UHGV virus genome: UHGV-0326727
Length of the DNA: 64,000 nucleotides
DNA from: a virus
Strand: one strand, 5' to 3'
Shown: piece by piece, positions 1 through 64,000 of the stretch
How positions within the stretch are numbered: position 1 is the first letter of the stretch
Layout of the letters: the number at the start of each line of letters is the position of its first letter
Program-made: the position numbers and the translations under genes
Notes under the pieces: generated by a model
What the model was told of the DNA's origin: nothing
The model's input: the letters and a program-made list of their open reading frames with translations, nothing else
Databases searched by the model: none

Positions 1-354
1 AGATTCTTCCACCTGCATCTTCTAACCAATCTTGTTCAGAAGAATAATTAGAGCTTAACCAGCGTTTAAAATCATCTGACCAGATAGTCCAACGTTCTCC
101 GTCATTTTCACCCCAAGTGCGGAAACGGAGTTCACCAAGCTTATTCTCTCCGTTCAGGAACCATAAAGCTTCCCCAATAACTTGCCGTGTAAACACCTGT
201 TTAGATGTTAAGAGTGGGAAACCAGTTCGCATATCAAAACGAAACTGAGGTGGAGCAAATGCAGAGATAACATCTCCAGTTCGTGTAGTACGCAGTTCAC
301 CAACGGATAGAACATGGTTCAGGATATTTTTGTAACTTGAGTCTGCTTGTGACA
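1..354 (-). CDS. thyA: thymidylate synthase, N-terminal part (gene runs off window start)
   Basis: Minus-strand ATG at 352-354, 3 nt past the frd stop; N-terminus ...RTTRTGDVISAFAPPQFRFDMRTGFPLLTSKQV...EALWFLNGE resembles the ThyA dUMP-binding region; frd-td order. Confidence 0.7.
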
Positions 355-356
355 TA

Positions 357-902
357 TCAAAAGTGTCCTTTTACTTGTGGAACATAAATTTCAAAAGTTG
401 CTTTACCATCCTCTGATGGTTTTGACTGTACCTTTGTAAATACACGGTTATCATACAACTTCTCGAAGAAGTTTTCAAAAGGTAAATGCACAGTGGCCTC
501 TTCAGTAACTTTATGAAAGACTGTATGGAACACTACATCAGCATACGGTAAAGCATTGACAAGGACACCTGCACCACCAATTACAAAGACATCTTCATCA
601 ATAGAGCTATCAAGATATTTCAAAAATGCTCCAAATGACTCTTTACTGGCTTTTGCATACATTACATCATCTTTGCCAAAGTCTATGCCTAAGTATGGTA
701 CAGAATTTGTTAAGATTAGGTTTGCACGTTCTGGTAAAGGTTTACTACCCAGAGTCTTAAAAGTCTCATTCCCCATCACTACTAAGTTGTTTTTAGTGAG
801 TCTCTTAAACTCTTGCATATCCTGTTTATGTCGAGGCCACGGCATACCAGTTGGAGTACCAAACTCCCCATTTTCACCACTTGCAAAGATTAGTTTAATC
901 AT
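357..902 (-). CDS. frd: dihydrofolate reductase
   Basis: 181 aa; MIKLIFASGENGEFG...GMPW...LVVMGNETF pattern typical of DHFR; adjacent to thyA. Confidence 0.8.
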   Translation of the reverse strand: MIKLIFASGENGEFGTPTGMPWPRHKQDMQEFKRLTKNNLVVMGNETFKTLGSKPLPERANLILTNSVPYLGIDFGKDDVMYAKASKESFGAFLKYLDSSIDEDVFVIGGAGVLVNALPYADVVFHTVFHKVTEEATVHLPFENFFEKLYDNRVFTKVQSKPSEDGKATFEIYVPQVKGHF

Positions 903-1159
903 TTTATAAATCCTTTCTTAATGAACCAGTTGATAACATTCTTCACAGCTTTATTGCTATGGTAGATTAAGTGTGGTGTAGGCTGGTATGAGCCATAGGC
1001 CCAGAATGATAGATGCTCACCACAACCAACACATGTAGTACTTTCTTCAGCTATATGACCATTAACAATCACATGAACTTCACCTTGCAAGTCTGTACAC
1101 CCACAATGTGGACAACGGATAGGTGTTCCATCAGACTCATAGCAGTGTTCAATTTTCAT
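899..1159 (-). CDS. small zinc-ribbon protein
   Basis: 86 aa; CPHCGC ... CVGCGEH cysteine pairs; 4-nt overlap with frd start. Confidence 0.4.
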   Translation of the reverse strand: MKIEHCYESDGTPIRCPHCGCTDLQGEVHVIVNGHIAEESTTCVGCGEHLSFWAYGSYQPTPHLIYHSNKAVKNVINWFIKKGFIK

Positions 1160-1675
1160 TTATTTAACCTCAAAAACTGGTTCAAGAACCAATATAAAGT
1201 CTACACAGTCATCTTCTTCATCCAGAATACCATCAAAGTTCTTAGGAACGAAGTCGAAGAGGCTCATAACAAAACAGTCAGAAGTAACCCTAATAGTGCC
1301 TCCCATATTCTCTACAGTCAACACTGTACGACTTTCTTTTACCTCTCGCAGAAGATTGCTCACAAAGTCATCTAAGAAGTACTTCATCAGTGACTTAAAA
1401 CCTTTAGGATAATCTGTACCAGAGTATGTTTCAATCTGAGGTACAAGCTTAACATTTATACTAGTCTTTGCTAAGAACGTGCTAGAGAACATACTATCAG
1501 GTAACTTACAAACAGTCTTTCCAGTACCTTCATGTTCAATCTCAACAAAACCAGCTTCGTCGCCACATGTAACTATTTTAAAAGATGCTTCATTCTCATA
1601 CTGTGAAGCCATAAACTTTTTAAGCATGACTTTAAGGAAATCTGCATGAGCATCTTGTAAGTAGATATCAATCAT
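1160..1675 (-). CDS. hypothetical protein
   Basis: 171 aa ORF tightly packed in minus-strand operon. Confidence 0.4.
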   Translation of the reverse strand: MIDIYLQDAHADFLKVMLKKFMASQYENEASFKIVTCGDEAGFVEIEHEGTGKTVCKLPDSMFSSTFLAKTSINVKLVPQIETYSGTDYPKGFKSLMKYFLDDFVSNLLREVKESRTVLTVENMGGTIRVTSDCFVMSLFDFVPKNFDGILDEEDDCVDFILVLEPVFEVK

Positions 1676-1688
1676 AGTTAATCACCTA

Positions 1689-2048
1689 TTATGGGAACAG
1701 ACACTTGATGTCATCATTTTTGAAAACAAAACTTGTGTAGTTGTGACCATCAACATCCAGCCAAACAGCCTGAACATCTACACCATCAAGATTCTGGTAA
1801 AGCTCTTTGATGAAGTGGTCTTTTACAACCTGACTGCTAGTTGTTTCCAGCTTAATGTTAGAGATTGCTGAACCTACAGCCATATAACCCATGACACGTT
1901 TCTTCTCAGTATGCTTAATCTTACCATCTTTGTAAGCCATAATGAGATTGGAAAGAATCTTCACACCATAATACTTTTCAAGGTGAGTAGGTACACCATA
2001 AAAGCCTAATGCGAAGTTTTCAGAGTGGATAATGTTTTCACGTTTCAT
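1689..2048 (-). CDS. hypothetical protein
   Basis: 119 aa ORF, operon context. Confidence 0.4.
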   Translation of the reverse strand: MKRENIIHSENFALGFYGVPTHLEKYYGVKILSNLIMAYKDGKIKHTEKKRVMGYMAVGSAISNIKLETTSSQVVKDHFIKELYQNLDGVDVQAVWLDVDGHNYTSFVFKNDDIKCLFP

Positions 2049-2049
2049 A

Positions 2050-2349
2050 TTAATCTGCCAGCCTTAAATTAAAGTTAACACCAAATTTTTCACATACTTC
2101 CAACATAAACTCAAGGGAGACATTACCAGTGAGATTGATTATGTTGGATACACGAGCCTGAGAGATACCACAAATTTTAGCAACTTGCTCTTGAGAAAGA
2201 CCTCTGGATTTAATCTCTCTCTTAAAACGATGTGCAACGAAATCTCTCATTTCGTCTACATCCATTGGACAAATATAACTCTCCATTTCAGCCTCTCTGT
2301 CAGCCTCCCAATCATCTTGTGGAGCATAAGGGTCAAAAACCTCATTCAT
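2050..2349 (-). CDS. HTH (XRE-like) DNA-binding protein
   Basis: C-terminal LSQEQVAKICGISQARVSNII helix-turn-helix signature; start moved to internal Met (MNEVFDP) just after upstream stop. Confidence 0.5.
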   Translation of the reverse strand: MNEVFDPYAPQDDWEADREAEMESYICPMDVDEMRDFVAHRFKREIKSRGLSQEQVAKICGISQARVSNIINLTGNVSLEFMLEVCEKFGVNFNLRLAD

Positions 2350-2554
2350 CTTTCTTCCTCCGTTTGCGTGGAGTGTCAATCAATGAATCTATGTTTGTAG
2401 CCCTAACCTTTTCACGTTCATCGTTAAGGTAATCATCAAGAGCCTTTTCAATCTGTGAATCATCTTGACAGATAACTGTAAAGACTGTAAAGCCATCTGT
2501 ATCATCAATTATCTTACCATAACCGCTTCTGGGATGTAACTTTTTAAGAGCCAT
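2342..2554 (-). CDS. hypothetical protein, basic C-terminus
   Basis: 70 aa ORF ending ...PRKRRKKDE. Confidence 0.3.
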   Translation of the reverse strand: MALKKLHPRSGYGKIIDDTDGFTVFTVICQDDSQIEKALDDYLNDEREKVRATNIDSLIDTPRKRRKKDE

Positions 2555-2555
2555 A

Positions 2556-2939
2556 TCAAATACCTGTGCAGCTTCTGTTTTCTAAGAAATACTCAACACC
2601 ATACATAGCTTTTTGCATCAAATCTTCTTTAAACTGAATACGATGATTAAGCATAGCCTGTACATCAATATCATCATGGTGCTTCTCTTTAATATTTGCA
2701 GATTGCAGGAAATACTCTGCAAGAACACGATACTGATAGTCAGTTACCTTGTCAGTCATCTCTGTTAAAGATTCTTCAGAGATTGGTTTAAGTAACTCAC
2801 CATTAGCCAAAGCAACACCTTTAACAATCTGACAAGTGTCTTCTGGAACACCTGATAAGTCCACATTTGGAAGTTCTGTTGCATTGACTGGTAAATTCAT
2901 TGCCATAACCATTGCAGCGGCTAATAAAATCTTTTTCAT
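2556..2939 (-). CDS. secreted protein with signal peptide
   Basis: N-terminus MKKILLAAAMVMAMNLPVNA resembles a Sec signal peptide. Confidence 0.45.
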   Translation of the reverse strand: MKKILLAAAMVMAMNLPVNATELPNVDLSGVPEDTCQIVKGVALANGELLKPISEESLTEMTDKVTDYQYRVLAEYFLQSANIKEKHHDDIDVQAMLNHRIQFKEDLMQKAMYGVEYFLENRSCTGI

Positions 2940-3327
2940 AATGACCTCAAAGTTATATTAAATTTTGTATTACATTGAGTATAAAAATAAGCTATAACAC
3001 CTGACTTGTCAACAGATTTTATAGCTTATTTGGCAGATTTTTTATAAGGCTACTGCCATCCTTCCATACATTACCTTACCTTACCTCACCTGACCTGACC
3101 TGACCCTACCTAACATTACCGTGCCACACCTCACTTAAAAACCCTCTTAAAAGACTCTTAAGTGATGTAAGTCTCATTTTAATGTAGCTGAGACTAACTA
3201 CCCATACCTGACCGAACATTACTAGGCCTTACCAGACACTACAGAACAGGACAGCACCGCACCTTATTAAAAGACCCTGTTTAAAGACCTTTTAAAAAGG
3301 AGCCTCCGAAGAGGCTACCTAGTCAAC
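2940..3327. repeat. ORF-free modular repeat region (5-bp periodic ACC tract plus conserved blocks), copy 1
   Basis: cattaccttaccttacctcacctgacctgacctgaccctacc; shares a 42-bp identical block taagtctcattttaatgtagctgagactaactacccatacct and two 35-40 bp near-identical blocks with 4374-4786. Confidence 0.7.
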
Positions 3328-3768
3328 TTAGAAAGGTTTTCTACGTTGCTTGTTAATGTTAGCTTTCATAGCAGCTAAGTGGTTTTGCTGTTCAATCAGT
3401 CGTGAGCGTTCTTGATGGCTAAGTTCCATAGTGTTCACATTCTCAATAGCTTGAGTGGCTTGCTTTAAAGCTCGACCAATCTTACCAGACATTTTACGTT
3501 TTGCAATAGTTGCTTGATGTTTAGGTTCAACCACACGATAACCAACACCCATTGAAGCAACCAGATAAATCTTCTCTTCTTTAAGAAGCTTCTCAATAAA
3601 CTTCTCAAGTCGGTTTAGACGTGTAAGTGCATAAGCCTTCATTTCATCTTCGTACTTAACAATGTCGCCTTGATAAGTTGGCTTCATAATACCTAAGAAG
3701 GTGTCCATCTCAGAATGTGATACAGTGTCACCGTAACTAAACTTTGCTGCTAATGCTTTTGTATTCAT
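3328..3768 (-). CDS. hypothetical protein
   Basis: 146 aa ORF flanked by the two repeat regions. Confidence 0.4.
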   Translation of the reverse strand: MNTKALAAKFSYGDTVSHSEMDTFLGIMKPTYQGDIVKYEDEMKAYALTRLNRLEKFIEKLLKEEKIYLVASMGVGYRVVEPKHQATIAKRKMSGKIGRALKQATQAIENVNTMELSHQERSRLIEQQNHLAAMKANINKQRRKPF

Positions 3769-3770
3769 AA

Positions 3771-4786
<1,016 letters not shown>

Positions 4787-5890
4787 TTATTCATAATCTC
4801 GTATAACGAGGCCAACAGGGAACTGTAAAGAACCTTTACGAGTCATCTTCTGGAACTGAACCGTCAAAGGTTTCCCGATAAACTCTTCAGGATGTTCAGC
4901 AAGATACTGTTTCTTCTCATGAGTAGTCTTCCATGAGACATCTACAAAGACGTTAGGAAGAGTCTCTACAACGAACTTGCCATGACCACGCTTATCAGTC
5001 TTTACACCAGTCACTTTAAACTCTTCAGTGTGCATCTTCTTGTGCTTAATCAAGAAGTATGAACGGTGACAACACTCATAGAAGGAGTCTTCAGAGATTG
5101 AACGGTACATTGCACCTTCAAACTTGGCTTCAACCCACTTATCATGAGCTTCATCAAACTCTTCCCAAGAATTTACACGACGAGACTTAACAGGAACAAC
5201 TTTACAGCCGTCTCTAAAGTCATTCAATGGTGAAGTCTCAATAATATCTCTACGCTCAGGCCACGTCTTAGTACTGTCACAGATATCGTACCAGTAAAAC
5301 TTGAGCAAGTGTCTGTCAGGATTGTCTTCATTTTTAATCATGGAGACGATATCTTCTAAGTCCCACCCATGAGCATAAATCTCTCCATCAAATTCATCAA
5401 CATCTTTGTGGAGCCTTAACATTGCCATAATGTCAGGTATTAGTTCAGTAGGGATTTTATAAACAGTATTCTCACGAGAGTATGCTGTAAATACACTACC
5501 AATGCTTAAGTGCCTCGAAATCCTACAACGGACACCATCAAGCTTCGGTTGAGCATCAGCAGGGAATTTCAAATACTTTGCATGACTAACCTTTGCAGCA
5601 TCATGAGCAAGCTGCACACCTACCTTCTCAGTATTCTGTGCAGACTCTTTTGTGTAAGCATAGCCTTTGCGGTCAACTTGCTTTTTATACTTAGCAGCAA
5701 CTTCAAAGAGAGCTTGCTGTTCAGCGTTACGCTCATTCTTTTTACCGATGTTTTTCGGTTCTGCTGTGTACTCTTCAAACATCATCTTGCCATTTTCTTT
5801 ACCGTAGGTTGTAATAACTTTGTCACCTACAGCAACGCATGACCAGACGTTAAAAGAGCCGTCTTTATTTTGTTTGTACAGTATTGTCAT
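4787..5890 (-). CDS. ATP-dependent DNA ligase (T7-like size)
   Basis: Nucleotidyltransferase motif I KLDGVR (PKLDGVRC), motif IV-like EGAMYRS, motif V-like LIKHKK; start set at MTILYKQ with GAGGA RBS. Confidence 0.65.
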   Translation of the reverse strand: MTILYKQNKDGSFNVWSCVAVGDKVITTYGKENGKMMFEEYTAEPKNIGKKNERNAEQQALFEVAAKYKKQVDRKGYAYTKESAQNTEKVGVQLAHDAAKVSHAKYLKFPADAQPKLDGVRCRISRHLSIGSVFTAYSRENTVYKIPTELIPDIMAMLRLHKDVDEFDGEIYAHGWDLEDIVSMIKNEDNPDRHLLKFYWYDICDSTKTWPERRDIIETSPLNDFRDGCKVVPVKSRRVNSWEEFDEAHDKWVEAKFEGAMYRSISEDSFYECCHRSYFLIKHKKMHTEEFKVTGVKTDKRGHGKFVVETLPNVFVDVSWKTTHEKKQYLAEHPEEFIGKPLTVQFQKMTRKGSLQFPVGLVIRDYE

Positions 5891-5891
5891 T

Positions 5892-6083
5892 TTATTCCTC
5901 TGAGTGATACCAAGTATTGCAAGCATTACATGCGTAAAGCTCTAAGTCATTTTTATCTGGTTTATGAAAACAGTTTGCTCCGCAGTGGCAACGAAACGGC
6001 TTTCCACCAACTGTCAGGATGAAGGATTGAACCTTTCCATCAGGAGTTCGTACAGCATTTTTATGCTTGTCTTCTTTGTTCAT
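5892..6083 (-). CDS. small Zn-binding protein
   Basis: 63 aa; CHCGANC...CNAC cysteine/histidine cluster. Confidence 0.35.
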   Translation of the reverse strand: MNKEDKHKNAVRTPDGKVQSFILTVGGKPFRCHCGANCFHKPDKNDLELYACNACNTWYHSEE

Positions 6084-6286
6084 TTTCTCTTACCACCAAT
6101 CTCTACGTCGATAACTTGAACATCACCAGCAACATCAAACTTATGAATGATGCTTCCCACAGTGTAAGTCCAACCCTCGATGCGAACCAACTCACCTTCT
6201 CGTGGGACGATTGGATTACGTTGAGCTACGGTTGTAGTGGAGTGAACAACATCATAACAATAGATATAGTTTACTAGGACTTCCAT
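6080..6286 (-). CDS. hypothetical protein
   Basis: Start moved to internal Met (MEVLVNY) with GAGG RBS so it no longer overlaps the lipoprotein gene. Confidence 0.3.
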   Translation of the reverse strand: MEVLVNYIYCYDVVHSTTTVAQRNPIVPREGELVRIEGWTYTVGSIIHKFDVAGDVQVIDVEIGGKRK

Positions 6287-6296
6287 CTTGAAAACC

Positions 6297-6533
6297 TCAC
6301 TCAATAACAGTAGTGTGTGATTGACCATTTTTGCCATAGCTATAAGATGTTGTTGTTTGAGAGTTTGGACATCTGACAACAACAATATCTCTGCTTATGG
6401 CATCACCATGTAACTTATAGACCTTACAATCTTGCATTTCTGGTGGGAGGCTATAAGAAGCATTCTTATCTTCATAAGAAGGGTTGCAGCCAGTTAGAAA
6501 AATAACACCAAGTGTAATTACTGCTTTCCACAT
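6297..6533 (-). CDS. small lipoprotein
   Basis: MWKAVITLGVIFLTGCNP: signal peptide with lipobox LTGC. Confidence 0.45.
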   Translation of the reverse strand: MWKAVITLGVIFLTGCNPSYEDKNASYSLPPEMQDCKVYKLHGDAISRDIVVVRCPNSQTTTSYSYGKNGQSHTTVIE

Positions 6534-6721
6534 AACACATCTCCTGTTTTATTGTTCACGATGTTCTACTTCTCTGTATGTACGCCGGTAGTTTATGATG
6601 AGTTGTGCTAATTCGTTGCTTTTAACATCTGAACGTAGCAGTTGCCAATCAAAACCTTTACCGACTCTCCCATATAAACTAAATAATTTTACTTTGCGTT
6701 TCATTTTGGTGTTCCCAATAC

Positions 6722-6949
6722 TCAGAGGTCAATACTGATACGTTCACCCTTAAGGACTCCTGTGCGGTCTCTTGCAATCTTACCGTCAACAATAAGGATA
6801 TGCGCAGACTTTAAAGATTCACTATTAAAACCTTTTACGAACTTACTAGGCATCACCACAATAAGCATCTCTTGAATCAACTCTGGAGTGTAGCAATTAT
6901 CGTGAAGTTGCTGAATAACGTCTGCAAGTGTCATTTTTGATGTCTCCAA
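6722..6949 (-). CDS. small protein, paralog of 7137-7355
   Basis: Shared C-terminal block GKIARDRTGVLKGERISIDL vs GKIAKDKTGYLKGERVNIESLL. Confidence 0.45.
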   Translation of the reverse strand: METSKMTLADVIQQLHDNCYTPELIQEMLIVVMPSKFVKGFNSESLKSAHILIVDGKIARDRTGVLKGERISIDL

Positions 6950-7140
6950 TATTCAATATCAATAAGTTCTTGTGCAATGCTTTTCAGATTACCTTTCAAG
7001 AAAACCTTCTCAGAACCTGAAAGAGATGAATTGTCAATTAGCCTGTTCATTCTCTCAAACAACTTCTGCTTACGGTTCTTGATAGTTTCCTTTGAAGCAC
7101 CTTTCATCATTGCTGCATGGGTTCTTCCACGGTGGCTCAT
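6931..7140 (-). CDS. small basic protein
   Basis: 69 aa ORF between the two paralogs; Lys/Arg rich. Confidence 0.3.
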   Translation of the reverse strand: MSHRGRTHAAMMKGASKETIKNRKQKLFERMNRLIDNSSLSGSEKVFLKGNLKSIAQELIDIEYWRHQK

Positions 7141-7355
7141 AGTAAACTCTCAATATTTACACGCTCACCTTTTAAGTAGCCTGTCTTATCTTTTGCGATT
7201 TTACCTCCAGCAATAAAGATATCTACTCTACGTAGAACTTCAGGGTTTACCTTCAAATTCCTACAGCTACTGCAAAGAACAATAAACATCCCTTCAATCT
7301 CTTTTTGAGAATAACCTGCACATTGCAACTGAACTTCAATCTCTGAAAGTGTCAT
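7137..7355 (-). CDS. small protein, paralog of 6722-6949
   Basis: See 6722-6949. Confidence 0.45.
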   Translation of the reverse strand: MTLSEIEVQLQCAGYSQKEIEGMFIVLCSSCRNLKVNPEVLRRVDIFIAGGKIAKDKTGYLKGERVNIESLL

Positions 7356-7406
7356 ATGTCCTCCTATACAAGATATTGTATAAGGTACTCTTCCATGAGC
7401 ACCTTG

Positions 7407-7931
7407 TCAAGATAGTTTTGCGAACTCTCCGTGTAGTTTTATAGCAGCTTCACAGTAAGCTTTATGGGCTTCTTCTGGTGTGTCAAACATACCAAGATGA
7501 TAGTTTTTACCCTGTAAACGAATCATTGCTCTAAACCTTTTACTTATTTTCTGTACACCTTTTGGCAATCCAGATAGGGACTTTCTTGACCGATTACAAG
7601 AGTTTTGTGAGGCTGTACAAACCCTCAAATTCAAGTATCTATTATCCCAACCATCTCCATTCTTATGGTCAACCTGTAAGGTTTTATCAGGTAGATACCC
7701 ATCCATGTATAGTATTACTAAACGGTTAGCTTGGTAGCCTTTACCATCAAGCAACAACTGAACAGACTTGTGACCATCTGTATTTATCCTATAATTACCT
7801 GCCTTTTTACCTCCAAAACGAGAGTTGAAGTTCCTATTACCTCGTGATATTGGCTCTCTAAACTTCCAAGTAAAGACCCCTGTTTCGGGGTCGTAGTCCA
7901 GTAGTTCCTTAAGACGAATTTCTGTAATCAT
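7407..7931 (-). CDS. HNH homing endonuclease with AP2-type DNA-binding domain
   Basis: HNH motif VDHKNGDGWDNRYLNLRVCT; C-terminal AP2-like FRAMIRLQGKNYHLGMFDTPEEAHKAYCEAA; free-standing 10 nt downstream of the polymerase stop; start set at in-frame ATG 7929-7931. Confidence 0.7.
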   Translation of the reverse strand: MITEIRLKELLDYDPETGVFTWKFREPISRGNRNFNSRFGGKKAGNYRINTDGHKSVQLLLDGKGYQANRLVILYMDGYLPDKTLQVDHKNGDGWDNRYLNLRVCTASQNSCNRSRKSLSGLPKGVQKISKRFRAMIRLQGKNYHLGMFDTPEEAHKAYCEAAIKLHGEFAKLS

Positions 7932-7941
7932 TTCAATACCA

Positions 7942-10671
7942 TCAATGCACTTCCAACCAGCTCTTACCAACCTTACCAGTGCCAGTTACAAGCGTCTCTC
8001 TCTTCAAACCCAAATTCTGAGATGCCTGACCATACATCCAGTCAGTTATAGCTTTAACCTCTTGAGTCATACTTTCTGGGCATTCCCAACTGTTTTCATC
8101 GTGGTATGCCAGCAAAAGTCTAGCACCGATTGCTGGTTTTCGTCCATTTAATTTTGTCAACCCTTCTTCACATGCCCTTCTACAAGCAAGGTTAATTGCC
8201 TCATTTTGAATCTGAGCCTCTGAACCCATCAAAAGATAGTTCAACAGTTTGTGTGGAGATTTACACCACAACCAAGCTCCAGCAACCCTTACAAAACCCC
8301 CTTTAGAGATTGCAGCAGTCTTACCAAACACCTCTTCAAGTGCCTTTTTAGTCGCTTTGTAGTCAGCTTCCAAGTCATCTAGCAGCTTCTTAATCTTAGG
8401 CAAACGGATAAAGTAAGTCTGTTTAGTCAGTGCACCTTCCTGAGTAGTTGCAGCTTTAATTGTCTTAGCAAACTTCTCATCACCTGCACCAAACAGTAGT
8501 GCATAGATGCCATTCTTAGCTTTCTTACGACCCTTGCTAATCTCATGAAGAAGGTTCTCATCCTGAGTAGCTCGACAAGTCAAGATATCCTGCTCATCAT
8601 TCAAGCTAAAGTAAATACTATTCAGTGTGTGTGCATCAGTCCCTGAATAGACAACGTAAAGGTCATTCTCAGAGTCATAACGCAGATACTTGTCAACTTC
8701 TGGGTTAAGGTACTCATCAAAATGTTTGCAGTAATAGCGTCCGTCTTCTTGACGAATAAATTCAATCTCTTCTTTACCTTGCGTTACCGCTTTGGTGAAG
8801 TCTTTGTCACCCATGAAGTTACAAAGAAGAACTAGCTGGGCTGAGTTCATGTCTACAGAGACAACGTTAGTACCTTCTTCACAAATCCACACTGCCCTCA
8901 TTGGTTCCCCATAGACAGCAGCACCAGACGGTACGTTTACAATACCATATTGTGTCATACGTCCAGTTGAAGTACCAAATACCATTGCACCAGCACTAAG
9001 GCGACCATCTGGACGAATCTGGTTCAACCAACCTTTTTCATCATCCTTTGAGTTCTCAATAGTTCTGCGTCTGTGCATCAAAGTATAGTACTTAGCAATC
9101 TTCTGTCCAAGCTCACCTTCAATCGTATCATAAGATGATTCAGTAAGCTTTGGTGAAGTCCTAATCAGACAAGGTTCAAGTAAATCTGTGTACTTCTTAA
9201 CAGACCAGTTATGCTCAATGTACTGGACACCTTCATGTTCAACATAACTCAAACCACACCGTTCAACCATCTCCTGCCACTTAGGATGCTTGGTAATCAT
9301 CTTTTTGTTGTCTTTGAAACGACAAACCTTAACAGGACGACCATCTGAGTCTTTCTTGTAGTTCCAGTCATCTGGAATCCAACCAACTGATTTCAAGTAG
9401 TCTTTAACAACTGCTACCTGAGTCATACGAGAAACTTCGAACTCAATTGGTGTATATGGTGCATCAATCAAACCTGTGTAGCGACTTGACTCAAGCTCAA
9501 AGTGGTTAACAACATGGCTGTTATAGTACTTCACAGTCTTAACTGTTTTTACTGGCTTCCAGTCTTTGCACTTCTTACCAATCTTTGCATTCAACTCATT
9601 GCAAATTGCACGAGCATCCTTCATTGCTACAAAGCCTTCATTGTACTCTTCACCAGTTACAGAGTTGGTTGGTGTATAGCAATTCCGCTTTTCAATGTTA
9701 AAAATCTTTGTAGTTGGCTTACCAAATGGCTTGATTTCATATGTCTGCATTTCACCATTACGTACCTGCTGACGATACTTTGTCTTAGGGTACTTGGTAA
9801 TTCTCTTCAGTCCATCTGCATGACCGAATGCTTCAACATACTCATTCCAAGCTTTTGCAAATTCTTCTCCAGTGACTTTACCTTTGGTCTTAATAGTTGG
9901 TGGAAGGTGTGGTTCAACTTCTGAAGCAAGCTCATTAGTCAACTTGTCAAGTTCCTTTGCATGGAACTCCATAAGCTCTTTATCAGCTTTCCAACCATTG
10001 ATAGCCTGTTGACTCATCCAGAAAGATGTTTCTTTAGCTCGCATATAGGTTTCATAAGTATCTATGCCACACTTCTTCAGCTTGAGATATTCATTATCCA
10101 GTGCACGTTTAGTTTTGGCGTTAATACGGATATCTTCTACAACACGAGTGAAGATTTCTGCATTCCACACACCCCAATGTTCAATCTCTGGTTTACGTAC
10201 ACCAACACGAGCACCCCATGCTGCCAAGCCATGAGCACCTTTATAACCTTTTGGAGTTGGTCTATCCATCCACTGAACACGAGACTGGATAAGAGAATCC
10301 TGAAAGAAATTACTCCACGGCTTACACTTTGGATTATCAAAGTTCCACAAATCAGGTGCAATGTGATTGAAAACCCACCAGTCATACCCCAGACCATTAT
10401 GGATGCAGAGTCGTTTTGCCTTTAACGCAAACTCAATGCCTTCACGTAAGCCACCCTTAATGTACTTGGTATACTTGTGACCGAGGATAGGTTCATCTGT
10501 AAAGACCCATACAGGCGGCTCTTCATCGTCAGATTTATAGTCTGCGAAAGCCATTACGTGCACTTTAGTGAACTCAAGGAGTAAACCATCAGTTTCTGTA
10601 TCACCAACTAAATGTAAGTTTTTAAAATCTACGTTTTCCATTTTTACTCCCTCTAAAATCATTAACCTCAT
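7942..10671 (-). CDS. DNA polymerase, family A (Pol I-like) with 3'-5' exonuclease domain
   Basis: 909 aa; exo I motif GDTETDGL; motif B-like RKKAKNGIYALLFGAG; motif C YHDE; C-terminus ends ...SWLEVH (terminal His typical of family A). Confidence 0.85.
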   Translation of the reverse strand: MRLMILEGVKMENVDFKNLHLVGDTETDGLLLEFTKVHVMAFADYKSDDEEPPVWVFTDEPILGHKYTKYIKGGLREGIEFALKAKRLCIHNGLGYDWWVFNHIAPDLWNFDNPKCKPWSNFFQDSLIQSRVQWMDRPTPKGYKGAHGLAAWGARVGVRKPEIEHWGVWNAEIFTRVVEDIRINAKTKRALDNEYLKLKKCGIDTYETYMRAKETSFWMSQQAINGWKADKELMEFHAKELDKLTNELASEVEPHLPPTIKTKGKVTGEEFAKAWNEYVEAFGHADGLKRITKYPKTKYRQQVRNGEMQTYEIKPFGKPTTKIFNIEKRNCYTPTNSVTGEEYNEGFVAMKDARAICNELNAKIGKKCKDWKPVKTVKTVKYYNSHVVNHFELESSRYTGLIDAPYTPIEFEVSRMTQVAVVKDYLKSVGWIPDDWNYKKDSDGRPVKVCRFKDNKKMITKHPKWQEMVERCGLSYVEHEGVQYIEHNWSVKKYTDLLEPCLIRTSPKLTESSYDTIEGELGQKIAKYYTLMHRRRTIENSKDDEKGWLNQIRPDGRLSAGAMVFGTSTGRMTQYGIVNVPSGAAVYGEPMRAVWICEEGTNVVSVDMNSAQLVLLCNFMGDKDFTKAVTQGKEEIEFIRQEDGRYYCKHFDEYLNPEVDKYLRYDSENDLYVVYSGTDAHTLNSIYFSLNDEQDILTCRATQDENLLHEISKGRKKAKNGIYALLFGAGDEKFAKTIKAATTQEGALTKQTYFIRLPKIKKLLDDLEADYKATKKALEEVFGKTAAISKGGFVRVAGAWLWCKSPHKLLNYLLMGSEAQIQNEAINLACRRACEEGLTKLNGRKPAIGARLLLAYHDENSWECPESMTQEVKAITDWMYGQASQNLGLKRETLVTGTGKVGKSWLEVH

Positions 10672-10701
10672 ACATTACTGCAAAAAATTATAAAAAGCAA
10701 G

Positions 10702-10730
10702 TTGACAATGTGCTTGACAAGGTGTTAATC
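10702..10730 (+). promoter_or_regulatory. sigma70-like promoter in divergent intergenic region
   Basis: A-rich upstream, TTGACA (10702-10707), 17-bp spacer containing a second TTGACAAGGTG, -10 TTAATC. Confidence 0.4.
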
Positions 10731-10898
10731 TTTGCGAAGTGGGTTTTTACTTAAAAGGTTACTTAACAGTTTAACTATACAGATACTTTAAAACTCTTAA
10801 AAGATTATTTAATAGCTTTTAAAAAGCTTTAAAGTATAACGTATAGAATACGTTAAGATAAAAGATTAAAACTTAATAGTTACTTAAAAGAGGCTTAC

Positions 10899-11321
10899 AT
10901 GCAGAAAATGTTTGTTCACCCAGACATAGCTGACTTTGTTAGAGCTTTGCAGAAGTTGGAAGAACTTGACATTGCTGCTCAACGGGAATATGCTCACCAT
11001 CACAGGAGAATGGTTGATATACAACATGAAATAGAGTTGTCTGAAAACTATGAAGATGACTTAAAATGCTCTGTGTTTGAGCATATGAAAGATGTTGCTA
11101 CAGCGAGACGTAAAGCTAAAGACACAGTTGCTTTACTAGATTCTCTTAAAAAGAGGTTGCAAAGTGGTACAGACCTGTGTAATCTAGCGTCACTGATTAA
11201 CGATGTTGAAACTTCTTGGGATAGACATTACTATCCACGTTCTGAAAAGACACTTGACTTTTCTTCATCAGAAAACTTAAAATGTTCTAGAAAGAAACTT
11301 AACCAACTGAGAGAGAAATAA
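10899..11321 (+). CDS. hypothetical protein
   Basis: 140 aa ORF, first gene of plus-strand operon. Confidence 0.4.
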   Translation: MQKMFVHPDIADFVRALQKLEELDIAAQREYAHHHRRMVDIQHEIELSENYEDDLKCSVFEHMKDVATARRKAKDTVALLDSLKKRLQSGTDLCNLASLINDVETSWDRHYYPRSEKTLDFSSSENLKCSRKKLNQLREK

Positions 11322-11322
11322 T

Positions 11323-12135
11323 ATGAATACTACTGTAGACCAGATGCTTGAAGAAAAAGGTATTGACGAAGCATTCTTAATCAATGCCGTAGAAAGCATG
11401 GCTATGATTCTTCGTGGAAACAACTACACAGAACAGTTTATGCCTGCAAGCTATAACTTGCCTAAAGACAAGTCTGATAACGGTGCTTTTGCAGAACAGG
11501 TTAATATGATGCTGTGTGATAAAACACTTGCTTTAGCATCTATCGTTGTAGGTGTTGATGCTCTTGCAGAGTTCATTTTCTATGAGATGCAGAAAAATGA
11601 CTATATTGCCATGACCTCTGAAGAAAAAGACTCGCTACTGCTCTTAGGTTATGATGAGCTAGTTGACCTGTTAATTTCGTCAACAAGTGCTGTTATGGCT
11701 GCTCTTGAGAAGCGAATGGAAGAGAAGCTGTCACGATATGAAAAACTTGATTGGGGTGTAGAAGAGTTAAACCCACGAATCAAAGAGATTATCCAGCAAA
11801 CTAAAGACTCTTTAGCAGAAGCTGTGAAAGATGATTCTGTAGCTGATGTAGAACCACTACAGGTGAAGGTTGCTCTGATGATTCCAGCTATCTCTACAAT
11901 GATGAATATCGTTGCACTAATCCAACTTTCTCAGATGTTGGGTGTAACCATTGAGTTCGTTGAGGAGATGACTGGTGGTGTCAGTATGCAAGCAATCAAT
12001 GATGTTTTGGTAAACATTGGCGCTTCAATCATTGAAGAGAAGCTACGTATCAACTTCGGTGATGATTTTGTGAAGCAAATCTCAGCTATTGCTGAAAAAG
12101 AGCACTCACAAATTACTAGTGACCAACTGCACTAA
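11323..12135 (+). CDS. hypothetical protein
   Basis: 270 aa ORF, 1-nt gap from upstream gene. Confidence 0.4.
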   Translation: MNTTVDQMLEEKGIDEAFLINAVESMAMILRGNNYTEQFMPASYNLPKDKSDNGAFAEQVNMMLCDKTLALASIVVGVDALAEFIFYEMQKNDYIAMTSEEKDSLLLLGYDELVDLLISSTSAVMAALEKRMEEKLSRYEKLDWGVEELNPRIKEIIQQTKDSLAEAVKDDSVADVEPLQVKVALMIPAISTMMNIVALIQLSQMLGVTIEFVEEMTGGVSMQAINDVLVNIGASIIEEKLRINFGDDFVKQISAIAEKEHSQITSDQLH

Positions 12136-12153
12136 GTCTTTATAAATCTTACA

Positions 12154-12177
12154 AGCCTCCTTAATTGGGGGCTTTTT
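12154..12177 (+). terminator. rho-independent terminator
   Basis: agcctccttaattgggggct hairpin followed by TTTTT. Confidence 0.6.
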
Positions 12178-12196
12178 AGTAATTAATGGAGATAAA

Positions 12197-12940
12197 ATGA
12201 GTAATATTATCGCGTTTACTGGAAAAGCACGTTCTGGAAAGGATACCTCATGTTCTATTGTCAAGAATATCTTAGAAGATGAGTATGGTTACAATGTTGC
12301 AGTAATGGCCTATGCAGACAATCTTAAGCTATCTGCATCAAGGATATTTGACTTGACATGGAATGACCTGTACGGTGAAACTAAAGAGACTCCACAGGTT
12401 TTTGATTTATCATACTCTGAACTGATGTTCAAAGTTACAGAAGCTATGGAGTTCACCTTCAGAGATGAACGTTACCATATGGATTTTAAGCTTATGTCGG
12501 AGTTAACCGGACGATTAATCATGGAACTTAAGAAGGTTGCTAAGCCAACTCTATTGACACGTCTGGGATTTAGCAAGAAGTATAAATTCTCATCAAGACA
12601 AATTCAACAGATTTGGGGTACTGAAGTTGTCCGTAAAGTTATGGGTGACAAGTTCTGGGCTAAAGACCTTGAAAAAAGAATGGTAAACTTCTTTGACGTT
12701 TGCTCACTTAGGAATCAAGAAGGTGTTGTTTTAATCAGTGACTTAAGGTTTGACTCTGAAGCTGAGTGGCTGAGTAGGTTTGCACACCAGATTATTGAAG
12801 TAAAAAGAGACAATGTGAACAAGGTTTCATCACATGTTTCAGAAAATGGAATTTCTACCAAATATGCGCGTGACATTATCCATAATAATGGTACTCTTGC
12901 AGACCTTGAAAGTAAGCTGAGAGCTATCCTGAAAATTTAA
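12197..12940 (+). CDS. deoxynucleoside monophosphate kinase (P-loop)
   Basis: N-terminal IIAFTGKARSGKDT P-loop resembling phage dNMP kinases. Confidence 0.55.
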   Translation: MSNIIAFTGKARSGKDTSCSIVKNILEDEYGYNVAVMAYADNLKLSASRIFDLTWNDLYGETKETPQVFDLSYSELMFKVTEAMEFTFRDERYHMDFKLMSELTGRLIMELKKVAKPTLLTRLGFSKKYKFSSRQIQQIWGTEVVRKVMGDKFWAKDLEKRMVNFFDVCSLRNQEGVVLISDLRFDSEAEWLSRFAHQIIEVKRDNVNKVSSHVSENGISTKYARDIIHNNGTLADLESKLRAILKI

Positions 12941-12948
12941 AAGAGAGA

Positions 12949-13149
12949 ATGAAGATGAGAGTAAAAGATAATTTTAAGGTTATTGACCATCGTTTAGTGG
13001 AACTCTCATCTCTTTCCAATGAGGTAATGATTGAACGTCTTAAGAGAGTTGAATCACGAAGGAAAGAGATTGCAGATGAAATTCATGAACTGGACAAGAT
13101 TGAAAATGGATTGAAGGCAGAACTACAACGAAGAGGTGCTAATGTCTAA
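12949..13149 (+). CDS. hypothetical small protein
   Basis: 66 aa ORF, charged/coiled-coil-like. Confidence 0.3.
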   Translation: MKMRVKDNFKVIDHRLVELSSLSNEVMIERLKRVESRRKEIADEIHELDKIENGLKAELQRRGANV

Positions 13150-15127
13150 AGGTCGTAAATTAAAAGAGGCTGGTCAGTTTATTGGTCATTGTGCATGTCC
13201 ACGTTGTGGTTCATCAGATGCTGGTTCAATCTACCATCATGACGATGATTCTTATTCAATGACTTGCTTTAGCTGTAACAAAGGTTTCCCAGAGTGGGAT
13301 TTTGATAAAGGACAAATCGTGAGCACTTATTCTACTGGTTCAGATAATAAAAACCGTACTTTCCGTGGAATGGATTTAGACGATGTAAAAGAAAACCTAG
13401 AAGCAATGGACTTGAAAGACAGGAAGATTCCTGCAAAAGTCCTTGAACGTTTAGGTATCAAGGTTGACATTGATAGTGACGGTGAAATTGATGCACATTT
13501 CTATCCAACTTACAAACGTAATGAAGATGGCAAGCTAGAACATGTTGGTTATCGTGTTCGTCACCGTTACCCAGAAGACCATCCAAAAGAACACCTACGT
13601 GGTAAGCTAAAAGACTTTTCAGGTGGTGTTGGAGATATTAAAGGTGAACTGGCAATGTTCGGTTCATGGATTGCTCCAGAAGGTGGGAACCGACTGTTCA
13701 TCTGGGAAGGTGAGATGGAATGTGCGACAGCTATCTACATGACTTCTTTGGCGATTAAAGATAAGTCTCGTCGTAAGAATTACTGTCACGTATCTGTTCC
13801 ATCAGGTGCAAACATTAAGTCTATCAAAGACAACTATCAGTACATCACATCATTTGATGAGATTTACTTGTGCTTTGATAACGATGAAGCAGGTGCTAAA
13901 GCTACCAAAGAAGCTGCTGGTATCCTACCTATTGAAAAGGTTCGTTTATTCCAGTATCCAGAAGGTGTAAAAGACCTTAACGAATGGTGGACAAAGTTCT
14001 ATAAAGAGAAAGACACAGTTCTGGAAGGATTTAAACAGCGTATCTACAACGCACCTCGTTACTGCCCTGCTGGTATCAAGAACTTCGCAGATGGTTTTGA
14101 GGCAATGAAGAATCGTGGTCAGATTCCATTGATTCCTTTCCCAGAATCTTTCGGTGATTTGAACAGGTTGACTTATGGTGGTTACGGTTTAGGTGAGATT
14201 ACGACTATTGCAGCACCATCTTCAGTAGGTAAGTCAGCTTACACCCGTGAGATGATTTATTCAGCTTGGAAAGAAACTGATTATAATATCGGTGTAATTC
14301 CTGTAGAGGATACCTATGAAGAGTTGATGGAGATGCTCTGTGCAATCCACCTAAGCAAGCAGATTTCTGAGATTCCTTATGATGAACGAGATTGGGATGA
14401 ATTAAAGGGAGCACACGCCGAGCTTTCAAAAGGTCGTCGCATTCATATCGTTGACCATCAAGGGGCAATTGACCAAGATAACCTGCTGGAGTTTGTTGAC
14501 TATCTTGTTAATAGTTTAGACTGTAAGATTATCATTCTTGACCCTATTACGTTGGCTCTGTCACGTTCAGATACGGATGAAGAGGAAGTTTTGTCTGAGC
14601 TATTACGTCGTTGCAAACGCTACCAGTATGCACAGGTAAACGTCTGCCACGTTCGTAAGAGTGCAGGTGGTCAGAAAGCTAACTCTGAAGGTGGAGATAT
14701 CTCTGAAGAGGATATTAAGGGTTCTGGTGCATACTTCCAGATTTCCATGAACAACATTCTGTTAATGCGTAACAAGGTTGACCCAGACCCTGTTAAGAAA
14801 AACTTGACAAAAATCAAGTTAACTAAGTGTCGTCGTCATGGTAAGTCAACAGGTATCGCTGGTCATACTTGGTACAATCCAGACACAGGGCGTCTTATCA
14901 AAGCTTCTGGGTGTGGTGTTGACATTGATGGTGCAGCAGAAAATATCCGTCAACAGTTTGGTATTGGTGAAGCTGAAGACCATTATGATGACTCTTTACC
15001 TCATTATGAGGATGAAGTGTTTGACCGTGAGACTGGTGAAGTTTATACTGAAGAACAGCGTCAAAGCTCAACGATTCCACCTGTATTAAGTGAGGATGCA
15101 GATGACTGCCCATTCGAAACTGAGTGA
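13142..15127 (+). CDS. bifunctional primase-helicase (T7 gp4-like)
   Basis: N-terminal Zn ribbon CPRCG...CFSC; TOPRIM-like acidic motifs (EGEMECATA, DNDEAG); helicase Walker A AAPSSVGKS and Walker B-like IIILD; start at ATG 13142 with GAGGTG RBS. Confidence 0.8.
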   Translation: MSKGRKLKEAGQFIGHCACPRCGSSDAGSIYHHDDDSYSMTCFSCNKGFPEWDFDKGQIVSTYSTGSDNKNRTFRGMDLDDVKENLEAMDLKDRKIPAKVLERLGIKVDIDSDGEIDAHFYPTYKRNEDGKLEHVGYRVRHRYPEDHPKEHLRGKLKDFSGGVGDIKGELAMFGSWIAPEGGNRLFIWEGEMECATAIYMTSLAIKDKSRRKNYCHVSVPSGANIKSIKDNYQYITSFDEIYLCFDNDEAGAKATKEAAGILPIEKVRLFQYPEGVKDLNEWWTKFYKEKDTVLEGFKQRIYNAPRYCPAGIKNFADGFEAMKNRGQIPLIPFPESFGDLNRLTYGGYGLGEITTIAAPSSVGKSAYTREMIYSAWKETDYNIGVIPVEDTYEELMEMLCAIHLSKQISEIPYDERDWDELKGAHAELSKGRRIHIVDHQGAIDQDNLLEFVDYLVNSLDCKIIILDPITLALSRSDTDEEEVLSELLRRCKRYQYAQVNVCHVRKSAGGQKANSEGGDISEEDIKGSGAYFQISMNNILLMRNKVDPDPVKKNLTKIKLTKCRRHGKSTGIAGHTWYNPDTGRLIKASGCGVDIDGAAENIRQQFGIGEAEDHYDDSLPHYEDEVFDRETGEVYTEEQRQSSTIPPVLSEDADDCPFETE

Positions 15128-15379
15128 TAGTTATAAAAGAGAGGGGTTCATACCCTTCTTTGAAGAAAAAAGTTTAAATGAATTTCAGGAAGAGTGTTTG
15201 ACAAAGGTTGATAGGTTCTATAGAATGCTCTACATGAAATGTGATGGAGGCGTTGAGGTAGAAAAAAAGTTCCATCACAACATAATCACAATCATTATTA
15301 CTATACCTGAACATAATATTGGTTGGCTGTTTGTAATAAAAGAAAATGTGTTTGAATATCAAGTATATCGGAGAATATC

Positions 15380-15529
15380 ATGAAACACTCTAAAGCATTT
15401 GAAAAAGTTTTTGGGGATTCCTTAAAAGCCACTGCTGGCAAACCAGCAAAATACTATGAAGAGAAGCGTGTAAGAACTGGAAAAACTGCACGCAAAGCAG
15501 CTTCTAAAGATAAGCACAACTTCCAGTAA
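15380..15529 (+). CDS. hypothetical small protein (49 aa)
   Basis: ATG with GGAGA RBS; below the track length cutoff. Confidence 0.25.
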   Translation: MKHSKAFEKVFGDSLKATAGKPAKYYEEKRVRTGKTARKAASKDKHNFQ

Positions 15530-15601
15530 TTAATGTTTGACAATAGAGTATCAACAAATTAGAATTGGTACTCTTCATAAATTGAGATAGAGGTTTAAAT
15601 A

Positions 15602-16459
15602 ATGTCTAAAGTTGTTAAAATGAAAGCTCCGGTAGAGAAGTACAATGGTACTGAACGTCAAACTCTGCGTTACCTGCTAAAAGATGTTTGGTTTTATTAC
15701 CTGAACACTTCACCACGTCCGGGAAAAGGTAAGTCCATTGATAAGAAATTCCCAGGAAAAGACTGCAACTACAGTGTTTCAATTCTGGCAGAAGACGGTA
15801 ACAAGCTGTTTAAAGAGTTCACTAAGTCTAAGAAAAACCCAGAAGGTTGGGATAAAGTTACTACTGAAGCAGTTGATGCAGATGACTTCGAAGAGAAGTT
15901 TGGTTGCAAACCACCTTTTGAAGCAGACACTTACTACATCTTGAAAGTAAGTCGTGCAGCAGCTTATAAAGATGGTGCTGTGTGGACAGCTAAACAGTCA
16001 TTCCCTGTAATGCTGATTGAAGAAGTAAATGGTAAGCGTGTAGCTGTTAAGCAGCCGATGAAGAAAATCAAAGCTCAAGCATCTGATAAGCATGAAGATG
16101 ACAAGAACTATGATGTAATTCATCCAGATATCGCAGTCGGTAACGGTTCTTTTGGTAGTGTGATTCTTTCTACTCACTTCTACACTTTTGAGAACAATGT
16201 TCTGACAAAACCTATTCAGGAACAGTTTATCATTGATACTCTTGTACCTTACACTGGTGGTAATGGTGCTAATGGCGAACCTGAACTGGATGAAGACGAA
16301 CTGGCTATGCTTGGTCTTGATGGTGTTGAAGATAACGGTGAAATCACTGAAGAGGATGCAACAGACCACAAACCTTCGAATGATTCTGATGATGGCGACG
16401 ATGAAGACTTGCCAGACCCAGATGATGAAGAAGATGAAGACTTCGATACAGAAGACTAA
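15602..16459 (+). CDS. single-stranded DNA-binding protein-like (acidic C-terminal tail)
   Basis: 285 aa; C-terminus DDGDDEDLPDPDDEEDEDFDTED resembles SSB acidic tails; replication-gene context. Confidence 0.5.
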   Translation: MSKVVKMKAPVEKYNGTERQTLRYLLKDVWFYYLNTSPRPGKGKSIDKKFPGKDCNYSVSILAEDGNKLFKEFTKSKKNPEGWDKVTTEAVDADDFEEKFGCKPPFEADTYYILKVSRAAAYKDGAVWTAKQSFPVMLIEEVNGKRVAVKQPMKKIKAQASDKHEDDKNYDVIHPDIAVGNGSFGSVILSTHFYTFENNVLTKPIQEQFIIDTLVPYTGGNGANGEPELDEDELAMLGLDGVEDNGEITEEDATDHKPSNDSDDGDDEDLPDPDDEEDEDFDTED

Positions 16460-16478
16460 TCTCTAAAAGTTACTTTAA

Positions 16479-16505
16479 AGCCCTGTACTTAGTATGGGGC
16501 TTTTT
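16479..16505 (+). terminator. rho-independent terminator
   Basis: agccctgtacttagtatggggct hairpin followed by TTTTT. Confidence 0.5.
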
Positions 16506-16521
16506 CATATGGAGAGTCACA

Positions 16522-17562
16522 ATGGAGAAGTATACGCTAACAAAACTTCCCGATTCAGTTACACATGTCTTTATTGACTCTGATAGTATTGCCTATAAAG
16601 GTGCTTGTGTAGTTGAGAAAGCAAAATATAAATACGTCAATAAACTCACAGCAGAAGAATCTGAACCATTTGATAATGCAAAAGATGCTGCAAGATGGTT
16701 AGCAGACCAGAGAATCCTTGTAGAAGAGCTTGGCCTGACATTTGATGAAGATGAATGGGAAAGACAGACTTGGAAAGAAGCTAAGAGTGAAAAAGAAGCT
16801 ATCATGGCTACTCAGCAGGTTCTTCAGGAATGGCTTAAGGTTGTTGGTAAAGAAAGAACTTGGGTAGGTTACTTAACAGAGAAGGGCGTACATAAACATA
16901 AAGATATTAAAGGTCTTGAGCACCAATATCAAGGTAACCGTAAAGAGGCTGTCACACCAACACACTTAGTTGCTTGTCGTGAATATCTTTTATCCAGACC
17001 AGAGTTCAAACTCTTAAAGGGTGGATTCGAAGCTGATTCAATCGTAATTGCTAAAGCTGAAAAGATGGGTAAGAAAGCTGCTCTTATGAGTATTGACAAA
17101 GACCTTCGACAAGCTGAAGGGACTTATTGTATTGATATGACTTATGAAAAGTCACCACTAATTTTTATTGCTGATAATAATGTTGGTGATATCTGGGATT
17201 GTCCTATCAAATCAAAACCAAAAGCTGCAAAAACAGTTGGTGTAGGTTTTAAATTCTTGTGTTATCAGGCTGTTGCTGGAGATAATGCAGACAACTACTT
17301 CGGCCTCAAAGGTGCTGGCAAAGTAGCTGTGATGAAGGCTTTAGATGGTAAAGAGACTTATAAAGAGTGTCTTGATGCTATCTATGAACTTTATGCTAAA
17401 AAAGAATCTTACACCTATGTGTCATGGGATGGACAGACTGTTACCAAAACACCGTTAGAGTTAATGGAACAGCATTTCTTCCTAGCTTATCAAGAGAGAA
17501 ATCCAAAAGATAATTTCTCTTTTAAGAAATATAATTGGGAGCCGTGTATGAATGAAGATTAA
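16522..17562 (+). CDS. 5'-3' exonuclease / flap endonuclease (FEN family)
   Basis: GGFEADSIVIA matches the FEN G(Y/F)EADD motif; N-terminal acidic cluster VFIDSDSIAY. Confidence 0.6.
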   Translation: MEKYTLTKLPDSVTHVFIDSDSIAYKGACVVEKAKYKYVNKLTAEESEPFDNAKDAARWLADQRILVEELGLTFDEDEWERQTWKEAKSEKEAIMATQQVLQEWLKVVGKERTWVGYLTEKGVHKHKDIKGLEHQYQGNRKEAVTPTHLVACREYLLSRPEFKLLKGGFEADSIVIAKAEKMGKKAALMSIDKDLRQAEGTYCIDMTYEKSPLIFIADNNVGDIWDCPIKSKPKAAKTVGVGFKFLCYQAVAGDNADNYFGLKGAGKVAVMKALDGKETYKECLDAIYELYAKKESYTYVSWDGQTVTKTPLELMEQHFFLAYQERNPKDNFSFKKYNWEPCMNED

Positions 17563-18049
17563 AGGATTTGGCAATTGTCCTACCTATGGTCATTGGGTAT
17601 CTTTATGTGGGGAAGTTGACCCCACTAAACATTTTGGCTTTGTCTATTTAGTATACTGTAAGAAAACCGGACAATATTATATCGGAAAGAAACAGCTTAA
17701 TAGCGTGACCAAAAGAAAAGTTGCTGGCAAGACTCGGAAGAAGGTAGTCACTAAGGAGAGTGATTGGATGACTTATGAGACTTCTTCTGAGTATATTAAA
17801 AAAGATATTGAGAGCTTTGGAAAAGAATTTTTTGACTTTTACATTATCCAAACCTACTACACGAAAGGTGGTCTAGTTTATGGTGAAGCAAACCTCCAAC
17901 ATAAATTCGATGTAATGACAAAAAGGATTGACTCTAAGCTCAGACTCTTCTATAATGCCAATATTGCAGCAATTAAGTTTATCACTAAAGAAACTTATGA
18001 AGATGCTGAAAAAAGAATCCATAAGGTAATGAAAGCAAATTGTGCTTGA
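17552..18049 (+). CDS. GIY-YIG-like nuclease domain protein
   Basis: FVYLVYCKKTGQYYIGKK resembles the GIY...YIG motif; otherwise unassigned. Confidence 0.35.
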   Translation: MKIKGFGNCPTYGHWVSLCGEVDPTKHFGFVYLVYCKKTGQYYIGKKQLNSVTKRKVAGKTRKKVVTKESDWMTYETSSEYIKKDIESFGKEFFDFYIIQTYYTKGGLVYGEANLQHKFDVMTKRIDSKLRLFYNANIAAIKFITKETYEDAEKRIHKVMKANCA

Positions 18050-18055
18050 TAACTA

Positions 18056-18301
18056 TTGAGAGAGAATAAAATGTTTAACAAAAGTAAAGCTGTGAGTCAT
18101 GTAGCAAAGGTTGACAGCAAGATTGAAGAACTTGAGCGCATTCTTGCAAATGCCAGAGAGTCAATAATTAAAGAAGTTGAAGCTGTTGAATCTCAAATGC
18201 AGCACCTAATGCTTAAACGTCAAGAGTTACGTGAGCATCTGGAATATATTGAAACACGAGAGCTAAAAGTTAACAGATTTTTAAGGAGTCCGAATGTTTA
18301 A
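18056..18301 (+). CDS. hypothetical small protein
   Basis: 81 aa ORF. Confidence 0.3.
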   Translation: MRENKMFNKSKAVSHVAKVDSKIEELERILANARESIIKEVEAVESQMQHLMLKRQELREHLEYIETRELKVNRFLRSPNV

Positions 18302-19049
18302 CTCAAGAGAATCAGTAAAAAACTGGAATCTTCGTTGCGGAAACACCCAAAAGCAACCTTACAGTGATGAGTATTGGGAATCTTTGAAATCCCAGTCTCT
18401 GTGTATGCTTGAAGAAGCAAAAGAGCTTGTAAAAGCAATTGAAGAGAAAGACCCCATTGAGACATTGGATGCTCAGGCAGATTTGCAATATGTTCTTGAC
18501 GGTCTGATTTACCTGTCACAACATGACCACAATGGCGCTATGGAAGCTGTTTGCCATAATAATGACCTGAAGTATACAGACAACTATGAAGAAGCTTTAA
18601 AGCGTCTTGCAGATGTTGAGAAGCGTACTGGTCAAGAGTGTATCATCAGAATGTCAGTGGTTGATGGTAAAGAGTGGTATGCGATTGTCCGTGCAGCCGA
18701 TGGGAAGATTATGAAGCAATCAAATCTCCCTAAAGTACAACTTGGTGAATACATTGTAGAACTTGAAAGCCAAGAACTTTTTGTGGTAGTATCTGAGACA
18801 TGCGTTATCTGCAAAGGTATTGTATGTAGCTTAAAGGATTTGGGTGTAGATGGTTTTGTAGAAGTTAATCCAATTACCTCTAAAGCAGATAAAGATTTCT
18901 GTAAAGAGAATGGATTATGGATTGCAGATATTGTCTACTACGATGGTGAGCAGTTCCATGTAACCTCATACCCGAAACTGAATTATGATGCTAATAACCT
19001 AAAGTGCTGGTTAAAAGGGGTTGGTTATAATGGATTCACAGAACATTAA
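18294..19049 (+). CDS. hypothetical protein (possible MazG-like NTP pyrophosphohydrolase)
   Basis: LEEAKELVKAIEEKDPIETLDAQADLQYVLDGL loosely resembles the MazG EExxE...D helix pair; weak. Confidence 0.3.
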   Translation: MFNSRESVKNWNLRCGNTQKQPYSDEYWESLKSQSLCMLEEAKELVKAIEEKDPIETLDAQADLQYVLDGLIYLSQHDHNGAMEAVCHNNDLKYTDNYEEALKRLADVEKRTGQECIIRMSVVDGKEWYAIVRAADGKIMKQSNLPKVQLGEYIVELESQELFVVVSETCVICKGIVCSLKDLGVDGFVEVNPITSKADKDFCKENGLWIADIVYYDGEQFHVTSYPKLNYDANNLKCWLKGVGYNGFTEH

Positions 19050-19353
19050 TAAAGAAGGTGTGGCTCAGAAGAGCCACTTCTCAAACTACAATATTTCTAT
19101 GACGGTGTTTATGAATGACCCGTTACTTGAGAAGTATGGTGAGACTCCAGATACACTTCTGGATAATGAACAAGTTTTAAAAGCAGTTCTGTACAAATAC
19201 GGAATTGATATTGAGAAAGAGTATTCTTTTGAAATCTGTCAACACAGGAATACTTTTGGTAAAGTTGTAATGGCTCCACTCTTCATGGGTGTAGAAAGAA
19301 CTGACTATGGTTGGTTATATCTAAAAAGAAACTTGGAGAAATACCGTGTCTAA
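19021..19353 (+). CDS. hypothetical protein
   Basis: 110 aa ORF. Confidence 0.3.
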   Translation: MVIMDSQNINKEGVAQKSHFSNYNISMTVFMNDPLLEKYGETPDTLLDNEQVLKAVLYKYGIDIEKEYSFEICQHRNTFGKVVMAPLFMGVERTDYGWLYLKRNLEKYRV

Positions 19354-19687
19354 AGCCAAAAAGTTATCTTATGATGACATTATCTCAGGTGCTAAGTTAG
19401 GTGTTGATAGTATCGGACAAGACGTTAAGCACGGAGACACAGTTATGTACTGTGATGACCGAAGAGGGAGAAGTGCAATCTTGTTTGGAAGAATTGTTTG
19501 CAAGATGCGAGGTAATTACGTTGTTGCAGACATGGATGTGAACGTTACACAAAAACTTGAAACACTTATGGATGATAATTCATCATCATCATGGTTCTTC
19601 CTGAATTGTATGCACACTTCTTCAGTCACAAAAGTAAGTGATAAGTTTTACGATATGTGGCAGAATGAGCAAATTTTCAAGATTTAA
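19346..19687 (+). CDS. hypothetical protein
   Basis: 113 aa ORF. Confidence 0.3.
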   Translation: MSKAKKLSYDDIISGAKLGVDSIGQDVKHGDTVMYCDDRRGRSAILFGRIVCKMRGNYVVADMDVNVTQKLETLMDDNSSSSWFFLNCMHTSSVTKVSDKFYDMWQNEQIFKI

Positions 19688-19694
19688 ACTAGGG

Positions 19695-19716
19695 GAGCCT
19701 CTTCGGAGGCTCTTTT
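19695..19716 (+). terminator. rho-independent terminator
   Basis: gagcctcttcggaggctc hairpin (TTCG loop) followed by TTTT. Confidence 0.6.
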
Positions 19717-19734
19717 CATCTGTAGGATTTAAAA

Positions 19735-21969
19735 ATGATTAAGACAATTAAAAAATCAAACGGTACAGTAGTAAACTTTGACCCAGAAAGACTGAATAAG
19801 TGGGCATCATGGGCAGATAAGCGTGGTATTATCTGGTCAGAAGTCACTATGGAAGCTATGAAACGTGTCTATGAAGGTTGCACTACAAAAGAGATGCACC
19901 AAGCCATGATTGATGTTTGTGTTGATAAACAAACTCAAGAGTACTCAGATATGGCTGGACGGCTACTTCTGGGAATTATCTACAAAGAAGCCTTTGGAGG
20001 CTTTACTAAGGTTCCTACGCTGGTTACCTTCGTTAAAAATATGGAGAGAGCAGGACTTTGGGAGAAGATGGACTATTCTCAGGAAGAGCTTGAATATCTG
20101 CAAGGGTACATTGTACACTCAAAAGATATCTCTTACGGTTATGCAGTCCTGAAACAGTTCAGAGACAAGTATGGTATCCGTGATATTAAAACGGGAAGAC
20201 TTTTTGAGTCACCGCAGTTTATGTTTATGGGTATGGCTATGAAAGCCTTCGAGAAGCAACCAAAGCACCGTAGACTGCAAGATGTTATCAAGCTGTACAC
20301 TTACCTATCTGACCTGAAGATTAACGCTCCTACGCCTTATCTGAATGGTTTAAGAGCTACTAAATCAGGTTATGCGTCATGCTGTTTGATTAAGGCAAAT
20401 GATACTGCTGAATCACTCGGTATTGCTGCAAAGGTTGCTTATGATATGACTACAAAGCAAGCTGGTATTGGTATGTTGATGGAGACTCGCACTATTGGTG
20501 ATGGTATTCGTCAAAATACTATTGAGCACATGGGTAAACTACCTTATTACAAGCTTGTACGTTCATCTGTAGAGGCAAACAAACAGAAGAGTCGTGGTGG
20601 TTCAGCTAACAACTTCTACACTGCTCTAGACCCGCAGATTGAAGATTTACTACGTTTGAAGCACCCTACAACGGTTCCTTCAAAACGTATTAACGAGATG
20701 GACTACTCATTCGGCACAAATGATTATTTCTGGCAGTGTGTTCAATATGATACAGACTGGTTGCTATTCTCTTACAAGGATGCACCAAAACTCTATGACA
20801 TGTTTTACACAGCATCTGCTGATGAGTTTGCTATGGCAGTTGGTCACGCAGTACATTCAGGCGTTAAGCACAGACGGGTGAAGGCTCGTGAAATTGCTAA
20901 ACTGTTTATCCAGCAGCGTTATGCAACAGGCCGTGTGTATCCATTCTTTACGAATAATGCAAACACACATACACCATTTAAAGAGCCTTTGAAGATGTCA
21001 AATCTTTGTATGGAAATTGTGTTGCCAGTGTATGGGTTTGAGAAAGAGACAGACCTTTACAGAGATGATGCTGTGAAAGAGGATGGTGAGGTAGCTCTTT
21101 GCTTCCTAGCTAGTTTGGTTGCAGGGAGAATTTCAGAAGATGAATACGCTGACGTTGCTTATTATGCTCTTGCAATGGTTGACTCCGTTATTGACCTTAT
21201 GGATTATCCGTATCCGTCGATGCGTAACCATGTTCAGAAGCGTCGTTCTGTTGGTATTGGCCTTACAAATGTGGCTCATTACCTTGCAAAAAATTACGTG
21301 AACTACTCTTCAAGAGCAGGTAAGACGAAGCTTCATGAGCTTGCTGAAATGCACTCTTACTACTTACACGAAGCTTCTTTAAGACTTGCTAAAGAACGTG
21401 GTGTACCTGAGTATATGCAGTTCACTAAGTATCCTGAAGGTTGGGTTCCTCCGAAGACAGCTAACAGTAAGATTGATGAGAAGCATGATGCAAAACTTCG
21501 TTATGATTGGGATGACTTAGCACAACGTATTAAAGAAAATGGTGGAATCCGTAACTCTGTATTAGAAGCTTACATGCCTAATGAGAGTTCTTCACTGGCA
21601 ACTAATACGACAAATGGCTTGTATCCAATTCGTGACTTTATTTTAACTAAAAAGTCTGCAACTGGTAACGTACTGTTTATTGTTCCAGATTACGAAGAGT
21701 TGAAGTATGTCTATGAAATTGCTTGGGATATTGACACCTTTGACCTGATTGATTGCTATGCAATTGTTCAAAAGTTCACTGGTCAAGCTATCTCTTCAGA
21801 TTTCTATGTTGACTACGCAAAAGCTAAGAAGGTATCATTGGCTCAAGCTTTGAAGTACATGATTTATGCCAACTCAGTAGGTATGAAAACCATGTACTAC
21901 CTTAACAGTCGCATCGGTGTAGGTAAATCTGCACTGCAAGATGCTTATTGCGAGGGTTGTGGTGTTTAG
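19735..21969 (+). CDS. nrdA: ribonucleotide reductase class Ia large subunit
   Basis: 744 aa; N-terminal ATP-cone-like start (MIKTIKKSNGTVVNFDPERLNKW), typical size, followed by the small subunit. Confidence 0.85.
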   Translation: MIKTIKKSNGTVVNFDPERLNKWASWADKRGIIWSEVTMEAMKRVYEGCTTKEMHQAMIDVCVDKQTQEYSDMAGRLLLGIIYKEAFGGFTKVPTLVTFVKNMERAGLWEKMDYSQEELEYLQGYIVHSKDISYGYAVLKQFRDKYGIRDIKTGRLFESPQFMFMGMAMKAFEKQPKHRRLQDVIKLYTYLSDLKINAPTPYLNGLRATKSGYASCCLIKANDTAESLGIAAKVAYDMTTKQAGIGMLMETRTIGDGIRQNTIEHMGKLPYYKLVRSSVEANKQKSRGGSANNFYTALDPQIEDLLRLKHPTTVPSKRINEMDYSFGTNDYFWQCVQYDTDWLLFSYKDAPKLYDMFYTASADEFAMAVGHAVHSGVKHRRVKAREIAKLFIQQRYATGRVYPFFTNNANTHTPFKEPLKMSNLCMEIVLPVYGFEKETDLYRDDAVKEDGEVALCFLASLVAGRISEDEYADVAYYALAMVDSVIDLMDYPYPSMRNHVQKRRSVGIGLTNVAHYLAKNYVNYSSRAGKTKLHELAEMHSYYLHEASLRLAKERGVPEYMQFTKYPEGWVPPKTANSKIDEKHDAKLRYDWDDLAQRIKENGGIRNSVLEAYMPNESSSLATNTTNGLYPIRDFILTKKSATGNVLFIVPDYEELKYVYEIAWDIDTFDLIDCYAIVQKFTGQAISSDFYVDYAKAKKVSLAQALKYMIYANSVGMKTMYYLNSRIGVGKSALQDAYCEGCGV

Positions 21970-22024
21970 TTTTAATAACTATGAGGGTCGTAAAAGACCC
22001 TCTAAAATTAACTTTGGAGAAACT

Positions 22025-22282
22025 ATGAAAGACCTAATAGAAAAACATGAGAGACCCATATACTTGTTCTACAAACCCCGCAAAACATTATACTACGTGA
22101 GCAGCACAGGCATCATGATAAAGCAGAATGATGACTTATGGGTCACTGGAGCCTCTTACATCTCTACAGCAGATGGTAAAATCTACGCAAGACCTTATGA
22201 GATGTTCAATGAAGAAAATTGGGAAGTTTTAGACAGAAAACAAGCCTTAGAGATGATAAAGAAAGGAGAAATCACACTATGA
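22025..22282 (+). CDS. hypothetical small protein
   Basis: Internal ATG with GGAGA RBS chosen over the track start that overlaps nrdA. Confidence 0.3.
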   Translation: MKDLIEKHERPIYLFYKPRKTLYYVSSTGIMIKQNDDLWVTGASYISTADGKIYARPYEMFNEENWEVLDRKQALEMIKKGEITL

Positions 22283-23352
22283 TTAACCAACACCCAATCT
22301 TTTTAGGATGTGAGAGAAAAACATTTGACTCACTTAATAAGCACTACCCAAAAATCTTTGAACTATATAAACAACAAAAAGCACAAGACTGGTCAGAAGA
22401 TGAGTTCCCTTTTGAACAATCACGTCTTGATTTTGAGAGTGTGCCAGCATCAATGTCAGGTGTAATGCTTGAGATTCTTAAGTGGCAGTGGGAAGCAGAC
22501 ACCCAAGTTGCTAAGAGCTTAGCGTTTGCCTTTGCACCATTCATCTCTGATGACATTTATGCAACTGCAATTGTGAAGCAGACTGAGATTGAAAACCTAC
22601 ATGCTCTCACTTACTCAGAGATTGTAAGGCAATGTATTAAAAATCCTGAAACAATCTTAGATGAGATTAACCAGAACATTGCTGTACAAGACCGATTAAA
22701 AACTGTGAATCGTGTTCTTGAAGAATTACTAGATGAAGGCATAAACTATCGTCTGAGTTATGTCCGTGACTCTCTTCTGGACAAAGACCCTTTACACTTC
22801 CATAAAGTGGTTCTGAAAGGTCTATTTGCAGTGACTGCACTTGAAGGTATCTCTTTCATGGCATCCTTTGCATGTACTTTTGCACTTGATGCTCAAGATA
22901 AATTTCAAGGTATTGCTCAAGCTGTCCAGAAAATTATGCTTGACGAAATCCTTCACACTAAAATTGATATTGAAGTTTTAAAAGAAACTTTAAGAGATGA
23001 TGAGTGGCAAAAAGCTTTCCAACAAATTCTTCCAGAGATTAAAGTAATCTTAGATGAAGTAGTTGAAAGTGAAGAGAAATGGTCGTATTATATCTTCTCC
23101 GAAGGACGTGCTGTAGTTGGGTTAAATACAAAGCTTCTTCATGAGTGGGTTTACTATAATGCTGCCCCACTGTATGATATGTTTGGCATTCCCAGAGATT
23201 TTGTAGCTCCTAAAGAACCACCTTTGAAGTATATGATTAAGAAGATGGAAATTGATAAAGAGCAGAATGCTAATCAGGAGCAACAGAACGGTGCGTATTT
23301 ATTGAATACTGTTGTAGATGATTTGAATAGTGGATTTTTAGAGGTTCCTTAA
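22279..23352 (+). CDS. nrdB: ribonucleotide reductase class Ia small subunit
   Basis: Position after nrdA and size; start set at MINQHPIF with AAAGGAGA RBS. Confidence 0.8.
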   Translation: MINQHPIFLGCERKTFDSLNKHYPKIFELYKQQKAQDWSEDEFPFEQSRLDFESVPASMSGVMLEILKWQWEADTQVAKSLAFAFAPFISDDIYATAIVKQTEIENLHALTYSEIVRQCIKNPETILDEINQNIAVQDRLKTVNRVLEELLDEGINYRLSYVRDSLLDKDPLHFHKVVLKGLFAVTALEGISFMASFACTFALDAQDKFQGIAQAVQKIMLDEILHTKIDIEVLKETLRDDEWQKAFQQILPEIKVILDEVVESEEKWSYYIFSEGRAVVGLNTKLLHEWVYYNAAPLYDMFGIPRDFVAPKEPPLKYMIKKMEIDKEQNANQEQQNGAYLLNTVVDDLNSGFLEVP

Positions 23353-23594
23353 TGACTTATGTAATTTACTCCAAAACTGGATGCCCTCAATGTGAGACTG
23401 CAAAGAATTTTGCAAAAGCTCGTGGTATTGACCATGTTGTGAGAATGTTAGGACAGGATTATGAACTGTCAGACCTGATGGATATTGCACAGATGCCAGT
23501 TCGTCAGATGCCATTCATCATGAAAACTGATGGTCAAAATCTAAAACCTGTTGGAACGCTACAGAATTTTATGGCAGAGGTGAATAATGCTTAA
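23352..23594 (+). CDS. glutaredoxin/NrdH-like redoxin
   Basis: 80 aa; CPQC active-site motif near N-terminus; adjacent to nrd genes. Confidence 0.6.
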   Translation: MTYVIYSKTGCPQCETAKNFAKARGIDHVVRMLGQDYELSDLMDIAQMPVRQMPFIMKTDGQNLKPVGTLQNFMAEVNNA

Positions 23595-23793
23595 ACGCCT
23601 TTGGGAAGGTTTGGTTGTTGATGCACCAGCTATTGTGATTGGTATGCTTGTTGTTAACCTATTTACTGATTTTGAACAAGGTTCATTGTTTGGAGCCATG
23701 TTACTATGGGTTATCTTTGAAATATTAGAAATACAGTTAGGCATCACTGAAAAACTAAGAGAACTCTTTTCGAAGTTTTCTAAAAAGATTTAA
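23587..23793 (+). CDS. small hydrophobic protein
   Basis: 68 aa; hydrophobic stretch VVDAPAIVIGMLVVNLF. Confidence 0.3.
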   Translation: MLKRLWEGLVVDAPAIVIGMLVVNLFTDFEQGSLFGAMLLWVIFEILEIQLGITEKLRELFSKFSKKI

Positions 23794-23801
23794 AATGAAA
23801 G

Positions 23802-23822
23802 GGTCTCTTCGGAGACCTTTTT
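23802..23822 (+). terminator. rho-independent terminator
   Basis: ggtctcttcggagacc hairpin followed by TTTTT. Confidence 0.6.
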
Positions 23823-23841
23823 AGCATGTAAAGGGGCAATA

Positions 23842-25986
23842 ATGAACAAAGTACAAATTATTAAAAAGAATGGCTCACTTGAAGAACCGGATATCAAAAA
23901 AGTTTTAGCAGCAGTAACTAAGTCAGCTAACAGGGTTGGATATAAAGAACTTCCACCAGATGTTACCCAAGCTCTTGAGTCAGCATTTATGAGGATTCTG
24001 GTGAAGTCCACTAAGCAGAATAATTTGCTCATCTCAGTAAACGATATTCACAGCATTGTTGAGGGTGCTTTGGCAGAAGTAAATCACGAGATTTATGAGT
24101 CTTACTCAACATACAGAAATTACCGTAAAGAGGTTGCTCAAAATTGGGATGAGCTTTACCAAAAGACCAGAGACACACTCTTCTTAGGTGACCGTGAAAA
24201 TGCTAACTTTGACAGCAGTTTAATTTCTACAAAAGGCTCAATTATTCGTGGTTACTTGACTAAAGAAATCTTTAAACAGTACCATTTAACACCAGAGGAA
24301 CTCGAAGCCATTGAAAAAGGGTTTATCTACATCCATGACTTAAGAGACCTAATTTTTGGTGGGATTAACTGTTGCTTGTTTGACATTGGTAAAGTACTGA
24401 AAGGTGGCTTTGAAATGTCTGGCATCGAATACTGTGAACCGAAGTCTGTACTGTCAGCCTTACAAGTTATCGGTGATGTAGTTCTTTCAGCAACTGCACA
24501 GCAATTTGGTGGATTTACTTTAGCAGAGATTGATAAGGTACTTGTACCGTATGCTAAGAAGTCTCTACGCTATCATGCTGAGAAAGCAGCATCTTATGGT
24601 ATTCCTAAAGAACATTACCATAATTATGTCATGGAGCAGCTACAGATTGAATTAACTCAAGGTTTCCAGTCACTAGAGATGAAGCTAAATACTGTACCTT
24701 GTAGCCGTGGTGATTTCGCATTCACAACTTTAACATTTGGTTTACTTGACTCAGACATGTCTAATGAAGACAACCGACTACAATACATGATTGCAAACAC
24801 CATTCTTGATGTTCGCATGAATGGACAAGGTAAGAGCAAGAAGCCTGTTGTATTCCCTAAACTGGTTTATATTCATGACCAGAAGAGACACGATGAGAAT
24901 ATCTGTCAAGGTCAACTGTACAGTAAAGCTATTGAGTGTTGCTCTAAAGCTATGTATCCAGATTTCTTAAGTGTATCTGGTCATGGTGCTGTAGCAGAGG
25001 CTTTTGAGCGTTCTGGCAAGGTAATTTCACCGATGGGTTGCAGAGCTTTCTTATCCCCATATCTTAACGAGAATGGAGAAGAGTTCTACGTTGGTCGTGC
25101 TAATATTGGTGCTGTATCTTTGAACTTACCTATGATTTACCAGTATTCTAAAGAGAATGGTTTAGATTTCTGGAAAGAACTTGATAAGTACCTAGAGATG
25201 ATTCGCAGCTTCCACAAGAAACGCTACGAAATGATTGCTAATATGCCAGCAAGTTCTAACCCTCTTGCATTCACACAAGGTGGTTTGTACAAAGGAACTA
25301 AAAAACCTACCGACAAGGTTGGTTGGGATATCGTGAAGTCCTTCACAGCTTCTTTTGGGGTTACTGCGCTTGATGAGTTGTCTGTTCTTGCTGAAGGTAA
25401 ACGACTCCATGAAGTTGGAAGTTCTAGTTTTGCATACGATGTTCTGGCATACATTAACATGAAAACTGAAGAGTTTAAGAATGAAGATGGCTTCCTGTAT
25501 GCAGTATATGGCACTCCAGCAGAGTCATTGTGTGGAACTCAGCTAAAACAGTTCAGAGATATGTTTGGTGTTATCAAAGGCGTTTCTGACAAGGAATACT
25601 TTACAAACAGTTTCCATATGAATGTTGCAGCAAACATTTCACCATTTGAGAAGCAGGACTTAGAAGAGCCATTCTTCCACATCTGTAGAGGTGGCAGAAT
25701 CCAGTATGTAAGGGTAGCTAACCCAGAAAACTTAACAGCACTTAAAAGTTGTATTACCAGAGGGATGTTGAAAGGTTTTTATCAGGGGCTTAACTTTGAC
25801 TTAGCAATCTGTGAGCATTGTGGTAACAGACCAAAGGCTGATGTTGAAGAATGTGAGGTTTGCCATTCACATGATATCTCTGTGATTAACAGGGTGTGTG
25901 GTTATCTTGGATGGACTAAGATTAAAGGTGAATCCCGAATGAATGATGCAAAAATTGCTGAGATTCGTGACAGAGTTTCTATGTAA
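23842..25986 (+). CDS. nrdD: anaerobic ribonucleotide reductase (class III) catalytic subunit
   Basis: 714 aa; C-terminal Cys cluster CEHCGN...CEVCHS and glycyl-radical-type motif RVCGYLG. Confidence 0.8.
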   Translation: MNKVQIIKKNGSLEEPDIKKVLAAVTKSANRVGYKELPPDVTQALESAFMRILVKSTKQNNLLISVNDIHSIVEGALAEVNHEIYESYSTYRNYRKEVAQNWDELYQKTRDTLFLGDRENANFDSSLISTKGSIIRGYLTKEIFKQYHLTPEELEAIEKGFIYIHDLRDLIFGGINCCLFDIGKVLKGGFEMSGIEYCEPKSVLSALQVIGDVVLSATAQQFGGFTLAEIDKVLVPYAKKSLRYHAEKAASYGIPKEHYHNYVMEQLQIELTQGFQSLEMKLNTVPCSRGDFAFTTLTFGLLDSDMSNEDNRLQYMIANTILDVRMNGQGKSKKPVVFPKLVYIHDQKRHDENICQGQLYSKAIECCSKAMYPDFLSVSGHGAVAEAFERSGKVISPMGCRAFLSPYLNENGEEFYVGRANIGAVSLNLPMIYQYSKENGLDFWKELDKYLEMIRSFHKKRYEMIANMPASSNPLAFTQGGLYKGTKKPTDKVGWDIVKSFTASFGVTALDELSVLAEGKRLHEVGSSSFAYDVLAYINMKTEEFKNEDGFLYAVYGTPAESLCGTQLKQFRDMFGVIKGVSDKEYFTNSFHMNVAANISPFEKQDLEEPFFHICRGGRIQYVRVANPENLTALKSCITRGMLKGFYQGLNFDLAICEHCGNRPKADVEECEVCHSHDISVINRVCGYLGWTKIKGESRMNDAKIAEIRDRVSM

Positions 25987-25995
25987 AACTTGACA

Positions 25996-26036
25996 AGGTG
26001 GTGTGAGTCTTGATAGGCTTACATCACCTTTTTTTA
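25996..26036 (+). terminator. rho-independent terminator
   Basis: aggtggtgt...acatcacct stem followed by TTTTTTT, right after the nrdD stop. Confidence 0.5.
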
Positions 26037-26141
26037 TTGGATGTTAGATATGGCAGAGAGTATTATTGGGTTGTTCATAGGTTCTGTCTTACTAGGGTTC
26101 TTTTTAGGACTCTCTTATTGTGAATTGAGAGATAAGTTAAA

Positions 26142-26342
26142 ATGTTTAAAATATCAAAAACGTTGATATACATACTCCACATTCTAATCTTCTTCTTTGG
26201 GGTTAGTGTTATGGTATGGGGTTTTTCAGACCCACAATGGAGTTTATCATATCATGGACAAATGGATTTATGGTCATGCTTCAAACCATTTTTAGGGTTA
26301 GCTATAGCATTCAGTGCATTACCAACTAGGGTGAAATTATGA
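26142..26342 (+). CDS. small membrane protein
   Basis: 66 aa, two hydrophobic segments. Confidence 0.3.
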   Translation: MFKISKTLIYILHILIFFFGVSVMVWGFSDPQWSLSYHGQMDLWSCFKPFLGLAIAFSALPTRVKL

Positions 26343-26734
26343 TTAAGTTGAACCAAAAACAGTTAGAGTGGATTAAAGACTACGCCTCAGAGTGTGGCTC
26401 TTGCGAAAAGAATCACGTAAAATACTCAACATTCCATACAGTCTTCACATTGTACATCAGCGACAATGTTCTAAGTGATTCCGTGGAAGACGGTGTAGCG
26501 TTACCTAATGAGTTACTTGATAAACTAGCTGTAGTCACTGGAACTTGGTCTGAAGAAGACGGTCATGAATTATCTGATGATGTTGTCTTCTACACTCTTG
26601 AAAACATCATGAATCCAGAGTACATTATGCTAATGACTTGTGCACAAGACTGTGTGCCATTACAAAACTTCATTAAAGAACACTGTGAAGAATTTATTAC
26701 TAAACAGGTTCCTTGTCAGGTAGTGTTTGAATAA
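26339..26734 (+). CDS. hypothetical protein
   Basis: 131 aa ORF. Confidence 0.35.
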   Translation: MIKLNQKQLEWIKDYASECGSCEKNHVKYSTFHTVFTLYISDNVLSDSVEDGVALPNELLDKLAVVTGTWSEEDGHELSDDVVFYTLENIMNPEYIMLMTCAQDCVPLQNFIKEHCEEFITKQVPCQVVFE

Positions 26735-26769
26735 GTAAAACAATTAAATAATATTGGTGAGGTAACTAG

Positions 26770-27255
26770 ATGAATTACATGGAGATTCGACCATTTGACA
26801 CAGCTAATGGTGAAGGGGTTCGTGTAAGCCTCTTCGTAGCTGGCTGTAAACATCACTGTGAAGGCTGCTTTAACAGGGAGTCTTGGAAGTTTAATGCTGG
26901 TAAAGAGTTTACTTATGCAAACCTCTACGGCATCATTAAGTTAATGGATGATAATGCTATCAGTGGGCTGTCAATACTTGGTGGGGAACCTCTGGATGAC
27001 AGAAACATTCAAGAGGTCACCAACATATGCAAGCGTATTAAAACTGTTTATCCAGAAAAGTCTATATGGCTTTGGACAGGTTTTCAACTACACGAAAAAA
27101 TTCATCTAGATGTGATGAAATATGTTGACGTGGTAATTGATGGTAAGTATGATTCTTCTAAACCAACAGTTAAACCATACCGTGGCTCTGATAACCAAAA
27201 CCTCTGGAGAAAAGAATATGGGTGGCAAGGCGATTGTCAATGGCGAGCAGAATGA
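26770..27255 (+). CDS. nrdG: anaerobic RNR activating enzyme (radical SAM)
   Basis: CKHHCEGC (CxxxCxxC radical-SAM cluster motif) near N-terminus; downstream of nrdD. Confidence 0.75.
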   Translation: MNYMEIRPFDTANGEGVRVSLFVAGCKHHCEGCFNRESWKFNAGKEFTYANLYGIIKLMDDNAISGLSILGGEPLDDRNIQEVTNICKRIKTVYPEKSIWLWTGFQLHEKIHLDVMKYVDVVIDGKYDSSKPTVKPYRGSDNQNLWRKEYGWQGDCQWRAE

Positions 27256-27493
27256 TTATTCTGGCAAGTGGACTTATGACATCAACAAGTTAGATGCCTG
27301 GATTATTTATACAAGAGAAAAATTTGGTGCACATTCATTATGTGCTCTTGCAACGATTGTAAAGAATGTCACCTTTGTCATACACGAGTCAGATAAATTT
27401 GGAGACTTCTACAGGATTCAAAACATGAGAGAGGGTATCACTCCAATAGGAATCACTGAAGAAGAACTTCATAAGTTCTGCATTAAACTTTAA
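27218..27493 (+). CDS. hypothetical protein
   Basis: Internal ATG with GGAGAAAAG RBS chosen; overlaps nrdG 3' end in another frame. Confidence 0.3.
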   Translation: MGGKAIVNGEQNDYSGKWTYDINKLDAWIIYTREKFGAHSLCALATIVKNVTFVIHESDKFGDFYRIQNMREGITPIGITEEELHKFCIKL

Positions 27494-27508
27494 TGAGAGA
27501 GACTAAAA

Positions 27509-27775
27509 ATGGGAATTTTAGGTAATATGAAGGCTGGCTTCTTGAAGGCACTGGCAAAAGCAGCAGCAATCATTTCTATGACTGGAAAGCAGGTTGGTGT
27601 AGATGCTTCAGCAGTTGCACAAGTTCTTGCAAGCCAAATTGAACAGCAGCCTTACATCCACGTAGGTCGTGGCAAAGGTGGTAAAAAACAAGCACATCGA
27701 CCAACTGGTGCAGCAGCAATTAAACGTGCAGCTAAGAAAGCTCGTAACCGTAAACGTAACAAGAAGGCTAAATAA
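27509..27775 (+). CDS. small basic protein
   Basis: 88 aa; Lys/Arg-rich C-terminus KKARNRKRNKKAK. Confidence 0.3.
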   Translation: MGILGNMKAGFLKALAKAAAIISMTGKQVGVDASAVAQVLASQIEQQPYIHVGRGKGGKKQAHRPTGAAAIKRAAKKARNRKRNKKAK

Positions 27776-27777
27776 TC

Positions 27778-28098
27778 ATGAACAAAGTTTATAATACTCG
27801 TAAATTACAGATTTTCGTACTGTGCCAGTTTATGGCTAAAGAGTATAACTACTACTATTGTGGTACAGGGTTCATTAGTGACAATGACGGCTCATATCTA
27901 CCATTTAAAGAGGCTGTAAAACTCTTCAATGAAGAGAAAAGCTCTAAGAAAGATATTGAAAAGGTTAAGCTAACCTACAGCAAGAAAGATAAGAAGATTA
28001 TCTGCCTAGATAACTTTGTCAAAGTTACTGGAGAAGCAAAAGAGTTTATGGATGAGAGTGAAATCTCATTCACAAGCATCTTGAAAGTAGCTCAGTAA
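27778..28098 (+). CDS. hypothetical protein
   Basis: 106 aa ORF. Confidence 0.3.
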   Translation: MNKVYNTRKLQIFVLCQFMAKEYNYYYCGTGFISDNDGSYLPFKEAVKLFNEEKSSKKDIEKVKLTYSKKDKKIICLDNFVKVTGEAKEFMDESEISFTSILKVAQ

Positions 28099-28111
28099 AC
28101 AGATACTATAA

Positions 28112-28140
28112 GGGGACTGTAAAGGTTCCCTTTTTATTTT
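28112..28140 (+). terminator. rho-independent terminator
   Basis: ggggactgtaaaggttccc hairpin followed by TTTTTATTTT. Confidence 0.45.
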
Positions 28141-28149
28141 GGAGATAAC

Positions 28150-28665
28150 ATGTATCTGTCAAATCTGAAACGTTCGGTTGCAATGTCAGTTCTAAGACTG
28201 AGCTTTGAGGAACGTCAAGAGTTCATTGACTCCCACCAATACGACCCTTCTAACTCAAATCACATGATTCTCTGGAATCGTGACAGTACTCGTGAAAGAG
28301 CACTATTCCGCTATTACCCACATTACACCATAGATAATCTGTATGAATGCTTTGTTGTGAAGAACACCATTGCAGTGCTCAATAAGCTTTGTAGATACAA
28401 AGGTAACCAGTCCTTCACACTAGGCCACCATAAACCTGTTACAAAAGGTGGTGAGCATCACTGTGCGAACTGGTTTATCCAAACTAAAGCTGATAATCAG
28501 AAGCAAGGAGATAATCTTTTAAGCACCTCTAAGATGACCTATGAAGAGCAAGAGAAATATATCAAAAATAATATGCCAGATGTGCTTGACAACAACTATA
28601 CAGATTTGGCAATATCTCTCCTGTTGAAGTTCGAGACAGTTTATAGGGCAACTTACAATGGCTAA
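28150..28665 (+). CDS. HNH nuclease domain protein
   Basis: GHHKPVTKGGEHHCANWFIQTKADNQKQGDN resembles the HNH His/Asn motif. Confidence 0.4.
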   Translation: MYLSNLKRSVAMSVLRLSFEERQEFIDSHQYDPSNSNHMILWNRDSTRERALFRYYPHYTIDNLYECFVVKNTIAVLNKLCRYKGNQSFTLGHHKPVTKGGEHHCANWFIQTKADNQKQGDNLLSTSKMTYEEQEKYIKNNMPDVLDNNYTDLAISLLLKFETVYRATYNG

Positions 28666-28936
28666 AGGGAAGTGGGAGATTTTACCACTAGTTAGTGAGG
28701 GTGGTAATGGTTGTGAAATGTACATGATACGTGGTCATGTTCCAGAACCAATTGCACTTGAGATGATAAACAATTTTACAGATGGTTCTTACAAAGACTT
28801 AGGAGAACCAACTGTCAAGCAACAATGGGTTAAACCTGTACCAGACAGCACAGGTAACTGTAGTGTACTTTATCACGTTGTAGACCCTGCAAAATGCAAA
28901 TCTGCAATGGCAGTAACAAACGTAACTTTTGATTGA
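28658..28936 (+). CDS. hypothetical protein
   Basis: 92 aa ORF. Confidence 0.3.
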   Translation: MAKGKWEILPLVSEGGNGCEMYMIRGHVPEPIALEMINNFTDGSYKDLGEPTVKQQWVKPVPDSTGNCSVLYHVVDPAKCKSAMAVTNVTFD

Positions 28937-29829
28937 GAGAGAAAACCATGAAAACATCTATCCGTGTTACAGTTCATTCACCAACTAAAGGAACTCATGA
29001 AGAAGAGTTTAACATCATCCAATTCCCTTCTGGTGAGATTGGTGGAAACTTTTCACCAGAGTTTGTTGATTTTACTGCTTATGCAGCATCATCTATCAAC
29101 AATGTGATTATGATTGTAAAAGGTTATGATAAAGATACATTGTTTGCTGTGGCACTTGCTAAAGAGGCGGTGGACAACTTAGTACCTCATAAGTTTGCTA
29201 TGAAGACCATTATCTTTTACTATTTGCCAAATGCACGTTATGACCGTCACATGTTTAAAGGTGATGCAGCAGCTTTGAAAGTGTTTGCACAACAGGTTAA
29301 TGCAATGGGTTTTGATGCAGTCTGTGCAGTTGACCCTCACAGCTATGTACCAGATAACCTGTTTAACTGCTTCCAGAGTATTCCTCAAAAGGAAATTGCA
29401 GTCCACTATGCAAATGACCCACTAGTTGATTACTTAGTAGCCCCAGATGCAGGTGCTGCTAAGAAGATTGCAGAGACTGCTAAAGAGGTGGATAAACCAT
29501 ACATCACAATGTCTAAAGTGCGTAACCTTAAGACTGGTGAGATTACCGGTATGCGAATCCTTGATGATGTTGATTTGACAGATAAAACCGTTATGATTCT
29601 GGATGATATTTGTGATGGAGGTCGTACCTTTATAGAGGCAGCTAAACATCTTCGTGAAGCAGGTGCAAAACGTGTGGAACTTTATGTAACACATGGTATC
29701 TTCTCTAAAGGTGTTGAAAACCTTCTTGACAATGGTATTGACCACATCTACACTACAAACTCTTTAGGGGAAGCTAAAGACCGTGGTTTAACACATTATG
29801 GTCAAGTTACTGTAGCAAACCTTGATTAA
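28933..29829 (+). CDS. ribose-phosphate pyrophosphokinase (Prs) family protein
   Basis: PRPP/ribose-phosphate binding loop VMILDDICDGGRT and HGIFS motif. Confidence 0.65.
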   Translation: MREKTMKTSIRVTVHSPTKGTHEEEFNIIQFPSGEIGGNFSPEFVDFTAYAASSINNVIMIVKGYDKDTLFAVALAKEAVDNLVPHKFAMKTIIFYYLPNARYDRHMFKGDAAALKVFAQQVNAMGFDAVCAVDPHSYVPDNLFNCFQSIPQKEIAVHYANDPLVDYLVAPDAGAAKKIAETAKEVDKPYITMSKVRNLKTGEITGMRILDDVDLTDKTVMILDDICDGGRTFIEAAKHLREAGAKRVELYVTHGIFSKGVENLLDNGIDHIYTTNSLGEAKDRGLTHYGQVTVANLD

Positions 29830-29838
29830 AACTTTATA

Positions 29839-29860
29839 GGGGGCTTTTAAGCCCCATTTT
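29839..29860 (+). terminator. rho-independent terminator
   Basis: gggggcttttaagcccc hairpin followed by ATTTT. Confidence 0.5.
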
Positions 29861-29875
29861 GAGAGAGATTAAAAG

Positions 29876-31657
29876 ATGACTAAATCACTTTATGCAGTAC
29901 CAGCAGGTTTAAACGCAGATGCTTACAAATCTGGTCACATTTACCAGTATCCTAGTGCAACAGAATACTTGATGTTCAACCTGACACCACGTAGTGATAA
30001 ATGGTTTAACAGTCCTTTAGCAATTGACGGTGTAGTGGCTTTTGGTATTCAACGTTTTATTAAAGACTACTTAATAGACCACTGGAACGCCACCTTCTTC
30101 GAACGTGACAAAGAAGAAGCAATTGACGAAATCTTAGAAGTCATGAACGGTGTTCTGGGTAAAGATGCTATTGGTCGTGAACATTGGGAAGCACTTCACG
30201 ACTTAGGTTATCTACCAGTTGAAGTATACGCTGTAGAAGAAGGCACAGTTGTTCCTATGCGTGTACCAATGATTGTCTTCCAGAACACTGTTTCAGGTTT
30301 CCATTGGGTAGCGGGGTATCTGGAAGATGCTTTCTCTGCTGAGATTTGGAAGGCTTGTACCATTGCAACTATTGCATTGCACTACAAACGTATCTGTAAG
30401 AAGTGGTCTGACCTTACTTGTGATAACGACTTACATTTGCCTTATCAGTGTCATGACTTTGCTATGCGTGGTATGTCCGGCTTTACTGATGACGCATTTA
30501 ACGCTGTAGGACACTTAACCAGCTTTAAAGGAACTGATAGCTTCCCTGCTGTATATACAGCTAAACGCATCTATGGACAGTCCTACCCAATCTCTGATAT
30601 TGGTAGTTCTGTACCAGCCACTGAACACTCTGTAATGTGTGCAAACATTGCTTGGGAAGGTGGTAATGAGTTGATTGAAGAAGAAAGACGCTTTAAAGGT
30701 GAGTTACAAACTTTCCGTCGTTTCTTAACAGAAACTTACCCAACTGGTATTGCAAGTGTTGTTTCAGACACTTATAATTTCTGGAGAACTGTATCAGAAA
30801 TCTTACCAGCACTTCGTAAAGAGATTATGGAACGTGACGGCAAACTGGTAATTCGTCCTGACTCTGGTGACCCTGTACATATTGTCACAGGTTATAAAGC
30901 AATCCACTTAGAGTGTGCTAAAAAGGCTTATTACGAACACCTAAGCAAGCTGGAAGCCAGTGACACAATGCTGAATGCTGTTCTGAACATGAAGCTTGAA
31001 AACATCAACTATGGTATTGCTGGATGGCTATTGTCAGAAGGCTACGAAATGGTTGTTGACAGAGAAGACTTTGAAGTTGCTGATACAGTGCTGTTGAAAA
31101 ATGCTTATATGGTTGGCTCTGCAAACGTTGTAACACGTCCTGTAGCAGAGATTGATGGGGCTATTAAGACCCTGTATAACATCTTTGGAGGGACTATCAA
31201 CTCTAAAGGTTTTAAGGTACTGGATGAGCACATTGGCCTTATTTATGGTGACTCTATCACGTTGGAACGTGCAAACGAAATCCTGAAACGTTTGTATGAA
31301 ATGGGTTTTGCAAGCTCTAACGTAGTGTTTGGTGTAGGTTCTTATACTTACCAGTACATGACTCGTGACACCTTTGCATTTGCTGTCAAAGCAACTCTTG
31401 CAAGTATTGGTGGTAAAGAGATTATGCTTGCAAAAGACCCTAAAACAGATAGCGGTGTTAAGAAGTCTGCTTTTGGTGGTGTAGCACCCATGTGGGATGG
31501 TGATAAGCTGAAAGCTGTAGATGGCTATGGATTCCAGAGCTTTGCAGATGTGCTTGAACATCCAGCTTGTGCTTTACGTTTAGTCTTTAGTGACTCTGAG
31601 CAGTTCGGTTACACAACTCTTGGTGATATTCGAAATAATATTGACAAGCAACTTTAA
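29876..31657 (+). CDS. nicotinamide phosphoribosyltransferase (NAMPT) family protein
   Basis: 593 aa; FKGTDSFPAVYTA and SDTYNFW regions resemble NAMPT/NAPRTase type II phosphoribosyltransferases. Confidence 0.6.
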   Translation: MTKSLYAVPAGLNADAYKSGHIYQYPSATEYLMFNLTPRSDKWFNSPLAIDGVVAFGIQRFIKDYLIDHWNATFFERDKEEAIDEILEVMNGVLGKDAIGREHWEALHDLGYLPVEVYAVEEGTVVPMRVPMIVFQNTVSGFHWVAGYLEDAFSAEIWKACTIATIALHYKRICKKWSDLTCDNDLHLPYQCHDFAMRGMSGFTDDAFNAVGHLTSFKGTDSFPAVYTAKRIYGQSYPISDIGSSVPATEHSVMCANIAWEGGNELIEEERRFKGELQTFRRFLTETYPTGIASVVSDTYNFWRTVSEILPALRKEIMERDGKLVIRPDSGDPVHIVTGYKAIHLECAKKAYYEHLSKLEASDTMLNAVLNMKLENINYGIAGWLLSEGYEMVVDREDFEVADTVLLKNAYMVGSANVVTRPVAEIDGAIKTLYNIFGGTINSKGFKVLDEHIGLIYGDSITLERANEILKRLYEMGFASSNVVFGVGSYTYQYMTRDTFAFAVKATLASIGGKEIMLAKDPKTDSGVKKSAFGGVAPMWDGDKLKAVDGYGFQSFADVLEHPACALRLVFSDSEQFGYTTLGDIRNNIDKQL

Positions 31658-31670
31658 AAGTATATGATAA

Positions 31671-31694
31671 GAGGCTCCTACGGGAGCCTTTTTA
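31671..31694 (+). terminator. rho-independent terminator
   Basis: gaggctcctacgggagcctt hairpin followed by TTTT. Confidence 0.6.
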
Positions 31695-31710
31695 ATTTCT
31701 GGAGAAGATT

Positions 31711-32046
31711 ATGAAAATCAAAGAAATGAACATCAACATTGTCTTAGAAGAACGTTGGGAGAACATCAAGAGGTCTGAAAATGGTCATAAGTTCCTCAAC
31801 AAAATCTTAGTGGCAGCTAAAGAAGAACTGACTGGCAAGGTTGCAGCAGCAATCACAATAAAGGTGTGTGTAAAAGGTCTTCCAGACAATCACCAATTTG
31901 CACTTGACGAGTTTAAAGAAAGCTTCTACAATCCAAACAAACAGATGCTTGAAAGTAACTTTGCAGTATCTACAAGTATCGTTCATGACAGAAGCTTTAT
32001 CCTTTACAAGAATATGAGAGGTGAGTCATGCAAGCATATTGGATAG
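31711..32046 (+). CDS. hypothetical protein
   Basis: 111 aa ORF. Confidence 0.35.
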   Translation: MKIKEMNINIVLEERWENIKRSENGHKFLNKILVAAKEELTGKVAAAITIKVCVKGLPDNHQFALDEFKESFYNPNKQMLESNFAVSTSIVHDRSFILYKNMRGESCKHIG

Positions 32047-32204
32047 AAATTTTACTGTCACTTGGTAGTGTAGCAGTGTTCGTTTACCTTCTTTGCAAGT
32101 ACTATGCAGAGCACAAAAAATGTGACTTCTGTGACGGAGAAGGTTATACAAGAGCAGGTTGTTGCCCTATGTGTGGCGGTTCTGGTAAAATGTTTAATAA
32201 GTAA
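32028..32204 (+). CDS. small membrane protein with C-terminal zinc ribbon (58 aa)
   Basis: ATG 32028 with AGAGGTGAG RBS; hydrophobic N-terminus then CDFCDG...CCPMCGG; below track cutoff. Confidence 0.3.
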   Translation: MQAYWIEILLSLGSVAVFVYLLCKYYAEHKKCDFCDGEGYTRAGCCPMCGGSGKMFNK

Positions 32205-32232
32205 TTTAACAGTAAACTAAGAGGAAAGTATT

Positions 32233-34599
32233 ATGCGCATGGTAAATGACCACGCAGAAGTGATTAAGAGTTCAACTTCTTTAGAGACGTCTCAAGCACA
32301 GATTACAATGACACCTGAAATGTTCAGCCTTTTGAGTTCTGGTGTATATACCTTTAAAGAAAGGGCAGTTATTCGTGAACTGTCATGTAACGCAGTAGAT
32401 GCTCAGAAAGAAGCTGGAAAAGAGAACATCCCGTTCCATGTGCATTTACCTACTCGTTTTGAGCCTTACTTTGAAGTTCGTGATTTTGGAACTGGATTGA
32501 CTCATGATAAAGTTATGAGTTTGTATCTAAATTACGGGGCTTCTACGAAGAATGACTCTAATGACTACATTGGTGCAATGGGTATCGGCTCAAAATCCCC
32601 ATTTGCAATTGCTCAGTCATTCACAGTATCTAGCTATGTTGATGGTGTTGTCAATAAGTACTCTGTTTACCTTGAGAATGGTATCCCTCAAGTAACTAAG
32701 CTGACCACTAACCCAACAAAAGAACCTAATGGTTTAGCTGTACGTGTAGCAGTTGCTGACCACCGTATTTCAAAGTTCTTTGAAGAAGCTGGTCACGTAT
32801 ACTCATACTTTGCTGTAAAACCAGAAAGTAATATCGAGTACGACGATATATTAGCAGACATGAATGTCATTGCCCGTGAAGAAGGTGTTTATGATGCCAT
32901 GATTCATAAGCAAAGCTGGCGCTCTAGTGGTAACAGGACAGAGTTTAATGTGGTGATGGGTAACATCGCCTACCCTGTTAACATGGAAGCACTACTTGGT
33001 GATGATTTCTTCAAAGTCTTGCCAGAGTTTTTCCGTAGGAGCGTAGACCTTGTAAACATCTATATGCCTATTGGTTCAGTTGCTATTGCAGCTTCTCGTG
33101 AAGCATTGCAGATGAATGATACAACAAAAAATGTTATCATTGAGGCTACTAAAAAGATAACTGAAGCAATTACAAAGGATGTTATCAAGAAAGTTAATAG
33201 CCAACCTACACTCATGGATGCTGCACAGGCTTATGCTGAGTTACGTTTAAACTCACGAGAGATGTTTAATGCTGTGTGTCCAAAACTAGAGTGGGGAGGC
33301 GTTAAGCTTGATTCTTTGGAAGAAGAATTGCTAAACATTCGTCGTGGAATTATCTACGCAGAAGACGGCTCAGTTATCTATGAACGTGACGGCAAAGGTA
33401 ATATTAAGGTTGATAGGAACGGGAACAACATCCCTAAAGTAGATTATCTTTATAATCCAGTTGCTTATGTTAAGTTTAACTCTTTAGAGAGTAAGATTCG
33501 TGCAACAGCGCTTTCCTACACTCAAGAGGCAAGTATGTTCAATATCTTTGGCGCAATGCGTAAAAGTCAAATTGAGCAGTTTTTGTTTGTTATAAATGAC
33601 CGTCGCAATAAAAATGGTACTGAGAAGACTGTAGGACGCAATCAGATTCTGCGTGGTGCATGTCGAGACTATGCCAGTGAATCCAGTCTGTTTCACAGAT
33701 ACAATGGTATTGTCTTTGTATTCTCGACTGAAAAAGAGCTAGATGATTTAATCAATCTTCACAAACTTGATAAAAGCTTGTTAAAGATTGTGAAGATGTC
33801 TGATAAGGAACATCATTATCAGCGTAAAGAAGCTGTAAGAGGTGTTGTAAAACTTTGGAAAGCTGTTCCAGCAGAAGGTGTAGCTTCATACAAAGAGGTG
33901 TCAGAAGACTTAGATACGATTGAAGAGCCTCAGCTTTATATTAAGGCAGTAGGCGACACAGTTGATGGCGAATGTTTTTGCTCATCTCCAGAAGATGTAG
34001 CTAAGTCAGTTGCCAATGTCATTGGAAAGACAGTATATGTTTTCCGAAAAGCAAATTGGAAAAAGATACCAGAAGACTGGATTGAAGTAGATGAGAAGCT
34101 CTTGAACGACAGCTTAACTGATGTTCACTGGATTAATCATAATAGGTATATGACACGTATCTATATGAATGGTGTCCTTGACCTTACAAGCAGTTGGATT
34201 ATTGCCAGAAACTTTACGTTCAATAACAGGAAGATTTCTCGTGGCTATTGCTATTCACGAGACACAAACAAAACTATCTTCTTAGAAGGTAATGAAGATG
34301 CTGTTGAGGCAATGTTTGGTAAAATCCAATACGTTGCTGCACCGTTTGCATACACTTACACTGTTAGTCGGTTGCAAACTTTGAAAGAATGCCTTGACAA
34401 TGACACAAAGTTGTACAAGAAAATTAAGAAAGCTGGTGACCGTATGGTTATTAAGGTGACAAACTATCTTTTAAAAAGAAAACAAGAAAACTTCTTGCTT
34501 TCTCATTTAGATTGGAATAAAGTGTCACCCATCGAAGTAAGTAAGTTCTTAGGCTTTGATGTGAAGTGTGTTCCAGAAGGGACTACAATTTACGATTAA
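32233..34599 (+). CDS. rIIA: rIIA-like protein with N-terminal GHKL-type ATPase domain
   Basis: 788 aa; Bergerat-fold motifs RELSCNAVDA (N box), DFGTGLT (G1), GAMGIGSKSPF (G2); size and position fit rIIA. Confidence 0.55.
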   Translation: MRMVNDHAEVIKSSTSLETSQAQITMTPEMFSLLSSGVYTFKERAVIRELSCNAVDAQKEAGKENIPFHVHLPTRFEPYFEVRDFGTGLTHDKVMSLYLNYGASTKNDSNDYIGAMGIGSKSPFAIAQSFTVSSYVDGVVNKYSVYLENGIPQVTKLTTNPTKEPNGLAVRVAVADHRISKFFEEAGHVYSYFAVKPESNIEYDDILADMNVIAREEGVYDAMIHKQSWRSSGNRTEFNVVMGNIAYPVNMEALLGDDFFKVLPEFFRRSVDLVNIYMPIGSVAIAASREALQMNDTTKNVIIEATKKITEAITKDVIKKVNSQPTLMDAAQAYAELRLNSREMFNAVCPKLEWGGVKLDSLEEELLNIRRGIIYAEDGSVIYERDGKGNIKVDRNGNNIPKVDYLYNPVAYVKFNSLESKIRATALSYTQEASMFNIFGAMRKSQIEQFLFVINDRRNKNGTEKTVGRNQILRGACRDYASESSLFHRYNGIVFVFSTEKELDDLINLHKLDKSLLKIVKMSDKEHHYQRKEAVRGVVKLWKAVPAEGVASYKEVSEDLDTIEEPQLYIKAVGDTVDGECFCSSPEDVAKSVANVIGKTVYVFRKANWKKIPEDWIEVDEKLLNDSLTDVHWINHNRYMTRIYMNGVLDLTSSWIIARNFTFNNRKISRGYCYSRDTNKTIFLEGNEDAVEAMFGKIQYVAAPFAYTYTVSRLQTLKECLDNDTKLYKKIKKAGDRMVIKVTNYLLKRKQENFLLSHLDWNKVSPIEVSKFLGFDVKCVPEGTTIYD

Positions 34600-34604
34600 A
34601 GTGT

Positions 34605-34634
34605 TTGACAAGGGGCTTTGAAGCCCCTTAGAAT
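34605..34634 (+). promoter_or_regulatory. sigma70-like promoter with hairpin in spacer
   Basis: TTGACA at 34605-34610, about 18-bp spacer forming aggggctttgaagcccct hairpin, -10 TAGAAT. Confidence 0.35.
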
Positions 34635-34678
34635 ATCCTTACAAAATGATTTATTAACTGACAAGAGAGAGTAATAAG

Positions 34679-35788
34679 ATGACTACTAAAACTAAAGCAC
34701 AGATTGACGCAGAAATTTACAAACTGGTTAAAGAAGGTAAGCTGACTAAAACAGCTATTGCACAGAAGTTCAATACTTCAACCCGTTCAGTTGGTCGTGC
34801 TGTAGAGCGTCATGAAGCAACCTTAAAAGGTAAGAAAAAGGTAGCTTCTAAACCAGCTAAGAAGACTTTGAAGCAAGTTGCTAAGTCAGTTAAAAAGAAA
34901 GCTGGCAAACCAGTTGAAAAGGTTGTTAAAGAGGCTGTACAGAAAGCTCCAGTAAATAAACTACACGAAGCTATGCAGAATGGTGACCGAATTGAGTATA
35001 TGATTACTGGCGATTCTGTTATCATGACTTTCGGTGCAGATTCTGAAATCGTTGAGTCTACCCATCCGAACTACAAAGAAATCGTAATGGCTGTTGTAGG
35101 TGGTGAGTACAAGAAAGCTTTCGAACTGATGAACATTCGTAAGTCTATCGAAAACTTCACTCAGGGTGCTATCACAATCAAAGGTGATAAGTTATTCTAC
35201 GGTGCTGTTGAGATGCGTTCTACTCTGGTTGACCGTATCCTTCACATGATGAAGACTGGTGATAAAGGTTTTGAACGACTTGTAATGTTCTTCGAAAAAC
35301 TGATGGAAAACCCATCTAAAGACTCTGTAGAACAACTTTGGGGATTCGTATCTCATCTTGATGTTGAAATTGATGAAGAAGGTTACATCATTGGTTGGAA
35401 GAAAGTCTCTACTCGTGAAGGCAAGCTGGTTGACTCTCACACCTACAAAGTACCTAATGATTTGGGTAACATTGTAGAGATGCCACGTTGGATGGTTGAT
35501 AACAACCGTAACGTAACTTGCTCTCAAGGTCTTCATGTTGGTGCTTGGGATTATGTTCGTTGCTTCTCAGGTGATACCATCCTGAAGGTTCGTGTCCATC
35601 CACGAGATGTTGTATCTGTTCCAACTGATTACAACGATATGAAGATGCGTTCCTCTCGTTATGAAGTTGCAGCAATCGTTGATAATCAACGTAAAGTGCT
35701 GAAAGCATGGGATGGTAAGACTGAAGCTTTGCATGTCATCGTTGGCACTGCTGGTGAACTCATCTCTCAACGTAAACGTGAAATCTAA
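34679..35788 (+). CDS. rIIB: rIIB-like protein
   Basis: 369 aa immediately downstream of the rIIA-like gene; call is by position and size only. Confidence 0.4.
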   Translation: MTTKTKAQIDAEIYKLVKEGKLTKTAIAQKFNTSTRSVGRAVERHEATLKGKKKVASKPAKKTLKQVAKSVKKKAGKPVEKVVKEAVQKAPVNKLHEAMQNGDRIEYMITGDSVIMTFGADSEIVESTHPNYKEIVMAVVGGEYKKAFELMNIRKSIENFTQGAITIKGDKLFYGAVEMRSTLVDRILHMMKTGDKGFERLVMFFEKLMENPSKDSVEQLWGFVSHLDVEIDEEGYIIGWKKVSTREGKLVDSHTYKVPNDLGNIVEMPRWMVDNNRNVTCSQGLHVGAWDYVRCFSGDTILKVRVHPRDVVSVPTDYNDMKMRSSRYEVAAIVDNQRKVLKAWDGKTEALHVIVGTAGELISQRKREI

Positions 35789-35804
35789 TAAGTAATTTCT
35801 TAAA

Positions 35805-35828
35805 AGGCTGCTTCGGCGGCCTTTTTTA
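35805..35828 (+). terminator. rho-independent terminator
   Basis: ggctgcttcggcggcc hairpin followed by TTTTTT. Confidence 0.6.
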
Positions 35829-35888
35829 TTTGTATTTTGTGCAGAGTGCTGTATAATTGTGGTCACGATAAACTAAACAGGAGAACCA

Positions 35889-36437
35889 ATGAAGAAGTTG
35901 ATTCTAGGTTTGTGCTTAATGTTTACAGCACACTTATCTTATGCAGTTGACTGCCCAGAGCTATCAATTAGCCAAAAAGTAAACATGTTAAAAGCTTACC
36001 AGTATGGTGAGAATAATATGGGGAAGGGCTGGGGTATTACTCTAGCAGCTATAGCCTTACAAGAGTCAGAGTTAGGTCTGAAGGTAGAGAATAAAAAGAC
36101 CCATGACTATGGTATTTTCCAGAATCACTTGAAGACTGTTGTAAAGCGTAACAAAATTAGTCCTAATGTGGCTAAAAAGAAACTCTTAAAAGATTTTGAC
36201 TATGCAGCAAAAGAGACGCATAAAGAGCTTGAGTTTTGGACGAAGGTACATGGTCAACCAAAGTCAAAGAAGACTTTACAAAAAGTTTTAGCATCATATA
36301 ATGCTGGGTATTCGTACAAAATTCCTAAAGCTAAGAAATACTCTCAAGATGTCTACAACAATATGAAAGTTATTGCTCAATGTGAATTTGCAACAAACAT
36401 TTCTAAGGTAAATCATGAAAAAATTAAGAAAGTCTGA
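35889..36437 (+). CDS. secreted lytic transglycosylase-like protein
   Basis: Signal peptide MKKLILGLCLMFTAHLSYA; AIALQESELG and DYGIFQ resemble SLT-domain catalytic Glu and GLMQ motifs. Confidence 0.4.
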   Translation: MKKLILGLCLMFTAHLSYAVDCPELSISQKVNMLKAYQYGENNMGKGWGITLAAIALQESELGLKVENKKTHDYGIFQNHLKTVVKRNKISPNVAKKKLLKDFDYAAKETHKELEFWTKVHGQPKSKKTLQKVLASYNAGYSYKIPKAKKYSQDVYNNMKVIAQCEFATNISKVNHEKIKKV

Positions 36438-37110
36438 TGAAGTACTGTGTCATGCTTATGACTTACATCCTCATGAGTTAGGTCTTGATTCCTGTGTATG
36501 GACCCCAGAACAGTGCAGAGATTTTGAAGATACTGCAAGAGAGGTTGTATGCTCACTTGAAGAGTTCCACACATCAGAATCAATTGTGAACGTTGTGGAC
36601 AAAGAGACTGGACAATCTATAGGTGTAAGACGTGACAGTTTAGTCATAGTCAATAAAGACCTTGTAGAAAAAGGTAACCTTATCTTAGCAGACATTGATG
36701 GTGTTCTTACAAATTTTAATCACGAAGATTTCTCAACGGAATTGATTGATGGGTCATTTTCACAGTACACTAATTTACTTGACTCTGTAAGTGCAAAGCC
36801 AACGTATGTTTTCAATATTATTGATGCAATCTCTAATCATGCTGCCATTGGACTCTTGACAGCGAGGGGTGAATCTCAGAGAATACCTACTGAGATGTTT
36901 TTAAGGCATTACATAGAGCATGATTACATGCTTTTTATGCGTGGTTTTGGAACTAATTCTATAAGTGCAGAAAGTTTGAAAGTGAGGATGATTCAGTCTT
37001 GCATTCTGCCTTACTTTAATATAGTATGTTTTATAGAAGATACAGAGAAGAATGTTCAGAAGGTAAACAGAATCCTTCCACACATTAAAACCATGTTAGT
37101 TAAACATTGA
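36415..37110 (+). CDS. HAD-superfamily hydrolase-like protein
   Basis: DIDGVL matches HAD motif I DxDG(T/V); start uncertain (overlaps upstream gene). Confidence 0.4.
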   Translation: MKKLRKSDEVLCHAYDLHPHELGLDSCVWTPEQCRDFEDTAREVVCSLEEFHTSESIVNVVDKETGQSIGVRRDSLVIVNKDLVEKGNLILADIDGVLTNFNHEDFSTELIDGSFSQYTNLLDSVSAKPTYVFNIIDAISNHAAIGLLTARGESQRIPTEMFLRHYIEHDYMLFMRGFGTNSISAESLKVRMIQSCILPYFNIVCFIEDTEKNVQKVNRILPHIKTMLVKH

Positions 37111-37586
37111 GAGAAAAACTTATGAACAATATCATTACGGTAGCACTGGACGATACGACAAACAAATCTGTAGTAGTTCGTAAAATGATTCAAGGTAACT
37201 TTGAAGGTAAAATTTTTCGTGCTGTTAATGTAAAAGCTGATGGCAGTATTCGTGAATATCGTGCATTGTTGAATGTTAAAAAGCACGTAAAAGGTGCTGG
37301 TTCAACGACTGCACACAAAGAAAACCTGATGACTATTTATGATATGGGTAAGGCTTCAGAGTTAGGTGCTGAAGGTATCGTTAAAGAAGGTGCTCCGTAT
37401 CGCTCTTTCAATCTGGAAACTACTCTTATGCTTTCCTTTACAAGTGGTTCTAAAACAATCACTTACCTCTTTACTGATGCTGCAACGGTATCTGCTATCA
37501 AGGATAGCACTGTCAAAGCTGGCGTAGTTGCTGCTGCAAAAGCTTCTTCGATGGCTGCAAATATCCTTGCTAAAGTCCTCGGTTAA
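37107..37586 (+). CDS. hypothetical protein
   Basis: 159 aa ORF followed by a strong terminator. Confidence 0.35.
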   Translation: MREKLMNNIITVALDDTTNKSVVVRKMIQGNFEGKIFRAVNVKADGSIREYRALLNVKKHVKGAGSTTAHKENLMTIYDMGKASELGAEGIVKEGAPYRSFNLETTLMLSFTSGSKTITYLFTDAATVSAIKDSTVKAGVVAAAKASSMAANILAKVLG

Positions 37587-37597
37587 GGTTAAGATAC

Positions 37598-37619
37598 AGG
37601 CTCCTTCGGGAGCCTTTTT
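37598..37619 (+). terminator. rho-independent terminator
   Basis: aggctccttcgggagcct hairpin followed by TTTTT. Confidence 0.65.
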
Positions 37620-37638
37620 CATTTCAGGAGATTGTTAA

Positions 37639-37986
37639 ATGACATTTAAAGAGTTCTGTCAAGCCACTTTCATAATTGTTTTCTTAGTTGGAGCAGGTGT
37701 CTGGGGAGGATACTCTTACAGAGACTATCAAGTTGCTGAAGCTGAGCTAAATAATGAGAAACTAATAAGTGTTGCTAAAGATGCTTATCAGGAAGGTTTA
37801 GCCACACTCAGCACCAATTACAAAAATGATTTGAAAGATGTGCTTGCTAAGAATAAGCATACAAAAGAGGTACTAACATATGAAAAAACTAAGCCAGAGT
37901 TTTATAATGTTTGTGTTACTGATAATTATGTCAGGGTGTTCAACGAACAAAGTGAACAGTACATTCAAAAACTCCCAAGTAAGTGA
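37639..37986 (+). CDS. putative i-spanin (N-terminal TM, periplasmic domain)
   Basis: TM segment ATFIIVFLVGAGVWGG then charged helical region; downstream lipoprotein gene embedded out of frame. Confidence 0.4.
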   Translation: MTFKEFCQATFIIVFLVGAGVWGGYSYRDYQVAEAELNNEKLISVAKDAYQEGLATLSTNYKNDLKDVLAKNKHTKEVLTYEKTKPEFYNVCVTDNYVRVFNEQSEQYIQKLPSK

Positions 37987-38149
37987 GAGTGACAAGTACA
38001 CTCAAGAAGAGACAAGATTCATTGTCAAAGGTAATACTGGCAGTGATGTGGCAGCAGCCCTTGAGTTTTATCGTGATGGTTTTTACCAGTGCACAATAAA
38101 AGCTAATAACCTTATTGATATGATTTTATTAGGAAACAAACAGCAATGA
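37880..38149 (+). CDS. putative o-spanin / lipoprotein embedded in +1 frame
   Basis: MKKLSQSFIMFVLLIIMSGCS signal peptide with lipobox MSGC; starts inside the preceding gene. Confidence 0.4.
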   Translation: MKKLSQSFIMFVLLIIMSGCSTNKVNSTFKNSQVSESDKYTQEETRFIVKGNTGSDVAAALEFYRDGFYQCTIKANNLIDMILLGNKQQ

Positions 38150-38415
38150 CAGAGAATGAAGACACTTTCTATGTAGAAGGGTACTTACTGCTACCACGAC
38201 CAAAAGAAACTTATATGCGGTTTGATTTCTCACCAACCATTATGGATAATGTGATGTGTCATATCTTTATGCAAGGTGTCACAGCACAGCTTAAGCATGT
38301 TGGTAAAGAGTGCAAAATAAAGGTTGACACTCATCCAGAAATCAAAGAGAATCACTACGCATGGTTCTTACCAGACTCTAAAGAAATCTTAGCAGTTCTA
38401 AAAACGAGGAAATGA
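38146..38415 (+). CDS. hypothetical protein
   Basis: 89 aa ORF. Confidence 0.3.
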   Translation: MTENEDTFYVEGYLLLPRPKETYMRFDFSPTIMDNVMCHIFMQGVTAQLKHVGKECKIKVDTHPEIKENHYAWFLPDSKEILAVLKTRK

Positions 38416-38726
38416 TTATGCAATTCCAGCCAACAAATCGTGGATTTTCTTATGCAGAATTTAAAGATGCTAAAGGAGAGATTTGTACTTTACAAGAAAG
38501 TTCATCATATGAACCATGTATCTGGTTAGGTGCTAAAGAGGTCTCTGTTCAGTACCTAGATGGTGGCTGGAAAACACTTGATATCCCAGCATTAGTAGGC
38601 AAAGATTTTGTAGGTAACCAAAGAATGAAACTCAATCAAGAACAGGTAAAAGAACTGTTGCCGTACCTCCAATACTTTGCTGAAAATGGTGAATTACCAA
38701 CAGAGGAACTTACAAATGCAGATTAA
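38412..38726 (+). CDS. hypothetical protein
   Basis: 104 aa ORF. Confidence 0.3.
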   Translation: MIMQFQPTNRGFSYAEFKDAKGEICTLQESSSYEPCIWLGAKEVSVQYLDGGWKTLDIPALVGKDFVGNQRMKLNQEQVKELLPYLQYFAENGELPTEELTNAD

Positions 38727-39042
38727 CGGAAGAGATTTTGTAGCCGTTTACTACGAGAAAGATAAAGAAGTTGGCGTAGCACAAGTATCTTATGGTAATG
38801 GTAAGTGGTTGTATGGGACAATCGCAGTAGTCGGAACAAGAAGTGATACAAAAACTTTTAAAGACTGTGTTGACCTTCTTGAGGAATCCATCCATAATCA
38901 TTGGTGTCTGATATGGATGACTGACAACGAAGTGATAGAACGCTTCAAAAAGATTGGTATCAACATTGATAGCATTGAGCATGTTGACTTGTATGAGCTA
39001 ACTGAGAAGGTAAACTATGAAAGTAATACTAGCCAGAGATAA
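38677..39042 (+). CDS. hypothetical protein
   Basis: 121 aa ORF. Confidence 0.3.
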   Translation: MLKMVNYQQRNLQMQINGRDFVAVYYEKDKEVGVAQVSYGNGKWLYGTIAVVGTRSDTKTFKDCVDLLEESIHNHWCLIWMTDNEVIERFKKIGINIDSIEHVDLYELTEKVNYESNTSQR

Positions 39043-39250
39043 AAAGACCCGCAAGATTGTACGTTCAGCAGTATTCATAGGGAGAGATGAAGTCGTCCCG
39101 TTTGCAGGGGAAGATGTGCTAACTTATAAGAAGGGTTTAAAACGTAAATTCAGTGACCGTTTACGCGGCTTCATCTCTGAACCATTAGAAGATTTCAAAA
39201 GTCGCTGTGGCAAAGGCATCATCATTCAAGAGGCAATTATTCATGGCTGA
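39017..39250 (+). CDS. hypothetical protein
   Basis: 77 aa ORF. Confidence 0.3.
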   Translation: MKVILARDKKTRKIVRSAVFIGRDEVVPFAGEDVLTYKKGLKRKFSDRLRGFISEPLEDFKSRCGKGIIIQEAIIHG

Positions 39251-39443
39251 TTTCTGCAAAGATTGTGCTATCGAAATGTTTGGACGTGATACAGGTGACT
39301 TAAAAGGTCTTATCACTGAAGATGACTTTAAAGCTGGCTATGCAATGCCAGTAATCTGTGAAGGTTGTGGATGTATCTGGGTAGACCACGAAGGACAACG
39401 TGTAAAACCTTCAGAAGATAAAGAATCTTGGGAGAGATGCTAA
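39207..39443 (+). CDS. small Cys-rich protein
   Basis: 78 aa; CKDC...CEGCGC cysteines. Confidence 0.3.
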   Translation: MAKASSFKRQLFMADFCKDCAIEMFGRDTGDLKGLITEDDFKAGYAMPVICEGCGCIWVDHEGQRVKPSEDKESWERC

Positions 39444-40229
39444 ATGGGTATTGTAAAAATCATCAATGGGGATATCTTCTCCGCATTTGATAAAGGTAAG
39501 TTTGATATTATTGGTCACGGTTGCAACTGTATGAATTTAATGGGTGCAGGTATCGCTGATAAGATTTCTAAACTTTACCCAAAAGCATATGAGACCGATA
39601 CAGAAGTTTATCTGTATGCAGGTGGTATAGGCCACAAACCCTGTGAAAATTTACTAGGCAATTTCTCTGTAGCACGTTTAAAACAAGGACGTATAGCTAA
39701 CCTTTACACTCAGCTTAAGACTGGTAAAGATGCCCGATACAGTGCTTTAGAGTCATCTTTGAAACAGCTTAACAGATACTGTGAAGTTAATCAGTTGAAG
39801 AAAGTTGGGCTACCTATGATTGGTGCAGGTATCGGTGGGCTAGACCCTCAAGCCGTCACCGTTATCATTAATCAGGTGATGAAGAGTGTAGATGTGTATC
39901 TGTATGTCTACGAAGGAGAGATGTACCACAAGTTACGCTCAGGTTGGAAGAACTACTGTGAACCAGAATACTTTGCAGGTGTAGTAGTGTTCACTGATGA
40001 TGCAGTTACCCTCTTCAGACGAAGAAAAGGTAAGATACATCAAAGTAACCCTCCGGTTGAAAAGATGTCTCTAAGTAACGCTCTAGTTACCCACCTGTCG
40101 AAGAGCAATCACAGAATTGCAGTAACATTTGGCAGTGATGCAGATACATATATCTATGCAAGAACTGATGAGGATGTTGAGGAAATTTTCTCTTCACCGG
40201 AAGTAACCTTCTTAGACGCAAAGAACTAA
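39444..40229 (+). CDS. macro-domain-like protein (putative ADP-ribose binding/processing)
   Basis: N-terminus IVKIINGDIFSAF...FDIIGHGCNCMNLMGAGIADKI parallels the macro-domain GDIT...VNAAN..LxGGGGVxxAI signature. Confidence 0.45.
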   Translation: MGIVKIINGDIFSAFDKGKFDIIGHGCNCMNLMGAGIADKISKLYPKAYETDTEVYLYAGGIGHKPCENLLGNFSVARLKQGRIANLYTQLKTGKDARYSALESSLKQLNRYCEVNQLKKVGLPMIGAGIGGLDPQAVTVIINQVMKSVDVYLYVYEGEMYHKLRSGWKNYCEPEYFAGVVVFTDDAVTLFRRRKGKIHQSNPPVEKMSLSNALVTHLSKSNHRIAVTFGSDADTYIYARTDEDVEEIFSSPEVTFLDAKN

Positions 40230-40289
40230 GAAACTCTGTAGAATATTCACAATAGGTTAAGCCTTTCTTATCTGGTAAATTTTTCAGGT

Positions 40290-40500
40290 AAGGAGGGCTT
40301 TTTCATTTCAGGATTGTGCAGGTAGAGTTCTGGACAGAAATCTGTAGAGAAAATTTTGAACTCCAAAGAGAAAATTCATTTTCAAACTGTGCAGGTAATC
40401 TCCAAAGAGCTTTTTCATTTTCAAAACGTGCAGACCCCGCTCAGGTCGGGCAAGAAAAATCATTTTAGAATTGTGCAGGTAGGTGGGTGCAGGTGGGGAT
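40290..40500. repeat. four direct repeats of a 25-bp motif (iteron-like)
   Basis: tcatttcaggattgtgcaggta / tcattttcaaactgtgcaggta / tcattttcaaaacgtgcaga / tcattttagaattgtgcaggta, plus extra gtgcaggtgggg; no ORF. Confidence 0.6.
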
Positions 40501-40657
40501 GTCGCCATTTCTCACAAGGCTACCACATCTGAAAAGAAAAGTCAACAGAAAAATTTGTAGCGGATTGAAAAATAATTCTTGATTGTAGTTCTGTTTTGTG
40601 GTAGTCGCGTGCGCCCGTTTCATTACAGTTTTTGCAAAAATATTTTTAAAATTCCTA

Positions 40658-40686
40658 TTGACTCTTTGAATATGGTTATCTAATAT
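40658..40686 (+). promoter_or_regulatory. sigma70-like promoter for the small-gene array
   Basis: TTGACT, 17-bp spacer, TAATAT. Confidence 0.5.
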
Positions 40687-40736
40687 TTGCATCAGACGGG
40701 CAATCAAGCCCACTTCCTAAACTGGAGAATCAAAAA

Positions 40737-40943
40737 ATGCTTTACAGTCGTGAATTGATGGTTACAACTAACGTTAACACAAAGTTAAAACGTTTTTATA
40801 TGCAAGTGTGCGGCGCATGGCGTAGAATATCAGAAGCTGATTATTGCAACTATGTAGAAACGGCAATCAATTCTAATTGCTACCTTACGAAGAATACAAA
40901 GCGACATATAAAACAGACAGCGGTTTACTATTACGATATATAA
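40737..40943 (+). CDS. hypothetical small protein (array gene 1)
   Basis: ATG preceded by the ...ctaaactggagaatcaaaaaatg leader. Confidence 0.4.
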   Translation: MLYSRELMVTTNVNTKLKRFYMQVCGAWRRISEADYCNYVETAINSNCYLTKNTKRHIKQTAVYYYDI

Positions 40944-41033
40944 AAAGTACTTTACAGGGGGCTTAAAAGCTGATATCTTAAGCCCCAGATAAAGAGCTTT
41001 ACTTAATTAACCCTTAAACTAGGAGATTCAAAA

Positions 41034-41414
41034 ATGGCTTATCGTGCACCTAAATTCATCAACAAAGACAACTTTCGCAACGCACTGGAGAAGTCACTTG
41101 ATGAAAATTTTAAAGGTAACATTATCGTTGTTCACGCATTCAATTTTAAGTATGATGTAAACGGGAATAGAATCAACCATTACACAGCAACCATGTTAGA
41201 TGGTACGCTATCAAGTGAAAAAGCTGTACTGAATGCACTTGCAGGACGTGGTAAAAACCTGATAAGATGCGATAAGAGACGTTATCAGGGTGGCGCATAT
41301 GGTTATGATGATGCTGTTTATCATCTTGAAAATATGGGCTATTCAGTGGAAAAAGCTGGAGTATCTCAAATAATCGGCAGTGACGGCTATGTGACAATTT
41401 TCAAAATTAACTAA
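41034..41414 (+). CDS. hypothetical small protein (array gene 2)
   Basis: Type-1 cassette upstream (hairpin ggggcttaa..ttaagcccc then ccttaaactaggagattcaaaaatg). Confidence 0.45.
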   Translation: MAYRAPKFINKDNFRNALEKSLDENFKGNIIVVHAFNFKYDVNGNRINHYTATMLDGTLSSEKAVLNALAGRGKNLIRCDKRRYQGGAYGYDDAVYHLENMGYSVEKAGVSQIIGSDGYVTIFKIN

Positions 41415-41502
41415 TAAAGTACTTTACAGGGGGCTTATAGTTCGATAAAGTAAGCCCCAGATAAAGAGCTTTACCACTAAATCCTAAATTGGAGATTCAA
41501 AA

Positions 41503-41793
41503 ATGGCTATTATTAAAAACGTTGTAATTCCTGCAAAAACTCGTGATGACGCTCGCATCATGGCGAAAAAGTTAGGCGGGAAAGTGGTTGACAACGGAAA
41601 ACAAACTGCTGTAAGGTGGAACGTGAAGGCGGATAAACAAATGAATTTAAAAAATTCACCAATAAACCTTTTTACATGTGTAAACACTATCGGGAAAACG
41701 AATGTATACACTAAAAAGGCATATATCAGACGCATCGCCATGACGTCACCTATTCGCACAATGAGAAGTCATGCAAAGCTGAAAATTAAGTAA
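41503..41793 (+). CDS. hypothetical small basic protein (array gene 3)
   Basis: Type-1 cassette upstream. Confidence 0.45.
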   Translation: MAIIKNVVIPAKTRDDARIMAKKLGGKVVDNGKQTAVRWNVKADKQMNLKNSPINLFTCVNTIGKTNVYTKKAYIRRIAMTSPIRTMRSHAKLKIK

Positions 41794-41883
41794 TAGAGTA
41801 CTTTACAGGGGGCTTAAAAGCTGATATCTTAAGCCCCAGATAAAGAGCTTTACCACTCAATCCTTAAACTAGGAGATTCAAAA

Positions 41884-42396
41884 ATGAAAACTGTAGACGC
41901 TACCTTTGAAGTTGTAAAAGAAAAATTTTCCATCATTTACGAAGCTGTCAATTGCTACGAAGCAAGCCATAATCTTGATAATTGGAAGTTTACAGATGAC
42001 CATCAAGGCGGTGTGACTATTAAAAACCCCAACTGTCAGCGTAATGGATTTAAATATGCAATTCCTTTACATTACAGCCTTAAACAGCTTTCAATTGACT
42101 ATGCAAAACAAGGCCGGGAAAATCCATCGAAAGAGGCTTACATCAGCTTACAGAAAGAACTAGAAAGAGATTTAGAGGCTTCAGAATATAACATCGCCGC
42201 GAAAGTTGTAGATGCAAACGGTAGCACGGTTTTAGAGAGTTTTTATATTGGTTATGCTTTCGATTGGTGCTACAGTGACGGCGATGATTTAGATGACAGA
42301 CTAAAAGAGGAAGTGAACAACGCAGACGCAGAATCTGAAGTATTAGAACGCTTGGAAGCATTAAAAGATTCAGTGATGAATATCTTTAAGAACTAA
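41884..42396 (+). CDS. hypothetical protein (array gene 4)
   Basis: Type-1 cassette upstream. Confidence 0.45.
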   Translation: MKTVDATFEVVKEKFSIIYEAVNCYEASHNLDNWKFTDDHQGGVTIKNPNCQRNGFKYAIPLHYSLKQLSIDYAKQGRENPSKEAYISLQKELERDLEASEYNIAAKVVDANGSTVLESFYIGYAFDWCYSDGDDLDDRLKEEVNNADAESEVLERLEALKDSVMNIFKN

Positions 42397-42487
42397 ATAG
42401 ACCTCTTTACACGGGGCTAACAAGCGGATATGATAGCCCCAGATAAAGAGATTTATCAAATTAACCCTTAAACTAGGAGATTCAAAA

Positions 42488-42784
42488 ATGAAATTATCAA
42501 ATAAAGTTAGGGAAAACCTTAGCAAATTACTCAACAAAATTGATTTTATAGAGACATCAAGGAATAGTCATGATGTTATGGAATGGTTACACGGCAAAAT
42601 AAAAGGCCGTCGTGTAGTGATTTGCTTATGGAATAGTTGCAGGGAGTATAAAAAGCCTGTATTGCAAATTAATGTTTATGATGATACTTTTAAAAGTCCT
42701 GTAAAGTCTAAAAGCGATTTATTAGAATCCTATGAGATAACTGTAAATGGCAAAGTATCACGTAAAGAGGAAACACCATGTTAA
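42488..42784 (+). CDS. hypothetical small protein (array gene 5)
   Basis: Type-1 cassette variant upstream (hairpin ggggcta..tagcccc). Confidence 0.45.
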   Translation: MKLSNKVRENLSKLLNKIDFIETSRNSHDVMEWLHGKIKGRRVVICLWNSCREYKKPVLQINVYDDTFKSPVKSKSDLLESYEITVNGKVSRKEETPC

Positions 42785-43110
42785 TGACTGGTATCACTGC
42801 AATCATTGCCATTTTCGCGCTATATAAGGCATATAAAGCCTATAATCTAGCAAATAAGGCAATCACACAGCAAGTTAGCAATAACCTTGTAGAGAGCTTT
42901 CTATGGCGTTTAAGTGATGAGCAAATAAAGCGGCTAGAGATGAGCTTCAGATATAAAGCGAAAACCTATCAGATAAGTGACATCTTCAAAGATGATTTCC
43001 AGTTAGTTGATGATTATAATTCTCTGATAAATGCTTTAAACATCAGTGACTTGAAAGACTATCACGCTGTAATTGTTCAAGAATTGAGCAAACGAAAACA
43101 AAGTGTTTGA
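42778..43110 (+). CDS. small membrane protein (array gene 6)
   Basis: Start overlaps upstream stop with GAGGA RBS; N-terminal hydrophobic segment. Confidence 0.4.
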   Translation: MLMTGITAIIAIFALYKAYKAYNLANKAITQQVSNNLVESFLWRLSDEQIKRLEMSFRYKAKTYQISDIFKDDFQLVDDYNSLINALNISDLKDYHAVIVQELSKRKQSV

Positions 43111-43135
43111 CACTGATTTTTAGATAGGTTAAATT
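43107..43135 (+). promoter_or_regulatory. sigma70-like promoter of type-2 cassette
   Basis: TTGACA, 17-bp spacer, TAAATT, followed by 5' UTR hairpin ggggaggggatgaccttcccc and conserved leader. Confidence 0.55.
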
Positions 43136-43201
43136 ACACATCAACGGGGAGGGGATGACCTTCCCCACTAAATAAAGTCCTTAAACTAGGAGATTCTAAA
43201 A

Positions 43202-43360
43202 ATGTTTTGTGCAGGTGATAAAGTTGTCTGGAATGATATAGATGACGGTTTATGTACGAAAGTTGTTGTTATCTTAGAAATTGATTATATCACTGGTGTT
43301 GCAACTGTAGCAGATAATGATATAATCTTTGATGTCTTAATTAGTGAACTGTCAAAATAA
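43202..43360 (+). CDS. hypothetical small protein (52 aa, array gene 7)
   Basis: Type-2 cassette upstream; below track cutoff. Confidence 0.4.
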   Translation: MFCAGDKVVWNDIDDGLCTKVVVILEIDYITGVATVADNDIIFDVLISELSK

Positions 43361-43386
43361 AGTCCTTAAACTAGGAGATTCAAAAA

Positions 43387-43659
43387 ATGTACACTACTAA
43401 CAACGGTCGCACCTTAAACGTAACCCTACGCCACTATGTGAACGGTGTAATGCACTTCGAGGATTTACAAGCTGAACAGCACATTTTGGATTGGCAACTT
43501 GCAGGATTCCAAAAAACTGCTACCGGATACGGGAAAAAGATTCCAACTAGCTGGAAAGTATACTACGAAGGCCGTTTGCGTAGAATTTATCAAGATGTAT
43601 ACAGTAATAGCGCATCAAGTTACATCATAGTAAAAGGTAAAAAGCTGCATTTAGTATAA
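43387..43659 (+). CDS. hypothetical small protein (array gene 8)
   Basis: Minimal leader taaagtccttaaactaggagattcaaaaaatg. Confidence 0.45.
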   Translation: MYTTNNGRTLNVTLRHYVNGVMHFEDLQAEQHILDWQLAGFQKTATGYGKKIPTSWKVYYEGRLRRIYQDVYSNSASSYIIVKGKKLHLV

Positions 43660-43744
43660 AGTACTTTACAAGGGGCTTATAGTTCGATAAAGTAAGCCCC
43701 AGATAAAGAGCTTTACCACTCAATCCTAAATTGGAGATTCTAAA

Positions 43745-44149
43745 ATGGCTATTAATAACCGTGAGTTATCAATCTTAAAAGCACGTTTGACCGTTAACCG
43801 GATTAATGTTATTACATCATCAGCACCGGATGAGACATTGCACAACATTATCGGGAAGATTCAAAGTGTTATCTTAGACGTTGAAAACGTAAAAAACTCA
43901 TTGGCTGACGTTGCAGCAGGTATCACGCTAGACGGTGCACAACATGAGATGTCTGACATGTTAGGCAAATCTAAGGTAATGAATAAAGAGCTTGATTTGA
44001 AAATGTTTCGTTTTGCTGTTAAAGTGTGGCTATCTGTCGAGTATGACGCAAATTTTGCAATCGCTGACTTTTTCGCAACATGGTTACAACGTAATTTAAC
44101 AAATCTTGATTTCCGTGATATCTGTGATGCAATTTACGCAGAACTTTAA
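43745..44149 (+). CDS. hypothetical protein (array gene 9)
   Basis: Type-1 cassette upstream. Confidence 0.45.
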   Translation: MAINNRELSILKARLTVNRINVITSSAPDETLHNIIGKIQSVILDVENVKNSLADVAAGITLDGAQHEMSDMLGKSKVMNKELDLKMFRFAVKVWLSVEYDANFAIADFFATWLQRNLTNLDFRDICDAIYAEL

Positions 44150-44158
44150 AAATTTTTC

Positions 44159-44187
44159 TTGATTTTGGTTTTAAAAGCAAGTAAATT
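44159..44187 (+). promoter_or_regulatory. sigma70-like promoter of type-2 cassette
   Basis: TTGATT, 17-bp spacer, TAAATT, then hairpin ggggagggaatgaccttcccc. Confidence 0.5.
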
Positions 44188-44252
44188 ACTAATCAACGGG
44201 GAGGGAATGACCTTCCCCACTAAGTAAAGTCCTTAAACTAGGAGATTCAAAA

Positions 44253-44456
44253 ATGGCTATTATTAACGGTTTAAACATTGAAACTACTCACATCAAAGAT
44301 ATCAAAGTCGGGGATATAGTCCTTTTTCACGGCGTAGAAAAAACCGTCACTGAAAAGGATATCAAGGAGGACTCATTCATGGGCCGGACTCTCTTCGGTG
44401 ATTCCTATTGCTTAGGTTACCTTGCAGTTTTAAAAGTTGTCAAAAATAATCGTTAA
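44253..44456 (+). CDS. hypothetical small protein (array gene 10)
   Basis: Type-2 cassette upstream. Confidence 0.45.
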   Translation: MAIINGLNIETTHIKDIKVGDIVLFHGVEKTVTEKDIKEDSFMGRTLFGDSYCLGYLAVLKVVKNNR

Positions 44457-44543
44457 AGTACTTTACAAGGGGCTTATAGTTCGATAAAGTAAGCCCCAGA
44501 TAAAGAGCTTTATCACTAAATCCTTAAACTAGGAGATTCAAAA

Positions 44544-45086
44544 ATGAAATGCTTTCACGGTACTACTCAAGAAAACTTTATCAACCTGATTAATAACGGT
44601 GATAAACCATCAGGCGCATGGAATTGTTCGGATATGGACGGCAATTTTTACGTGTATCCAGAAAATAAAATCTATGGCGACGATGAGGAAGAAATAATCT
44701 CTGAAGGTATCCAGCAAGCTTTAGGCAATGCCACTATAACCGCAGCTTTCCAGATGAAAACCCAAAATATTGTTATCTTAGAACTTGATATCCCAGAGGA
44801 TGAGTTGAATGATGATTATTCTTGTGATAATATGTCGAGCGTAGCAAGTTTTACAGAATACTTCGATTTAAATTGGATTAAAAAGGTTTACGTAACCGAG
44901 TTTAATGCAATGTTTTCACCTTTTTGTCTTCCTTCACTGGATAACCCAAATTTAAACTATCTTGAGGAGACATTAGAACTACTTGCTAAAAGTGTTCAAC
45001 AGTCGGACAGTATTCAGGTTTTTTGTGACATCATGGATACACTGACAGGAAACATTACAGAAGAGGATTTAAAGAGCTTTTTATAA
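44544..45086 (+). CDS. hypothetical acidic protein with N-terminal FHGT motif (array gene 11)
   Basis: Type-1 cassette upstream; MKCFHGTTQENF... see findings. Confidence 0.4.
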   Translation: MKCFHGTTQENFINLINNGDKPSGAWNCSDMDGNFYVYPENKIYGDDEEEIISEGIQQALGNATITAAFQMKTQNIVILELDIPEDELNDDYSCDNMSSVASFTEYFDLNWIKKVYVTEFNAMFSPFCLPSLDNPNLNYLEETLELLAKSVQQSDSIQVFCDIMDTLTGNITEEDLKSFL

Positions 45087-45151
45087 TAACCTATACAATC
45101 CCTTATAAATACTGATTAGCCCCTCATAGGGGCTTTTAGGAGGCTTAAATC

Positions 45152-45385
45152 ATGCTTACAACCATTTACCTCATCCTTTCTATTTGTAATGGTCATTCAT
45201 GCGATTTTAAAGGGCTTGAGGAGTTTACAGGGAGTAAAGAAAATGCCGTTCAAGTGTGCCAGATAGCAAGGCAAGACTATCCCGCCAGTGATGATATACA
45301 ATGTTACTTTAAGACAGAAGATGAAGACGGTATCTATTTTGACAGCGTAGATGGTCAATATGAAATTATCATTGAAAAAGACTAG
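45152..45385 (+). CDS. hypothetical small protein (array gene 12)
   Basis: Upstream hairpin agcccctcataggggct and AGGAGG RBS. Confidence 0.4.
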   Translation: MLTTIYLILSICNGHSCDFKGLEEFTGSKENAVQVCQIARQDYPASDDIQCYFKTEDEDGIYFDSVDGQYEIIIEKD

Positions 45386-45474
45386 ACAAGCCTGATAAAA
45401 GTCTGTAAATTGTCAATCAACGGGAGGTAATAACCTCCCCACTAAGTAAAGTCCTTAAACTAGGAGATTCTAAA

Positions 45475-45816
45475 ATGGCTTATGTAACCGTAATTACCGA
45501 TAAAGCTGGCTCATCTTGGTCAACTCAAGTAAGTGATAAGATGTCACCTATGCAGTGCCTAAAATACTTTGAGCAATGGAACAAAGGCGAGAATGTCAGC
45601 CCCTTTCAAGTCATGCAGATTATCCATACAGATAACGAAGGGAATAAAACTGTTTTGAATAGTGAGTACTATGCAACCAGATTCGAAACGAGAAGTAAAG
45701 CAATGAAGCTTTTGCGTGAGTCTGGTTATTCTCATATTGCCTCACTAATCTGGGATGACCTGCTAAAAAATCAGCGTATCAGCTATGTAAAACCTGAAAA
45801 AATATTCATCAGTTAA
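45475..45816 (+). CDS. hypothetical protein (array gene 13)
   Basis: Type-2 cassette upstream. Confidence 0.45.
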   Translation: MAYVTVITDKAGSSWSTQVSDKMSPMQCLKYFEQWNKGENVSPFQVMQIIHTDNEGNKTVLNSEYYATRFETRSKAMKLLRESGYSHIASLIWDDLLKNQRISYVKPEKIFIS

Positions 45817-45848
45817 TCAATAACTTACAAAAAACTTTTTAAAAAGTA

Positions 45849-45877
45849 TTGACAATACCCCTTGACATTGGTAAATT
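45849..45877 (+). promoter_or_regulatory. sigma70-like promoter
   Basis: TTGACA, 17-bp spacer, TAAATT. Confidence 0.5.
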
Positions 45878-45944
45878 TGTTCGAGGGGGTTTATCTAAAA
45901 GGGATTAACTTAAAAGATTCTTTATAGATAAGCTTAAAAAATTG

Positions 45945-45973
45945 CTTGCAATCAGATATCAAAACAAGTAAAT
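45945..45973 (+). promoter_or_regulatory. sigma70-like promoter of type-2 cassette
   Basis: TTGCAA, 17-bp spacer, TAAATT, followed by hairpin gggagggataacctccct. Confidence 0.5.
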
Positions 45974-46037
45974 TACTAATCAACGGGAGGGATAACCTCC
46001 CTACTAAGTAAAGTCCTTAAACTAGGAGATTCAAAAA

Positions 46038-46568
46038 ATGAACAAGTTCAAAGCTATCAACTTCATTCGTTCAAATAGTGTTATGTCAAAGCCTGTTAAA
46101 GATACCTATGAATTTCGTTGCAATGGGGTGCATTTTGCAACCATCACCAAATCAGAAAACGGAGCTTATTACATCCATCGCCGTAATGTTGCAACCGTTG
46201 TTGTCTCTCACTTTATGCAAGCTGTCGCGGAACTTCTCCCGATGTTTTTAGGGCTTTACTTGGATGAGTGTAAAAACGTTCACAATCACGTTAAAAACCT
46301 TTTAAACAGCTATAAAATGGCTTATGAACGTTCTATCAAGTCATTGAACAAGTTTTACAACGCACCTGAAAATACTGTATCAATAGCTTATGGTGTAAGC
46401 GGTGAAATGGTAAACTTATCCAATGTGGAAGAAATCAAGCTGCATGATTTACGCCCTAACGGTTACGCTAAAACCATCGGTGAAGGTTTAACTTTCAATA
46501 TCAAGAACTTAGAAAAAACTTTAAAAGATATTGAAAAAGATATTGACGAGACAATCAAAAGTCTGTAA
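46038..46568 (+). CDS. hypothetical protein (array gene 14)
   Basis: Type-2 cassette upstream. Confidence 0.45.
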   Translation: MNKFKAINFIRSNSVMSKPVKDTYEFRCNGVHFATITKSENGAYYIHRRNVATVVVSHFMQAVAELLPMFLGLYLDECKNVHNHVKNLLNSYKMAYERSIKSLNKFYNAPENTVSIAYGVSGEMVNLSNVEEIKLHDLRPNGYAKTIGEGLTFNIKNLEKTLKDIEKDIDETIKSL

Positions 46569-46634
46569 ATTGTCAATCAACGGGGAGGGAATGGCCTTCC
46601 CCACTAAATAAAGTCCTAAACTGGAGTTATCAAG

Positions 46635-46898
46635 ATGGAAAACGTCGAACTGACCACACTTTTACAAATTGCAACCGACAAAGAGGATGTAGCATTATTC
46701 CACCGTATCGAAAGTGATTTGTTCAATGGTGAAATCATTAAAGAATCTTACGAAGTGGTCGGATTCAAAGATGGTAAAACATTTGGATTCTTTGACCTCG
46801 ACAAAGGCAACGCTATTACAAAGTATGATGTTTTATCTTGTGAGATTCTGACAAAATACAACGAAAAAAGACTTGCAACATACGCCAACATGCAGTAA
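46635..46898 (+). CDS. hypothetical small protein (array gene 15)
   Basis: Type-2 cassette variant upstream. Confidence 0.45.
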   Translation: MENVELTTLLQIATDKEDVALFHRIESDLFNGEIIKESYEVVGFKDGKTFGFFDLDKGNAITKYDVLSCEILTKYNEKRLATYANMQ

Positions 46899-46974
46899 AT
46901 TACTAATCAACGGGAGGGATGACCTCCCTACTAAATAAAGTCCTTAAACTACTTCCTAAACTGGAGATTCTAAA

Positions 46975-47223
46975 ATGGCAACTATCCGCGCAATTGTAAA
47001 TTCTTATGGCTGCTACACTCTGGACGTTAAATTTGATATCGGTGGGACTGATGAGTGTTTCGAACTGGTGAAGACAGTCATTAAACAAGTTATCCCAGAC
47101 TATAACCCTACTGATGACTTCTGGAAAGATGCCGTAAAAGAGGCGTTGAACGATGAATATCATTACCATTATTGGGGTGACTTGATTGTCTCACTGTACT
47201 ACAATAAACAAGGTTGCAACTAA
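46975..47223 (+). CDS. hypothetical small protein (array gene 16)
   Basis: Type-2 cassette upstream; last gene before terminator. Confidence 0.45.
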   Translation: MATIRAIVNSYGCYTLDVKFDIGGTDECFELVKTVIKQVIPDYNPTDDFWKDAVKEALNDEYHYHYWGDLIVSLYYNKQGCN

Positions 47224-47260
47224 TCGACGCAACGGGGCAAATAGCCCCAGATACCTTTAC

Positions 47261-47284
47261 AGCCCCTTAAATGGGGCTTTTTTA
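47261..47284 (+). terminator. rho-independent terminator ending the plus-strand array
   Basis: agccccttaaatggggct hairpin followed by TTTTTT. Confidence 0.65.
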
Positions 47285-47285
47285 C

Positions 47286-48810
47286 GTCTTATCAAATCCC
47301 TATGCAATCCTTTCCCTTTCCTTTCCAGAATCTATCCCATACCTTAAAAGCAATAACTCTATAGCTTACTCTATAGCCCCTTATCAAATCAACTTAAATA
47401 TAAGCCCATAACCCGAAAGGGAAGGGCAACCATTTAAACGCTCTATAAAGCCCTATAACAGCCTTATCAACCTAACTTAAGGGATTGCATTACCTCACCC
47501 TTAAAAGCCCTTTATAAAGCTTCCCAGAGCCTTAAAAGAATCTTATAAGGGTGTAAGCTTTATTATCTCGTTAGCTATCTTGTGAATGGTTAAACAACCC
47601 CTTGATAGTCACTAAAAAGTATGTTATAGGGGCTATAAAGTTACTTCAAAGTTACGTAAATGCTAGCCCCCTTAACATTTTCTTAACAATTTCTTAACAA
47701 TCCCTACATAGTTATGCTTTTAAGGCACTTGTTAGCAACTTGTTAGCCCCTTGTTAAATCTCTGTTAATACCTCGTAAAAGCCTTGTAAGAGCCTTTGGC
47801 ATAGCCTTTAAAGCTTCTGTAAAGCCTTATAAAGAGCTTTCTACATAGTTGGGGTGTAATTACTAGAAAGAGATTAAAAAGAGCTTATAAGGGGCTATAA
47901 AGGGCTTTTAAGAGGGCTATTTAAAGAGTCACTAAGAAGGAAAGGGAACGATAAGAAAGAGATAGTGACCATGTTAATAGCTTGTTAAAAAGATTAGACA
48001 CTTGTTAGGAACTTGTTAATTATCTTAACAAAATAACTCTTTAAAATTAACTTGTTAGCTCTTGTTAGTCATCTGTTAAGCCTCTGTAAAGACTATGTAT
48101 CAACTGTTAAGAAACTGTTAAGCTCTTGTTAGTTCTGTTAAGGAACTGTTAAGACCTCTGAAGAGATGTTAAGAAGATGTAGCAACTGTTAAGGGATTGT
48201 TAATGATATTTTAAAATTCTGCAAAGGGGATGTTACAGAGATGTTAAGGGCTACCAAGCAGATATACATCTTCTACAGATATTTTTCAGTTCCTTCAAAG
48301 ACCCTAAAAAATGACTTGATAGTCCTATTTTATAAAAATTTTAAAATTCTGAATAATTACCTATACAGTCTTTTAAAAATACAGGCATAAACAGGCTTAT
48401 AAGATACCTTGTTAGTACCGTGTTAGACCTTGTGAGATAAGGTCTGTAAAGATATTCCTGTTAAGTTTGTTAAAACAGCCTATATAGAGGCTTAGTAATA
48501 CCTAGTGAACACCTATAGAGGGTAACATAGCTAACCTAGAGATTAAGAGGTGTATAGGGGCTTCTAAGAGGGTGTAGAGTGATGGTTAAGGTGATTGTAT
48601 AGGTTGTTAAGAAGGCTTGTTAGAAGAGTGTTTAGAAGGGCTATACAGAGGGGCTATTAAGACCACTAGATAGATACTAAGATACTATATAGTACTATAT
48701 AACTATATATATAGAGAGTAAGCTTAAGAAGGTTGTTAAGAAGGTTAGATATTTTATTCACATATGATGGTGACCCATAGGTTGGGACAACCGATAAAAT
48801 TTTATAAAAA
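47286..48810. repeat. 1.5-kb ORF-free island of degenerate 9-11 bp periodic repeats
   Basis: No ORF of 60 aa or more on either strand; repeat families ccTTATAAag/cTATAAAG (about 47400-47900), CTTGTTAG/CTGTTAAG in both orientations (47680-48200, e.g. caactgttaag aaactgttaag ctcttgttag ttctgttaag gaactgttaag), and a TATATA-rich tract near 48650-48720. Confidence 0.75.
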
Positions 48811-48811
48811 T

Positions 48812-48836
48812 TAAAAAGCCCCCAATTAAGGAGGCT
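48812..48836 (-). terminator. rho-independent terminator for the minus-strand block
   Basis: Reverse complement reads agcctccttaattgggggct + TTTTT, the same hairpin as at 12154-12177. Confidence 0.6.
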
Positions 48837-48847
48837 CTTAAGATATT

Positions 48848-49441
48848 TTAAATCAATGTTTCCAGAACTGTCTTCAGTGATGACTTGGTTGTCTGATAAA
48901 AATGAGTGAATCCATTGTTGTTATCGAATACTTGCATCATGATGTCATCTCCCTTGATTGGGTACACTCGGATATCATAGTGAAAACCATTAAAGACACA
49001 AGAACCACTACAGAATGCTCTAAAGTCATCCACTGAGATATACTCTTCATGTCCTGTGATTTTTATACAAACACCTTTACTCGGTCTCTTAGGGTTGATA
49101 TCTTCCATCACAGACATGCTCTGTCCACCAAGAGAGACCATAGTGACCACTTTACGGTTCTTCTGTCTAAAGTACATCTTAACTTTCTGCAAAGTGTCTT
49201 CATAGAACGGATAAGACCTTTCTACAAAGATTCCTTCAAGTGGCTCTTTACCATTTTCAACTTCTCTGTTATGCCGTACTGCAAAGATAATTTGTTGGAA
49301 CCAGTCAAAATTTTCTTCAGATAGTGCTTCCCGAACATCAGCCCAATCAAGGACTAGGTAGTTGCCTTCAACATCTTTTAAGTTATCTTTTTCCATATCT
49401 ATCACACCATTATCGTAAAACTTGGTAATCTGGTACTGCAA
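48848..49441 (-). CDS. hypothetical protein
   Basis: 197 aa ORF, last gene of minus-strand block. Confidence 0.4.
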   Translation of the reverse strand: MQYQITKFYDNGVIDMEKDNLKDVEGNYLVLDWADVREALSEENFDWFQQIIFAVRHNREVENGKEPLEGIFVERSYPFYEDTLQKVKMYFRQKNRKVVTMVSLGGQSMSVMEDINPKRPSKGVCIKITGHEEYISVDDFRAFCSGSCVFNGFHYDIRVYPIKGDDIMMQVFDNNNGFTHFYQTTKSSLKTVLETLI

Positions 49442-49874
49442 ACTTGTTGTTGTTGTTCTTAATGAGGTCTTCTTCTGTTACTAAGAATGTAAGCCCACAT
49501 AAGTGTGTGTAGTGGCTATCATACTCAAATATCTTAAGTAAGTATTTACCATCATGGTAAACAAATTCTACTACACCTTTTGCAACAATCTTTCCAGTCT
49601 TGAAGTCTTTAAGGCGGTATACATTACCAACTTTAGGAACTGTTTTCATCTCAGGTTCTTTTAGCTTCTCACCAACTTCTACATCACCCAGTAAGTGAGA
49701 ACTTTCAAACGCTACATGTTGCATATAAGCTTCTGAGCATTCCCAGATAAAACAATGTACAAGAACCTTAGCAGCATGTCTTGAACAATTCAACTTATCA
49801 CAAATCTCTTTGTACATTTCATCTTTAGTTGAGTTGTCAAGCATTGCTTTTTGGACTACTTCTTTAATTTTCAT
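49410..49874 (-). CDS. hypothetical protein
   Basis: 154 aa ORF. Confidence 0.4.
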   Translation of the reverse strand: MKIKEVVQKAMLDNSTKDEMYKEICDKLNCSRHAAKVLVHCFIWECSEAYMQHVAFESSHLLGDVEVGEKLKEPEMKTVPKVGNVYRLKDFKTGKIVAKGVVEFVYHDGKYLLKIFEYDSHYTHLCGLTFLVTEEDLIKNNNNKFAVPDYQVLR

Positions 49875-49927
49875 TTCGCTACCTTCTAAGTTTCTACAAA
49901 GGGGCTATCAAGTAACCCCTCAAGTTA

Positions 49928-50152
49928 CTACTCAGACTTTTCAGCCTTCTTGTCGGATTTCTTACTAGCCTTCTTCTCAGCTTTCTGCTCAGGTTCCTTC
50001 TCAGAAGTTGCCTTGATAACCATATCAAGAAGCTCTGATAAGTCACTCTTCAGCAGAGTAACAGGCTGCTCATTGTAGAAGTTTTTATCAAGATAGACTT
50101 TGAACTCTTCAATAGATGGAAATCCAAAAATTGGTACAGGTGTCTTAATCAT
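49928..50152 (-). CDS. small protein with Lys-rich C-terminal tail
   Basis: 74 aa; C-terminus EQKAEKKASKKSDKKAEKSE. Confidence 0.35.
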   Translation of the reverse strand: MIKTPVPIFGFPSIEEFKVYLDKNFYNEQPVTLLKSDLSELLDMVIKATSEKEPEQKAEKKASKKSDKKAEKSE

Positions 50153-50228
50153 TACTTAGTTTCTCCATAAGCATCTTTCAAGATTGCCTTGTTAATCATC
50201 TCAGCGATTGCAAAACGAACATATACAG

Positions 50229-50762
50229 CTATAATTGTAGGTTGCATTCTTTACTTACCTCTTCAAGTTTAACCTCAGAGTCCTTAAGTCGTTTCTTATG
50301 AACTCTAAACCTCATTAGTGAGATGATGATACCAACTAAAGGGACAGCATACAAGTACCAAACATCATATACCTTTGCAGTAATCTGTGTAATGGTCAAA
50401 TCTTGAGCTATAGAACTGATTGCTGATACTGCCAGTAATGTTGCTAAGAAAAATGCCAGTACCATTACTGTACTTAAACAACCTCTGGCATGGTGTTCAT
50501 GCTTAATGCACTTATTCTTTTCGTCAACAACCCTGTTGTAGTCGTTTGTAAAGTCTCTGTAGAAAGCTTTCAAGTATTCTTTATTGTAGCCTTCAAAGCA
50601 ACCTGTACCGTACCAATAATCACCACCAAAATGTGCTATGATACCAGTATCTCCGTTTGGTTTAGTTACTCTCAAAGATGTGTGATGACGAGTGTCTTGA
50701 TAGTCTATTTTGTATCTTTCTTCGTAAATCATTTTCCAATCCCTCTCAATCGTTTGTTCCAC
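50229..50762 (-). CDS. membrane protein
   Basis: 177 aa; two hydrophobic segments (LSTVMVLAFFLATLLAVSAISSIA, YLYAVPLVGIIISLM). Confidence 0.4.
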   Translation of the reverse strand: MEQTIERDWKMIYEERYKIDYQDTRHHTSLRVTKPNGDTGIIAHFGGDYWYGTGCFEGYNKEYLKAFYRDFTNDYNRVVDEKNKCIKHEHHARGCLSTVMVLAFFLATLLAVSAISSIAQDLTITQITAKVYDVWYLYAVPLVGIIISLMRFRVHKKRLKDSEVKLEEVSKECNLQL

Positions 50763-50947
50763 TCAAGGTCAACAAGTCTTTGTAGGACTTTACCTCTAGG
50801 TGTTACACCTTTTAAGTCTGCATCGTAACAATGGTAAAAATCACCTTCAGCGTGTCTACCATAGCATTTTCTGATGTTCTGACTTCTGCGATATTGTTCT
50901 AATAATGATACCTTATAGTAATCTTCAACTGTAGTTAACTTTTTCAT
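50729..50947 (-). CDS. hypothetical small protein
   Basis: 72 aa ORF. Confidence 0.3.
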   Translation of the reverse strand: MKKLTTVEDYYKVSLLEQYRRSQNIRKCYGRHAEGDFYHCYDADLKGVTPRGKVLQRLVDLEWNKRLRGIGK

Positions 50948-51489
50948 TCTTTCACCATAGCATTTCTGAACTGACGTTGAGTTTCTCTTGTAATTTCGTC
51001 TGGAGTAAACCCTGCTTTCAGCATATCTCTGAAAAGAACTTCTAAGTGATTCTTTTCAATAATGTAAATTGCATTCTGCACAGATGTTTTAAGTTCCTTC
51101 AGGTCACTGCTAATTTCTTCGCACTTGTTGACAATCTCTGTATCAACTTTCTTAAAGACTGGCATGGTATATCTACGACCACCATTAGCAGCATCCATGA
51201 AAAATTTAAAAGATTCCTCAGAGTCCTTTAAAGCAATCCCGATAAAGTCCTTGTAAGCACCTGTGAAAGCTAAAGACTCAATCTCAGCAGTTGAGTAAAC
51301 AGTTCCTGCACACAGTCTTGCAGAGGTACTAAATGTGTAGCTTTGTGTTATGTCAAAGTCTAAGTTCTTCAGTGGTCGAAAATAAACTGTGCCAGTATGT
51401 GAGACATGTGTTACAACAGCCTCCACACTCTTTGAAGGGTTCTGTTTAACATACAGAATAATTTTATCGTGTTCTTTCACTTTAGGCAT
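50944..51489 (-). CDS. hypothetical protein
   Basis: 181 aa ORF. Confidence 0.4.
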   Translation of the reverse strand: MPKVKEHDKIILYVKQNPSKSVEAVVTHVSHTGTVYFRPLKNLDFDITQSYTFSTSARLCAGTVYSTAEIESLAFTGAYKDFIGIALKDSEESFKFFMDAANGGRRYTMPVFKKVDTEIVNKCEEISSDLKELKTSVQNAIYIIEKNHLEVLFRDMLKAGFTPDEITRETQRQFRNAMVKE

Positions 51490-51561
51490 ATCTATTCTCC
51501 AGAAACTAAAAAGGGAACTACCTCTCGATAGCTCCCATCATAGTTAATGTTGTATACTTGG

Positions 51562-52143
51562 TCAAGAGTATTTTTTAGGCAGTAATGCGCTACGCTTGTT
51601 ACTCTCTTCACTCAATAGTGCGATAAACTCATCACTTTTCCCTTTCCACGGGCTGAATGTAGGGATGTGCTCTCTGATAGCCTCAATCACTGTTTTCAGG
51701 GCGTTGTTCTTTAACCACCAATCAGACACTGCCGAAGCTACAATATAGTAAGCACCGTCATCTGTGAAGATTGGCTCAGAGATACATGGTGAAATCATAG
51801 TGGTAATGATAGAGCCATTATTCATGTAGTATGTTCTTTTTTCAACCTTGTCAAGAAGTTTATGAAGGTCTGCAAAGAGACTTACCACCTCTTTATGGTC
51901 AATATCCTTTTCAAGATTTGCCCTGTATTTCAATAGTGCAGCATCAACCTCTTTATCATTGAATTTGAAGTATTGGACTTCTTCATTCACACATACACTG
52001 ATATTGTTGGTGTTTATCGTCAATTTGCACAGTTTGACTGGAGAGTTGATGTTGGTCTGGAAAAGTGCTACACAGCCTTCTACATTCCCGAAATGTTTGA
52101 CTAGTGTAACTTCTGGTTGAATGTGCTCATGTTCTTCGGACAT
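51562..52143 (-). CDS. hypothetical protein
   Basis: 193 aa ORF. Confidence 0.4.
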   Translation of the reverse strand: MSEEHEHIQPEVTLVKHFGNVEGCVALFQTNINSPVKLCKLTINTNNISVCVNEEVQYFKFNDKEVDAALLKYRANLEKDIDHKEVVSLFADLHKLLDKVEKRTYYMNNGSIITTMISPCISEPIFTDDGAYYIVASAVSDWWLKNNALKTVIEAIREHIPTFSPWKGKSDEFIALLSEESNKRSALLPKKYS

Positions 52144-52487
52144 TACAGTTTCCTCATTAAATACTTTTTAAGTTGTGTGTTAGGTTTCTCAAAAACTTCT
52201 ATAGAAGATATCTTGACAGACTCACCACGCATACCAGTGTGTTTGAAAATATAGTATTCTAACATACCTATGTATTTTGCTGGTAAGTCATACTTGACGT
52301 ACACTGTTACAGAATCTTCAAATTCAACAACCTTTGTACCATCTTTGTAGTTAAACTCTTTAGGATGGTTGTAATTGTCGATGTCGTACATTAAAAAGAG
52401 TCTTTTACGCTGCATATCTAGCTTATTTGTCAAAGACTCTTTGATATCTGAAAAGTTTTTATAGACTGTGACATGGAGCTTACTCAT
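52143..52487 (-). CDS. hypothetical protein
   Basis: 114 aa ORF. Confidence 0.35.
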   Translation of the reverse strand: MSKLHVTVYKNFSDIKESLTNKLDMQRKRLFLMYDIDNYNHPKEFNYKDGTKVVEFEDSVTVYVKYDLPAKYIGMLEYYIFKHTGMRGESVKISSIEVFEKPNTQLKKYLMRKL

Positions 52488-52773
52488 CGTTAAACTCTCT
52501 GACGAAGAAATAGTTGACTTTGTTATTACCTACCATAAGGTCAAAGCAGGTGTTCTCAAAAGGTTTGTTGTAGGCATCATATGAAGTGTACGTATCAGCT
52601 ACTTGTTTAGTGTTGAGCTTTTTACTTGATGGATTTAAGAGGCCACCATACAGTTTCTTGATAGCCTCTTCTACAACAGACCAGATGATTTCGTCAGTAA
52701 TTTCTTCGTACAGGTCAAGTTCACGCTCTAGTGAGAAGTCACAAATAGGGAAAATAACCTGTACTTTACTCAT
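52480..52773 (-). CDS. hypothetical protein
   Basis: 97 aa ORF. Confidence 0.35.
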   Translation of the reverse strand: MSKVQVIFPICDFSLERELDLYEEITDEIIWSVVEEAIKKLYGGLLNPSSKKLNTKQVADTYTSYDAYNKPFENTCFDLMVGNNKVNYFFVREFNDE

Positions 52774-53168
52774 TAACGGATAACCTGTGTGACTTGAATT
52801 GCTTCAGTTACGGACAATTCACCTACTTTCTCTTCTTTGATAAAAGTGAAGGTGAGTTCAACAGGTTCTTCCTCTTCTTGCTCAACTGGAATGCCGTTAA
52901 GCTCATCAAAGATTGATTGAGTTGTCCAGTCTTCTCCACCATCTGGGTAGTGGATTGCGTAAAGTGGAAACTCTAAATTATACCAAGCAAAAACAGGGCA
53001 ACCATCTGCATCATCTCGACATCTGTGGAGATATGTGTTTGTTCCTTCAAAATGCAAATGGAGATTACCATTCTTCTCAAAGAGAATAGCATCTTGCAGG
53101 TCTAGTTCCTCATTTTCGCTGTAACGGCTGACATCAACTTTAACGTGAATATGACTGTTATTATTCAT
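52773..53168 (-). CDS. hypothetical protein
   Basis: 131 aa ORF. Confidence 0.35.
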   Translation of the reverse strand: MNNNSHIHVKVDVSRYSENEELDLQDAILFEKNGNLHLHFEGTNTYLHRCRDDADGCPVFAWYNLEFPLYAIHYPDGGEDWTTQSIFDELNGIPVEQEEEEPVELTFTFIKEEKVGELSVTEAIQVTQVIR

Positions 53169-53559
53169 AAAAACCTCTCTCTGCTTGTTCGATTTTTGCT
53201 CTTAAAATTTCACAATGTTGTAAATGGTAGTTAGCTTCTTGTTCATGTGTTGCTAACTGCCTTTCAAGAACAGTTTTATAATAACCTGCAAGTTGCTCTT
53301 TTGTCAACGGGTGTTCTGAAATAATATCAAGTCCACTTTCGCCAAGAGGGTTGAATTGTCCATACTCATTGACATTGTAAGTCTCAAACTTGAACAGGCC
53401 ATTGTTCACAGACTCAATAGGTGACAGTTCAACAAGCTCTACAGTAAACCGTGTATACACCTTGTCGCCTCTTGAAACCACATTGTTTCCGACAATGCGT
53501 ACAAGCGAACCATTACGAGTGTACTTAAAAGTCCCAAAGTCACTAGCCCAAAGCTTCAT
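53161..53559 (-). CDS. hypothetical protein
   Basis: 132 aa ORF. Confidence 0.35.
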   Translation of the reverse strand: MKLWASDFGTFKYTRNGSLVRIVGNNVVSRGDKVYTRFTVELVELSPIESVNNGLFKFETYNVNEYGQFNPLGESGLDIISEHPLTKEQLAGYYKTVLERQLATHEQEANYHLQHCEILRAKIEQAERGFYE

Positions 53560-53572
53560 AGTTTTCTCCTTA

Positions 53573-53600
53573 GAAAATAAAAAGGCTCCCGAAGGAGCCT
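53573..53600 (-). terminator. rho-independent terminator (minus strand)
   Basis: Reverse complement ggctccttcgggagcc hairpin followed by TTTTTATTTT, just past the endolysin stop. Confidence 0.5.
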
Positions 53601-53609
53601 ATGAAGATA

Positions 53610-54074
53610 TTACTTTGGGTATACGCTGTCAAGATAAATGTCAGCTTCCATTCTACGTCTGTTTTTAAGACCATTTGAAGTGACCTTCTTACCTTTGACT
53701 GTAACCTTGTTCCACCACTGCATAGCTTCTGCACAACCTACCTTGTTACCATCATTGTGGCGCTTGATAAATGTAGAATCCTGCATAGCTGTGATACCGA
53801 TGTTGTATGTTTCACTTACAAGTGCATCGAACTCATTCTGAGAAGTTGGAGCTTTGATAGCTTTATTCACTGCTGCAACAAACTTCTCAACATCTGCGAG
53901 AAGATAATGTTCAGCTTGTTCAGCAGTAATTTTCATACCCATCTTAACAGGTTTTCCGTCAATACGGATTGTACCATAACCGATTGTTGGGAGTCCGGCA
54001 GAGTCTTCGTAAGCCTCTAACTTCAGACCTTCAAAGAACTTAATAGCCTCTAAACCTTTTCTTGAGAGTTGCAT
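53610..54074 (-). CDS. endolysin, GH24 lysozyme family
   Basis: 154 aa; FEGLKLEAYEDSAGLPTIGYGT matches the T4-lysozyme-type catalytic region (E...D...T, TIGYG). Confidence 0.8.
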   Translation of the reverse strand: MQLSRKGLEAIKFFEGLKLEAYEDSAGLPTIGYGTIRIDGKPVKMGMKITAEQAEHYLLADVEKFVAAVNKAIKAPTSQNEFDALVSETYNIGITAMQDSTFIKRHNDGNKVGCAEAMQWWNKVTVKGKKVTSNGLKNRRRMEADIYLDSVYPK

Positions 54075-55207
54075 TATGCCTCCCCTGCTGGGTTAACTGT
54101 AACTGTTGCCACATTAGATGTTACAGAGCCACCTGCACCAGTAACTACACAAGTGTAGCTTCCTGCATCAGCAGCAGTTGCACCTTCTTTGGTGTAAGTT
54201 GCAGCAGTTGCGTCTGGGATGACTTCCTCACCTTTCTTCCACTGATAACCTGTTGCACCAGTTGCCACAACATTCAGCGTTAATGTCTCACCTTCAGTGA
54301 TTTCTTGATTGGCTGGTTGTTGAGTGATAACTGGCAAAGCATTTACCGTGATAGTTGCAGGGTTAGAAGTAACAGAACCCCCAGCACCAGTCACAACACA
54401 TGTGTAAGAACCTGCATCTGCTGGAAGCGCACCAGATTTACTGTAGTTAGCCTTCGTAGCTGAAGGGATGTTAGAACCATCTTTCTTCCATTGGTAACCA
54501 GTTGCACCTGTTGCAGTCACTGCTAAGTTGATGTTCCCACCTTCATTGATGGTCTGGCTAGAAGGTTGTTTGGTAATCACTGGTAAGGCGTTCACAGTAA
54601 CTGTTGCTGCATCTGAGGTGACACTTGTCCCGCCCTCTCCAGATACAACGCAAGTGTATGAACCAGCATCAGAAGGCGCTACAGATTGTTTTGTATAGGT
54701 TGCAGATGTGGCACTGGAGATATTCTCACCATCCTTCTTCCATTGATACCCAGTGGCATTAGTTGCGAGAACGCTTAGGGTAAGTGCTCCACCTTCATTG
54801 ACTGTTTGGTTTGTTGGTTGCTGAGTAATTACTGGTGGCTTAATGGCATCCTTCAACTTAGCATTCAACATTGAGAACGGCTTAACTCTTGCCAACCATT
54901 CACAATACACTGTGTCAACGTCTTTACCATTGATAATTGCATATTGTAAATCCATGAAGAAGTCAGAAGTTCTCATTTGAGCACCGACGCTGTAAAGCAA
55001 ATCATCACTAAAAGGAACTTTGTAGTCTGGTTTGTAGTCAAACTTCTCAACTTCTGCGATATCAGCTTCAGGCCAATATGAGCTATATGTTAGTGGTAAA
55101 ATAGCCTCTTGATATGTTCTAAAATCATATCTCTTACCAGCTTTTACATTTGCGATGAAGCCCTTCACAAATTCTTTGAAGTCTGGGTAAGTCTTTGCTT
55201 TAATCAT
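54074..55207 (-). CDS. protein with N-terminal domain plus three tandem Ig-like repeats
   Basis: Three repeats of about 85 aa each with ATGYQWKKDG...AGSYTCVV...VTVNALPVIT pattern; N-terminal about 110 aa paralogous to 55204-55575. Confidence 0.5.
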   Translation of the reverse strand: MIKAKTYPDFKEFVKGFIANVKAGKRYDFRTYQEAILPLTYSSYWPEADIAEVEKFDYKPDYKVPFSDDLLYSVGAQMRTSDFFMDLQYAIINGKDVDTVYCEWLARVKPFSMLNAKLKDAIKPPVITQQPTNQTVNEGGALTLSVLATNATGYQWKKDGENISSATSATYTKQSVAPSDAGSYTCVVSGEGGTSVTSDAATVTVNALPVITKQPSSQTINEGGNINLAVTATGATGYQWKKDGSNIPSATKANYSKSGALPADAGSYTCVVTGAGGSVTSNPATITVNALPVITQQPANQEITEGETLTLNVVATGATGYQWKKGEEVIPDATAATYTKEGATAADAGSYTCVVTGAGGSVTSNVATVTVNPAGEA

Positions 55208-55575
55208 TTCTTTTTAGCCTCTAAACGTGCGTTTAATCTAAAATAGCCTTTATGTTGTGGAGACACATCACCAACAACGATACCTTCAACTTTATAACCT
55301 TTACCGATTACATACTGGATATCCATAAGAAATGTACCAAGTCCTACAATGTGGAACATTGGATATAATAACTTATCTGAATCTGGGAGATTAATATCTG
55401 GGTTGTAGGTAGGTTGTTTACTAGTAGGTGTAATATCTTCTTCAGGCCATTTACTTAGTCTCCATGTCAAAGGTGTTGGGATAACATCATTAAGATTGTA
55501 CCTCCCACCATTCTCCACGGAATGGATATAGGATTGTAGGAAGCAATAAAAGTCTTTTGCACTCTTAGCTTTCAT
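55204..55575 (-). CDS. hypothetical protein, paralog of the N-terminal domain of 54074-55207
   Basis: Shared features MKAK..DF..F, LLY, FMD(L/I)QY(A/V)I..GK, LNA(K/R)L. Confidence 0.45.
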   Translation of the reverse strand: MKAKSAKDFYCFLQSYIHSVENGGRYNLNDVIPTPLTWRLSKWPEEDITPTSKQPTYNPDINLPDSDKLLYPMFHIVGLGTFLMDIQYVIGKGYKVEGIVVGDVSPQHKGYFRLNARLEAKKK

Positions 55576-55622
55576 TAAATATCCTTATAAATAGATAAAG
55601 GGGCATTAGCCCCTGTTTACAC

Positions 55623-56213
55623 TTAAGCTTTGGTCTTAAGTAGGTTCTTAAGTTTTTTGAGATTCATGCTCTCGTCAAACTTAAAACCAAATCCATTGAC
55701 ATAATCAATGAACTCGGATTTCTTACTAAGTGATAGCGCGTAACTCATATCAAAGTTATTACTTGTTTCTGCGTCTGGACTAGAGTTCACATCAAATGAA
55801 ATTTCTGTAGGCTCTTGCTTGCTACTTCTCATATTATCAATTAATAGGCATGTATAGTTCGCTGGATAGAAGTTTGCACTGCCATCAACATACCCATACT
55901 TATTGTTGTGAATAAGGTTTGAAAATACCTTAAGAAATGTTTCTGAGTCGTGGCATACAAGTTTGAATTGGCTGCATTCTCCAAGAGCCACTAAAGAATA
56001 AGGGCTTTCACTATCAATGTCGTAGTTTGGATTTGATGTTGTAACCGTCACACGCATCAAGTTATTAGCAATAGTCTTCTGCTTGAAAGAATTTGGGACA
56101 TAGTGAAGACCTCTATCACACTGATTAACTAACTCTTTAAGTAGGTCGTTTGCATATGGTGAATTAATTGATACAGAGCCATCACTATTATAGTTAAAAC
56201 TTACTGTTAACAT
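55623..56213 (-). CDS. hypothetical protein
   Basis: 196 aa ORF. Confidence 0.4.
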   Translation of the reverse strand: MLTVSFNYNSDGSVSINSPYANDLLKELVNQCDRGLHYVPNSFKQKTIANNLMRVTVTTSNPNYDIDSESPYSLVALGECSQFKLVCHDSETFLKVFSNLIHNNKYGYVDGSANFYPANYTCLLIDNMRSSKQEPTEISFDVNSSPDAETSNNFDMSYALSLSKKSEFIDYVNGFGFKFDESMNLKKLKNLLKTKA

Positions 56214-56440
56214 TTTTCAGTTCTCCTGCGATTTATGATTTTGCTGCAATAGAGAAACGAAGTAAACTCACTGGAAGAAACCATTAAGTGTTGTTCACTA
56301 GATTGAGCCATTGCCCTGAAATACATTCCAGTCAAAGCATCGTAGTGACTATTCTTTCCAATTGAGGTTATATAGCCATGACTCTTTGCAGTTTGATATA
56401 AATCTATAATATCTGCGATTTCTAATTGGGAACTACACAT
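56207..56440 (-). CDS. hypothetical small protein
   Basis: 77 aa ORF. Confidence 0.3.
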   Translation of the reverse strand: MCSSQLEIADIIDLYQTAKSHGYITSIGKNSHYDALTGMYFRAMAQSSEQHLMVSSSEFTSFLYCSKIINRRRTEKC

Positions 56441-56604
56441 AGATAATCCTCTTGCCTTCTGTAATTTTGAAAGAACAGGTACAGACCAATTTCAGAGGAT
56501 GAATAGTAGAGTAACTCTACCCTTTTTGATTCCTTACAGTGATTGGTATTTTTACCTTTCTTCGGGTTATTTGATTTTCTCATTAAGTCTCCTTTGTAGA
56601 ACAA
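56422..56604 (-). CDS. hypothetical small protein
   Basis: 60 aa ORF, first gene of minus-strand block. Confidence 0.25.
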   Translation of the reverse strand: MFYKGDLMRKSNNPKKGKNTNHCKESKRVELLYYSSSEIGLYLFFQNYRRQEDYLCVVPN

Positions 56605-56832
56605 GGCAGACCTACAGCTTTAAGTAAGATGGTACAGTAATCCATACAACAAGTCAAGAACTATTGCAAGTTAAAAAAGTTGTTGACAAAGTACTTGACA
56701 AGGTGTAGGCTTATAAATACTTAGAAGATAACTTAAAAGGTTCCTCTAAAAAGGCTATTTAAACAGATATCTTTCTGGATATCTATCTTTTATCTTAAAA
56801 GCCTTTTAAGAGGTCTTATAAGAGGCATACCA

Positions 56833-57204
56833 ATGAAAAACAGAACAAACAAAGGCCAGTTTAAAAAAGGCCAGTCTGGAAACCCATCTGGAAGACCAAA
56901 AGGCTCTCGTAACAAAAGTTCACTTGTAAAAGCTCAACTGACCATTGATAATTCTGCTGAGTTTGCTGCAAAGTTGTTTGAAGCGATTGTTACAAGGGAC
57001 GCTGCTAAGCTTGCAGAGTTCGGGTTAAACACAGATGACGTAACCATCAAGAGCATGATTGAGGTCGGTAAAACTATCTTTACTCACTCAGCAGGTGAGA
57101 TGAAAGCGCTTGCAGCAGACACTAAGAAGACTTCTGATAATGGTGGTCAGTCACAGACAGATAACAAACCGACGTTCTCTGCTGTAGCGACTCTCAAAAA
57201 ATAA
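56833..57204 (+). CDS. hypothetical protein with KKGQSGNPSGRPKG motif
   Basis: 123 aa; N-terminal basic Gly/Pro-rich motif, possibly nucleic-acid binding. Confidence 0.35.
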   Translation: MKNRTNKGQFKKGQSGNPSGRPKGSRNKSSLVKAQLTIDNSAEFAAKLFEAIVTRDAAKLAEFGLNTDDVTIKSMIEVGKTIFTHSAGEMKALAADTKKTSDNGGQSQTDNKPTFSAVATLKK

Positions 57205-57285
57205 TTTTAAAAGGTGTTGACAGACTCTGCAAAGTTGCTCTAAAGTCTGTCACATCAAACAACAAATGAGAGAAGAGAGTAAAAT

Positions 57286-63047: not shown

Positions 63048-63120
63048 GTGGCCTTATCATAAATGGTAATGACCCATGCTGTGAACATGGTCTATACGGG
63101 TTCAAATCCCGTAGGTCACC
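63048..63120 (+). tRNA. tRNA-His (anticodon GTG)
   Basis: Acceptor gtggcct/aggtcac, D-stem tcat/atga, anticodon stem ccatg/catgg perfect with loop ctGTGaa, discriminator C; CCA encoded. Confidence 0.75.
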
Positions 63121-63129
63121 CCAATTTAT

Positions 63130-63202
63130 AGTCCAAGTAGCTTATATGGTTAAAGCGCGTGTCTGAAAAACATGAGAAGAGGGTTCAAATCCCACTGGAC
63201 TA
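63130..63202 (+). tRNA. tRNA-Phe (anticodon GAA), slightly irregular acceptor/T junction
   Basis: D-stem gctt/aagc, anticodon stem cgtgt/acatg with loop ctGAAaa, T-loop TTCAAAT; acceptor agtccaa/ctggact with one unpaired base; CCA encoded. Confidence 0.6.
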
Positions 63203-63221
63203 CCAATTTCAAAGGTGCTTA

Positions 63222-63956
63222 ATGAAAGAGATGACAGAACAAGGTAAGGAGATTTTTAATCTCTTAAAAACCGGTAGAGGGTTTTCTAATCCCCTTATTA
63301 CTGGTGCAGCAGTTCTCGGTGGAACCGTAGCTGCCTCTACATCACTTGTAAGCTCTATTAGCTCTGTAACAGACCCTACAATAAAGGATAAGCTTATTGC
63401 TGCTGGACTTACAACAGTTCTGCTTAATAGCTTTACAACGAGTCTGACAAGCACTACATCAACTACTAAGACACTGACAGATTACGGTCAAAAGTCCATT
63501 GATGAGTTTTCATCACGTATGCAGGTAGCAAAAGGATATTCCAATGTTATGGGTGCAGCAGGAGAGCAAGTCGGTTGTACACCATTTAGTGGTATCATGG
63601 GTGTTGCTACAGAGTACGGTCAAAAAGCTATTGACACAATTAACAGTACACTAGACAGTGTTAATGATGTATTAAGTGACTTACAAGATGCTATTGATAA
63701 AGGTCTTGATACTGTTTCTGATTTAGCTAACCAAGCTGTTAGCAAGATTAATGAAGGTATCTCGAAGATTACGGCTTATGCAGATGAAGTTGTGCAGATG
63801 ATTGAAGAAGAAGCTGCCCTTATTGCAGAGTACCTTAAAACGAATATCAATGGGTTCTTAGCAGGTATCTTACCAGACTGGTTTGATGATGCTTGTAAAA
63901 CTGGTGTAATTGATACTATTGCAACACCAGAAATGAAGAACGCATTACAGAAATAA
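63222..63956 (+). CDS. hypothetical protein (Ser/Thr-rich, helical C-terminal half)
   Basis: Start moved from track position 63159 (inside tRNA-Phe) to in-frame ATG 63222 with AAAGG RBS. Confidence 0.4.
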   Translation: MKEMTEQGKEIFNLLKTGRGFSNPLITGAAVLGGTVAASTSLVSSISSVTDPTIKDKLIAAGLTTVLLNSFTTSLTSTTSTTKTLTDYGQKSIDEFSSRMQVAKGYSNVMGAAGEQVGCTPFSGIMGVATEYGQKAIDTINSTLDSVNDVLSDLQDAIDKGLDTVSDLANQAVSKINEGISKITAYADEVVQMIEEEAALIAEYLKTNINGFLAGILPDWFDDACKTGVIDTIATPEMKNALQK

Positions 63957-64000
63957 TGGAAGATTAACCCTAAAAGGTAAGGGAGCAGTTTGCTAAACTG

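What the first reader, a model, noticed from the sequence alone, without database searches (positions are those of the whole stretch)
6722..7931. HNH-AP2 homing endonuclease directly downstream of the polymerase, next to a pair of paralogous small genes
A free-standing HNH-AP2 endonuclease gene begins 10 nt after the family-A polymerase stop, a typical landing site for mobile endonucleases. Just downstream, two 72-75 aa paralogs (conserved GKIA(K/R)D(K/R)TG.LKGER motif) flank a small basic ORF, which suggests local duplication.
Basis: partly seen in the sequence, partly recalled or inferred. Interest (0 to 1): 0.4.

Follow-up and report, generated by a model that had tools for sequence, protein, structure and literature searches.

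The report
Mobile HNH-AP2 endonuclease gene after polymerase
A Felix O1-like phage carries an ordinary selfish "homing" nuclease gene just after its DNA polymerase gene, and comparison with relatives shows the gene arrived together with about 240 bases of neighbouring polymerase sequence; the two small look-alike genes next to it are old, optional accessory genes rather than a fresh duplication.

Summary
All genes lie on the minus strand of a Felixounavirus genome: family-A polymerase (7942-10671), a 10-nt spacer, a 174-aa HNH-AP2 endonuclease (7407-7931), then three ATGA-coupled small genes: paralog A (7137-7355), a basic ORF (6931-7140) and paralog B (6722-6934, 70 aa rather than 75).

The homing reading passes its own refutation test. 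The site is empty in 8 of 21 compared loci, and apparently in about 21 of 51 sampled GenBank relatives. Elsewhere it holds one of four HNH-AP2 allele families that are 37-55% identical. Against phage SP3 the window is base-for-base identical for 1,948 nt downstream and 327 nt upstream. In between, a 771-nt patch (the HNH gene plus the last 240 nt of pol, 26% diverged) matches HNH-bearing phages. That is the footprint expected of intronless homing with co-conversion. Nuclease activity and the target site remain untested.

The paralogs are homologous (42% identity, PHROG 4230) but form two old clades. Most relatives carry only one copy, so a recent local duplication is not supported. Their function is unknown, with no fold match.

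The kind is already known and close relatives are annotated as such. Interest is low to moderate.

The parts
7407..7931 (-). Free-standing HNH-AP2 endonuclease gene (174 aa), allele 'type I'. HNH_3 domain at about 7599-7733 (residues 67-111). AP2 domain at about 7428-7550 (residues 128-168).
7932..7941 (-). 10-nt spacer TGGTATTGAA between the pol stop and the HNH ATG. The left junction shares GTATTGA with empty sites.
7942..8181 (-). Last 240 nt of the polymerase gene. This is the co-converted flank and the inferred location of the endonuclease target in HNH-less genomes.
   Evidence: 64 of 240 mismatches to SP3, set between exact-identity blocks 8182-8508 and 5463-7410. The same stretch is 95-96% identical to HNH-bearing loci L002, L007, L009 and L014. 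Nucleotide diversity peaks here: 0.16-0.185, against 0.02-0.06 in the 5' part of pol.
7942..10671 (-). Family-A DNA polymerase gene (909 aa), intact in the window.
   Evidence: Pfam DNA_pol_A and PHROG 17.
7356..7481 (-). Block shared at 90-100% nt identity by all four HNH allele families. It covers the last ~75 nt of the HNH ORF (TPEEAHKAYCEAAIKLHGEFAKLS) plus the 51-nt spacer 7356-7406 (TTGACA overlapping the stop, an AT hairpin, AGGAGG).
   Evidence: Inter-allele nt identity jumps abruptly from 35-57% to 90-100%. The spacer alone, but not the ORF end, is present in empty sites.
7137..7355 (-). Paralog A (72 aa, PHROG 4230). Optional ORF-precise cassette.
   Evidence: 100% identical to SP3. 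Absent from XTG1 and from every type-I HNH Felixounavirus record.
6931..7140 (-). Basic ORF (69 aa, pI 10.3, PHROG 5180). Start overlaps the A stop (ATGA).
   Evidence: 100% aa identity in 10 of 20 loci.
6722..6934 (-). Paralog B (70 aa from ATG 6934, PHROG 4230). Start overlaps the basic ORF stop (ATGA).

Best explanation
The 7407-7931 gene is a free-standing HNH-AP2 homing endonuclease gene of a Felixounavirus, working by 'intronless homing'.

Proposed mechanism:
1. No sigma-70-like promoter of its own was found, so it is probably transcribed by read-through from the polymerase gene.
2. It makes an I-HmuI-like HNH nuclease fused to an AP2 DNA-binding domain.
3. In a mixed infection with a related phage that lacks the gene, the enzyme nicks or cuts that phage's DNA inside the 3' end of its polymerase gene. 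The target is inferred to lie within the region equivalent to 7942-8181. The densest fixed differences between empty and occupied alleles are at 8167-8181.
4. The break is resected and repaired by copying the HNH-bearing genome. This transfers the HNH gene together with the intervening polymerase sequence (co-conversion).
5. The carrier's own polymerase 3' end is protected by its many, mostly synonymous, substitutions.

The window records such an event. An SP3-like backbone carrying paralog A has received a 771-834 nt patch (HNH plus 240 nt of pol) from a type-I donor.

Shown: domain architecture, intact catalytic motif, presence/absence polymorphism, four alleles at one site, the patch and its boundaries, and linkage of the pol haplotype to site occupancy.
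Inferred: nuclease activity, target position, direction of transfer, and mode of expression.

The neighbouring A-basic-B genes are translationally coupled small accessory genes of unknown function. They are not part of the mobile unit, since their presence does not track HNH presence.
For: **Architecture.** establish the HNH and AP2 domains. The D-H...N...N motif is conserved in a 30-sequence alignment.

**Free-standing.** The ORF starts 10 nt after the pol stop, and there is no Rfam intron.

**Polymorphism.** 13 of 21 loci are occupied and 8 are empty. About 30 occupied and 21 empty in an evenly spaced GenBank sample. The type-I allele also occurs in Mooglevirus KPS64 at 88.5% aa identity, while other Moogleviruses are empty.

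**Patch.** Identity to SP3 is exact over 5463-7410 and 8182-8508. Between these blocks the window has 771 nt where SP3 has 246 nt, with 26% divergence in the pol part. The patch is 95% identical to type-I loci.

**Linkage.** The pol 3' haplotype CRRMIDEGLM... occurs in 7 of 8 empty loci, and other haplotypes in 12 of 13 occupied loci. Fisher p=5e-4, not corrected for shared ancestry.

**Diversity.** Nucleotide diversity peaks next to the site.

**Backbone context.** Every other Felixounavirus record with a type-I HNH lacks paralog A, and every A-bearing Felixounavirus record listed is HNH-less. The window is therefore a recombinant.

**Literature.** Free-standing phage endonucleases cut hundreds of bp or more from their own gene and co-convert the interval (PMC2988022). 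HNH-AP2 is a recognised HEG class in T4-like phages (PMC2993671).
Against: - No biochemical or genetic test exists for any allele at this site. I found none in the paper library.
- The donor is not in the databases. The patch is 5-7% diverged from every known type-I copy, so 'recent' applies only to the flanks.
- Felix-like genomes are mosaic in general, so some recombination patches occur without endonucleases.
- Two loci break the haplotype rule. L008 is empty but has an occupied-type pol end. L018 is occupied but has an empty-type pol end.
- The direction, gain in the window or loss in SP3, cannot be polarised from two sequences alone.
- No clear Shine-Dalgarno sequence or promoter precedes the HNH ATG.
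Confidence: 0.8

Rival explanations
1. The HNH-AP2 gene is an inactive or domesticated relic. The 771-nt patch is ordinary homologous-recombination mosaicism that happens to include it, with no endonuclease drive.
For: Mosaicism is pervasive. Identity between the window and SP3 also drops at 4683-4990 and around 9000-9400. No own promoter or strong RBS was found. The exceptions L008 and L018 weaken the haplotype link.
Against: The ORF and catalytic residues are intact in all 13 occupied loci and in four diverged allele families. The patch's right edge coincides with the end of the heterology to within 15 nt, and its left edge lies 240-290 nt inside pol. This is the asymmetric geometry expected of intronless homing. 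Diversity peaks flank both this site and a second HEG site in pol.
Confidence: 0.12
2. The endonuclease mainly serves the phage rather than itself. It could damage co-infecting competitors (marker exclusion as a weapon), or promote recombination or amplification of the adjacent accessory genes, as reported for T-even SegB.
For: The gene sits at the head of a hypervariable block of small accessory ORFs with ORF-precise indels (A, B and others). SegB-driven amplification of anti-defence loci is documented (PMC13096335, listed).
Against: There is no correlation between HNH presence or type and the A/B content of the downstream block. The conversion tract in the window runs into pol, not into the accessory genes, and downstream identity to SP3 starts at the HNH stop.
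Confidence: 0.06
3. One reading: paralogs A and B arose by a local tandem duplication in this phage lineage.
For: They are homologous (E=2e-16), flank one gene, and share the same start MTL(S/A)(E/D) and the same ATGA coupling.
Against: Identity is only 42%. A-type and B-type form separate clades with near-identical counterparts in other genomes. 14 of 20 loci have B only and 4 of 20 have A only, among them the record identified as Mooglevirus relative Moogle. A is removed by an ORF-precise indel in XTG1. The family has only 11 representative clusters among 1.84 billion proteins, which suggests an old family specific to these Felix O1-like phages.
Confidence: 0.1

Closest known systems
HNH homing endonuclease genes annotated downstream of pol in other Felixounavirus and Mooglevirus genomes (for example XTG1 ANZ52137.1, KPS64 gp36, Felix O1 ORF218)
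   Same: Same site, same HNH_3 plus AP2 architecture. 96% aa identity to XTG1 and 98% to a Logan contig protein. Felix O1 was reported to carry six HNH endonuclease genes (PMC3185647).
   Different: Felix O1 itself carries a different allele family (type III, 41% identity). In the records searched, the window is the only Felixounavirus combining a type-I allele with paralog A. None of these genes has been tested experimentally, as far as the library shows.
I-HmuI (Bacillus phage SPO1 intron-encoded HNH nicking endonuclease, PDB 1u3e)
   Different: I-HmuI is intron-encoded and uses a different C-terminal DNA-binding region (my recollection of the published structure, not tested here). This protein is free-standing and has an AP2 domain. 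Whether it nicks or makes double-strand breaks is unknown.
Free-standing T4 endonucleases SegF, SegG and MobE (intronless homing, marker exclusion)
   Same: Stand-alone gene between or next to conserved genes. Cleavage site expected at a distance inside a neighbouring essential gene. Co-conversion of the interval (PMC2988022 and PMC2790892). The window's 240-nt co-converted pol flank matches this geometry.
   Different: Seg proteins are GIY-YIG enzymes. MobE is an HNH enzyme but has no AP2 domain. The phage family differs. Here mobility is inferred from comparative footprints, not from crosses.
HNH-AP2 class of putative HEGs in T4-related phages (RB49, JSE, RB43, RB16)
   Same: Same two-domain architecture, listed as a HEG class (PMC2993671).
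   Different: Different phage group and insertion sites. No direct sequence comparison was made here.
Replacement of one HEG by another at the same locus (segH and hef replacing mobC and mobE in T4-related phages)
   Same: Several unrelated or diverged endonuclease genes occupy one locus in related phages (title cited in PMC2988022). Here four HNH-AP2 allele families occupy one site.
   Different: All four alleles here belong to one family. They share an identical 3' end of ~75 nt with a sharp identity boundary. I did not find this feature described in the papers read.

Membership tests
HNH endonuclease (Pfam HNH_3 PF13392, I-HmuI-like beta-beta-alpha-metal fold) | Profile match above the curated threshold | tested here: met
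   45.5 bits against a cutoff of 24.8, E=5.6e-12. PADLOC HEase E=6.8e-9.
HNH endonuclease (Pfam HNH_3 PF13392, I-HmuI-like beta-beta-alpha-metal fold) | Catalytic D-H ... N ... N residues present | tested here: met
   D88, H89, N101 and N110 align with the VDHKDG...NLR...N segment of I-HmuI. They are invariant or nearly so in 30 homologues. The residue roles are taken from my knowledge of I-HmuI.
HNH endonuclease (Pfam HNH_3 PF13392, I-HmuI-like beta-beta-alpha-metal fold) | Fold similarity to a solved HNH homing endonuclease | tested here: met
HNH endonuclease (Pfam HNH_3 PF13392, I-HmuI-like beta-beta-alpha-metal fold) | Metal-dependent DNA nicking or cleavage | not testable with these tools
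   Needs purified protein.
AP2/ERF DNA-binding domain (PF00847) | Profile match above the curated threshold | tested here: not met
   26.8 bits against a cutoff of 33.3 (E=6.3e-6). Many close homologues do carry a precomputed PF00847 hit.
AP2/ERF DNA-binding domain (PF00847) | Three-stranded sheet plus C-terminal helix fold matching solved AP2 domains | tested here: met
Free-standing homing endonuclease gene (intronless homing) | Own ORF outside any intron or intein | tested here: met
   The ATG is 10 nt after the pol stop. No Rfam family in 4000-12000. Pol is intact at 909 aa.
Free-standing homing endonuclease gene (intronless homing) | Presence/absence polymorphism at the same site among close relatives | tested here: met
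   8 of 21 loci empty, with clean junctions. About 21 of 51 sampled GenBank records empty, judged from span.
Free-standing homing endonuclease gene (intronless homing) | Co-conversion footprint in flanking DNA | tested here: met
   A 771-nt patch inside sequence identical to SP3. The 240-nt pol flank matches HNH-bearing genomes. Diversity peaks here.
Free-standing homing endonuclease gene (intronless homing) | Cleaves the HEG-less allele, while the carrier allele is resistant | not testable with these tools
   Only a candidate region (7942-8181 equivalent) can be proposed.
Free-standing homing endonuclease gene (intronless homing) | Super-Mendelian inheritance in mixed infection | not testable with these tools
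   Needs phage crosses.
PHROG 4230 (small proteins of Felix O1-like phages, unknown function): paralogs A and B | Full-length profile match | tested here: met
   E=7.4e-37 for A and 2e-41 for B. The family is restricted: 30 word-indexed homologues and 11 representative clusters.
Recent tandem duplication (A and B) | The copies are each other's closest relatives, and both are present in the lineage | tested here: not met
   A and B are 42% identical. Each is 70-100% identical to its positional counterparts elsewhere. Most loci carry one copy only.

The most novel reading that the evidence does not exclude
The pol-downstream site may be an arena where four diverged HNH-AP2 alleles (37-55% aa identity) repeatedly displace one another as well as invade empty sites. 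All four share an identical ~75-nt 3' ORF end plus a 51-nt spacer, with a knife-edge identity boundary. That shared block and the pol 3' end would serve as fixed homology arms for cassette replacement. Each allele might then target the pol haplotypes linked to the others. This would give a natural system of competing gene drives inside an essential polymerase gene.
Probability: 0.25. Interest if true: 0.5.

Novelty: already known. Interest (0 to 1): 0.25.

Why it matters
The finding gives a clean natural example of intronless homing outside the T4 group. A near-isogenic pair, the window and phage SP3, differs by the endonuclease gene plus a 240-nt co-conversion tract in an essential polymerase gene. 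This predicts where the enzyme cuts and offers a ready experimental pair for crosses.

It also matters for phage-therapy cocktails of Felix O1-like phages, since mixed infections are expected to homogenise this locus. Beyond that it is a routine annotation. Close relatives already carry the label 'HNH homing endonuclease', and the small paralogs remain of unknown function.

Full report
**Context.** Megablast of 6400-8400 and of 1-25000 places the window in Felixounavirus, the Felix O1-like myoviruses of Escherichia, Salmonella and Shigella. The best overall relative is about 96.6% identical. All genes from 3.3 to 10.7 kb are on the minus strand.

**Checking the observation.**
- The family-A polymerase ORF is 7942-10671 (909 aa; Pfam DNA_pol_A, PHROG 17).
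- Its TGA stop is followed by TGGTATTGAA (10 nt) and then an ATG at 7931. This opens a 174-aa ORF ending at 7407.
- That ORF scores Pfam HNH_3 E=5.6e-12 and PHROG 99 E=1.7e-59. AP2 scores E=6.3e-6, below Pfam's cutoff.
- The PDB sequence search finds I-HmuI (E=5.6e-5, residues 43-126) and plant AP2/ERF domains only weakly.
- The D-H...N...N motif is intact and conserved. The HNH-AP2 call is therefore sound.
- Downstream lie paralog A (7137-7355), the basic ORF (6931-7140, pI 10.3) and paralog B. A and B are 42% identical (E=2e-16) and both belong to PHROG 4230.
- The three genes are joined by ATGA stop/start overlaps. B therefore most likely starts at 6934 (70 aa), as annotated in relatives, not at the TTG at 6949.

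**Presence or absence of the HNH gene.** I compared the window with 2 GenBank loci and 18 IMG/VR loci found through the basic ORF.
- The interval between the pol stop and the basic ORF holds an HNH-AP2 gene in 13 of 21 sequences and none in 8.
- An evenly spaced sample of 60 GenBank hits to 6931-8500, classified by the length of the matched span, gives about 30 occupied and 21 empty Felix-like records. This classification is an inference from spans, not from annotation.
- Occupied sites hold four allele families that are 37-55% identical to one another. Type I: window, XTG1, L007, L009. Type II: L003, L014, L015, L018. Type III: L010, L012, L016 and Felix O1 ORF218. Type IV: L013, L017.
- Type I also occurs in the Mooglevirus KPS64 (88.5% aa), while other Moogleviruses appear empty, judged from match spans.

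**Conversion footprint.**
- Against Salmonella phage SP3_SHan-2021, which lacks the HNH gene, the window is exactly identical over 5463-7410 (1,948 nt) and 8182-8508 (327 nt).
- Between these blocks the window has 771 nt where SP3 has 246 nt. The window's 771 nt are the 525-nt HNH ORF, the spacer and the last 240 nt of pol. That pol stretch differs from SP3 at 64 positions (26%) but in only 13 of 80 codons.
- The same 240 nt are 95-96% identical to HNH-bearing loci.
- The right edge of the patch coincides with the HNH stop. XTG1-type sequences already differ from the window at 7395, so the crossover lies within about 15 nt.
- The left edge lies between 8181 and about 8230.
- Every other type-I Felixounavirus record lacks paralog A through an ORF-precise deletion, including the 98%-identical Logan contig L022. 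Every A-bearing Felixounavirus record listed is HNH-less.
- The window is thus an A-bearing, SP3-like backbone that received HNH plus a pol flank. Less simply, SP3 could be the reciprocal loss.

**Population-level signals.**
- The pol 3' haplotype CRRMIDEGLM... occurs in 7 of 8 empty loci, and other haplotypes in 12 of 13 occupied loci. Fisher p=5e-4, not corrected for phylogeny. L008 and L018 are exceptions.
- Nucleotide diversity rises from 0.02-0.06 in the 5' part of pol to 0.16-0.185 in its last 300 nt.
- This matches published behaviour of free-standing phage endonucleases. They cut at a distance inside a neighbouring gene and co-convert the interval (PMC2988022).

**Shared 3' end of the alleles.** All four families share the last ~75 nt of the ORF and the 51-nt spacer at 90-100% nucleotide identity, synonymous sites included. 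Identity steps up abruptly from 35-57%. Empty sites have the spacer but not the ORF end. I read this as a fixed right-hand homology arm for allele replacement. A DNA-level function, such as control of the downstream genes, is not excluded. The 'promoter' annotated there in AYO145A has non-canonical spacing.

**The small genes.**
- A-type and B-type proteins form two clades.
- 14 of 20 loci have B only, and 4 have A only. Two of those four match the GenBank records identified as Mooglevirus relatives Sf13 and Moogle. Only SP3, L004 and the window have both.
- L018 carries a third, intermediate lineage in the A slot.
- The family is confined to Felix O1-like phages: 30 homologues in the word-indexed search and 11 representative clusters in 1.84 billion proteins.
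- The AF2 model is confident (pLDDT 89.9), but no solved or viral structure gives a functional lead.
- A/B content shows no link to HNH occupancy.
- I conclude they are old, dispensable, translationally coupled accessory genes. A recent local duplication is not supported.

**Comparison with the known.** Multiple HNH endonuclease genes in Felix O1 were reported in 2010 (PMC3185647). The same gene is annotated as 'HNH homing endonuclease' in XTG1, JK55, ekra and others. HNH-AP2 is a listed HEG class in T4-related phages (PMC2993671). Nothing here departs from the known kind. What this analysis adds is the near-isogenic footprint and the shared-arm pattern. No Rfam family, and hence no intron, is present.

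**Verdict.** Activity and target are untested. The duplication interpretation is weakened. Novelty: already known. Interest: 0.25.

Noticed in passing
L003 and L008, position equivalent to window ~8498/8499 (557 nt before the pol stop): Two relatives carry an 801-804 nt insertion inside pol. It encodes a 160-183 aa Endo VII-type nuclease (…[24 protein letters not shown]…) and splits the polymerase gene into two ORFs. Nucleotide diversity is raised on both sides of that site as well. The window's pol is intact. Compare F-CphI, an Endo VII-motif homing endonuclease (PMC6083498).
   Followed up: partly
window 7356-7481 (-): The last ~75 nt of the HNH ORF plus the 51-nt spacer are 90-100% identical at nucleotide level among four otherwise 35-57% identical allele families. 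The boundary is abrupt.
   Followed up: partly
window 7365-7410 (-): The spacer contains TTGACA overlapping the HNH stop codon. It also has a perfect 7-bp AT hairpin, TATACAA-TATC-TTGTATA, abutting the AGGAGG of paralog A. AYO145A annotates a promoter here, but the hexamer spacing is 22 nt.
   Followed up: partly
window 7410-7412 (-): The window's HNH ends with Ser codon TCT. All other alleles and type-I copies use AGT, a multi-base synonymous switch right at the patch edge.
   Followed up: no
window 7875-7892 (-): A terminator-like hairpin, GACCCCGAAACAGGGGTC followed by TTTACTT, lies inside the 5' end of the HNH ORF and encodes the conserved DPETGVF motif. The count of such sites is not above chance (2 found, 1.0 expected).
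   Followed up: no
window 6931-7140 (-): The basic 69-aa ORF (PHROG 5180) is 100% identical at protein level in 10 of 20 related loci while all its neighbours vary. It is the most conserved gene in this stretch, and its function is unknown.
   Followed up: partly
window 6549-6704 (-) and the interval down to the ligase gene (4787-5926): The block of small ORFs between pol and ligase is highly variable among relatives. The 51-aa ORF is missing in several loci, and other ORFs are replaced in Moogle-like loci.
   Followed up: no
window 58867-63205 (+): A cluster of 24 tRNA genes, as is usual for Felix O1-like phages.
   Followed up: no
L023 (Shigella phage vB_SflM_004) 1056-2917: An unannotated 1.8-kb stretch, not next to pol, contains fragmented matches to the HNH gene. 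The same phage has a 46-aa fragment of paralog A. This could be decay or sequencing frameshifts.
   Followed up: no

Follow-up and report, generated by a model that had tools for sequence, protein, structure and literature searches.

What is the meaning of a 12-nucleotide word, CTTGACAAGGTG, that recurs at several gene boundaries of a Felix O1-like phage: is it a regulatory site in its own right, or is it part of a promoter? Phages of the Felix O1 type are widely used in Salmonella typing and in biocontrol. The word was examined in a window of 64,000 nucleotides (the whole stretch of DNA that was analysed; GC content 38.7%), assigned by megablast to the genus Felixounavirus: it is 95.6% identical to Salmonella phage GE_vB_7A, and most of the 275 megablast records are 90-95% identical to it. 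The lineage is that of the Ounavirinae, and not T4-like. The gene map was taken from the annotation of Alf5 and Felix O1; 24 tRNA genes are located at 58.9-63.2 kb, and tRNAs are the only Rfam families found in the window, with no other known RNA family. The genome paper of Felix O1 called temporal control in this phage unknown (PMC3185647).

Recurrence and location of the word

Four exact copies of CTTGACAAGGTG are present in the window, together with a variant, TTTGACAAGGGG, at a fifth place (Table 1). The sequence-only reading in which the word was first noticed had listed the three copies of the plus strand and the variant, all of which are found where it placed them, and had overlooked an exact copy of the minus strand, the fourth, at 7400-7411. 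The two tandem TTGACA pairs which it had described also exist, at 10702/10714 and 56683/56695, each with 12 bp from start to start, the word being the second member of the pair at two of its exact copies (10713 and 56694).

Counted genome-wide against expectation, a comparison proposed in that same reading, the four copies stand against an expected 0.01, obtained from dinucleotide-preserving shuffles (100 runs), none of which reached four. The outcome that this reading had named as refuting it, namely a count in line with the frequency of TTGACA, was addressed by conditioning on the hexamer: TTGACA occurs 84 times in the window on both strands, four of these occurrences carry the flanks C and AGGTG (binomial P = 6e-10), and a 6-nt flank of any kind common to at least four TTGACA sites appeared in only 3 of 20,000 simulation runs. 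The frequency of TTGACA alone therefore does not account for the count, and chance recurrence of the word is ruled out by the shuffles and by the TTGACA-conditioned flank test.

Two copies with one mismatch, at 9940 and 51844 (both on the minus strand), lie inside coding sequence and were not counted as sites; the former reads Leu-Asp-Lys-Leu in the DNA polymerase gene. A related word, CTTTACAAGGGG, occurs at 43664 and 44461. A longer mobile repeat around the 12-mer was considered and rejected: only the two divergent regions share more, namely 35 nt at 83% identity and a downstream ACTTAAAAGGTT box, and the other copies have nothing in common beyond the word. Direct comparison of the stretches that follow the five copies revealed no other element common to them at a constant offset, and the papers retrieved by a literature search on the word contained it in unrelated primers only.

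All five sites lie at gene boundaries, as the claim of intergenic recurrence had it, and each copy is oriented toward the downstream gene according to the ORF map and the annotation of relatives. An exact TTGACA hexamer is present at five of five sites, and at each of them a promoter scan detected a TTGACA with a TAnnnT box at a distance of 17-18 bp. At the tandem sites this TTGACA is the first of the pair: the hexamer inside the word itself (10714 and 56695) lacks a TAnnnT box 16-18 bp further on. The distance from the word to the -10 box is 17-18 bp at three sites and 5-6 bp at the two tandem ones.

Felix O1 and relatives belonging to three genera have orthologous copies of the word. In Felix O1, a genome-wide search with up to one mismatch found a copy at all five orthologous places and none in the late structural region. 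The first position of the word (C) varies among orthologous sites, being C, G or A. In the cross-genus alignments, no change is seen in the hexamers or in T1, A2 and T6 of the -10 box, whereas the spacer and the inner bases of the -10 box are variable: selection acts on the hexamers and not on the spacer, which is the pattern expected of working promoters. Position, orientation and conservation pattern were all directly observed.

Part of these promoters had already been annotated. For the relative AYO145A, 16 promoters are mentioned (PMC4472883), and in its GenBank record four of the five sites (rII, the gp40/41 region, the gp94 site and the gp96/97 region) have orthologs annotated as promoters "similar to TTGACA(N15-18)TATAAT"; the 30-nt annotation in the gp96/97 region spans exactly the first TTGACA of the pair (H1), the 18 bp and TAATCT. 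P41 is listed in the paper on Felix O1, whose authors state that they saw no further obvious signal in either divergent region (PMC3185647). Neither transcription start sites nor binding data for any Felixounavirus were found in the literature searched.

The best explanation, which we consider likely, is that CTTGACAAGGTG represents the -35 TTGACA, flanked by one preceding and five following bases, in paralogous promoters of the host sigma-70 type; the extra identity beyond the hexamer would be due to shared ancestry of the cassettes and to constraints that differ from copy to copy. We infer that sigma-70 polymerase uses these promoters. Against this reading it counts that AAGGTG is retained at four separate sites in three genera, more than shared ancestry alone predicts. 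The proposal of a specific regulatory site stands in part: the word is non-random, lies at gene boundaries, is associated with transcription signals and is kept in relatives, but the evidence does not support a single specific site distinct from the promoter. The recurrent word is a real but fairly ordinary feature.

Table 1. Copies of the word and associated features in the 64-kb window (promoter and terminator elements are predicted; H1 and H2, first and second TTGACA of a tandem pair)
Feature	Position	Strand	Details
12-mer CTTGACAAGGTG, gp94 site	7400..7411	-	Between HNH endonuclease gene (gp95) and gp94, downstream of DNA polymerase gene; its TGA is the HNH gene stop codon
-35 TTGACA, gp94	7410..7405	-	Spacer 17 bp
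Two predicted hairpins, gp94	7365..7404	-	AGGUGCUC/GAGUACCU, 7404..7383; UAUACAA/UUGUAUA, 7382..7365
Candidate -10 TACCTT, gp94	7387..7382	-	17 bp from TTGACA; ribosome-binding site and ATG at 7355 downstream
H1, gp97 region	10702..10707	+	-35 of rightward promoter for gp97 and replication genes; spacer 18 bp; A-rich ATAAAAAGCAAG upstream
12-mer CTTGACAAGGTG, gp97 region	10713..10724	+	Divergent region DNA polymerase (gp96)/gp97; H2 at 10714-10719; inside spacer of H1 promoter; last TG at 10723-10724
-10 TAATCT, gp97	10726..10731	+	TAnnnT; kept as TA(A/G)TCT
12-mer CTTGACAAGGTG, nrdD site	25989..26000	+	Three bases after nrdD stop codon (25984-25986); TTGACA 25990-25995 is the -35 box; spacer 18 bp; -10 TAGGCT
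Intrinsic terminator, nrdD	25995..26035	+	16-bp stem 25995-26010/26015-26030, loop UGAU, then U run
Variant word TTTGACAAGGGG, rII site	34604..34615	+	Between rIIA and rIIB
Element with variant word, rII	34604..34634	+	-35 at 34605-34610; stem-loop 34610-34629; spacer 18 bp; -10 TAGAAT 34629-34634; upstream of rIIB
Related cassette	43664..43705	+	CTTTACAAGGGG, then hairpin GGGGCUUA/UAAGCCCC; -10 TAAAGT in loop
Second copy of CTTTACAAGGGG cassette	44461..44502	+	
H1, gp41 region	56683..56688	+	-35 of rightward promoter for gp41, gp42 and tRNA cluster; spacer 17 bp; AAAAAAGTTG upstream
12-mer CTTGACAAGGTG, gp41 region	56694..56705	+	Divergent region gp40/gp41; H2 at 56695-56700; inside spacer of H1 promoter
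-10 TAGGCT, gp41	56706..56711	+	Only T1, A2 and T6 invariant across genera

Stem-loops at the nrdD, rII and gp94 sites

At the nrdD and rIIA/rIIB sites, and probably at gp94, the bases which follow TTGACA open a stem-loop, which sits in the -35/-10 interval or covers the -10 box. Behind nrdD, the arms are AAGGUGGUGUGAGUCU, which starts at the last A of TTGACA, and AGGCUUACAUCACCUU, and the hairpin has a folding energy of -23.7 kcal/mol (z = -6.0) and is followed by a U run of 7. The AAGGTG of this copy lies within the 5' arm of the terminator, and an extended -10 box, TGaTAGGCT (26011-26019), sits in the loop and the 3' arm, 18 bp from TTGACA. The hairpin and its covariation are observed in an alignment of 26 orthologs: 97.3% of the cells pair, a share that falls to 35-58% on sliding the 3' partner, and changes on both sides are seen in two pairs of the stem, one of them that of the last G of the 12-mer, where G-C becomes A-U (GGTG/CACC to GGTA/TACC). 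The loop TCTTGATAGGCTT and TGaTAGGCT are invariant.

By its predicted structure, the nrdD element is an intrinsic terminator with a promoter built in. Transcripts arriving from upstream would fold the stem-loop and would terminate there in vivo, in the case of the nrdD copy, or at least end or be processed at this point. A polymerase starting at the embedded promoter would begin inside the 3' arm, so its RNA, devoid of the 5' arm, could not fold the terminator and would read on. Neither the AYO145A record nor the consulted part of the terminator table of Felix O1 annotates this terminator, and its identification, embedded promoter included, is one of the outcomes of the present analysis. The genes following the nrdD cassette differ in several relatives, and in some relatives (L071-L074, L081) the cassette is separated from nrdD by an inserted HNH gene.

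At the rII site, the stem-loop AAGGGGCU/AGCCCCUU fills the 18-bp spacer (-15.5 kcal/mol, z = -3.0), and the AAGGGG of the variant word constitutes the 5' arm of this structure. The stem is kept in the alignment and the loop is variable (TTTGAA or TTCAAA); at the rII site of SUSP2, a Susp-type phage, the A after TTGACA is missing and the spacer measures 17 bp.

The conserved block upstream of gp94 begins exactly at TTGACA, irrespective of the presence of the HNH gene upstream. Its hairpins (-16 kcal/mol, z = -2.1) are weaker than those of the other cassettes, and the stems are identical in all seven orthologs, so that covariation speaks neither for nor against them; here the bases after TTGACA probably open a modelled stem-loop between -35 and -10. 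The assignment of the -10 box is uncertain, TACCTT at 17 bp being our candidate as against the TATACT at 22 bp of the AYO145A annotation; TACC(T/A)T holds the TAnnnT pattern in seven of seven sequences. The hairpins at 7404-7365 and 34610-34629 are not followed by a U run.

Twin TTGACA boxes in the divergent regions and the rival readings

No RNA structure is predicted at the copies of the two divergent regions (z = -0.2 at 10713 and +0.5 at 56694). The working -35 box would be here the upstream TTGACA, H1, with an A-rich element before it, and the 12-mer, including the second TTGACA (H2), would fall within its spacer. In the gp97 region, H1 is invariant in 24 felixounaviruses and in Moogle- and Susp-type relatives; the bases between H1 and H2 vary (ATGTG, AATAA, AAGCA, AATCA or ATTCA), both hexamers being invariant. 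The -10 region reads TGnTA(A/G)TCT, with TG kept and n variable across genera, and the TG which closes the 12-mer would serve as the extended -10 motif (TGnTAnTCT) of the gp97 promoter. Transcription is predicted to start near 10737-10738, with a leader of about 160 nt.

In the gp41 region, H1 and H2 are invariant in 23 sequences representing 10 haplotypes and three genera, Moogle- and Susp-type phages included, and the six bases between the boxes vary freely. The -10 box takes the forms TAGGCT, TAGCCT, TAGTGT and TAAGTT across genera. After H2 this copy is looser (A, G/C, G/A/C, T, G/A), the bases following TTGACAA being CG, GA or GC. Since gp42 has no close homolog in deeper relatives, the comparison of this region was limited to the nearer genera.

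H2 was rejected as an ordinary -35 box, as no usable -10 box is found at 16-18 bp: the corresponding hexamer is AAGTGG for 10714 and TACTTA or CACTTA for 56695. A leftward promoter through the complement, TTGTCA, was likewise discarded, with no -10 box at a workable distance when checked by hand. Judging from the alignments, H2 is under selection in both divergent regions, and the plain promoter model does not account for it. In the gp97 region, the H2 hexamer and AGG (10720-10722) are unaccounted for by polymerase contacts or RNA structure, the other positions of the word being accounted for. The Kolesnikvirus phages phiEa104 and SB18 and Pectobacterium phage Wc4-1 have upstream of gp97 a single CTTGACAC with a -10 box, and both AAGGTG and the twin box are absent from that region in these three phages. 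Conserved twin TTGACA boxes had not been previously described for the Felix O1-like group.

The likeness to the sigma-70 promoters of enterobacteria comprises the TTGACA -35 box, the TAnnnT box 17-18 bp further on, the A-rich stretch upstream of the strong copies and a conservation centred on the hexamers and on T1, A2 and T6; as in extended -10 promoters, TGn precedes weak -10 boxes (TGtTAATCT, TGaTAGGCT). They differ in that the inner positions of the phage -10 boxes are weak (TAGGCT, TACCTT, TAATCT) and in that two phage sites carry an equally conserved second TTGACA in the spacer. For Felix O1-type phages this would provide a consistent promoter reading, based on the TTGACA/-10 pairings and on extended -10 motifs that may compensate for weak -10 boxes. 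In practice the gain is modest and consists in improved annotation and in a sounder design of engineered derivatives of Felix O1.

The invariance of H2 in both divergent regions and in three genera, in spite of its spacer position and its varying neighbours, speaks for a different function, that of an operator: TTGACAAGGTG and the twin TTGACA-N6-TTGACA would be bound by a phage DNA-binding protein that shuts off or switches the promoters. A candidate is available, since the window encodes a Cro/C1-type helix-turn-helix protein of the HTH_3 family (2050-2379, minus strand; Pfam E = 5e-11), homologous to Felix O1 gp85; TTGACAAGGTG is kept at four sites in three genera, and the genome paper of Felix O1, which calls temporal control unknown, leaves a place for such a protein. 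Homologs of HTH_3 were found in 259 phage records of Escherichia, Salmonella, Shigella and Citrobacter and in no Erwinia or Pectobacterium relative, and these HTH_3-lacking relatives are also without twin boxes and AAGGTG at the gp97 promoter; the co-occurrence amounts, however, to a single phylogenetic event. Moreover, the word does not keep a fixed distance to the -10 box (see above), its dyad symmetry is limited to CTTG.CAAG, which is too short to be useful and contains a C that is not conserved, one of its positions changes together with its partner in a hairpin, at the gp41 site the bases behind TTGACAA drift and no second element is shared at a fixed offset, so that an operator is regarded as rather unlikely. 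The more elaborate proposal, in which the twin boxes and TTGACAAGGTG would form the operator set of a timing switch specific to the Felix O1 group, a phage protein that recognises a -35-like word turning both divergent regions and also three internal restart points off or on, again with HTH_3 as the candidate, is unlikely; if true, such a switch would offer a first way into the temporal control of these phages. Activator or repressor sites overlapping the -35 region are known from the lambda CII repeats (TTGC-N6-TTGC) and from the T4 MotA boxes. With these the phage sites share a short word at or near the -35 box, repeated at several promoters, and at the tandem sites a TTG-containing direct repeat; unlike them, the repeat has a period of 12 bp instead of 10, the word is identical to the host -35 consensus and does not take its place, and its position with respect to the -10 box is not fixed. 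No MotA/AsiA-like gene has been reported for Felix O1 (PMC3185647).

The opposite view, that the four identical copies are neutral leftovers of cassette duplication or recombination and that the extension is functionless at every copy, agrees with the sequence shared by the divergent regions (the 35 nt and the ACTTAAAAGGTT box), with the gp41 copy reading CTTGACAAGGTG followed by TAGGCTTA, which corresponds to the nrdD cassette with 13 internal bases removed, and with the differences between orthologs at position 1 and at several later positions. It is nevertheless improbable: the compensatory change in the nrdD stem, the TG conserved beside a variable n and the invariant H2 beside variable neighbours imply selection on parts of the extension. 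H2 might also be, at the tandem sites, the -35 box of an overlapping second promoter, read in another register or by a phage-modified polymerase, with starts about 12 nt apart. Both hexamers are invariant and TACTTA lies 17 bp downstream of 56695, exactly 12 bp after TAGGCT, but it lacks the critical final T, CACTTA and an extra base take its place in other genera, and at 10714 the corresponding hexamer is AAGTGG, which makes such a promoter very improbable. Hardly any credit can be given to the word as the recognition site of a homing endonuclease, suggested by the HNH genes located directly upstream at two loci (between the DNA polymerase gene and the cassette, at 7407-7970 of the window, and between nrdD and the cassette in the relatives mentioned above), for BLASTP shows no relation between the two HNH proteins (E = 0.21), and near the other three copies there is no gene for an endonuclease.

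Resemblance to the stem-loop promoter cassettes of T4-type phages

The reading of the word as part of a sigma-70 promoter family finds a counterpart for its hairpin copies in the PeSL (promoter-early stem-loop) cassettes of T4-type phages. The PeSL stem-loops lie mostly between the -35 and -10 boxes or overlap the -10 box, and act as terminators (PMC2839356); the cassettes consist of a sigma-70-like early promoter and a G/C-rich stem-loop, and are found mainly in hyperplastic regions and at the breakpoints of indels (Arbiol et al. 2010, PMC2839356; Comeau et al. 2014, PMC4122927). In the same way, the hairpin copies described here combine a sigma-70-like promoter with a G-rich/C-rich stem-loop placed between -35 and -10 or over -10, are repeated in the gene-variable small-ORF region at 40.6-47.3 kb and are found at breakpoints of gene insertion or replacement. 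They differ in lineage, the present one being the Ounavirinae and mini-circle recombination by PeSL being known for T4-type phages; in addition, the two tandem-box copies have no stem-loop at all (z about 0). The hairpin copies resemble PeSL in architecture and by this analogy would work like them, which is the wording preferred to membership of the described set because the lineage is different and because recombination and termination, known for PeSL, are putative here. No paper describing PeSL-like cassettes in Ounavirinae was found in the literature search: the promoters were already annotated in a relative, but the PeSL-like design had not been described for the Felix O1-like group. Such cassettes outside the T4 group would support the existence of a general means by which lytic phages insulate and shuffle small genes.

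The cassettes mark the boundaries of changes in gene content, with variable genes after nrdD and HNH insertions upstream at two loci. The small-ORF region between 40600 and 47300 is covered to at least 80% in only 7 of 255 relatives; 225 of 275 relatives, by contrast, cover the polymerase region. The small-ORF region contains five to six cassettes of the type TTTACA-GGGGCTTA...TAAGCCCC, in addition to repeated ribosome-binding-site blocks, and the repeat families D1, D2, D6, D7 and D9 lie in 40.9-47 kb. The same element was recorded in Felix O1 by its authors only as a 57-bp direct repeat (PMC3185647). The -35 boxes of the five to six copies, which belong to repeat family D1, were located by the promoter scan at 40951, 41423, 41802, 42406, 43665 and 44462. 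The fold at 43672-43700 has a z of -3.8, and in the copy at 42406 the stem is shortened on both arms (GGGGCTA/TAGCCCC).

Conservation and leaders of the divergent control regions

The two divergent intergenic regions, lying between gp96 (DNA polymerase) and gp97 and between gp40 and gp41, are near-invariant across 24 felixounaviruses, and their identity to the Moogle- and Susp-type genera, related to Felixounavirus, is still above 90%. The coding DNA that flanks them is less conserved than the intergenic regions themselves; the identity of the gp41 protein in Moogle- and Susp-type phages is only 77-83%.

Public records differ among themselves as to the position of the start codon of the DNA polymerase, encoded on the minus strand. 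Three ATGs are in frame (10671, 10662 and 10641), the last of which is served by a GAGGGAG ribosome-binding site. Upstream of this ATG there is also a candidate promoter directed leftward (TTGCTT at 10700..10695, a spacing of 17 bp and TAATGT at 10677..10672).

The word CTTAAAAG occurs at 32 sites in the window versus 5.5 expected. Each of the two divergent control regions has a long leader in which it is clustered, and words of this type make up the arms of long, imperfect inverted repeats there. The folds of the two leaders have z-scores of -2.2 and -2.6.

Coordinates of the features (window positions unless stated otherwise)
Feature	Position	Strand	Remarks
Divergent intergenic region, gp96/gp97	10672-10898
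Divergent intergenic region, gp40/gp41	56605-56832
CTTAAAAG clusters	10750-10890, 56732-56810, 47343-47912
Third twin TTGACA	45849-45890		spacing 13 bp
Hairpin GGTATTGACAATGTGTTTGATACC	58716-58748		TTGACA in loop; between gp42 and tRNA cluster
gp42	57286-58701
HNH homing-endonuclease gene	7407-7970	-
HNH homing-endonuclease genes in relatives	about 1208-1765		positions within loci L071-L074 and L081
Non-coding stretch between gene blocks	47230-48850
~95-nt repeat, four copies	3073-3300 and 4466-4722		families D3, D12

Promoter cassettes, hairpins and HNH genes

The hairpin GGTATTGACAATGTGTTTGATACC, which appears as terminator t42 in the Felix O1 list, is followed on its 3' side by TAATAT, 17 bp from the TTGACA in its loop; this site is another overlap of promoter and terminator, with a different geometry, and its fold is weak in the window genome (z = -0.6). 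In the third TTGACA twin, the second box falls within a CCCCUUG/CGAGGGG hairpin (z = -2.5), which also overlaps the -10 box TAAATT. As regards gp42, directly upstream of the cluster of 24 tRNAs, it is a Ro-like/vWFA (DUF2828, DUF7788) RNA-binding protein with homologs in highly diverse phages, those of Vibrio, Campylobacter, Listeria and Mycobacterium.

At two different loci, one in the window and the other next to nrdD in relatives, an HNH gene is inserted exactly between the stop codon of a conserved gene and the downstream promoter cassette. The HNH genes at these two loci are unrelated to each other, and the TGA stop codon of the window gene falls within the TTGACA box.

Repeat-rich non-coding DNA

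Two convergent gene blocks are separated by ~1.6 kb without coding sequence, the counterpart of the Felix O1 gap at genes 23/24, in which short repeated words are dense (CTTGTTAG, CTGTTAAG, CTTATAAG, CTATAAAG and CTTAAAAG). Possible roles for this stretch are those of an origin, of a region for packaging or of an array bound by protein. Further repeats, of ~95 nt, are housed in the non-coding DNA on both sides of the gene pair at 3328-4373, being composed of ACCTNACC-like units with a period of 8 nt and of the terminal words CTTAAAAA/CTCTTAAAAG.

Follow-up and report, generated by a model that had tools for sequence, protein, structure and literature searches.

Two adjacent genes in a 64,000-nucleotide stretch of phage DNA (the window) very probably form a NARP1 operon of the genus Felixounavirus, in which an ADP-ribose pyrophosphate synthetase (Adps), related to the ribose-phosphate pyrophosphokinase Prs, is paired with a nicotinamide ADP-ribose transferase (Namat), related to nicotinamide phosphoribosyltransferase (NAMPT). 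NARP1 is a major phage answer to NAD+-depleting immunity (Thoeris, DSR1/2, SIR2-HerA, SEFIR). The operon is of the plain two-gene kind. Since the type operon is already known from this very genus, the locus is a clean case of NARP1 but adds nothing new. An earlier note on this DNA had proposed a NAD+ reconstitution module directed against NAD+-depleting immunity, a proposal now supported by orthology and synteny with genes 79 and 80 of phage Bas63 and by the adenine clamp of Namat. Its view that sequence alone cannot separate a Prs and NAMPT pair from an Adps and Namat pair is outdated, because orthology to a characterised operon and structure-derived signatures discriminate between the two; the choice is settled as Adps and Namat on account of the Bas63 orthology and the Namat-specific clamp.

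The locus and its counterpart in Bas63

The window is a segment of a Felixounavirus genome with 96.8% identity to Escherichia phage PHB11 across 25 kb, and positions 24275-86748 of Bas63 (Escherichia phage JohannRWettstein; reference sequence MZ501086) are collinear with it. Both genes were identified as open reading frames with Bas63 orthologs. The first, adps (28948..29829, + strand), encodes 293 amino acids and is orthologous to gp79, while namat (29876..31657, + strand) lies 46 nt further on, encodes 593 amino acids and is orthologous to gp80. The adjacent Prs-like and NAMPT-like frames described in the earlier note are thus both in place on the + strand, and the PRPP-binding loop it had singled out, VMILDDICDGGRT, is found at residues 215-227 of the first protein (nt 29590-29628). 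Read mechanically, the Prs-like frame spans 28933-29829 and opens with a TTG that shares bases with the stop codon of the preceding frame. The ATG at 28948, preceded by the ribosome-binding-like stretch GAGAGAGA and matching the annotated start of the Bas63 ortholog, is the likely start of adps, not the TTG at 28933.

The pair lies between nrdG and rIIA, as in Bas63, with the nucleotide-metabolism genes nrdA, nrdB, nrdD and nrdG upstream. Genus, position, gene order and spacing are shared with the Bas63 operon, although Bas63 possesses bas63_0072 and bas63_0081, orthologs of which are absent from the window. At least 80% of the adps-namat region is covered in 239 of 259 Felixounavirus records, and purifying selection on both genes is strong (dN/dS of namat against Bas63, 0.03). 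NARP1 is recognised by Adps-clade and Namat genes that directly adjoin one another on one strand, which is the arrangement found here; by a published rule, a Namat neighbour accompanies 97% of Adps-clade genes.

NARP1 was first found in Bas63 genes 79-80 (Osterman et al., bioRxiv 10.1101/2024.02.11.579819), of which the window genes are syntenic orthologs. Deletion of these genes sensitises the phage to SIR2-HerA, and NAD+ depletion is less severe during infection with wild-type Bas63 (Osterman et al., bioRxiv 10.1101/2024.02.11.579819). ADPR-pyrophosphate (ADPR-PP) was seen only in wild-type Bas63 infections of defence-carrying cells, and the effect of the two genes requires neither pncC nor nadR of the host (bioRxiv 10.1101/2024.02.11.579819). 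In an independent knockout screen, loss of either gene alone lowered the plating of Bas63 on Sir2-HerA cells by a factor of 1e4-1e6, and complementation rescued the phage. The evidence for NARP1 in Felixounavirus is genetic and metabolomic (Bas63), and the work with purified enzymes concerns homologs from SPbetaL1, ICP1, DyoEdafos and Paenibacillus, whose identity to the window proteins is 30-47%. By analogy with these published orthologs and homologs, the window genes would be expected to have the same chemistry and anti-defence phenotype.

The proposed mechanism would begin when, in the infected cell, a host NADase effector (SIR2, TIR, SEFIR and similar) splits NAD+ to give ADP-ribose and nicotinamide. 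Adps, a remodelled PRPP-synthetase fold, would then transfer the beta-gamma pyrophosphate of ATP to the 1'' hydroxyl of ADP-ribose, giving ADPR-PP. On Namat, whose NAMPT fold has acquired a clamp for adenine, nicotinamide would displace the pyrophosphate and yield NAD+ directly, a route that would bypass NMN and the host salvage enzymes. The phage would replicate despite the NAD+-depleting defence as a consequence of the restored NAD+ pool.

Specificity of the two enzymes

General models assign the first protein to the Prs family with a significance well clear of chance: PHROG 619 'ribose-phosphate pyrophosphokinase' is matched at E 3.9e-99 and Pfam reports Pribosyltran and Pribosyl_synth, with no Pfam match to Pribosyltran_N in the window protein. 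The broad subfamily TIGR01251 is the sole NCBIfam Prs model that it passes (123 bits, cut-off 113), whereas it falls far under the cut-offs of all the Prs equivalog models, the best specific ones being NF002095 (105.9 bits, cut-off 296) and NF002320 (92.8 bits, cut-off 297). BLASTP scores for ICP1 Adps (119 bits) and SPbetaL1 Adps (100 bits) exceed that for E. coli Prs (64 bits); in sequence, the window protein is thus nearer to these two enzymatically validated enzymes than to Prs.

Because a PDB sequence search with the window Adps matched no solved Adps (the best match was Sulfolobus Prs, 4TWB), its residues were compared with ICP1 Adps by sequence alignment and published residue numbers. 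Alignment of homologs places the pyrophosphate (PP) loop, DDICDGGRTF, at residues 219-228 (29602..29631, + strand), overlapping VMILDDICDGGRT. The consensus derived in the present analysis from 90 distant homologs of the window protein is DD[IL]CD[GA]G[RG]TF, with the Cys and the Phe each retained in 89 of the 90, while E. coli Prs reads DDMIDTGGTL at this site. The two residues correspond, as window Cys222 and Phe228, to Cys215 and Phe221, which touch the ATP donor in the ICP1 Adps structure (PMC13586617). The loop varies among the characterised enzymes, SPbetaL1 having DDLSSFGGTF, and ICP1 having CDGAAS where the window has CDGGRT. Invariant in the 90 homologs are R97, H131, D167, K190, D219, D220 and D223, the equivalents of ICP1 R87, H121, D161, K185, D212, D213 and D216, which mark the PRPS-like core and its acceptor site; K190 (K185 in ICP1) is the catalytic lysine.

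Phe18 and Phe92, the residues of ICP1 Adps that contact the ADPR adenine, do not appear to be conserved. They are paired with window His17 and Met102 (Phe103 being adjacent) in a five-sequence alignment, but in a larger one the Phe18 column moves and His17 comes to lie opposite an ICP1 Glu, which leaves the pairing of the first contact uncertain. The functional Bas63 gp79 has the same residues as the window protein, and Phe92 has no equivalent in SPbetaL1 either. All four Adps in the alignment are without 16 residues of the N-terminal part of E. coli Prs, and the window protein also ends about 16 residues short of the E. coli Prs terminus; the canonical PRPS regulatory elements and C-terminal alpha11-alpha12 appear to have been lost from it.

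The adps gene of the window is a mosaic allele with a divergent N-terminal third, and it is the common allele in databases. Its product is 81% identical to Bas63 gp79 over 293 amino acids, a figure that combines 68% amino acid identity and saturated synonymous sites in codons 1-100 with 96% identity in codons 181-293, the near-identical C-terminal catalytic half. Over the first ~300 nt of the gene, nucleotide identity to Bas63 is 60-69%, and the divergence sets in abruptly at the start codon. The allele is 99% identical to representative P0001 of a cluster with 791 member sequences.

The second protein is likewise recognised by general models, matching PHROG 448 'nicotinamide phosphoribosyl transferase' (E 7e-202), Pfam NAPRTase and NCBIfam NF006629 'nicotinate phosphoribosyltransferase' (467 bits, cut-off 405), with NAMPT_N at 24.8 bits barely under its 25-bit cut-off. 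It is 98% identical to Bas63 gp80. Its AlphaFold2 model (pLDDT 94, pTM 0.92) finds its best solved-structure matches in SPbetaL1 Namat (9W5X and 9W5W; target-normalised TM-score 0.95), and HdNadV and mammalian NAMPT rank behind.

Namat selects for the adenine moiety through a clamp made of a selectivity-clamp loop (SCL) and a selectivity-clamp helix (SCH). The published criterion for the loop is an Arg, Lys or Tyr as third residue, with the loop supplying a stacking residue; where the third residue is Lys or Tyr, it is the fourth that stacks on the adenine, as in Bas63. Aligned with T38-S39-R40-V41 of SPbetaL1, the window loop is S40-D41-K42-W43 (29993..30004, + strand); its third and fourth residues, Lys and Trp, are the same as in Bas63, whereas SPbetaL1 uses Arg40 directly. 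The helix, GSYTYQYMTRD (residues 488-498; 31337..31369, + strand), fits the published Namat consensus GS-X-Phi-X-Phi-X-Phi-TRD and has aromatics at positions 3 and 7. Position 3 is Tyr or Phe in all 51 aligned sequences (50 homologs and the window protein), and position 7 is Tyr or Phe in 43 of them and Met in 8. The solved canonical NAMPTs lack these aromatics, with GAQTYQRNTRD in HdNadV and GGALLQKVDRD in Xanthomonas Nampt.

The residues for nicotinamide, ribose-phosphate and catalysis are mostly kept in the window protein (D15, Y17, F195, R198, D221, H251, R327, D329, G458 and D459), and the whole catalytic core of SPbetaL1 Namat (D13, Y15, F189, R192, D215, H245, R306 and D308) is matched. 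Two differences from SPbetaL1 are conservative, A196 for Ser190 and S460 for Ala362; the Ser at the second of these sites is shared with ICP1 Namat. As Namat is known to keep a PRPP-to-NMN side activity in vitro, some NMN production by the window enzyme is possible.

Among the characterised systems, SPbetaL1 NARP1 (PMC12774641) shares the two-gene order, fold and SCH signature with the window at 46% identity for Namat and 30-35% for Adps. ICP1 NrsA/NrsB (PMC13586617) has an Adps 31-40% identical to that of the window, and its adjacent Namat has GSYTYQYVTRD as the SCH.

Canonical and auxiliary metabolism as alternatives

Were the pair a canonical PRPP synthetase and NAMPT, PRPP would be converted to NMN, and host NadR/PncC or another phage enzyme would complete NAD+ in a NARP2-type salvage. 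The general HMMs agree with such an assignment (TIGR01251 and NF006629 both pass their cut-offs), GenBank annotations of relatives carry matching names, and standard pipelines still label the pair 'ribose-phosphate pyrophosphokinase' and 'nicotinate/nicotinamide phosphoribosyltransferase'. These labels are nevertheless most improbable as a description of function, since Bas63 overcomes SIR2-HerA even in a host mutated in both pncC and nadR, infected cells contain ADPR-PP, and a preference for ADP-ribose and ADPR-PP has already been shown in enzyme assays of homologs. The proteins themselves argue in the same direction, with Prs equivalog scores well under the cut-offs, an Adps-type PP loop and an adenine clamp that canonical NAMPTs do not have. 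No NMNAT gene is adjacent, and neither nucleotidyltransferase nor Nudix domains occur in the open reading frames neighbouring the operon. NARP2 (the KVP40 NadV NAMPT with an NMNAT) shares the NAMPT fold and catalytic core with the second enzyme of the window, but it proceeds via NMN with an NMNAT partner, whereas the window pairs a Prs-like partner with a clamp-bearing transferase; it was rejected on the clamp and on the lack of an adjacent NMNAT in the neighbouring frames. NARP3, a PnuC-like transporter with a NadR-like enzyme, was set aside as comprising different protein families. Correct automatic annotation would be possible with the Namat motif GS[YF]TYQ[YF]xTRD, the Adps motif DD[IL]CDxGxTF and adps-namat adjacency.

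The genes might instead be auxiliary metabolic genes that raise NAD+ for general phage replication and have no part in counter-defence. Such a role would suit the neighbouring nrdA, nrdB, nrdD and nrdG and the conservation of the region in most Felixounavirus records, but it is very unlikely. NARP1 requires free ADP-ribose, and Bas63 infections contain ADPR-PP only when an NADase defence is present; the genes fall within segments that were scored as non-essential on laboratory hosts, and they turn critical on Sir2-HerA hosts. Moreover, the neighbours gp77 and rIIA/rIIB are themselves reported counter-defence genes.

A Macro-domain gene, the Namat insert and hairpins

An ortholog of bas63_0095 ('putative phosphatase'), a Macro-domain protein of 261 amino acids, is encoded at 39444-40229, 7.8 kb downstream of the operon (Pfam Macro, 32.3 bits, cut-off 22). 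In NARP1-AP of Vibrio phage Gary, which has the same core enzymes, the gene for the Macro phosphatase Adpp stands in the operon between adps and namat (bioRxiv 10.64898/2026.01.28.702374), whereas the distant Macro protein of the window belongs to a related family and has about 100 extra C-terminal amino acids. A NARP1-AP or RyDEP-extended operon at the locus itself was rejected: within two genes on each side, Pfam and PHROG scans revealed neither Macro nor RyR domains, and the neighbouring frames encode only DUFs and proteins without known function.

It is conceivable, though unlikely, that the unlinked Macro protein acts as a NARP1-AP-like extension that would turn aRES-made ADPR-1''-phosphate into ADP-ribose for Adps and Namat. 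Its N-terminal 150 amino acids are 28% identical (pairwise E 1e-12) to a 'phosphatase' of Vibrio phage K460 whose gene separates adps from namat; this K460 protein served as a stand-in for the validated Adpp of phage Gary. The published survey of Macro genes covered only two genes around NARP1, so an unlinked copy would escape it; if the split arrangement were real, Felixounaviruses would for this reason have been counted among the phages without the extension. Against it stand the distance of 7.8 kb and a different transcription context, as well as the presence of the same Macro family in ~2800 phage records, T4-like phages included. Among solved structures the protein is matched best by TARG1/OARD1 and coronavirus Mac1 and only weakly by yeast Poa1p (E 0.01-0.02, N-terminal 50 amino acids). 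The best NCBIfam model is the DarG glycohydrolase (47.7 bits, cut-off 250), so that a role as a de-ADP-ribosylase is equally plausible.

Namat of the window carries an insert of ~85 amino acids (residues ~340-424; 30893..31147, + strand) that forms an alpha/beta subdomain. It is also present in Bas63 Namat and is absent from the ICP1 enzyme and from the 491-residue SPbetaL1 enzyme, which lacks a second insert of ~15 amino acids as well. No structural relative was found for this Ounavirinae subdomain, which may have a regulatory or partner-binding function, a weaker possibility than the split NARP1-AP.

Each gene had been credited with its own terminator, an assignment that holds for namat and is weak for adps. 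A strong intrinsic terminator with a 10-bp stem, a 4-nt loop and a T tract follows namat (31669..31700, + strand), as detected by a terminator scan and by folding; it folds at -17.2 kcal/mol (z -3.4), with the stem-loop at 31669-31692, and is identical in Bas63. Between the genes, folding reveals a 6-bp GC hairpin, GGGGCU-UUUA-AGCCCC (29840..29855, + strand), followed by AUUUUG. With only four U residues after the stem it was not called by the terminator scan, and 5 of 200 shuffled sequences fold equally well (z -2.2). It could be a weak terminator or an RNA-stability element between adps and namat; its predicted energy ranges from -11.4 (centroid) to -12.7 kcal/mol (MFE), and its stem is conserved in Bas63.

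An operon orthologous to NARP1 of phage Bas63

Two adjacent plus-strand ORFs, 28933-29829 and 29876-31657 (593 aa), lie 46 nt apart, in agreement with the earlier note's account of a Prs-like gene directly upstream of a NAMPT-like gene. The family calls also hold, with scores well above chance: the first product matches PHROG 619 (E 3.9e-99), TIGR01251 (123 bits) and the Pfam families Pribosyltran and Pribosyl_synth, and the second matches Pfam NAPRTase, PHROG 448 (E 7e-202) and NF006629 (467 bits), with a Pfam NAMPT_N score (24.8 bits) just below the 25-bit cut-off. The mechanical start of the first ORF is a TTG at 28933, overlapping the TGA that ends the preceding ORF. As GAGAGAGAAAACC stands just 5' of the ATG at 28948, and the Bas63 ortholog is annotated with the same start, the first gene (28948-29829) likely encodes a product of 293 aa, in which the previously noted loop VMILDDICDGGRT occupies residues 215-227.

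The two proteins are 81% and 98% identical to gp79 and gp80 of Escherichia phage JohannRWettstein (Bas63, MZ501086), respectively; protein lengths and flanking genes also agree. NARP1, the two-enzyme route from ADP-ribose (ADPR) and nicotinamide to NAD+, was discovered in the operon formed by Bas63 genes 79-80; its enzymes are the ADPR-pyrophosphate synthetase Adps and the nicotinamide ADPR transferase Namat (bioRxiv 10.1101/2024.02.11.579819). This orthology upholds the suggestion of an NAD+ reconstitution module: the finding is real, its interpretation was right, and the locus is the already described NARP1, found here in the same phage genus as in its first characterisation. NARP3 was ruled out, as it consists of unrelated protein families.

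In Bas63, loss of genes 79-80 sensitises the phage to SIR2-HerA, NAD+ depletion is milder under wild-type phage than under the operon-deletion mutant, and ADPR-pyrophosphate is seen only when wild-type phage infects defence-carrying cells; the effect of the operon is independent of host pncC or nadR (bioRxiv 10.1101/2024.02.11.579819). In an independent genome-wide knockout study of Bas63, phage lacking either g79 or g80 plated 1e4-1e6-fold less efficiently on Sir2-HerA cells, a defect rescued by complementation; weaker effects appeared on the Ec86 retron and hhe.

The earlier claim that each gene has its own terminator is half true. A strong intrinsic terminator follows namat at 31669-31692, as indicated by terminator scan and folding, whereas adps is followed merely by a 6-bp GC hairpin (29840-29855) and AUUUUG. 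This intergenic element was not called by the terminator scan, and its folding energy is modestly beyond that of shuffled sequence (z -2.2).

Separating Adps and Namat from Prs and NAMPT

It had been held that sequence could not tell a Prs and NAMPT pair from an Adps and Namat pair. The two can now be separated by the adenine-binding clamp of Namat and by Adps-type features of the first enzyme. In BLASTP, the window Adps scores 119 bits against ICP1 Adps and 100 bits against SPbetaL1 Adps, both shown enzymatically to synthesize ADPR-pyrophosphate (PMC13586617), versus 64 bits against E. coli Prs, and it falls far under the cut-off of every NCBIfam Prs equivalog model. It has no Pfam Pribosyltran_N match and, by alignment, is missing some stretches present at the two ends of E. 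coli Prs. The ICP1 structural residues kept are R97, H131, D167, K190, D219, D220 and D223; K190 corresponds to the catalytic lysine K185 of ICP1, whose replacement in K185A abolishes activity (PMC13586617). The PP loop reads DDICDGGRTF, versus DDMIDTGGTL in E. coli Prs. Among 90 Adps homologs sharing under 60% identity with the window protein, the loop consensus is DD[IL]CD[GA]G[RG]TF, with both the Cys and the Phe present in 89 of 90; in ICP1 Adps, Cys215 and Phe221 contact the ATP donor (PMC13586617). Phe18 and Phe92, which hold the ADPR adenine in ICP1 Adps (PMC13586617), are not conserved in the window or Bas63 proteins. In an alignment of five sequences they fall opposite His17 and Met102/Phe103 of the window Adps; in a larger one the first of these columns moves, placing His17 against an ICP1 Glu.

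For the second enzyme, the crystal structures of SPbetaL1 Namat (9W5X, 9W5W) define a two-part adenine-binding ‘selectivity clamp’, in which the third residue of the variable loop is Arg, Lys or Tyr (PMC12774641). Both parts are identical to Bas63 in the window Namat: the signature GSYTYQYMTRD (aa 488-498) and the loop S40-D41-K42-W43. The same clamp site in canonical enzymes from the PDB search reads GAQTYQRNTRD (Haemophilus ducreyi NadV, HdNadV) and GGALLQKVDRD (Xanthomonas Nampt). Most nicotinamide, ribose-phosphate and catalytic residues are kept (D15, Y17, F195, R198, D221, H251, R327, D329, G458 and D459). Conservative differences from SPbetaL1 are A196 for Ser190 and S460 for Ala362; ICP1 Namat likewise carries Ser at the latter site. 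An AlphaFold2 model built from a 51-sequence alignment (pLDDT 94, pTM 0.92) has the SPbetaL1 Namat chains as its best solved matches (target-normalised TM-score 0.95); HdNadV and mammalian NAMPT rank lower.

Namat of the window, Bas63 and other Ounavirinae is ~100 aa longer than that of SPbetaL1 or ICP1. In the AlphaFold2 model, an 85-aa insert (aa ~340-424) is a confidently folded small alpha/beta subdomain that yielded no Pfam match and no structural neighbour. Insert length at this site ranges from 8 to 93 aa over the 51 aligned sequences, and the word ‘insertion’ does not occur in the Namat structure paper (PMC12774641). Multi-megabase contigs from Cronobacter, Klebsiella, Superficieibacter, Phytobacter and Kosakonia also encode homologs of Adps and Namat (matches P0075, P0079, P0097, P0104, P0190, P0193 and P0214); the Namat copies carry the signature and lack the 85-aa insert. 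These contigs are consistent with reported bacterial or prophage-borne NARP1.

Selection, a mosaic adps and the source genome

Both genes are maintained by purifying selection, as indicated by low dN/dS against Bas63 (0.03 for Namat, 0.036 for the C-terminal part of Adps). Over its first ~300 nt (28948-29250), adps is just 60-69% identical to Bas63, against 90-100% for the flanks. Identity falls sharply at the start codon, the preceding 90 nt being 100% identical, and synonymous sites within the divergent stretch are saturated. This 5' stretch is an old recombined allele of the N-terminal domain, and the gene is not decaying. The representative of a 791-member cluster (P0001) shares 99% identity with the window Adps, making this allele the commoner one in public data.

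Megablast of the operon region returned 259 phage records, almost all of them assigned to Felixounavirus (Escherichia, Salmonella and Shigella phages). Escherichia phage PHB11 shares 96.8% identity with a 25-kb stretch of the window, and the whole window is collinear with Bas63 24275-86748 at 87-96% nucleotide identity. Two Bas63 genes lack orthologs in the window: bas63_0072, between gene 71 and nrdG (junction 26745-26752 versus Bas63 50274-50551), and bas63_0081, directly downstream of namat (junction 31713-31710 versus Bas63 55510-55857). These absences are small indels on either side of the nrdG-NARP1 block. A 1.2-kb segment at 3233-4467, largely without Bas63 match, is an accessory insertion with two minus-strand ORFs (3328-3768, 146 aa; 3771-4373, 200 aa), and a 0.5-kb segment without Bas63 match holds a minus-strand ORF of 181 aa (50944-51489); none of the three has a Pfam match. 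At the 3' end of the window, 24 plus-strand tRNA genes (58867-63205) form a cluster, in keeping with that of Bas63. Within the window cluster, tRNA-Arg(acg) (61880-61955) lies in a segment without Bas63 match (61879-62213), and the Bas63 annotation table lists no equivalent.

A distal Macro protein and neighbouring counter-defence genes

Published NARP1 variants carry in the operon either a RyR-domain glycosidase or a Macro-domain ADPR-1''-phosphate phosphatase (Adpp), the latter forming NARP1-AP, which counters the NAD+ phosphorylase-type defence aRES (bioRxiv 10.64898/2026.01.28.702374 for NARP1-AP). In the published definition, extension genes lie at most two genes from the operon, and neither domain occurs in the two ORFs on each side, so the window operon is a plain two-gene NARP1. 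A Macro-domain protein of 261 aa, ortholog of the ‘putative phosphatase’ bas63_0095, is encoded 7.8 kb downstream (39444-40229, plus strand; PF01661 32.3 bits, N-terminal). Over its N-terminal part, it shares 28% identity with the Macro ‘phosphatase’ whose gene separates adps from namat in Vibrio phage K460 (L008 2669-5622). Among solved structures it is closest to TARG1/OARD1 and coronavirus Mac1, with Poa1p a weak match; the best NCBIfam match, DarG, is far below that model's cut-off, and the C-terminal ~100 aa have no family assignment. Judged from sequence, the protein could be either an unlinked Adpp or a de-ADP-ribosylase; a split NARP1-AP employing it is improbable.

Just upstream of NARP1, a plus-strand gene (28150-28665, 171 aa) encodes a protein with 95% identity to Bas63 gp77; gp77 was reported from a knockout screen to counter the Ec67 retron and is labelled GIY-YIG in the screen paper. 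The sole family hint for the window protein is a weak HNH PHROG match (E 2e-4), and an HH...N...N motif was spotted by eye. A terminator-like hairpin (28110-28132) precedes the gene, which may therefore be co-transcribed with a 92-aa ORF (28658-28936) and NARP1. Just downstream of NARP1 lie plus-strand orthologs of Bas63 rIIA (g84; 32233-34599) and rIIB (g85; 34679-35788), which are reported to be co-essential for countering the qatABCD defence. Given the roles reported for gp77, rIIA and rIIB, the NARP1 neighbourhood looks like a counter-defence cluster.

Follow-up and report, generated by a model that had tools for sequence, protein, structure and literature searches.

A probable two-component spanin with overlapped genes, remote from the endolysin gene, in a Felix O1-like phage genome

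The window analysed here, a 64,000-nucleotide stretch of DNA (UHGV virus genome UHGV-0326727), belongs to a Felixounavirus: its region 37000-39000 is 98% identical to phages NBEco005 and EC6, and shares 96-98% identity with the Felixounavirus genomes listed among 258 matching records (NBEco005, EC6, JN01, SME50, mio and others). Two ORFs are found here on the plus strand, positioned as a sequence-only reading had proposed from the ORF list and confirmed against the sequence. ORF1 (37639..37986, +) encodes 115 aa, and ORF2 (37880..38149, +) encodes a putative prolipoprotein of 89 aa in the +1 frame relative to ORF1. Both are recovered by tblastn and belong to the JH2 families of Kongari et al. 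[quoted passage not shown] A Shine-Dalgarno sequence, AGGAG (37626..37630, +), is read from the sequence 8 nt 5' of the i-spanin ATG, and is also given for Felix O1 in Kongari Table S1. The second, GAGGT (37869..37873, +), was likewise read from the sequence and lies within the i-spanin gene, 8 nt 5' of the o-spanin ATG, becoming AGAGGT (37868-37873) when the preceding A is included; this GAGGT-type site is the one tabulated for the o-spanins of EC6 and Felix O1 (Kongari Table S1, PMC6139136).

Directly 5' of the i-spanin ribosome-binding site, an intrinsic-terminator-like hairpin (AGGCTCC-TTCG-GGAGCCT followed by TTTTTCATTTC; 37598..37623, +) closes the upstream gene, and a terminator is annotated at the equivalent place in the records of phages Mijalis and phiEa21-4. 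Terminator-like hairpins at 37598-37626 and 40259-40310 (+) are each followed by an identical 13-mer, CTTTTTCATTTCA. Its two copies may mark a repeated terminator/translation-start module, with the caveat that a count of two is not significant (10 of 100 shuffles reach it). A sigma-70 promoter scan returned 13 sites as against 12.9 in shuffled sequence, i.e. no excess.

The o-spanin gene starts 241 nt into the i-spanin gene and ends 163 nt beyond the i-spanin stop, which creates a dual-coding overlap of 107 nt (37880..37986, +) in which i-spanin residues 81-115 are encoded together with o-spanin residues 1-36, i.e. the signal peptide and linker of the latter. The other 163 of its 270 nt (about 60%) fall outside the i-spanin gene in the interval between two genes, where ORF2 is the sole coding frame. 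ORF2 had been described as an embedded gene in the manner of lambda Rz/Rz1. Its out-of-frame start inside ORF1 and the two-protein topology of the pair do agree with that description, but because the o-spanin gene runs beyond the i-spanin stop, the architecture is 'overlapped' (P2 LysB/LysC type) and not 'embedded' (lambda Rz/Rz1 type), according to the classes defined by Kongari et al. 2018 (PMC6139136).

The i-spanin begins MTFKEFCQATFIIVFLVGAGVWGGYSYRDY, and just one 19-residue window in it, F6-G24, is strongly hydrophobic (Kyte-Doolittle mean 1.75), in agreement with the N-terminal TM helix previously noticed. The rest of the protein (88-89 residues) is hydrophilic, and charged residues make up 25% of the whole. 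From these features we infer an N-in/C-out inner-membrane protein whose TM segment lies at approximately F6-G24 and whose periplasmic domain is about 88 aa long, the latter comprising a helix-rich N-terminal part and a conserved C-terminal motif, YEKTKPxFYNxC92xxDxYxxxFNE, whose C92 is invariant in an alignment of divergent homologues. A single-sequence AlphaFold2 model places helices at 27-71, at low confidence (pLDDT 51), and the periplasmic domain of the Felix O1 protein is about 66% helix when the columns of Kongari supplementary file 3 are taken as helix/strand counts (PMC6139136). The match to PHROG 1152, 'Rz-like spanin', is strong and covers the full length (residues 1-115, E=9e-42).

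The o-spanin begins MKKLSQSFIMFVLLIIMSGCSTNK and opens with a basic MKK region and a hydrophobic core that lead to the lipobox I-M-S-G-C20, such that the signal peptide spans residues 1-19. The junction MKKLSQSFIMFVLLIIMSG|C20-S21 fits a PROSITE-type lipobox rule (PS51257-like), so that the MSGC lipobox seen earlier is upheld as IMSG|C20. The +2 residue is Ser (S21) and not the Asp of inner-membrane retention. A LipoP-type signal is also on record for the EC6 and Felix O1 o-spanins (Kongari, PMC6139136). The mature protein of 70 aa is devoid of proline, carries one periplasmic Cys (C71) and ends in a conserved motif, EFYRDxFYxCxIKxNxLID. C20, S21 and C71 are invariant in the alignment, the first two across 7 divergent homologues. 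A C-terminal helix at 54-84 is modelled by single-sequence AlphaFold2, again at low confidence (pLDDT 49). The best PHROG is phrog_4180 (E=1.6e-50), a family of unknown function, and there is a weak match to phrog_456, 'Rz-like spanin' (E=1.9e-4). No Pfam or NCBIfam model scored above cut-off for either protein, and such matches as the o-spanin has in these libraries are to lipoprotein families that are unrelated to it, and cover no more than their N-terminal signal regions. About 96% of two-component spanins have at least one periplasmic cysteine for homotypic intermolecular disulfides; C92 and C71 provide a candidate in each protein.

An ORF of the size of ORF2 in an alternative frame carries little weight on its own, since the ORF list for this region holds numerous spurious ones of 30-115 aa, and in several GenBank records the o-spanin is left hypothetical, given a shorter start or omitted. 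It might thus be supposed that only the TM protein is real and that ORF2 is a chance open frame of an AT-rich genome, its hydrophobic start and cysteine there by luck. The comparative data make this supposition barely credible. By tblastn the ORF2 protein is recovered from 313 phage records, with identity falling to about 29-34%, and the i-spanin from 403, including phiEco32-type members at 31-37% identity. The frame, the lipobox Cys and the C-terminal motif are kept across genera, and the conserved o-spanin residues, C20, S21 and C71 among them, persist in phages whose DNA can no longer be aligned. The mean pairwise nucleotide difference among 6 Felix O1-like phages drops to 0.040 in the overlap, from 0.110 and 0.135 in the single-coding flanks, an approximately 3-fold reduction that is expected of two real genes. 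Together with this lowered diversity, the conservation across genera raises ORF2 above chance; the strong, correctly spaced Shine-Dalgarno sequence before it and the 60% of its length that lies outside ORF1 also speak against a fortuitous frame.

The loci compared were those of Felix O1, Citrobacter phage Mijalis, Hafnia phage SarahDanielle, Erwinia phage phiEa21-4, Pectobacterium phage Wc4 and the podovirus phiEco32. In every one of them a TM protein is followed by an overlapping lipoprotein ORF, with a lipobox of MSGC, ISGC, ASC or SAC. The overlap measures 116-137 nt in the Hafnia, Erwinia, Pectobacterium and phiEco32 phage homologues, in which protein identity has fallen to 21-36% for the i-spanin and 25-46% for the o-spanin, and the overlapped pair is also kept in Mooglevirus. 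In phage Wc4 the arrangement is that of a classical lysis cassette, with a P22-like, GH24-type endolysin gene at 94-561 followed by the pair at 569-928 and 801-1076.

The pair is already annotated and catalogued, and is ordinary for this group of phages. Several Felixounavirus GenBank records carry 'i-spanin' / 'o-spanin' or 'Rz-like spanin' at the syntenic position, and the Felix O1 counterparts are ORF6 and ORF7 (Felix01p014 and Felix01p015). The census of Kongari et al. 2018 places Felix01, FO1a and UAB_phi87 as one group in the Overlapped two-component class, and assigns EC6, Felix01, Moogle, Mushroom, wV8 and the FSL_SP phages to the 'JH2' i-spanin and o-spanin families, the phiEco32-type phages being in the JH2 i-spanin family only (PMC6139136). 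For Felix O1/EC6 its supplement, including Table S4, tabulates an i-spanin gene at 5330-5678, an o-spanin gene at 5571-5841 and an overlap of 107 nt, and the o-spanin is described with a 19-residue signal peptide, TMSG or IMSG before the Cys and a mature length of 70 residues, with one periplasmic cysteine per spanin protein (PMC6139136). The spanin-like reading of the two ORFs is thereby borne out by PHROG 1152, by GenBank annotation and by this census. The spanins of Felix O1, EC6 and wV8 (Felix01p014 and p015; JH2) are in essence the same genes as the pair in the window, with equal lengths (115 and 89 aa), the same 107-nt overlap, Shine-Dalgarno sequences, IMSG/TMSG lipobox and single periplasmic Cys in each protein, and few point substitutions as the only differences. 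The EC6 i-spanin is one residue off (A9 in the window, D9 in EC6), and the Felix O1 proteins are 97% (i-spanin) and 95.5% (o-spanin) identical by tblastn.

Annotation of the o-spanin is uneven in these relatives. In phage mio (extracted locus 3928-4149) a truncated start drops the basic N-region, in SarahDanielle (extracted locus 768-1284) both genes are labelled 'o-spanin', and in Wc4 the o-spanin gene (801-1076) is not annotated at all. For phage vB_Si_DR094 the o-spanin has been stated to be 'not found' (PMC8300805). A literature search on an overlapping o-spanin in Felixounavirus gave no match.

The endolysin gene of the window is distant from the pair, as had been pointed out from the sequence. 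It encodes a GH24-type enzyme of 154 aa (53610..54074, -; Pfam PF00959 Phage_lysozyme, E=3e-39), sits beside tail genes about 15.5 kb downstream of the spanin pair on the opposite strand, and has a 'lysin' annotated at its syntenic place in SME50. This distance had been regarded as an oddity, which it is not: of the lysis genes in Felix O1-like phages the Moogle paper (PMC4319497) says that they 'are scattered around the genome', so that remoteness of the spanins from the endolysin is the documented norm of the lineage, and T4 lysis genes are likewise scattered, with pseT.3/pseT.2 remote from e and t (Kongari Fig. 8 legend, PMC6139136). We attribute the position of the spanins, in an rII/nucleotide-metabolism region away from the endolysin, to this dispersal of lysis genes in the lineage, as in T4.

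Neighbours of the pair include rIIA and rIIB, as well as genes for a PNK-like phosphatase and a macro-domain protein. Directly 3' of rIIA/rIIB and 1.2 kb 5' of the spanins, a gene at 35889-36437 (+) encodes a protein of 182 aa with a secretory-looking signal peptide, MKKLILGLCLMFTAHLSYA|VD, that falls in phrog_600 and has a sub-threshold match to an SLT lytic transglycosylase (Pfam E=1.2e-3). It is called 'putative lysin' in phage mio, and a note in the Felix O1 record likens it to a protein of the T4 vs-regB region. It is possible, judging by these matches, that this gene is a second muralytic gene, at a far shorter distance from the spanins than that of the GH24 endolysin. The following gene, 36415-37110 (+), is a 'polynucleotide kinase' according to PHROG 3970 and has a HAD-type DIDGVLT motif with no Pfam match. 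Its product has no BLASTP similarity to T4 PseT (E=0.1), and we therefore rejected a shared T4-like linkage of spanins to pseT, the parallel being nominal only. Downstream of the spanins by 1.3 kb lies the macro-domain protein gene (39444-40229, +; PF01661, E=1e-7). A macro-domain gene (extracted locus 1939-2379) is immediately 3' of the homologous spanin pair in phiEco32, and a Tk.4-like 'phosphatase' (extracted locus 1084-1866; no Pfam match) holds the same place in phiEa21-4; a macro-domain/phosphatase gene 3' of the spanins may thus be a recurrent linkage. Elsewhere in the window 24 tRNA genes are clustered at 58867-63205 (+), as is typical of Felix O1-like phages.

This setting invites a different reading, namely that the two genes form a module for envelope modification or superinfection exclusion, expressed with the neighbouring rII/nucleotide-metabolism genes, its membrane protein and outer-membrane lipoprotein blocking receptors or DNA entry in the manner of T5 Llp or the Cor lipoproteins. 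The company of rIIA/rIIB, the PNK-like phosphatase and the macro-domain gene, far from the endolysin, would suit such a module, as would the unknown function of PHROG 4180, the lack of a predicted coiled coil (see below), and the fact that no lysis or complementation experiment for the JH2/Felix O1 spanin family was found in the literature searched. However, a spanin is recognized by exactly this combination, a TM protein and after it a lipoprotein in the +1 frame, and the combination is maintained as a pair across several genera, directly 3' of the endolysin in Wc4. The i-spanin matches a spanin PHROG strongly, PADLOC defence models gave no matches, and the T4 spanins also sit in an early-gene region, beside pseT. 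Moreover, in the Felix O1-like records examined nothing else is annotated as a candidate spanin, and the Kongari census names this very pair as the Felix O1 spanin (PMC6139136). On balance we regard an exclusion module as very unlikely, and interpret the two genes with high confidence as the two-component spanin of a Felix O1-like myophage, with overlapped architecture. Their function as a spanin is proposed from architecture, context and annotation.

For further comparison we considered the spanins of P2, T4 and lambda. P2 LysB/LysC is the prototype overlapped spanin, and by the definition of that architecture (PMC6139136) it is the system to which the pair is likened: in both, the o-spanin gene opens out of frame within the i-spanin gene and continues past its end, and a type II inner-membrane i-spanin is paired with an outer-membrane lipoprotein o-spanin. 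The two differ in that P2 forms a separate Kongari family and has its genes in a lysis cassette, whereas those of the window lie about 15.5 kb from the endolysin. The T4 proteins PseT.3 and PseT.2 are similar in size (117 and 99 aa, versus 115 and 89), and their genes too are detached from endolysin and holin in an early/nucleotide-metabolism region; in both cases the o-spanin exceeds Rz1 in length, and a C-terminal helix is predicted for it. In contrast, the T4 genes merely abut (4-nt overlap by RefSeq coordinates) and are classed as 'separated' while those of the window overlap extensively, and the periplasmic cysteines number 0 + 2 in T4 against 1 + 1 in the window. No homology was detectable between the i-spanin and PseT.3 (BLASTP E=17; hhalign probability 1%). 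The o-spanin and PseT.2 match marginally (BLASTP E=0.036; hhalign probability 64%), in an alignment that begins at the lipobox, and with this marginal match as the only one, membership in the T4 PseT.3/PseT.2 family was rejected.

Lambda Rz/Rz1 shares with the pair the two-protein topology, the presumed role in membrane fusion and the availability of periplasmic cysteines for homotypic disulfides. Rz1 is fully embedded in Rz and proline-rich, with a mature length of 40 aa, whereas the o-spanin of the window is overlapped, lacks proline and has a mature length of 70 aa; with 0 prolines in those 70 aa, an o-spanin of lambda Rz1 type (proline-rich and unstructured, with a central penta-proline stretch) was rejected. 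Lambda Rz also has two predicted coiled coils, and the Felix O1-type i-spanin has none. A periplasmic coiled coil had been put forward as a check on the spanin assignment. Published Pepcoil output (Kongari Table S3, PMC6139136) predicts 0 coils in the i-spanin of Felix O1, and our own heptad count is weak, at 4-6 of 8 a/d positions, with no clear coiled-coil signal. To let a missing coiled coil refute a spanin is nevertheless too strict, because many accepted i-spanins, e.g. those of N4, K1F and phiYeO3-12, score 0 coils as well (Kongari, PMC6139136).

Modelled on lambda Rz/Rz1 and T4 PseT.3/PseT.2, the i-spanin would span the inner membrane and expose about 88 residues to the periplasm. The o-spanin, whose +1-frame gene has a Shine-Dalgarno site of its own within the i-spanin gene, would be lipidated at C20 and Lol-sorted to the outer membrane, in whose inner leaflet it would sit with its 70 residues reaching inward. 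The two proteins would bind each other through the peptidoglycan mesh by way of their conserved C-terminal regions, and C92 and C71 would give rise to disulfide-linked homotypic dimers. Destruction of the murein by the holin and the distant GH24 endolysin would then free the complexes to fuse the inner and outer membranes and complete lysis. A variant on this theme, which is speculative and which we consider improbable, is that Felix O1-type spanins fuse membranes via a folded heterodimeric C-terminal domain, as opposed to the coiled-coil/proline-rich mode of lambda, or that they have an additional non-lytic role tied to the rII/macro-domain linkage. The folded-domain mode is conceivable because no coiled coil is predicted and because the proline-free o-spanin has a conserved Cys-containing C-terminal helix.

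Beyond correct annotation the significance of these findings is small. Calling both genes, with the long MKK start for the o-spanin, would mend a common annotation gap in Felixounavirus, where one gene or both are left hypothetical in several records; this is relevant because Felix O1-like phages serve in the biocontrol of Salmonella and E. coli. The Felix O1-type pair departs from the lambda paradigm, and could serve as a comparison case for membrane fusion by spanins.

Follow-up and report, generated by a model that had tools for sequence, protein, structure and literature searches.

The gene at positions 39444 to 40229 of the window (the whole 64,000-nucleotide stretch of UHGV virus genome UHGV-0326727 that was analyzed) encodes a macro-domain protein. 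It is a member of the phage Poa1p-like macro family (PHROG 335), two members of which, Adpp and Tk.4, have been characterized. The gene is a dispensable accessory gene and most likely serves counter-defense. The reading that we tentatively prefer, at a probability of about 45%, is that it is a detached Adpp, which serves the NARP1 enzymes of the same phage against the RES-domain defense protein aRES.

A two-domain macro protein of Felixounaviruses

The source phage of the window is a Felixounavirus (Felix O1-like). The macro protein is 100% identical to SME50_071 (tblastn) and 98.1% identical to Bas63 gp95 (bas63_0095), both of which are publicly annotated as "putative phosphatase," and in some GenBank records the orthologue is labeled "O-acetyl-ADP-ribose deacetylase / ymdB"; the macro-domain nature of the gene is already in public annotation. 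The ORF starts with the ATG at 39444, which is abutted by the TAA of the upstream ORF (39441-39443), and its stop codon ends at 40229. Some 250 genomes keep the gene at full length, as do distant lineages. In Bas63, g95 was non-essential in every condition of the PhageMaP text, which makes no mention of DarT for this phage. The gene, its signals, domains and motifs are as follows.

39430..39436, + strand: Shine-Dalgarno-like GGGAGAG, 7 nt 5' of the macro-gene ATG (direct reading of the sequence)
39444..40229, + strand: macro-domain gene, 261 aa, two domains, macro and orphan C-terminal (ORF list and sequence)
39444..39908, + strand: macro domain of the Poa1p/Tk.4/Adpp type, residues 1-155 (Pfam, AlphaFold2, Foldseek)
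39516..39530, + strand: H25-G-C-N28-C29 motif; H25, G26, N28 and C29 invariant in 30 homologues
39543..39557, + strand: G34-A-G-I-A38 glycine-rich loop, the first phosphate-binding loop; columns invariant or nearly so
39699..39713, + strand: N86-L-Y-T-Q90 motif; N86, L87, T89 and Q90 invariant (HMMER alignment to TARG1)
39822..39839, + strand: G127-A-G-I-G-G132, the second glycine-rich loop; G131 at the position of TARG1 D125
39909..40226, + strand: C-terminal domain, residues 156-261; helix, six-strand beta unit, helix
40259..40300, + strand: terminator-like hairpin followed by a T-run, closing the transcription unit of the macro gene (consensus scan only)

Macro fold and predicted active site

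The assignment as a macro domain draws on a profile HMM match, on the fold of the predicted structure and on the conservation of residues for ligand binding and catalysis. The Pfam Macro profile (PF01661) gave 32.3 bits (gathering score, 22; E 1e-7), aligning residues 25-141 with model positions 2-117 of 118, while PHROG 335 ("phosphatase") matched with an E value of 2.7e-113; the P0030 cluster bears the name "Poa1p_like." PDB sequence matches included TARG1/OARD1, viral macrodomains and Poa1p. The AlphaFold2 model (mean pLDDT 90.8, pTM 0.88, with pLDDT mostly >90 across residues 1-155) has the three-layer alpha/beta/alpha macro fold. In Foldseek searches against the PDB, with TM scores normalized to the target, the N-terminal ~155 residues superposed on TARG1 (0.86), the DarG macrodomain (0.81) and Poa1p (0.77) at E values of about 1e-10, with TM scores ranging from 0.77 to 0.87 within this group and a total of 245 PDB chains at E <= 1e-3. 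The macro-domain signature that the original prediction had read at the N-terminus is thus borne out by matches far beyond chance, and the motifs that it quoted are present, namely, G9-D10-I11 and the segment DIIGHGCNCMNLMGAGIADKI (residues 21-41).

Its alignment of this segment with the "GGGVD" motif needs one correction. The MacroD catalytic Asp pairs with A38 and not with D39. Because the Asp counted from the conserved Asn falls on A38, which is invariant among the homologues aligned, the motif is of the G-x-G-[IV]-A form found in TARG1, Poa1p and DarG, rather than of the MacroD form. MacroD and YmdB have the macro fold and the conserved Asn in common with our protein, although TARG1, DarG and Poa1p match it better in structure. 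Assignment as an "O-acetyl-ADP-ribose deacetylase" of the MacroD/YmdB type was rejected on account of A38 and of the lack of any NCBIfam YmdB or MacroD match at E <= 1.

Saccharomyces cerevisiae Poa1p (PDB 6LFQ/6LFR), an ADP-ribose-1''-phosphate phosphatase, has the same fold, and its N-terminal "H-x-C-N-C...G-x-G-I-A" segment aligns (residues 8-56); identity is about 23%. His23 of Poa1p, which is mutated in PDB 6LFS, presumably corresponds to H25 by this alignment. The residues changed in 6LFT (S30) and 6LFU (F152) appear to be unconserved in the phage family. Poa1p is a cellular enzyme for a by-product of tRNA splicing and not a counter-defense protein of a phage.

In an alignment with Vibrio phage Gary Adpp, T4 Tk.4 and PhiKZ gp104, H25 and N28 occupy the positions of H24 and N27 of Gary Adpp, and N28 also that of N23 of PhiKZ gp104, the residue altered in the N23A mutant. 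Alanine mutants of either Gary residue lose anti-aRES activity (supplement, 10.64898/2026.01.28.702374). With the conserved Asn invariant, as are the two glycine-rich loops, ADP-ribose binding is predicted. The best explanation of the gene is that it encodes a catalytically competent hydrolase, predicted to cleave the C1'' substituent of the distal ribose of ADP-ribose.

DarG, TARG1 and PhiKZ gp104 (AdfM) remove ADP-ribose from DNA thymidine. This class includes the two best structural matches and has in common with the macro protein the G-x-G-[IV]-A loop and the conserved Asn. We nevertheless rejected membership in the DarG/TARG1 type, since the catalytic Lys of TARG1 (K84), DarG (K80) and PhiKZ AdfM ("FPTK") is replaced by the invariant Q90 (the PhiKZ Lys falling one column off Q90, in a loop, in the MAFFT alignment with gp104) and the TARG1 Asp by G131. 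The sole NCBIfam match of the protein was antitoxin DarG (NF048014), far under the cut-off (47.7 bits versus 250) and with the macro part alone aligning.

A NARP1 pathway in the same genome

The "NAD module" at 28933-31657, to which the original prediction had suggested that the macro gene may be related, is NARP1, a system defined experimentally in Bas63 (g79, g80) that consists of two enzymes.

28933..29829, + strand: Adps, ADP-ribose pyrophosphokinase, PRPP-synthetase-like, the first NARP1 enzyme (Pfam Pribosyltran, Pribosyl_synth; 81.2% identity to bas63_0079)
29876..31657, + strand: Namat, nicotinamide ADP-ribose transferase, NAMPT-like, the second NARP1 enzyme (Pfam NAPRTase, NAMPT_N; 98.1% identity to bas63_0080)

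Adps probably begins at the ATG at 28948, the start annotated in Bas63 (293 aa). Both enzymes are candidate functional partners of the macro protein.

For Vibrio phage Gary, Osterman et al. reported that Adpp (KNV71_gp137) turns ADPR-1''-phosphate to ADPR, so that NARP1 rebuilds NAD+ despite aRES (10.64898/2026.01.28.702374). Gary Adpp belongs to the same Poa1p-like phage macro family as our protein and has the H-x-C-N-C motif in common with it, NARP1 is found in the same genome and the hosts carry aRES; Poa1p is the homologue of known enzymology cited there as the closest one. If the macro gene of the window is a detached Adpp, the pathway would run as follows. aRES splits NAD+ into nicotinamide and ADPR-1''-phosphate, and the latter is of no use to the NARP1 enzymes of the phage. 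The macro domain would strip the 1''-phosphate to give ADPR, which Adps would pyrophosphorylate, and Namat would join the pyrophosphorylated ADPR to nicotinamide and thereby rebuild NAD+. Felixounaviruses would then have a split "NARP1-AP" pathway, the phosphatase gene being 7.8 kb away from the other two. Both the substrate and the coupling to NARP1 are inferred here.

Several observations are consistent with a detached Adpp. E. coli, Klebsiella and Enterobacter are known to have aRES, and the hosts of these phages include aRES carriers. Other phages with NARP1 likewise have their macro gene far from Adps; in Klebsiella phage K54_rec1, for instance, the macro gene is at 12.5 kb and Adps at 89.9 kb. 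Against Sir2-HerA, Bas63 g79 and g80 are required, while g95 was not flagged; this is as expected for an enzyme that would be needed only when the product of NAD+ breakdown is ADPR-1''-phosphate and not ADPR. All Ounavirinae-type relatives that were examined have macro and NARP1 genes together, even where macro identity falls to 33%, and both are present in about 250 Felixounavirus-like records. As this co-occurrence is syntenic, it may be mere vertical inheritance, and the linkage in distant relatives was discounted as independent evidence because the whole block is syntenic.

The position of the gene speaks against the detached Adpp. It lies outside the NARP1 operon, downstream of Namat at a distance of 7787 bp (about 15 genes) and in another transcription unit, and terminator-like hairpins at 31669 (31669-31692, directly after Namat), 35802 and 37598 separate the two (consensus scan). 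The published criterion for NARP1-AP asks for an Adpp gene within two genes of Adps/Namat, and the Adpp survey covered only the two genes flanking NARP1 on each side; phages of Escherichia or Salmonella are not listed in it (10.64898/2026.01.28.702374). The macro gene is absent from its Table S1, and a distance of 7.8 kb past three terminator-like sites explains why it was missed. Domain composition also differs, since the characterized Adpp proteins consist of one domain (~150-170 aa) and our protein has an additional conserved C-terminal domain of ~105 residues, for which a small-molecule phosphatase has no obvious need.

Comparison with Adpp and T4 Tk.4

The nearest characterized protein by sequence is T4 Tk.4 ("AdfM" in the HIDEN-SEQ preprint, 10.1101/2025.11.20.689424), long annotated as "phosphatase, A1pp motif," which has the HGCNC, NLYTQ and GAGIG motifs of our protein, including the Gln at the position of the DarG Lys. 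Across 161 aligned columns it had 34.8% identity to our protein (E 2e-23), compared with 27.4% for Gary Adpp (E 4e-13, BLASTP) and 24% for PhiKZ gp104 (E 5e-4), and the Adpp proteins of NARP1-AP systems reach only 27-35%. The difference is small, however, as Tk.4 had 35.6% identity in the trimmed alignment and some NARP1-adjacent macro proteins had 33-35%. In a neighbor-joining tree, 245 of 300 bootstrap replicates (82%) united the Ounavirinae proteins with Tk.4 to the exclusion of 11 NARP1-adjacent Adpp sequences. On these alignments, the macro protein appears about equally far from Adpp and Tk.4, and the neighbor-joining tree leans to Tk.4.

Two further discriminators were tried and set aside. 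A profile built from 12 NARP1-adjacent macro proteins gave 125 bits (E 1e-39) and one for Tk.4 gave 109 bits, but the two profiles are of unequal depth. The motifs "HGCNC...LYTQ...GAGIGG" of our protein differ from "HQCNC...YGQY...GCGLAGGDW" of Gary Adpp; as functional markers, however, "HGCNC/LYTQ" and "HQxNC/LYGQY" fail, because NARP1-adjacent macro proteins of Acinetobacter and Aeromonas phages also have the "HGCNC...YTQ" set.

The strongest alternative is that the gene encodes an anti-DarTG2 factor ("AdfM") like T4 Tk.4, which would remove DarT2-added ADP-ribose from thymidines of single-stranded phage DNA and restore replication, with the C-terminal domain perhaps helping to engage the toxin or DNA, as the two-domain layout of DarG would suggest. 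We regard this as a serious possibility, though one that falls well short of being probable. T4 lacking tk.4 becomes sensitive to DarTG2, which is genetic evidence from a preprint (10.1101/2025.11.20.689424). T4 without AdfA and AdfN remains DarTG2-resistant. The tree, the similarity to TARG1 and DarG, which represent the class with robust thymidine-ADPr hydrolysis, and the DarG match in NCBIfam all point in this direction, as does the layout, in which the C-terminal domain comes after the macro domain in parallel to DarG2. A site away from NARP1 would also suit an independent anti-DarTG2 role. Standing against it are the Gln and Gly at the positions of the catalytic Lys and Asp, the distance from PhiKZ gp104 as the biochemically proven AdfM, the failure of the DarG match to approach its cut-off, the scarcely higher identity to Tk.4 than to some NARP1-adjacent proteins and a C-terminal domain without resemblance to that of DarG. 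Tk.4 itself is a single domain of 155 aa.

An Adpp role and an anti-DarTG2 role are not mutually exclusive, since both enzymes cleave at C1'' of ADP-ribose. The macro family is found in 2797 phage records, compared with 1416 records with an Adps-like gene, and T4-like phages retain the macro gene, yet none of them, T4 included, is among the Adps matches listed. The greater frequency of the macro family indicates at least one NARP1-independent role. "NAD/ADP-ribose conflict biology," as originally suggested for this gene, is broadly right, because both candidate roles concern NAD-consuming defenses; the more specific coupling to 28933-31657 is plausible and one of two live options.

Other functions

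The ADPr conjugates on which macro domains as a class can act are many. The protein could be a hydrolase of some other one, such as ADP-ribosylated RNA or protein from another host toxin, O-acetyl-ADP-ribose or an ADPR by-product of RNA repair (for example, downstream of a 2'-phosphotransferase), which we consider improbable. The deacetylase label of some GenBank records would agree with such a function, and RNA repair is brought to mind by an HAD/PNK-like gene in the same gene block of the lineage, by the many tRNA genes and by a preprint that likened Bas63 gp107 to the NAD-binding domain of Tpt1. The gp107 orthologue (44544-45086), considered as a phage Tpt1-like source of an ADPR-1''-phosphate-type product, was rejected for want of Pfam or PDB sequence support for this likeness. 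No ADP-ribosyltransferase was found among the neighboring ORFs scanned, the deacetylase families are not matched (see above), and both characterized members of the phage family point to roles against aRES or DarTG2. That the protein is a noncatalytic binder of ADP-ribose or of a signal (a sponge), or a degenerate macro domain without current function, is very improbable: there are macro domains that bind their ligand without turning it over, and phages are known to have sponges for ADPR-derived signals, but the residues required for Adpp catalysis are invariant in relatives down to about 30% identity, the gene is widely maintained at full length and its closest relatives are enzymes.

The C-terminal domain

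The C-terminal domain is an orphan that was seen nowhere but in Ounavirinae-type phages, always as a fusion with this macro domain. It has no likeness to any solved structure, including the partner-binding domain of DarG, and a search for conserved charge, as in a DNA binder or DNA mimic, found none (pI 4.6 to 9.5). Any role in the macro enzyme is something we can only infer. We think it unlikely that this domain alters the hydrolase and might recruit it to a DarT2- or aRES-type effector or to nucleic acid, so that one protein would serve NARP1 by detoxifying ADPR-1''-phosphate and would also reverse the ADP-ribosylation of DNA, a combination that operon-based surveys would have missed. As a corollary, the true frequency of NARP1-AP would be several times the reported one, with a phosphatase often far from NARP1. 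The domain poses a small separate question.

Implications for Felix O1-like phages

Work on NARP1 has its reference system in Bas63 and other Felix O1-like phages, which are used against E. coli and Salmonella in phage therapy and biocontrol. Should gp95 be a detached Adpp, they would already hold a complete answer to RES-type NAD+ phosphorolysis, and the reported NARP1-AP frequency of 15%, which was counted only within two genes of NARP1 (10.64898/2026.01.28.702374), would clearly be too low. Should gp95 act in the manner of T4 Tk.4 instead, protection against DarTG2 would reach another large phage group, and thymidine de-ADP-ribosylation would be possible without the DarG Lys.

A macro protein with a C-terminal extension

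The macro gene of the window is predicted, with a probability of about 0.9, to encode an active macro hydrolase of the Poa1p type, one that releases a C1''-linked substituent of ADP-ribose, and to be a dispensable, probably counter-defense, accessory gene.

39444-40229, + strand: macro gene, ORF of 261 aa

The start codon abuts the stop of the preceding ORF and has a GGGAGAG ribosome-binding motif 7 nt 5' of it. The original prediction of a macro-domain-like protein, with the motifs it quoted, is borne out. Those motifs are present, Pfam PF01661 scores 32.3 bits against a gathering score of 22, and residues 25-141 align to nearly the whole Macro model. PHROG 335 (“phosphatase”) matches with an E value of 2.7e-113, and sequence searches of the PDB return TARG1/OARD1, coronavirus macrodomains, TTHA0132, and yeast Poa1p. 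The AlphaFold2 model, for which 30 homologues served as input, is confident (mean pLDDT 90.8, pTM 0.88). Consistent with a macro fold, Foldseek comparison with the PDB retrieved macrodomains only, the best TM-scores (normalized to the target; E ~1e-10) being 0.86 for TARG1, 0.81 for the DarG macrodomain, and 0.77 for Poa1p. All fold, profile, and PDB matches are confined to the first ~155 residues.

Residues 156-261 are modeled as a helix, a six-strand beta unit, and a terminal helix, and the full-length pTM suggests that this domain is packed in a fixed position on the macro domain. It has no Pfam match above threshold (the best is a sub-threshold PH domain, E 0.08), no PDB sequence match, and a single BFVD match, the SUSP2 orthologue. 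When 1.84 billion representatives were searched exhaustively with a profile, 11 matches emerged, which are macro fusions, truncated calls of those, or spurious beta-propeller repeats; relatives outside macro fusions were found in none of these four sources. The pI of the domain ranges from 4.6 to 9.5 across homologues, and there is therefore no conserved nucleic-acid-binding or DNA-mimic charge.

NARP1 and characterized macro relatives

The window ORFs at 28933-29829 (Adps) and 29876-31657 (Namat) encode PRPP-synthetase-type and NAMPT-type domains. They correspond to Bas63 g79 and g80, the genes that revealed NARP1, a pathway for NAD+ reconstitution; Adps is far more divergent from its Bas63 counterpart (81% identity) than Namat (98%). 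Adps converts ADPR and ATP to ADPR-pyrophosphate, from which Namat forms NAD+ with nicotinamide. NARP1 overcomes NAD-depleting defenses such as SIR2-HerA, and a second, independent report agrees. The mechanical ORF start of Adps is TTG 28933 (298 aa), while the real start is probably ATG 28948 (MKTSIRV...), matching the 293 aa annotated in Bas63. In SME50, an HNH homing endonuclease gene (L001 1928-2419) separates Adps and Namat; it is absent from the window (29829-29876). The split match of SME50 recurs in BPSELC-1 and LF82P9. The HNH gene is a mobile insertion within the NARP1 operon.

The aRES proteins, RES-domain defense proteins of E. coli, Klebsiella, and Enterobacter, convert NAD+ to nicotinamide and ADPR-1''-phosphate, a product unusable by NARP1 (Osterman et al., bioRxiv 10.64898/2026.01.28.702374). 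According to the same study, 15% of NARP1 phages carry the Poa1p-like macro protein Adpp in the operon. Purified Adpp of Vibrio phage Gary turns ADPR-1''-phosphate into ADPR, the three-gene operon beats aRES, and H24A and N27A inactivate the enzyme. That survey covered genes no more than two positions from NARP1, and its Table S1 contains zero Escherichia or Salmonella phages. T4 tk.4, long annotated as “phosphatase, A1pp motif”, is required for infection of a DarTG2 host and was named AdfM in the HIDEN-SEQ preprint (10.1101/2025.11.20.689424), which proposes DNA de-ADP-ribosylation by Tk.4 on genetic support only. PhiKZ gp104, also called AdfM, was proven biochemically to strip DarT2-made ADP-ribose off DNA, and its N23A variant has lower activity (Morgan et al., Cell Rep 2026). 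The name was coined independently for two distinct macro subfamilies: gp104 is DarG-type and keeps the catalytic Lys, while Tk.4 is Poa1p-type with Gln at that position.

Placement within the Poa1p-like family

H25 and N28 of the window protein (“GHGCNC”) occupy the positions of Adpp H24 and N27, and also the N23 position of PhiKZ gp104. Both are invariant in the 30 homologues, as are G26, C29, G36, A38, N86, L87, T89, Q90, P124, G127, and G129. The invariant Q90 stands in place of the catalytic Lys of TARG1 (K84), DarG, and gp104 (“FPTK”), and G131 in place of TARG1 D125. Together with a score of 47.7 bits for the NCBIfam DarG equivalog (cut-off 250), these substitutions rule out a DarG/TARG1-type enzyme; a MacroD-type enzyme is ruled out since the NCBIfam YmdB/MacroD models do not match.

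Pairwise identity is 34.8% to T4 Tk.4 (E 2e-23), 27.4% to Gary Adpp (E 4e-13), and only 24% to gp104 (E 5e-4). The two AdfM proteins thus match very unequally, and annotation transfer under that name needs care. By sequence, the window protein belongs to a phage Poa1p-like family comprising both Adpp and Tk.4, neither of which has its C-terminal domain. In a neighbor-joining tree of the 42-sequence family alignment, Ounavirinae proteins form a monophyletic group in 276 of 300 bootstraps, and 245 of 300 separate them and Tk.4 from 11 NARP1-adjacent Adpp sequences. Despite this split, distances to the two sides are almost equal: in the trimmed alignment, identity is 35.6% to Tk.4, 29.5% to Gary Adpp, and 33-35% to NARP1-adjacent macros of Pseudomonas and Acinetobacter. 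Profile scores do not discriminate between the two affiliations, and NARP1-adjacent macros of Acinetobacter and Aeromonas phages share the “HGCNC/YTQ” motifs. The Ounavirinae macros are best described as a third lineage within one enzyme family.

The macro gene region is 93-98% identical in DNA to ~250 Felix O1-like phages infecting E. coli, Salmonella, Shigella, and Citrobacter. The protein shares 100% identity with SME50_071 and 98.1% with bas63_0095 of phage JohannRWettstein/Bas63. Orthologues are labeled “putative phosphatase”, “macro domain-containing protein”, or “O-acetyl-ADP-ribose deacetylase”; the last label is, in our view, wrong. Because public records already name the orthologues so, the macro identity is not new, and the family with its two characterized members is likewise known. 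What is modestly new is that the reference NARP1 phages, the Felixounaviruses, have an unstudied family member, encoded at a distance from NARP1 and bearing a fused orphan domain.

Genomic context

The macro gene is downstream of Namat, separated from it by 7787 bp and ~15 genes that include rIIA, rIIB, a HAD/PNK-like gene, and the spanins. A consensus scan alone gave the following hairpins:

31669, 35802, and 37598: terminator-like hairpins between Namat and the macro gene
40259-40300: terminator-like hairpin 3' of the macro gene

The distance and the intervening hairpins therefore place the gene outside the NARP1 operon. The order Namat, rIIA, rIIB, PNK-like gene, macro gene is kept in Erwinia phage vEam_W_25 (Kolesnikvirus) and in three metagenomic relatives whose macros are only 33-41% identical. 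Co-occurrence with NARP1 is conserved throughout the lineage, but because it is syntenic it provides no independent evidence for functional coupling. Looking beyond this lineage, 2797 phage records contain a macro of the family, compared with 1416 for Adps-like genes; T4-like phages have the macro at the tk.4 position, and none is among the Adps matches listed. Several further NARP1-carrying groups have a macro distant from NARP1, as in Klebsiella phage K54_rec1 (macro at 12.5 kb, Adps at 89.9 kb).

In the PhageMaP data, Bas63 gene 95, the macro orthologue, scores positive, that is, non-essential, in every reported host. The 33-system defense panel did not single it out as a counter, whereas g79 and g80 were required against Sir2-HerA. 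The PhageMaP text does not mention DarT, and aRES was described later; the study appears to have included neither candidate target.

Possible roles

We tentatively favor, at somewhat below even odds, a detached Adpp, which would convert aRES-made ADPR-1''-phosphate to ADPR for the phage's own NARP1. We prefer this role because the genome encodes the pathway partners and the protein retains the functional residues; in addition, aRES occurs in the hosts, a distal gene was bound to escape the published survey, and the absent Sir2-HerA phenotype fits. The main rival, a Tk.4-like anti-DarTG2 function, is possible at longer odds: the sequence is slightly nearer to Tk.4, the position is independent of NARP1, and a macro domain followed by a C-terminal domain is a DarG-like layout. 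Chemically, these roles resemble each other, and they are mutually compatible. Action on other ADPr substrates is unlikely, and a non-catalytic protein very improbable. The macro gene finding gives a sharp, cheap experimental test.

Neighboring genes and direct repeats

Both Bas63 and PHROG 3970 label the 231-aa protein at 36415-37110 “polynucleotide kinase”. Where it matches broader PNK profiles, the match is limited to their HAD-phosphatase part; its relatives are weak HAD_PNKP matches, and every relative examined keeps the gene in this block, after rIIB and before the macro gene. By sequence, the product may act as a 3'-phosphatase rather than as a kinase. Further counter-defense genes may be among the uncharacterized small genes clustered 5' of the macro gene (37639-39443). 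One of them, a 77-aa ORF two genes upstream (39017-39250), has a sub-threshold Pfam match to Gad1 (Gabija anti-defense 1; E 0.029, C-terminal 45 model positions), probably by chance. The product of 44544-45086 is 97% identical to its orthologue Bas63 gp107, which, according to the PhageMaP preprint, has conditional importance in E. coli S17-1 and resembles the NAD-binding domain of RNA 2'-phosphotransferase (Tpt1). Pfam and PDB sequence searches gave no Tpt1 support; the one match is to PHROG 3303 (function unknown).

The ~500-bp gap directly after the hairpin of the macro gene contains, at 40294-40560, three to four direct repeats with the core TCATTTTCAAAnTGTGCAG. Copies lie at 40376, 40415, and 40460, with a weaker one near 40303, at a spacing of 39-45 nt (four matches in the window versus 0.17 expected by chance). 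Rfam has no match in the gap, and its annotation is unequal: SME50 has one 50-aa CDS on the + strand, Bas63 two small CDSs on the - strand. The same three to four copies occupy the same place in Bas63, SME50, Kolesnikvirus vEam_W_25 (L010), and the metagenomic relatives L007 and L009, though they were not found in L008. They persist although the macro proteins of those relatives are only 33-41% identical, and may represent a regulatory or iteron-like element.
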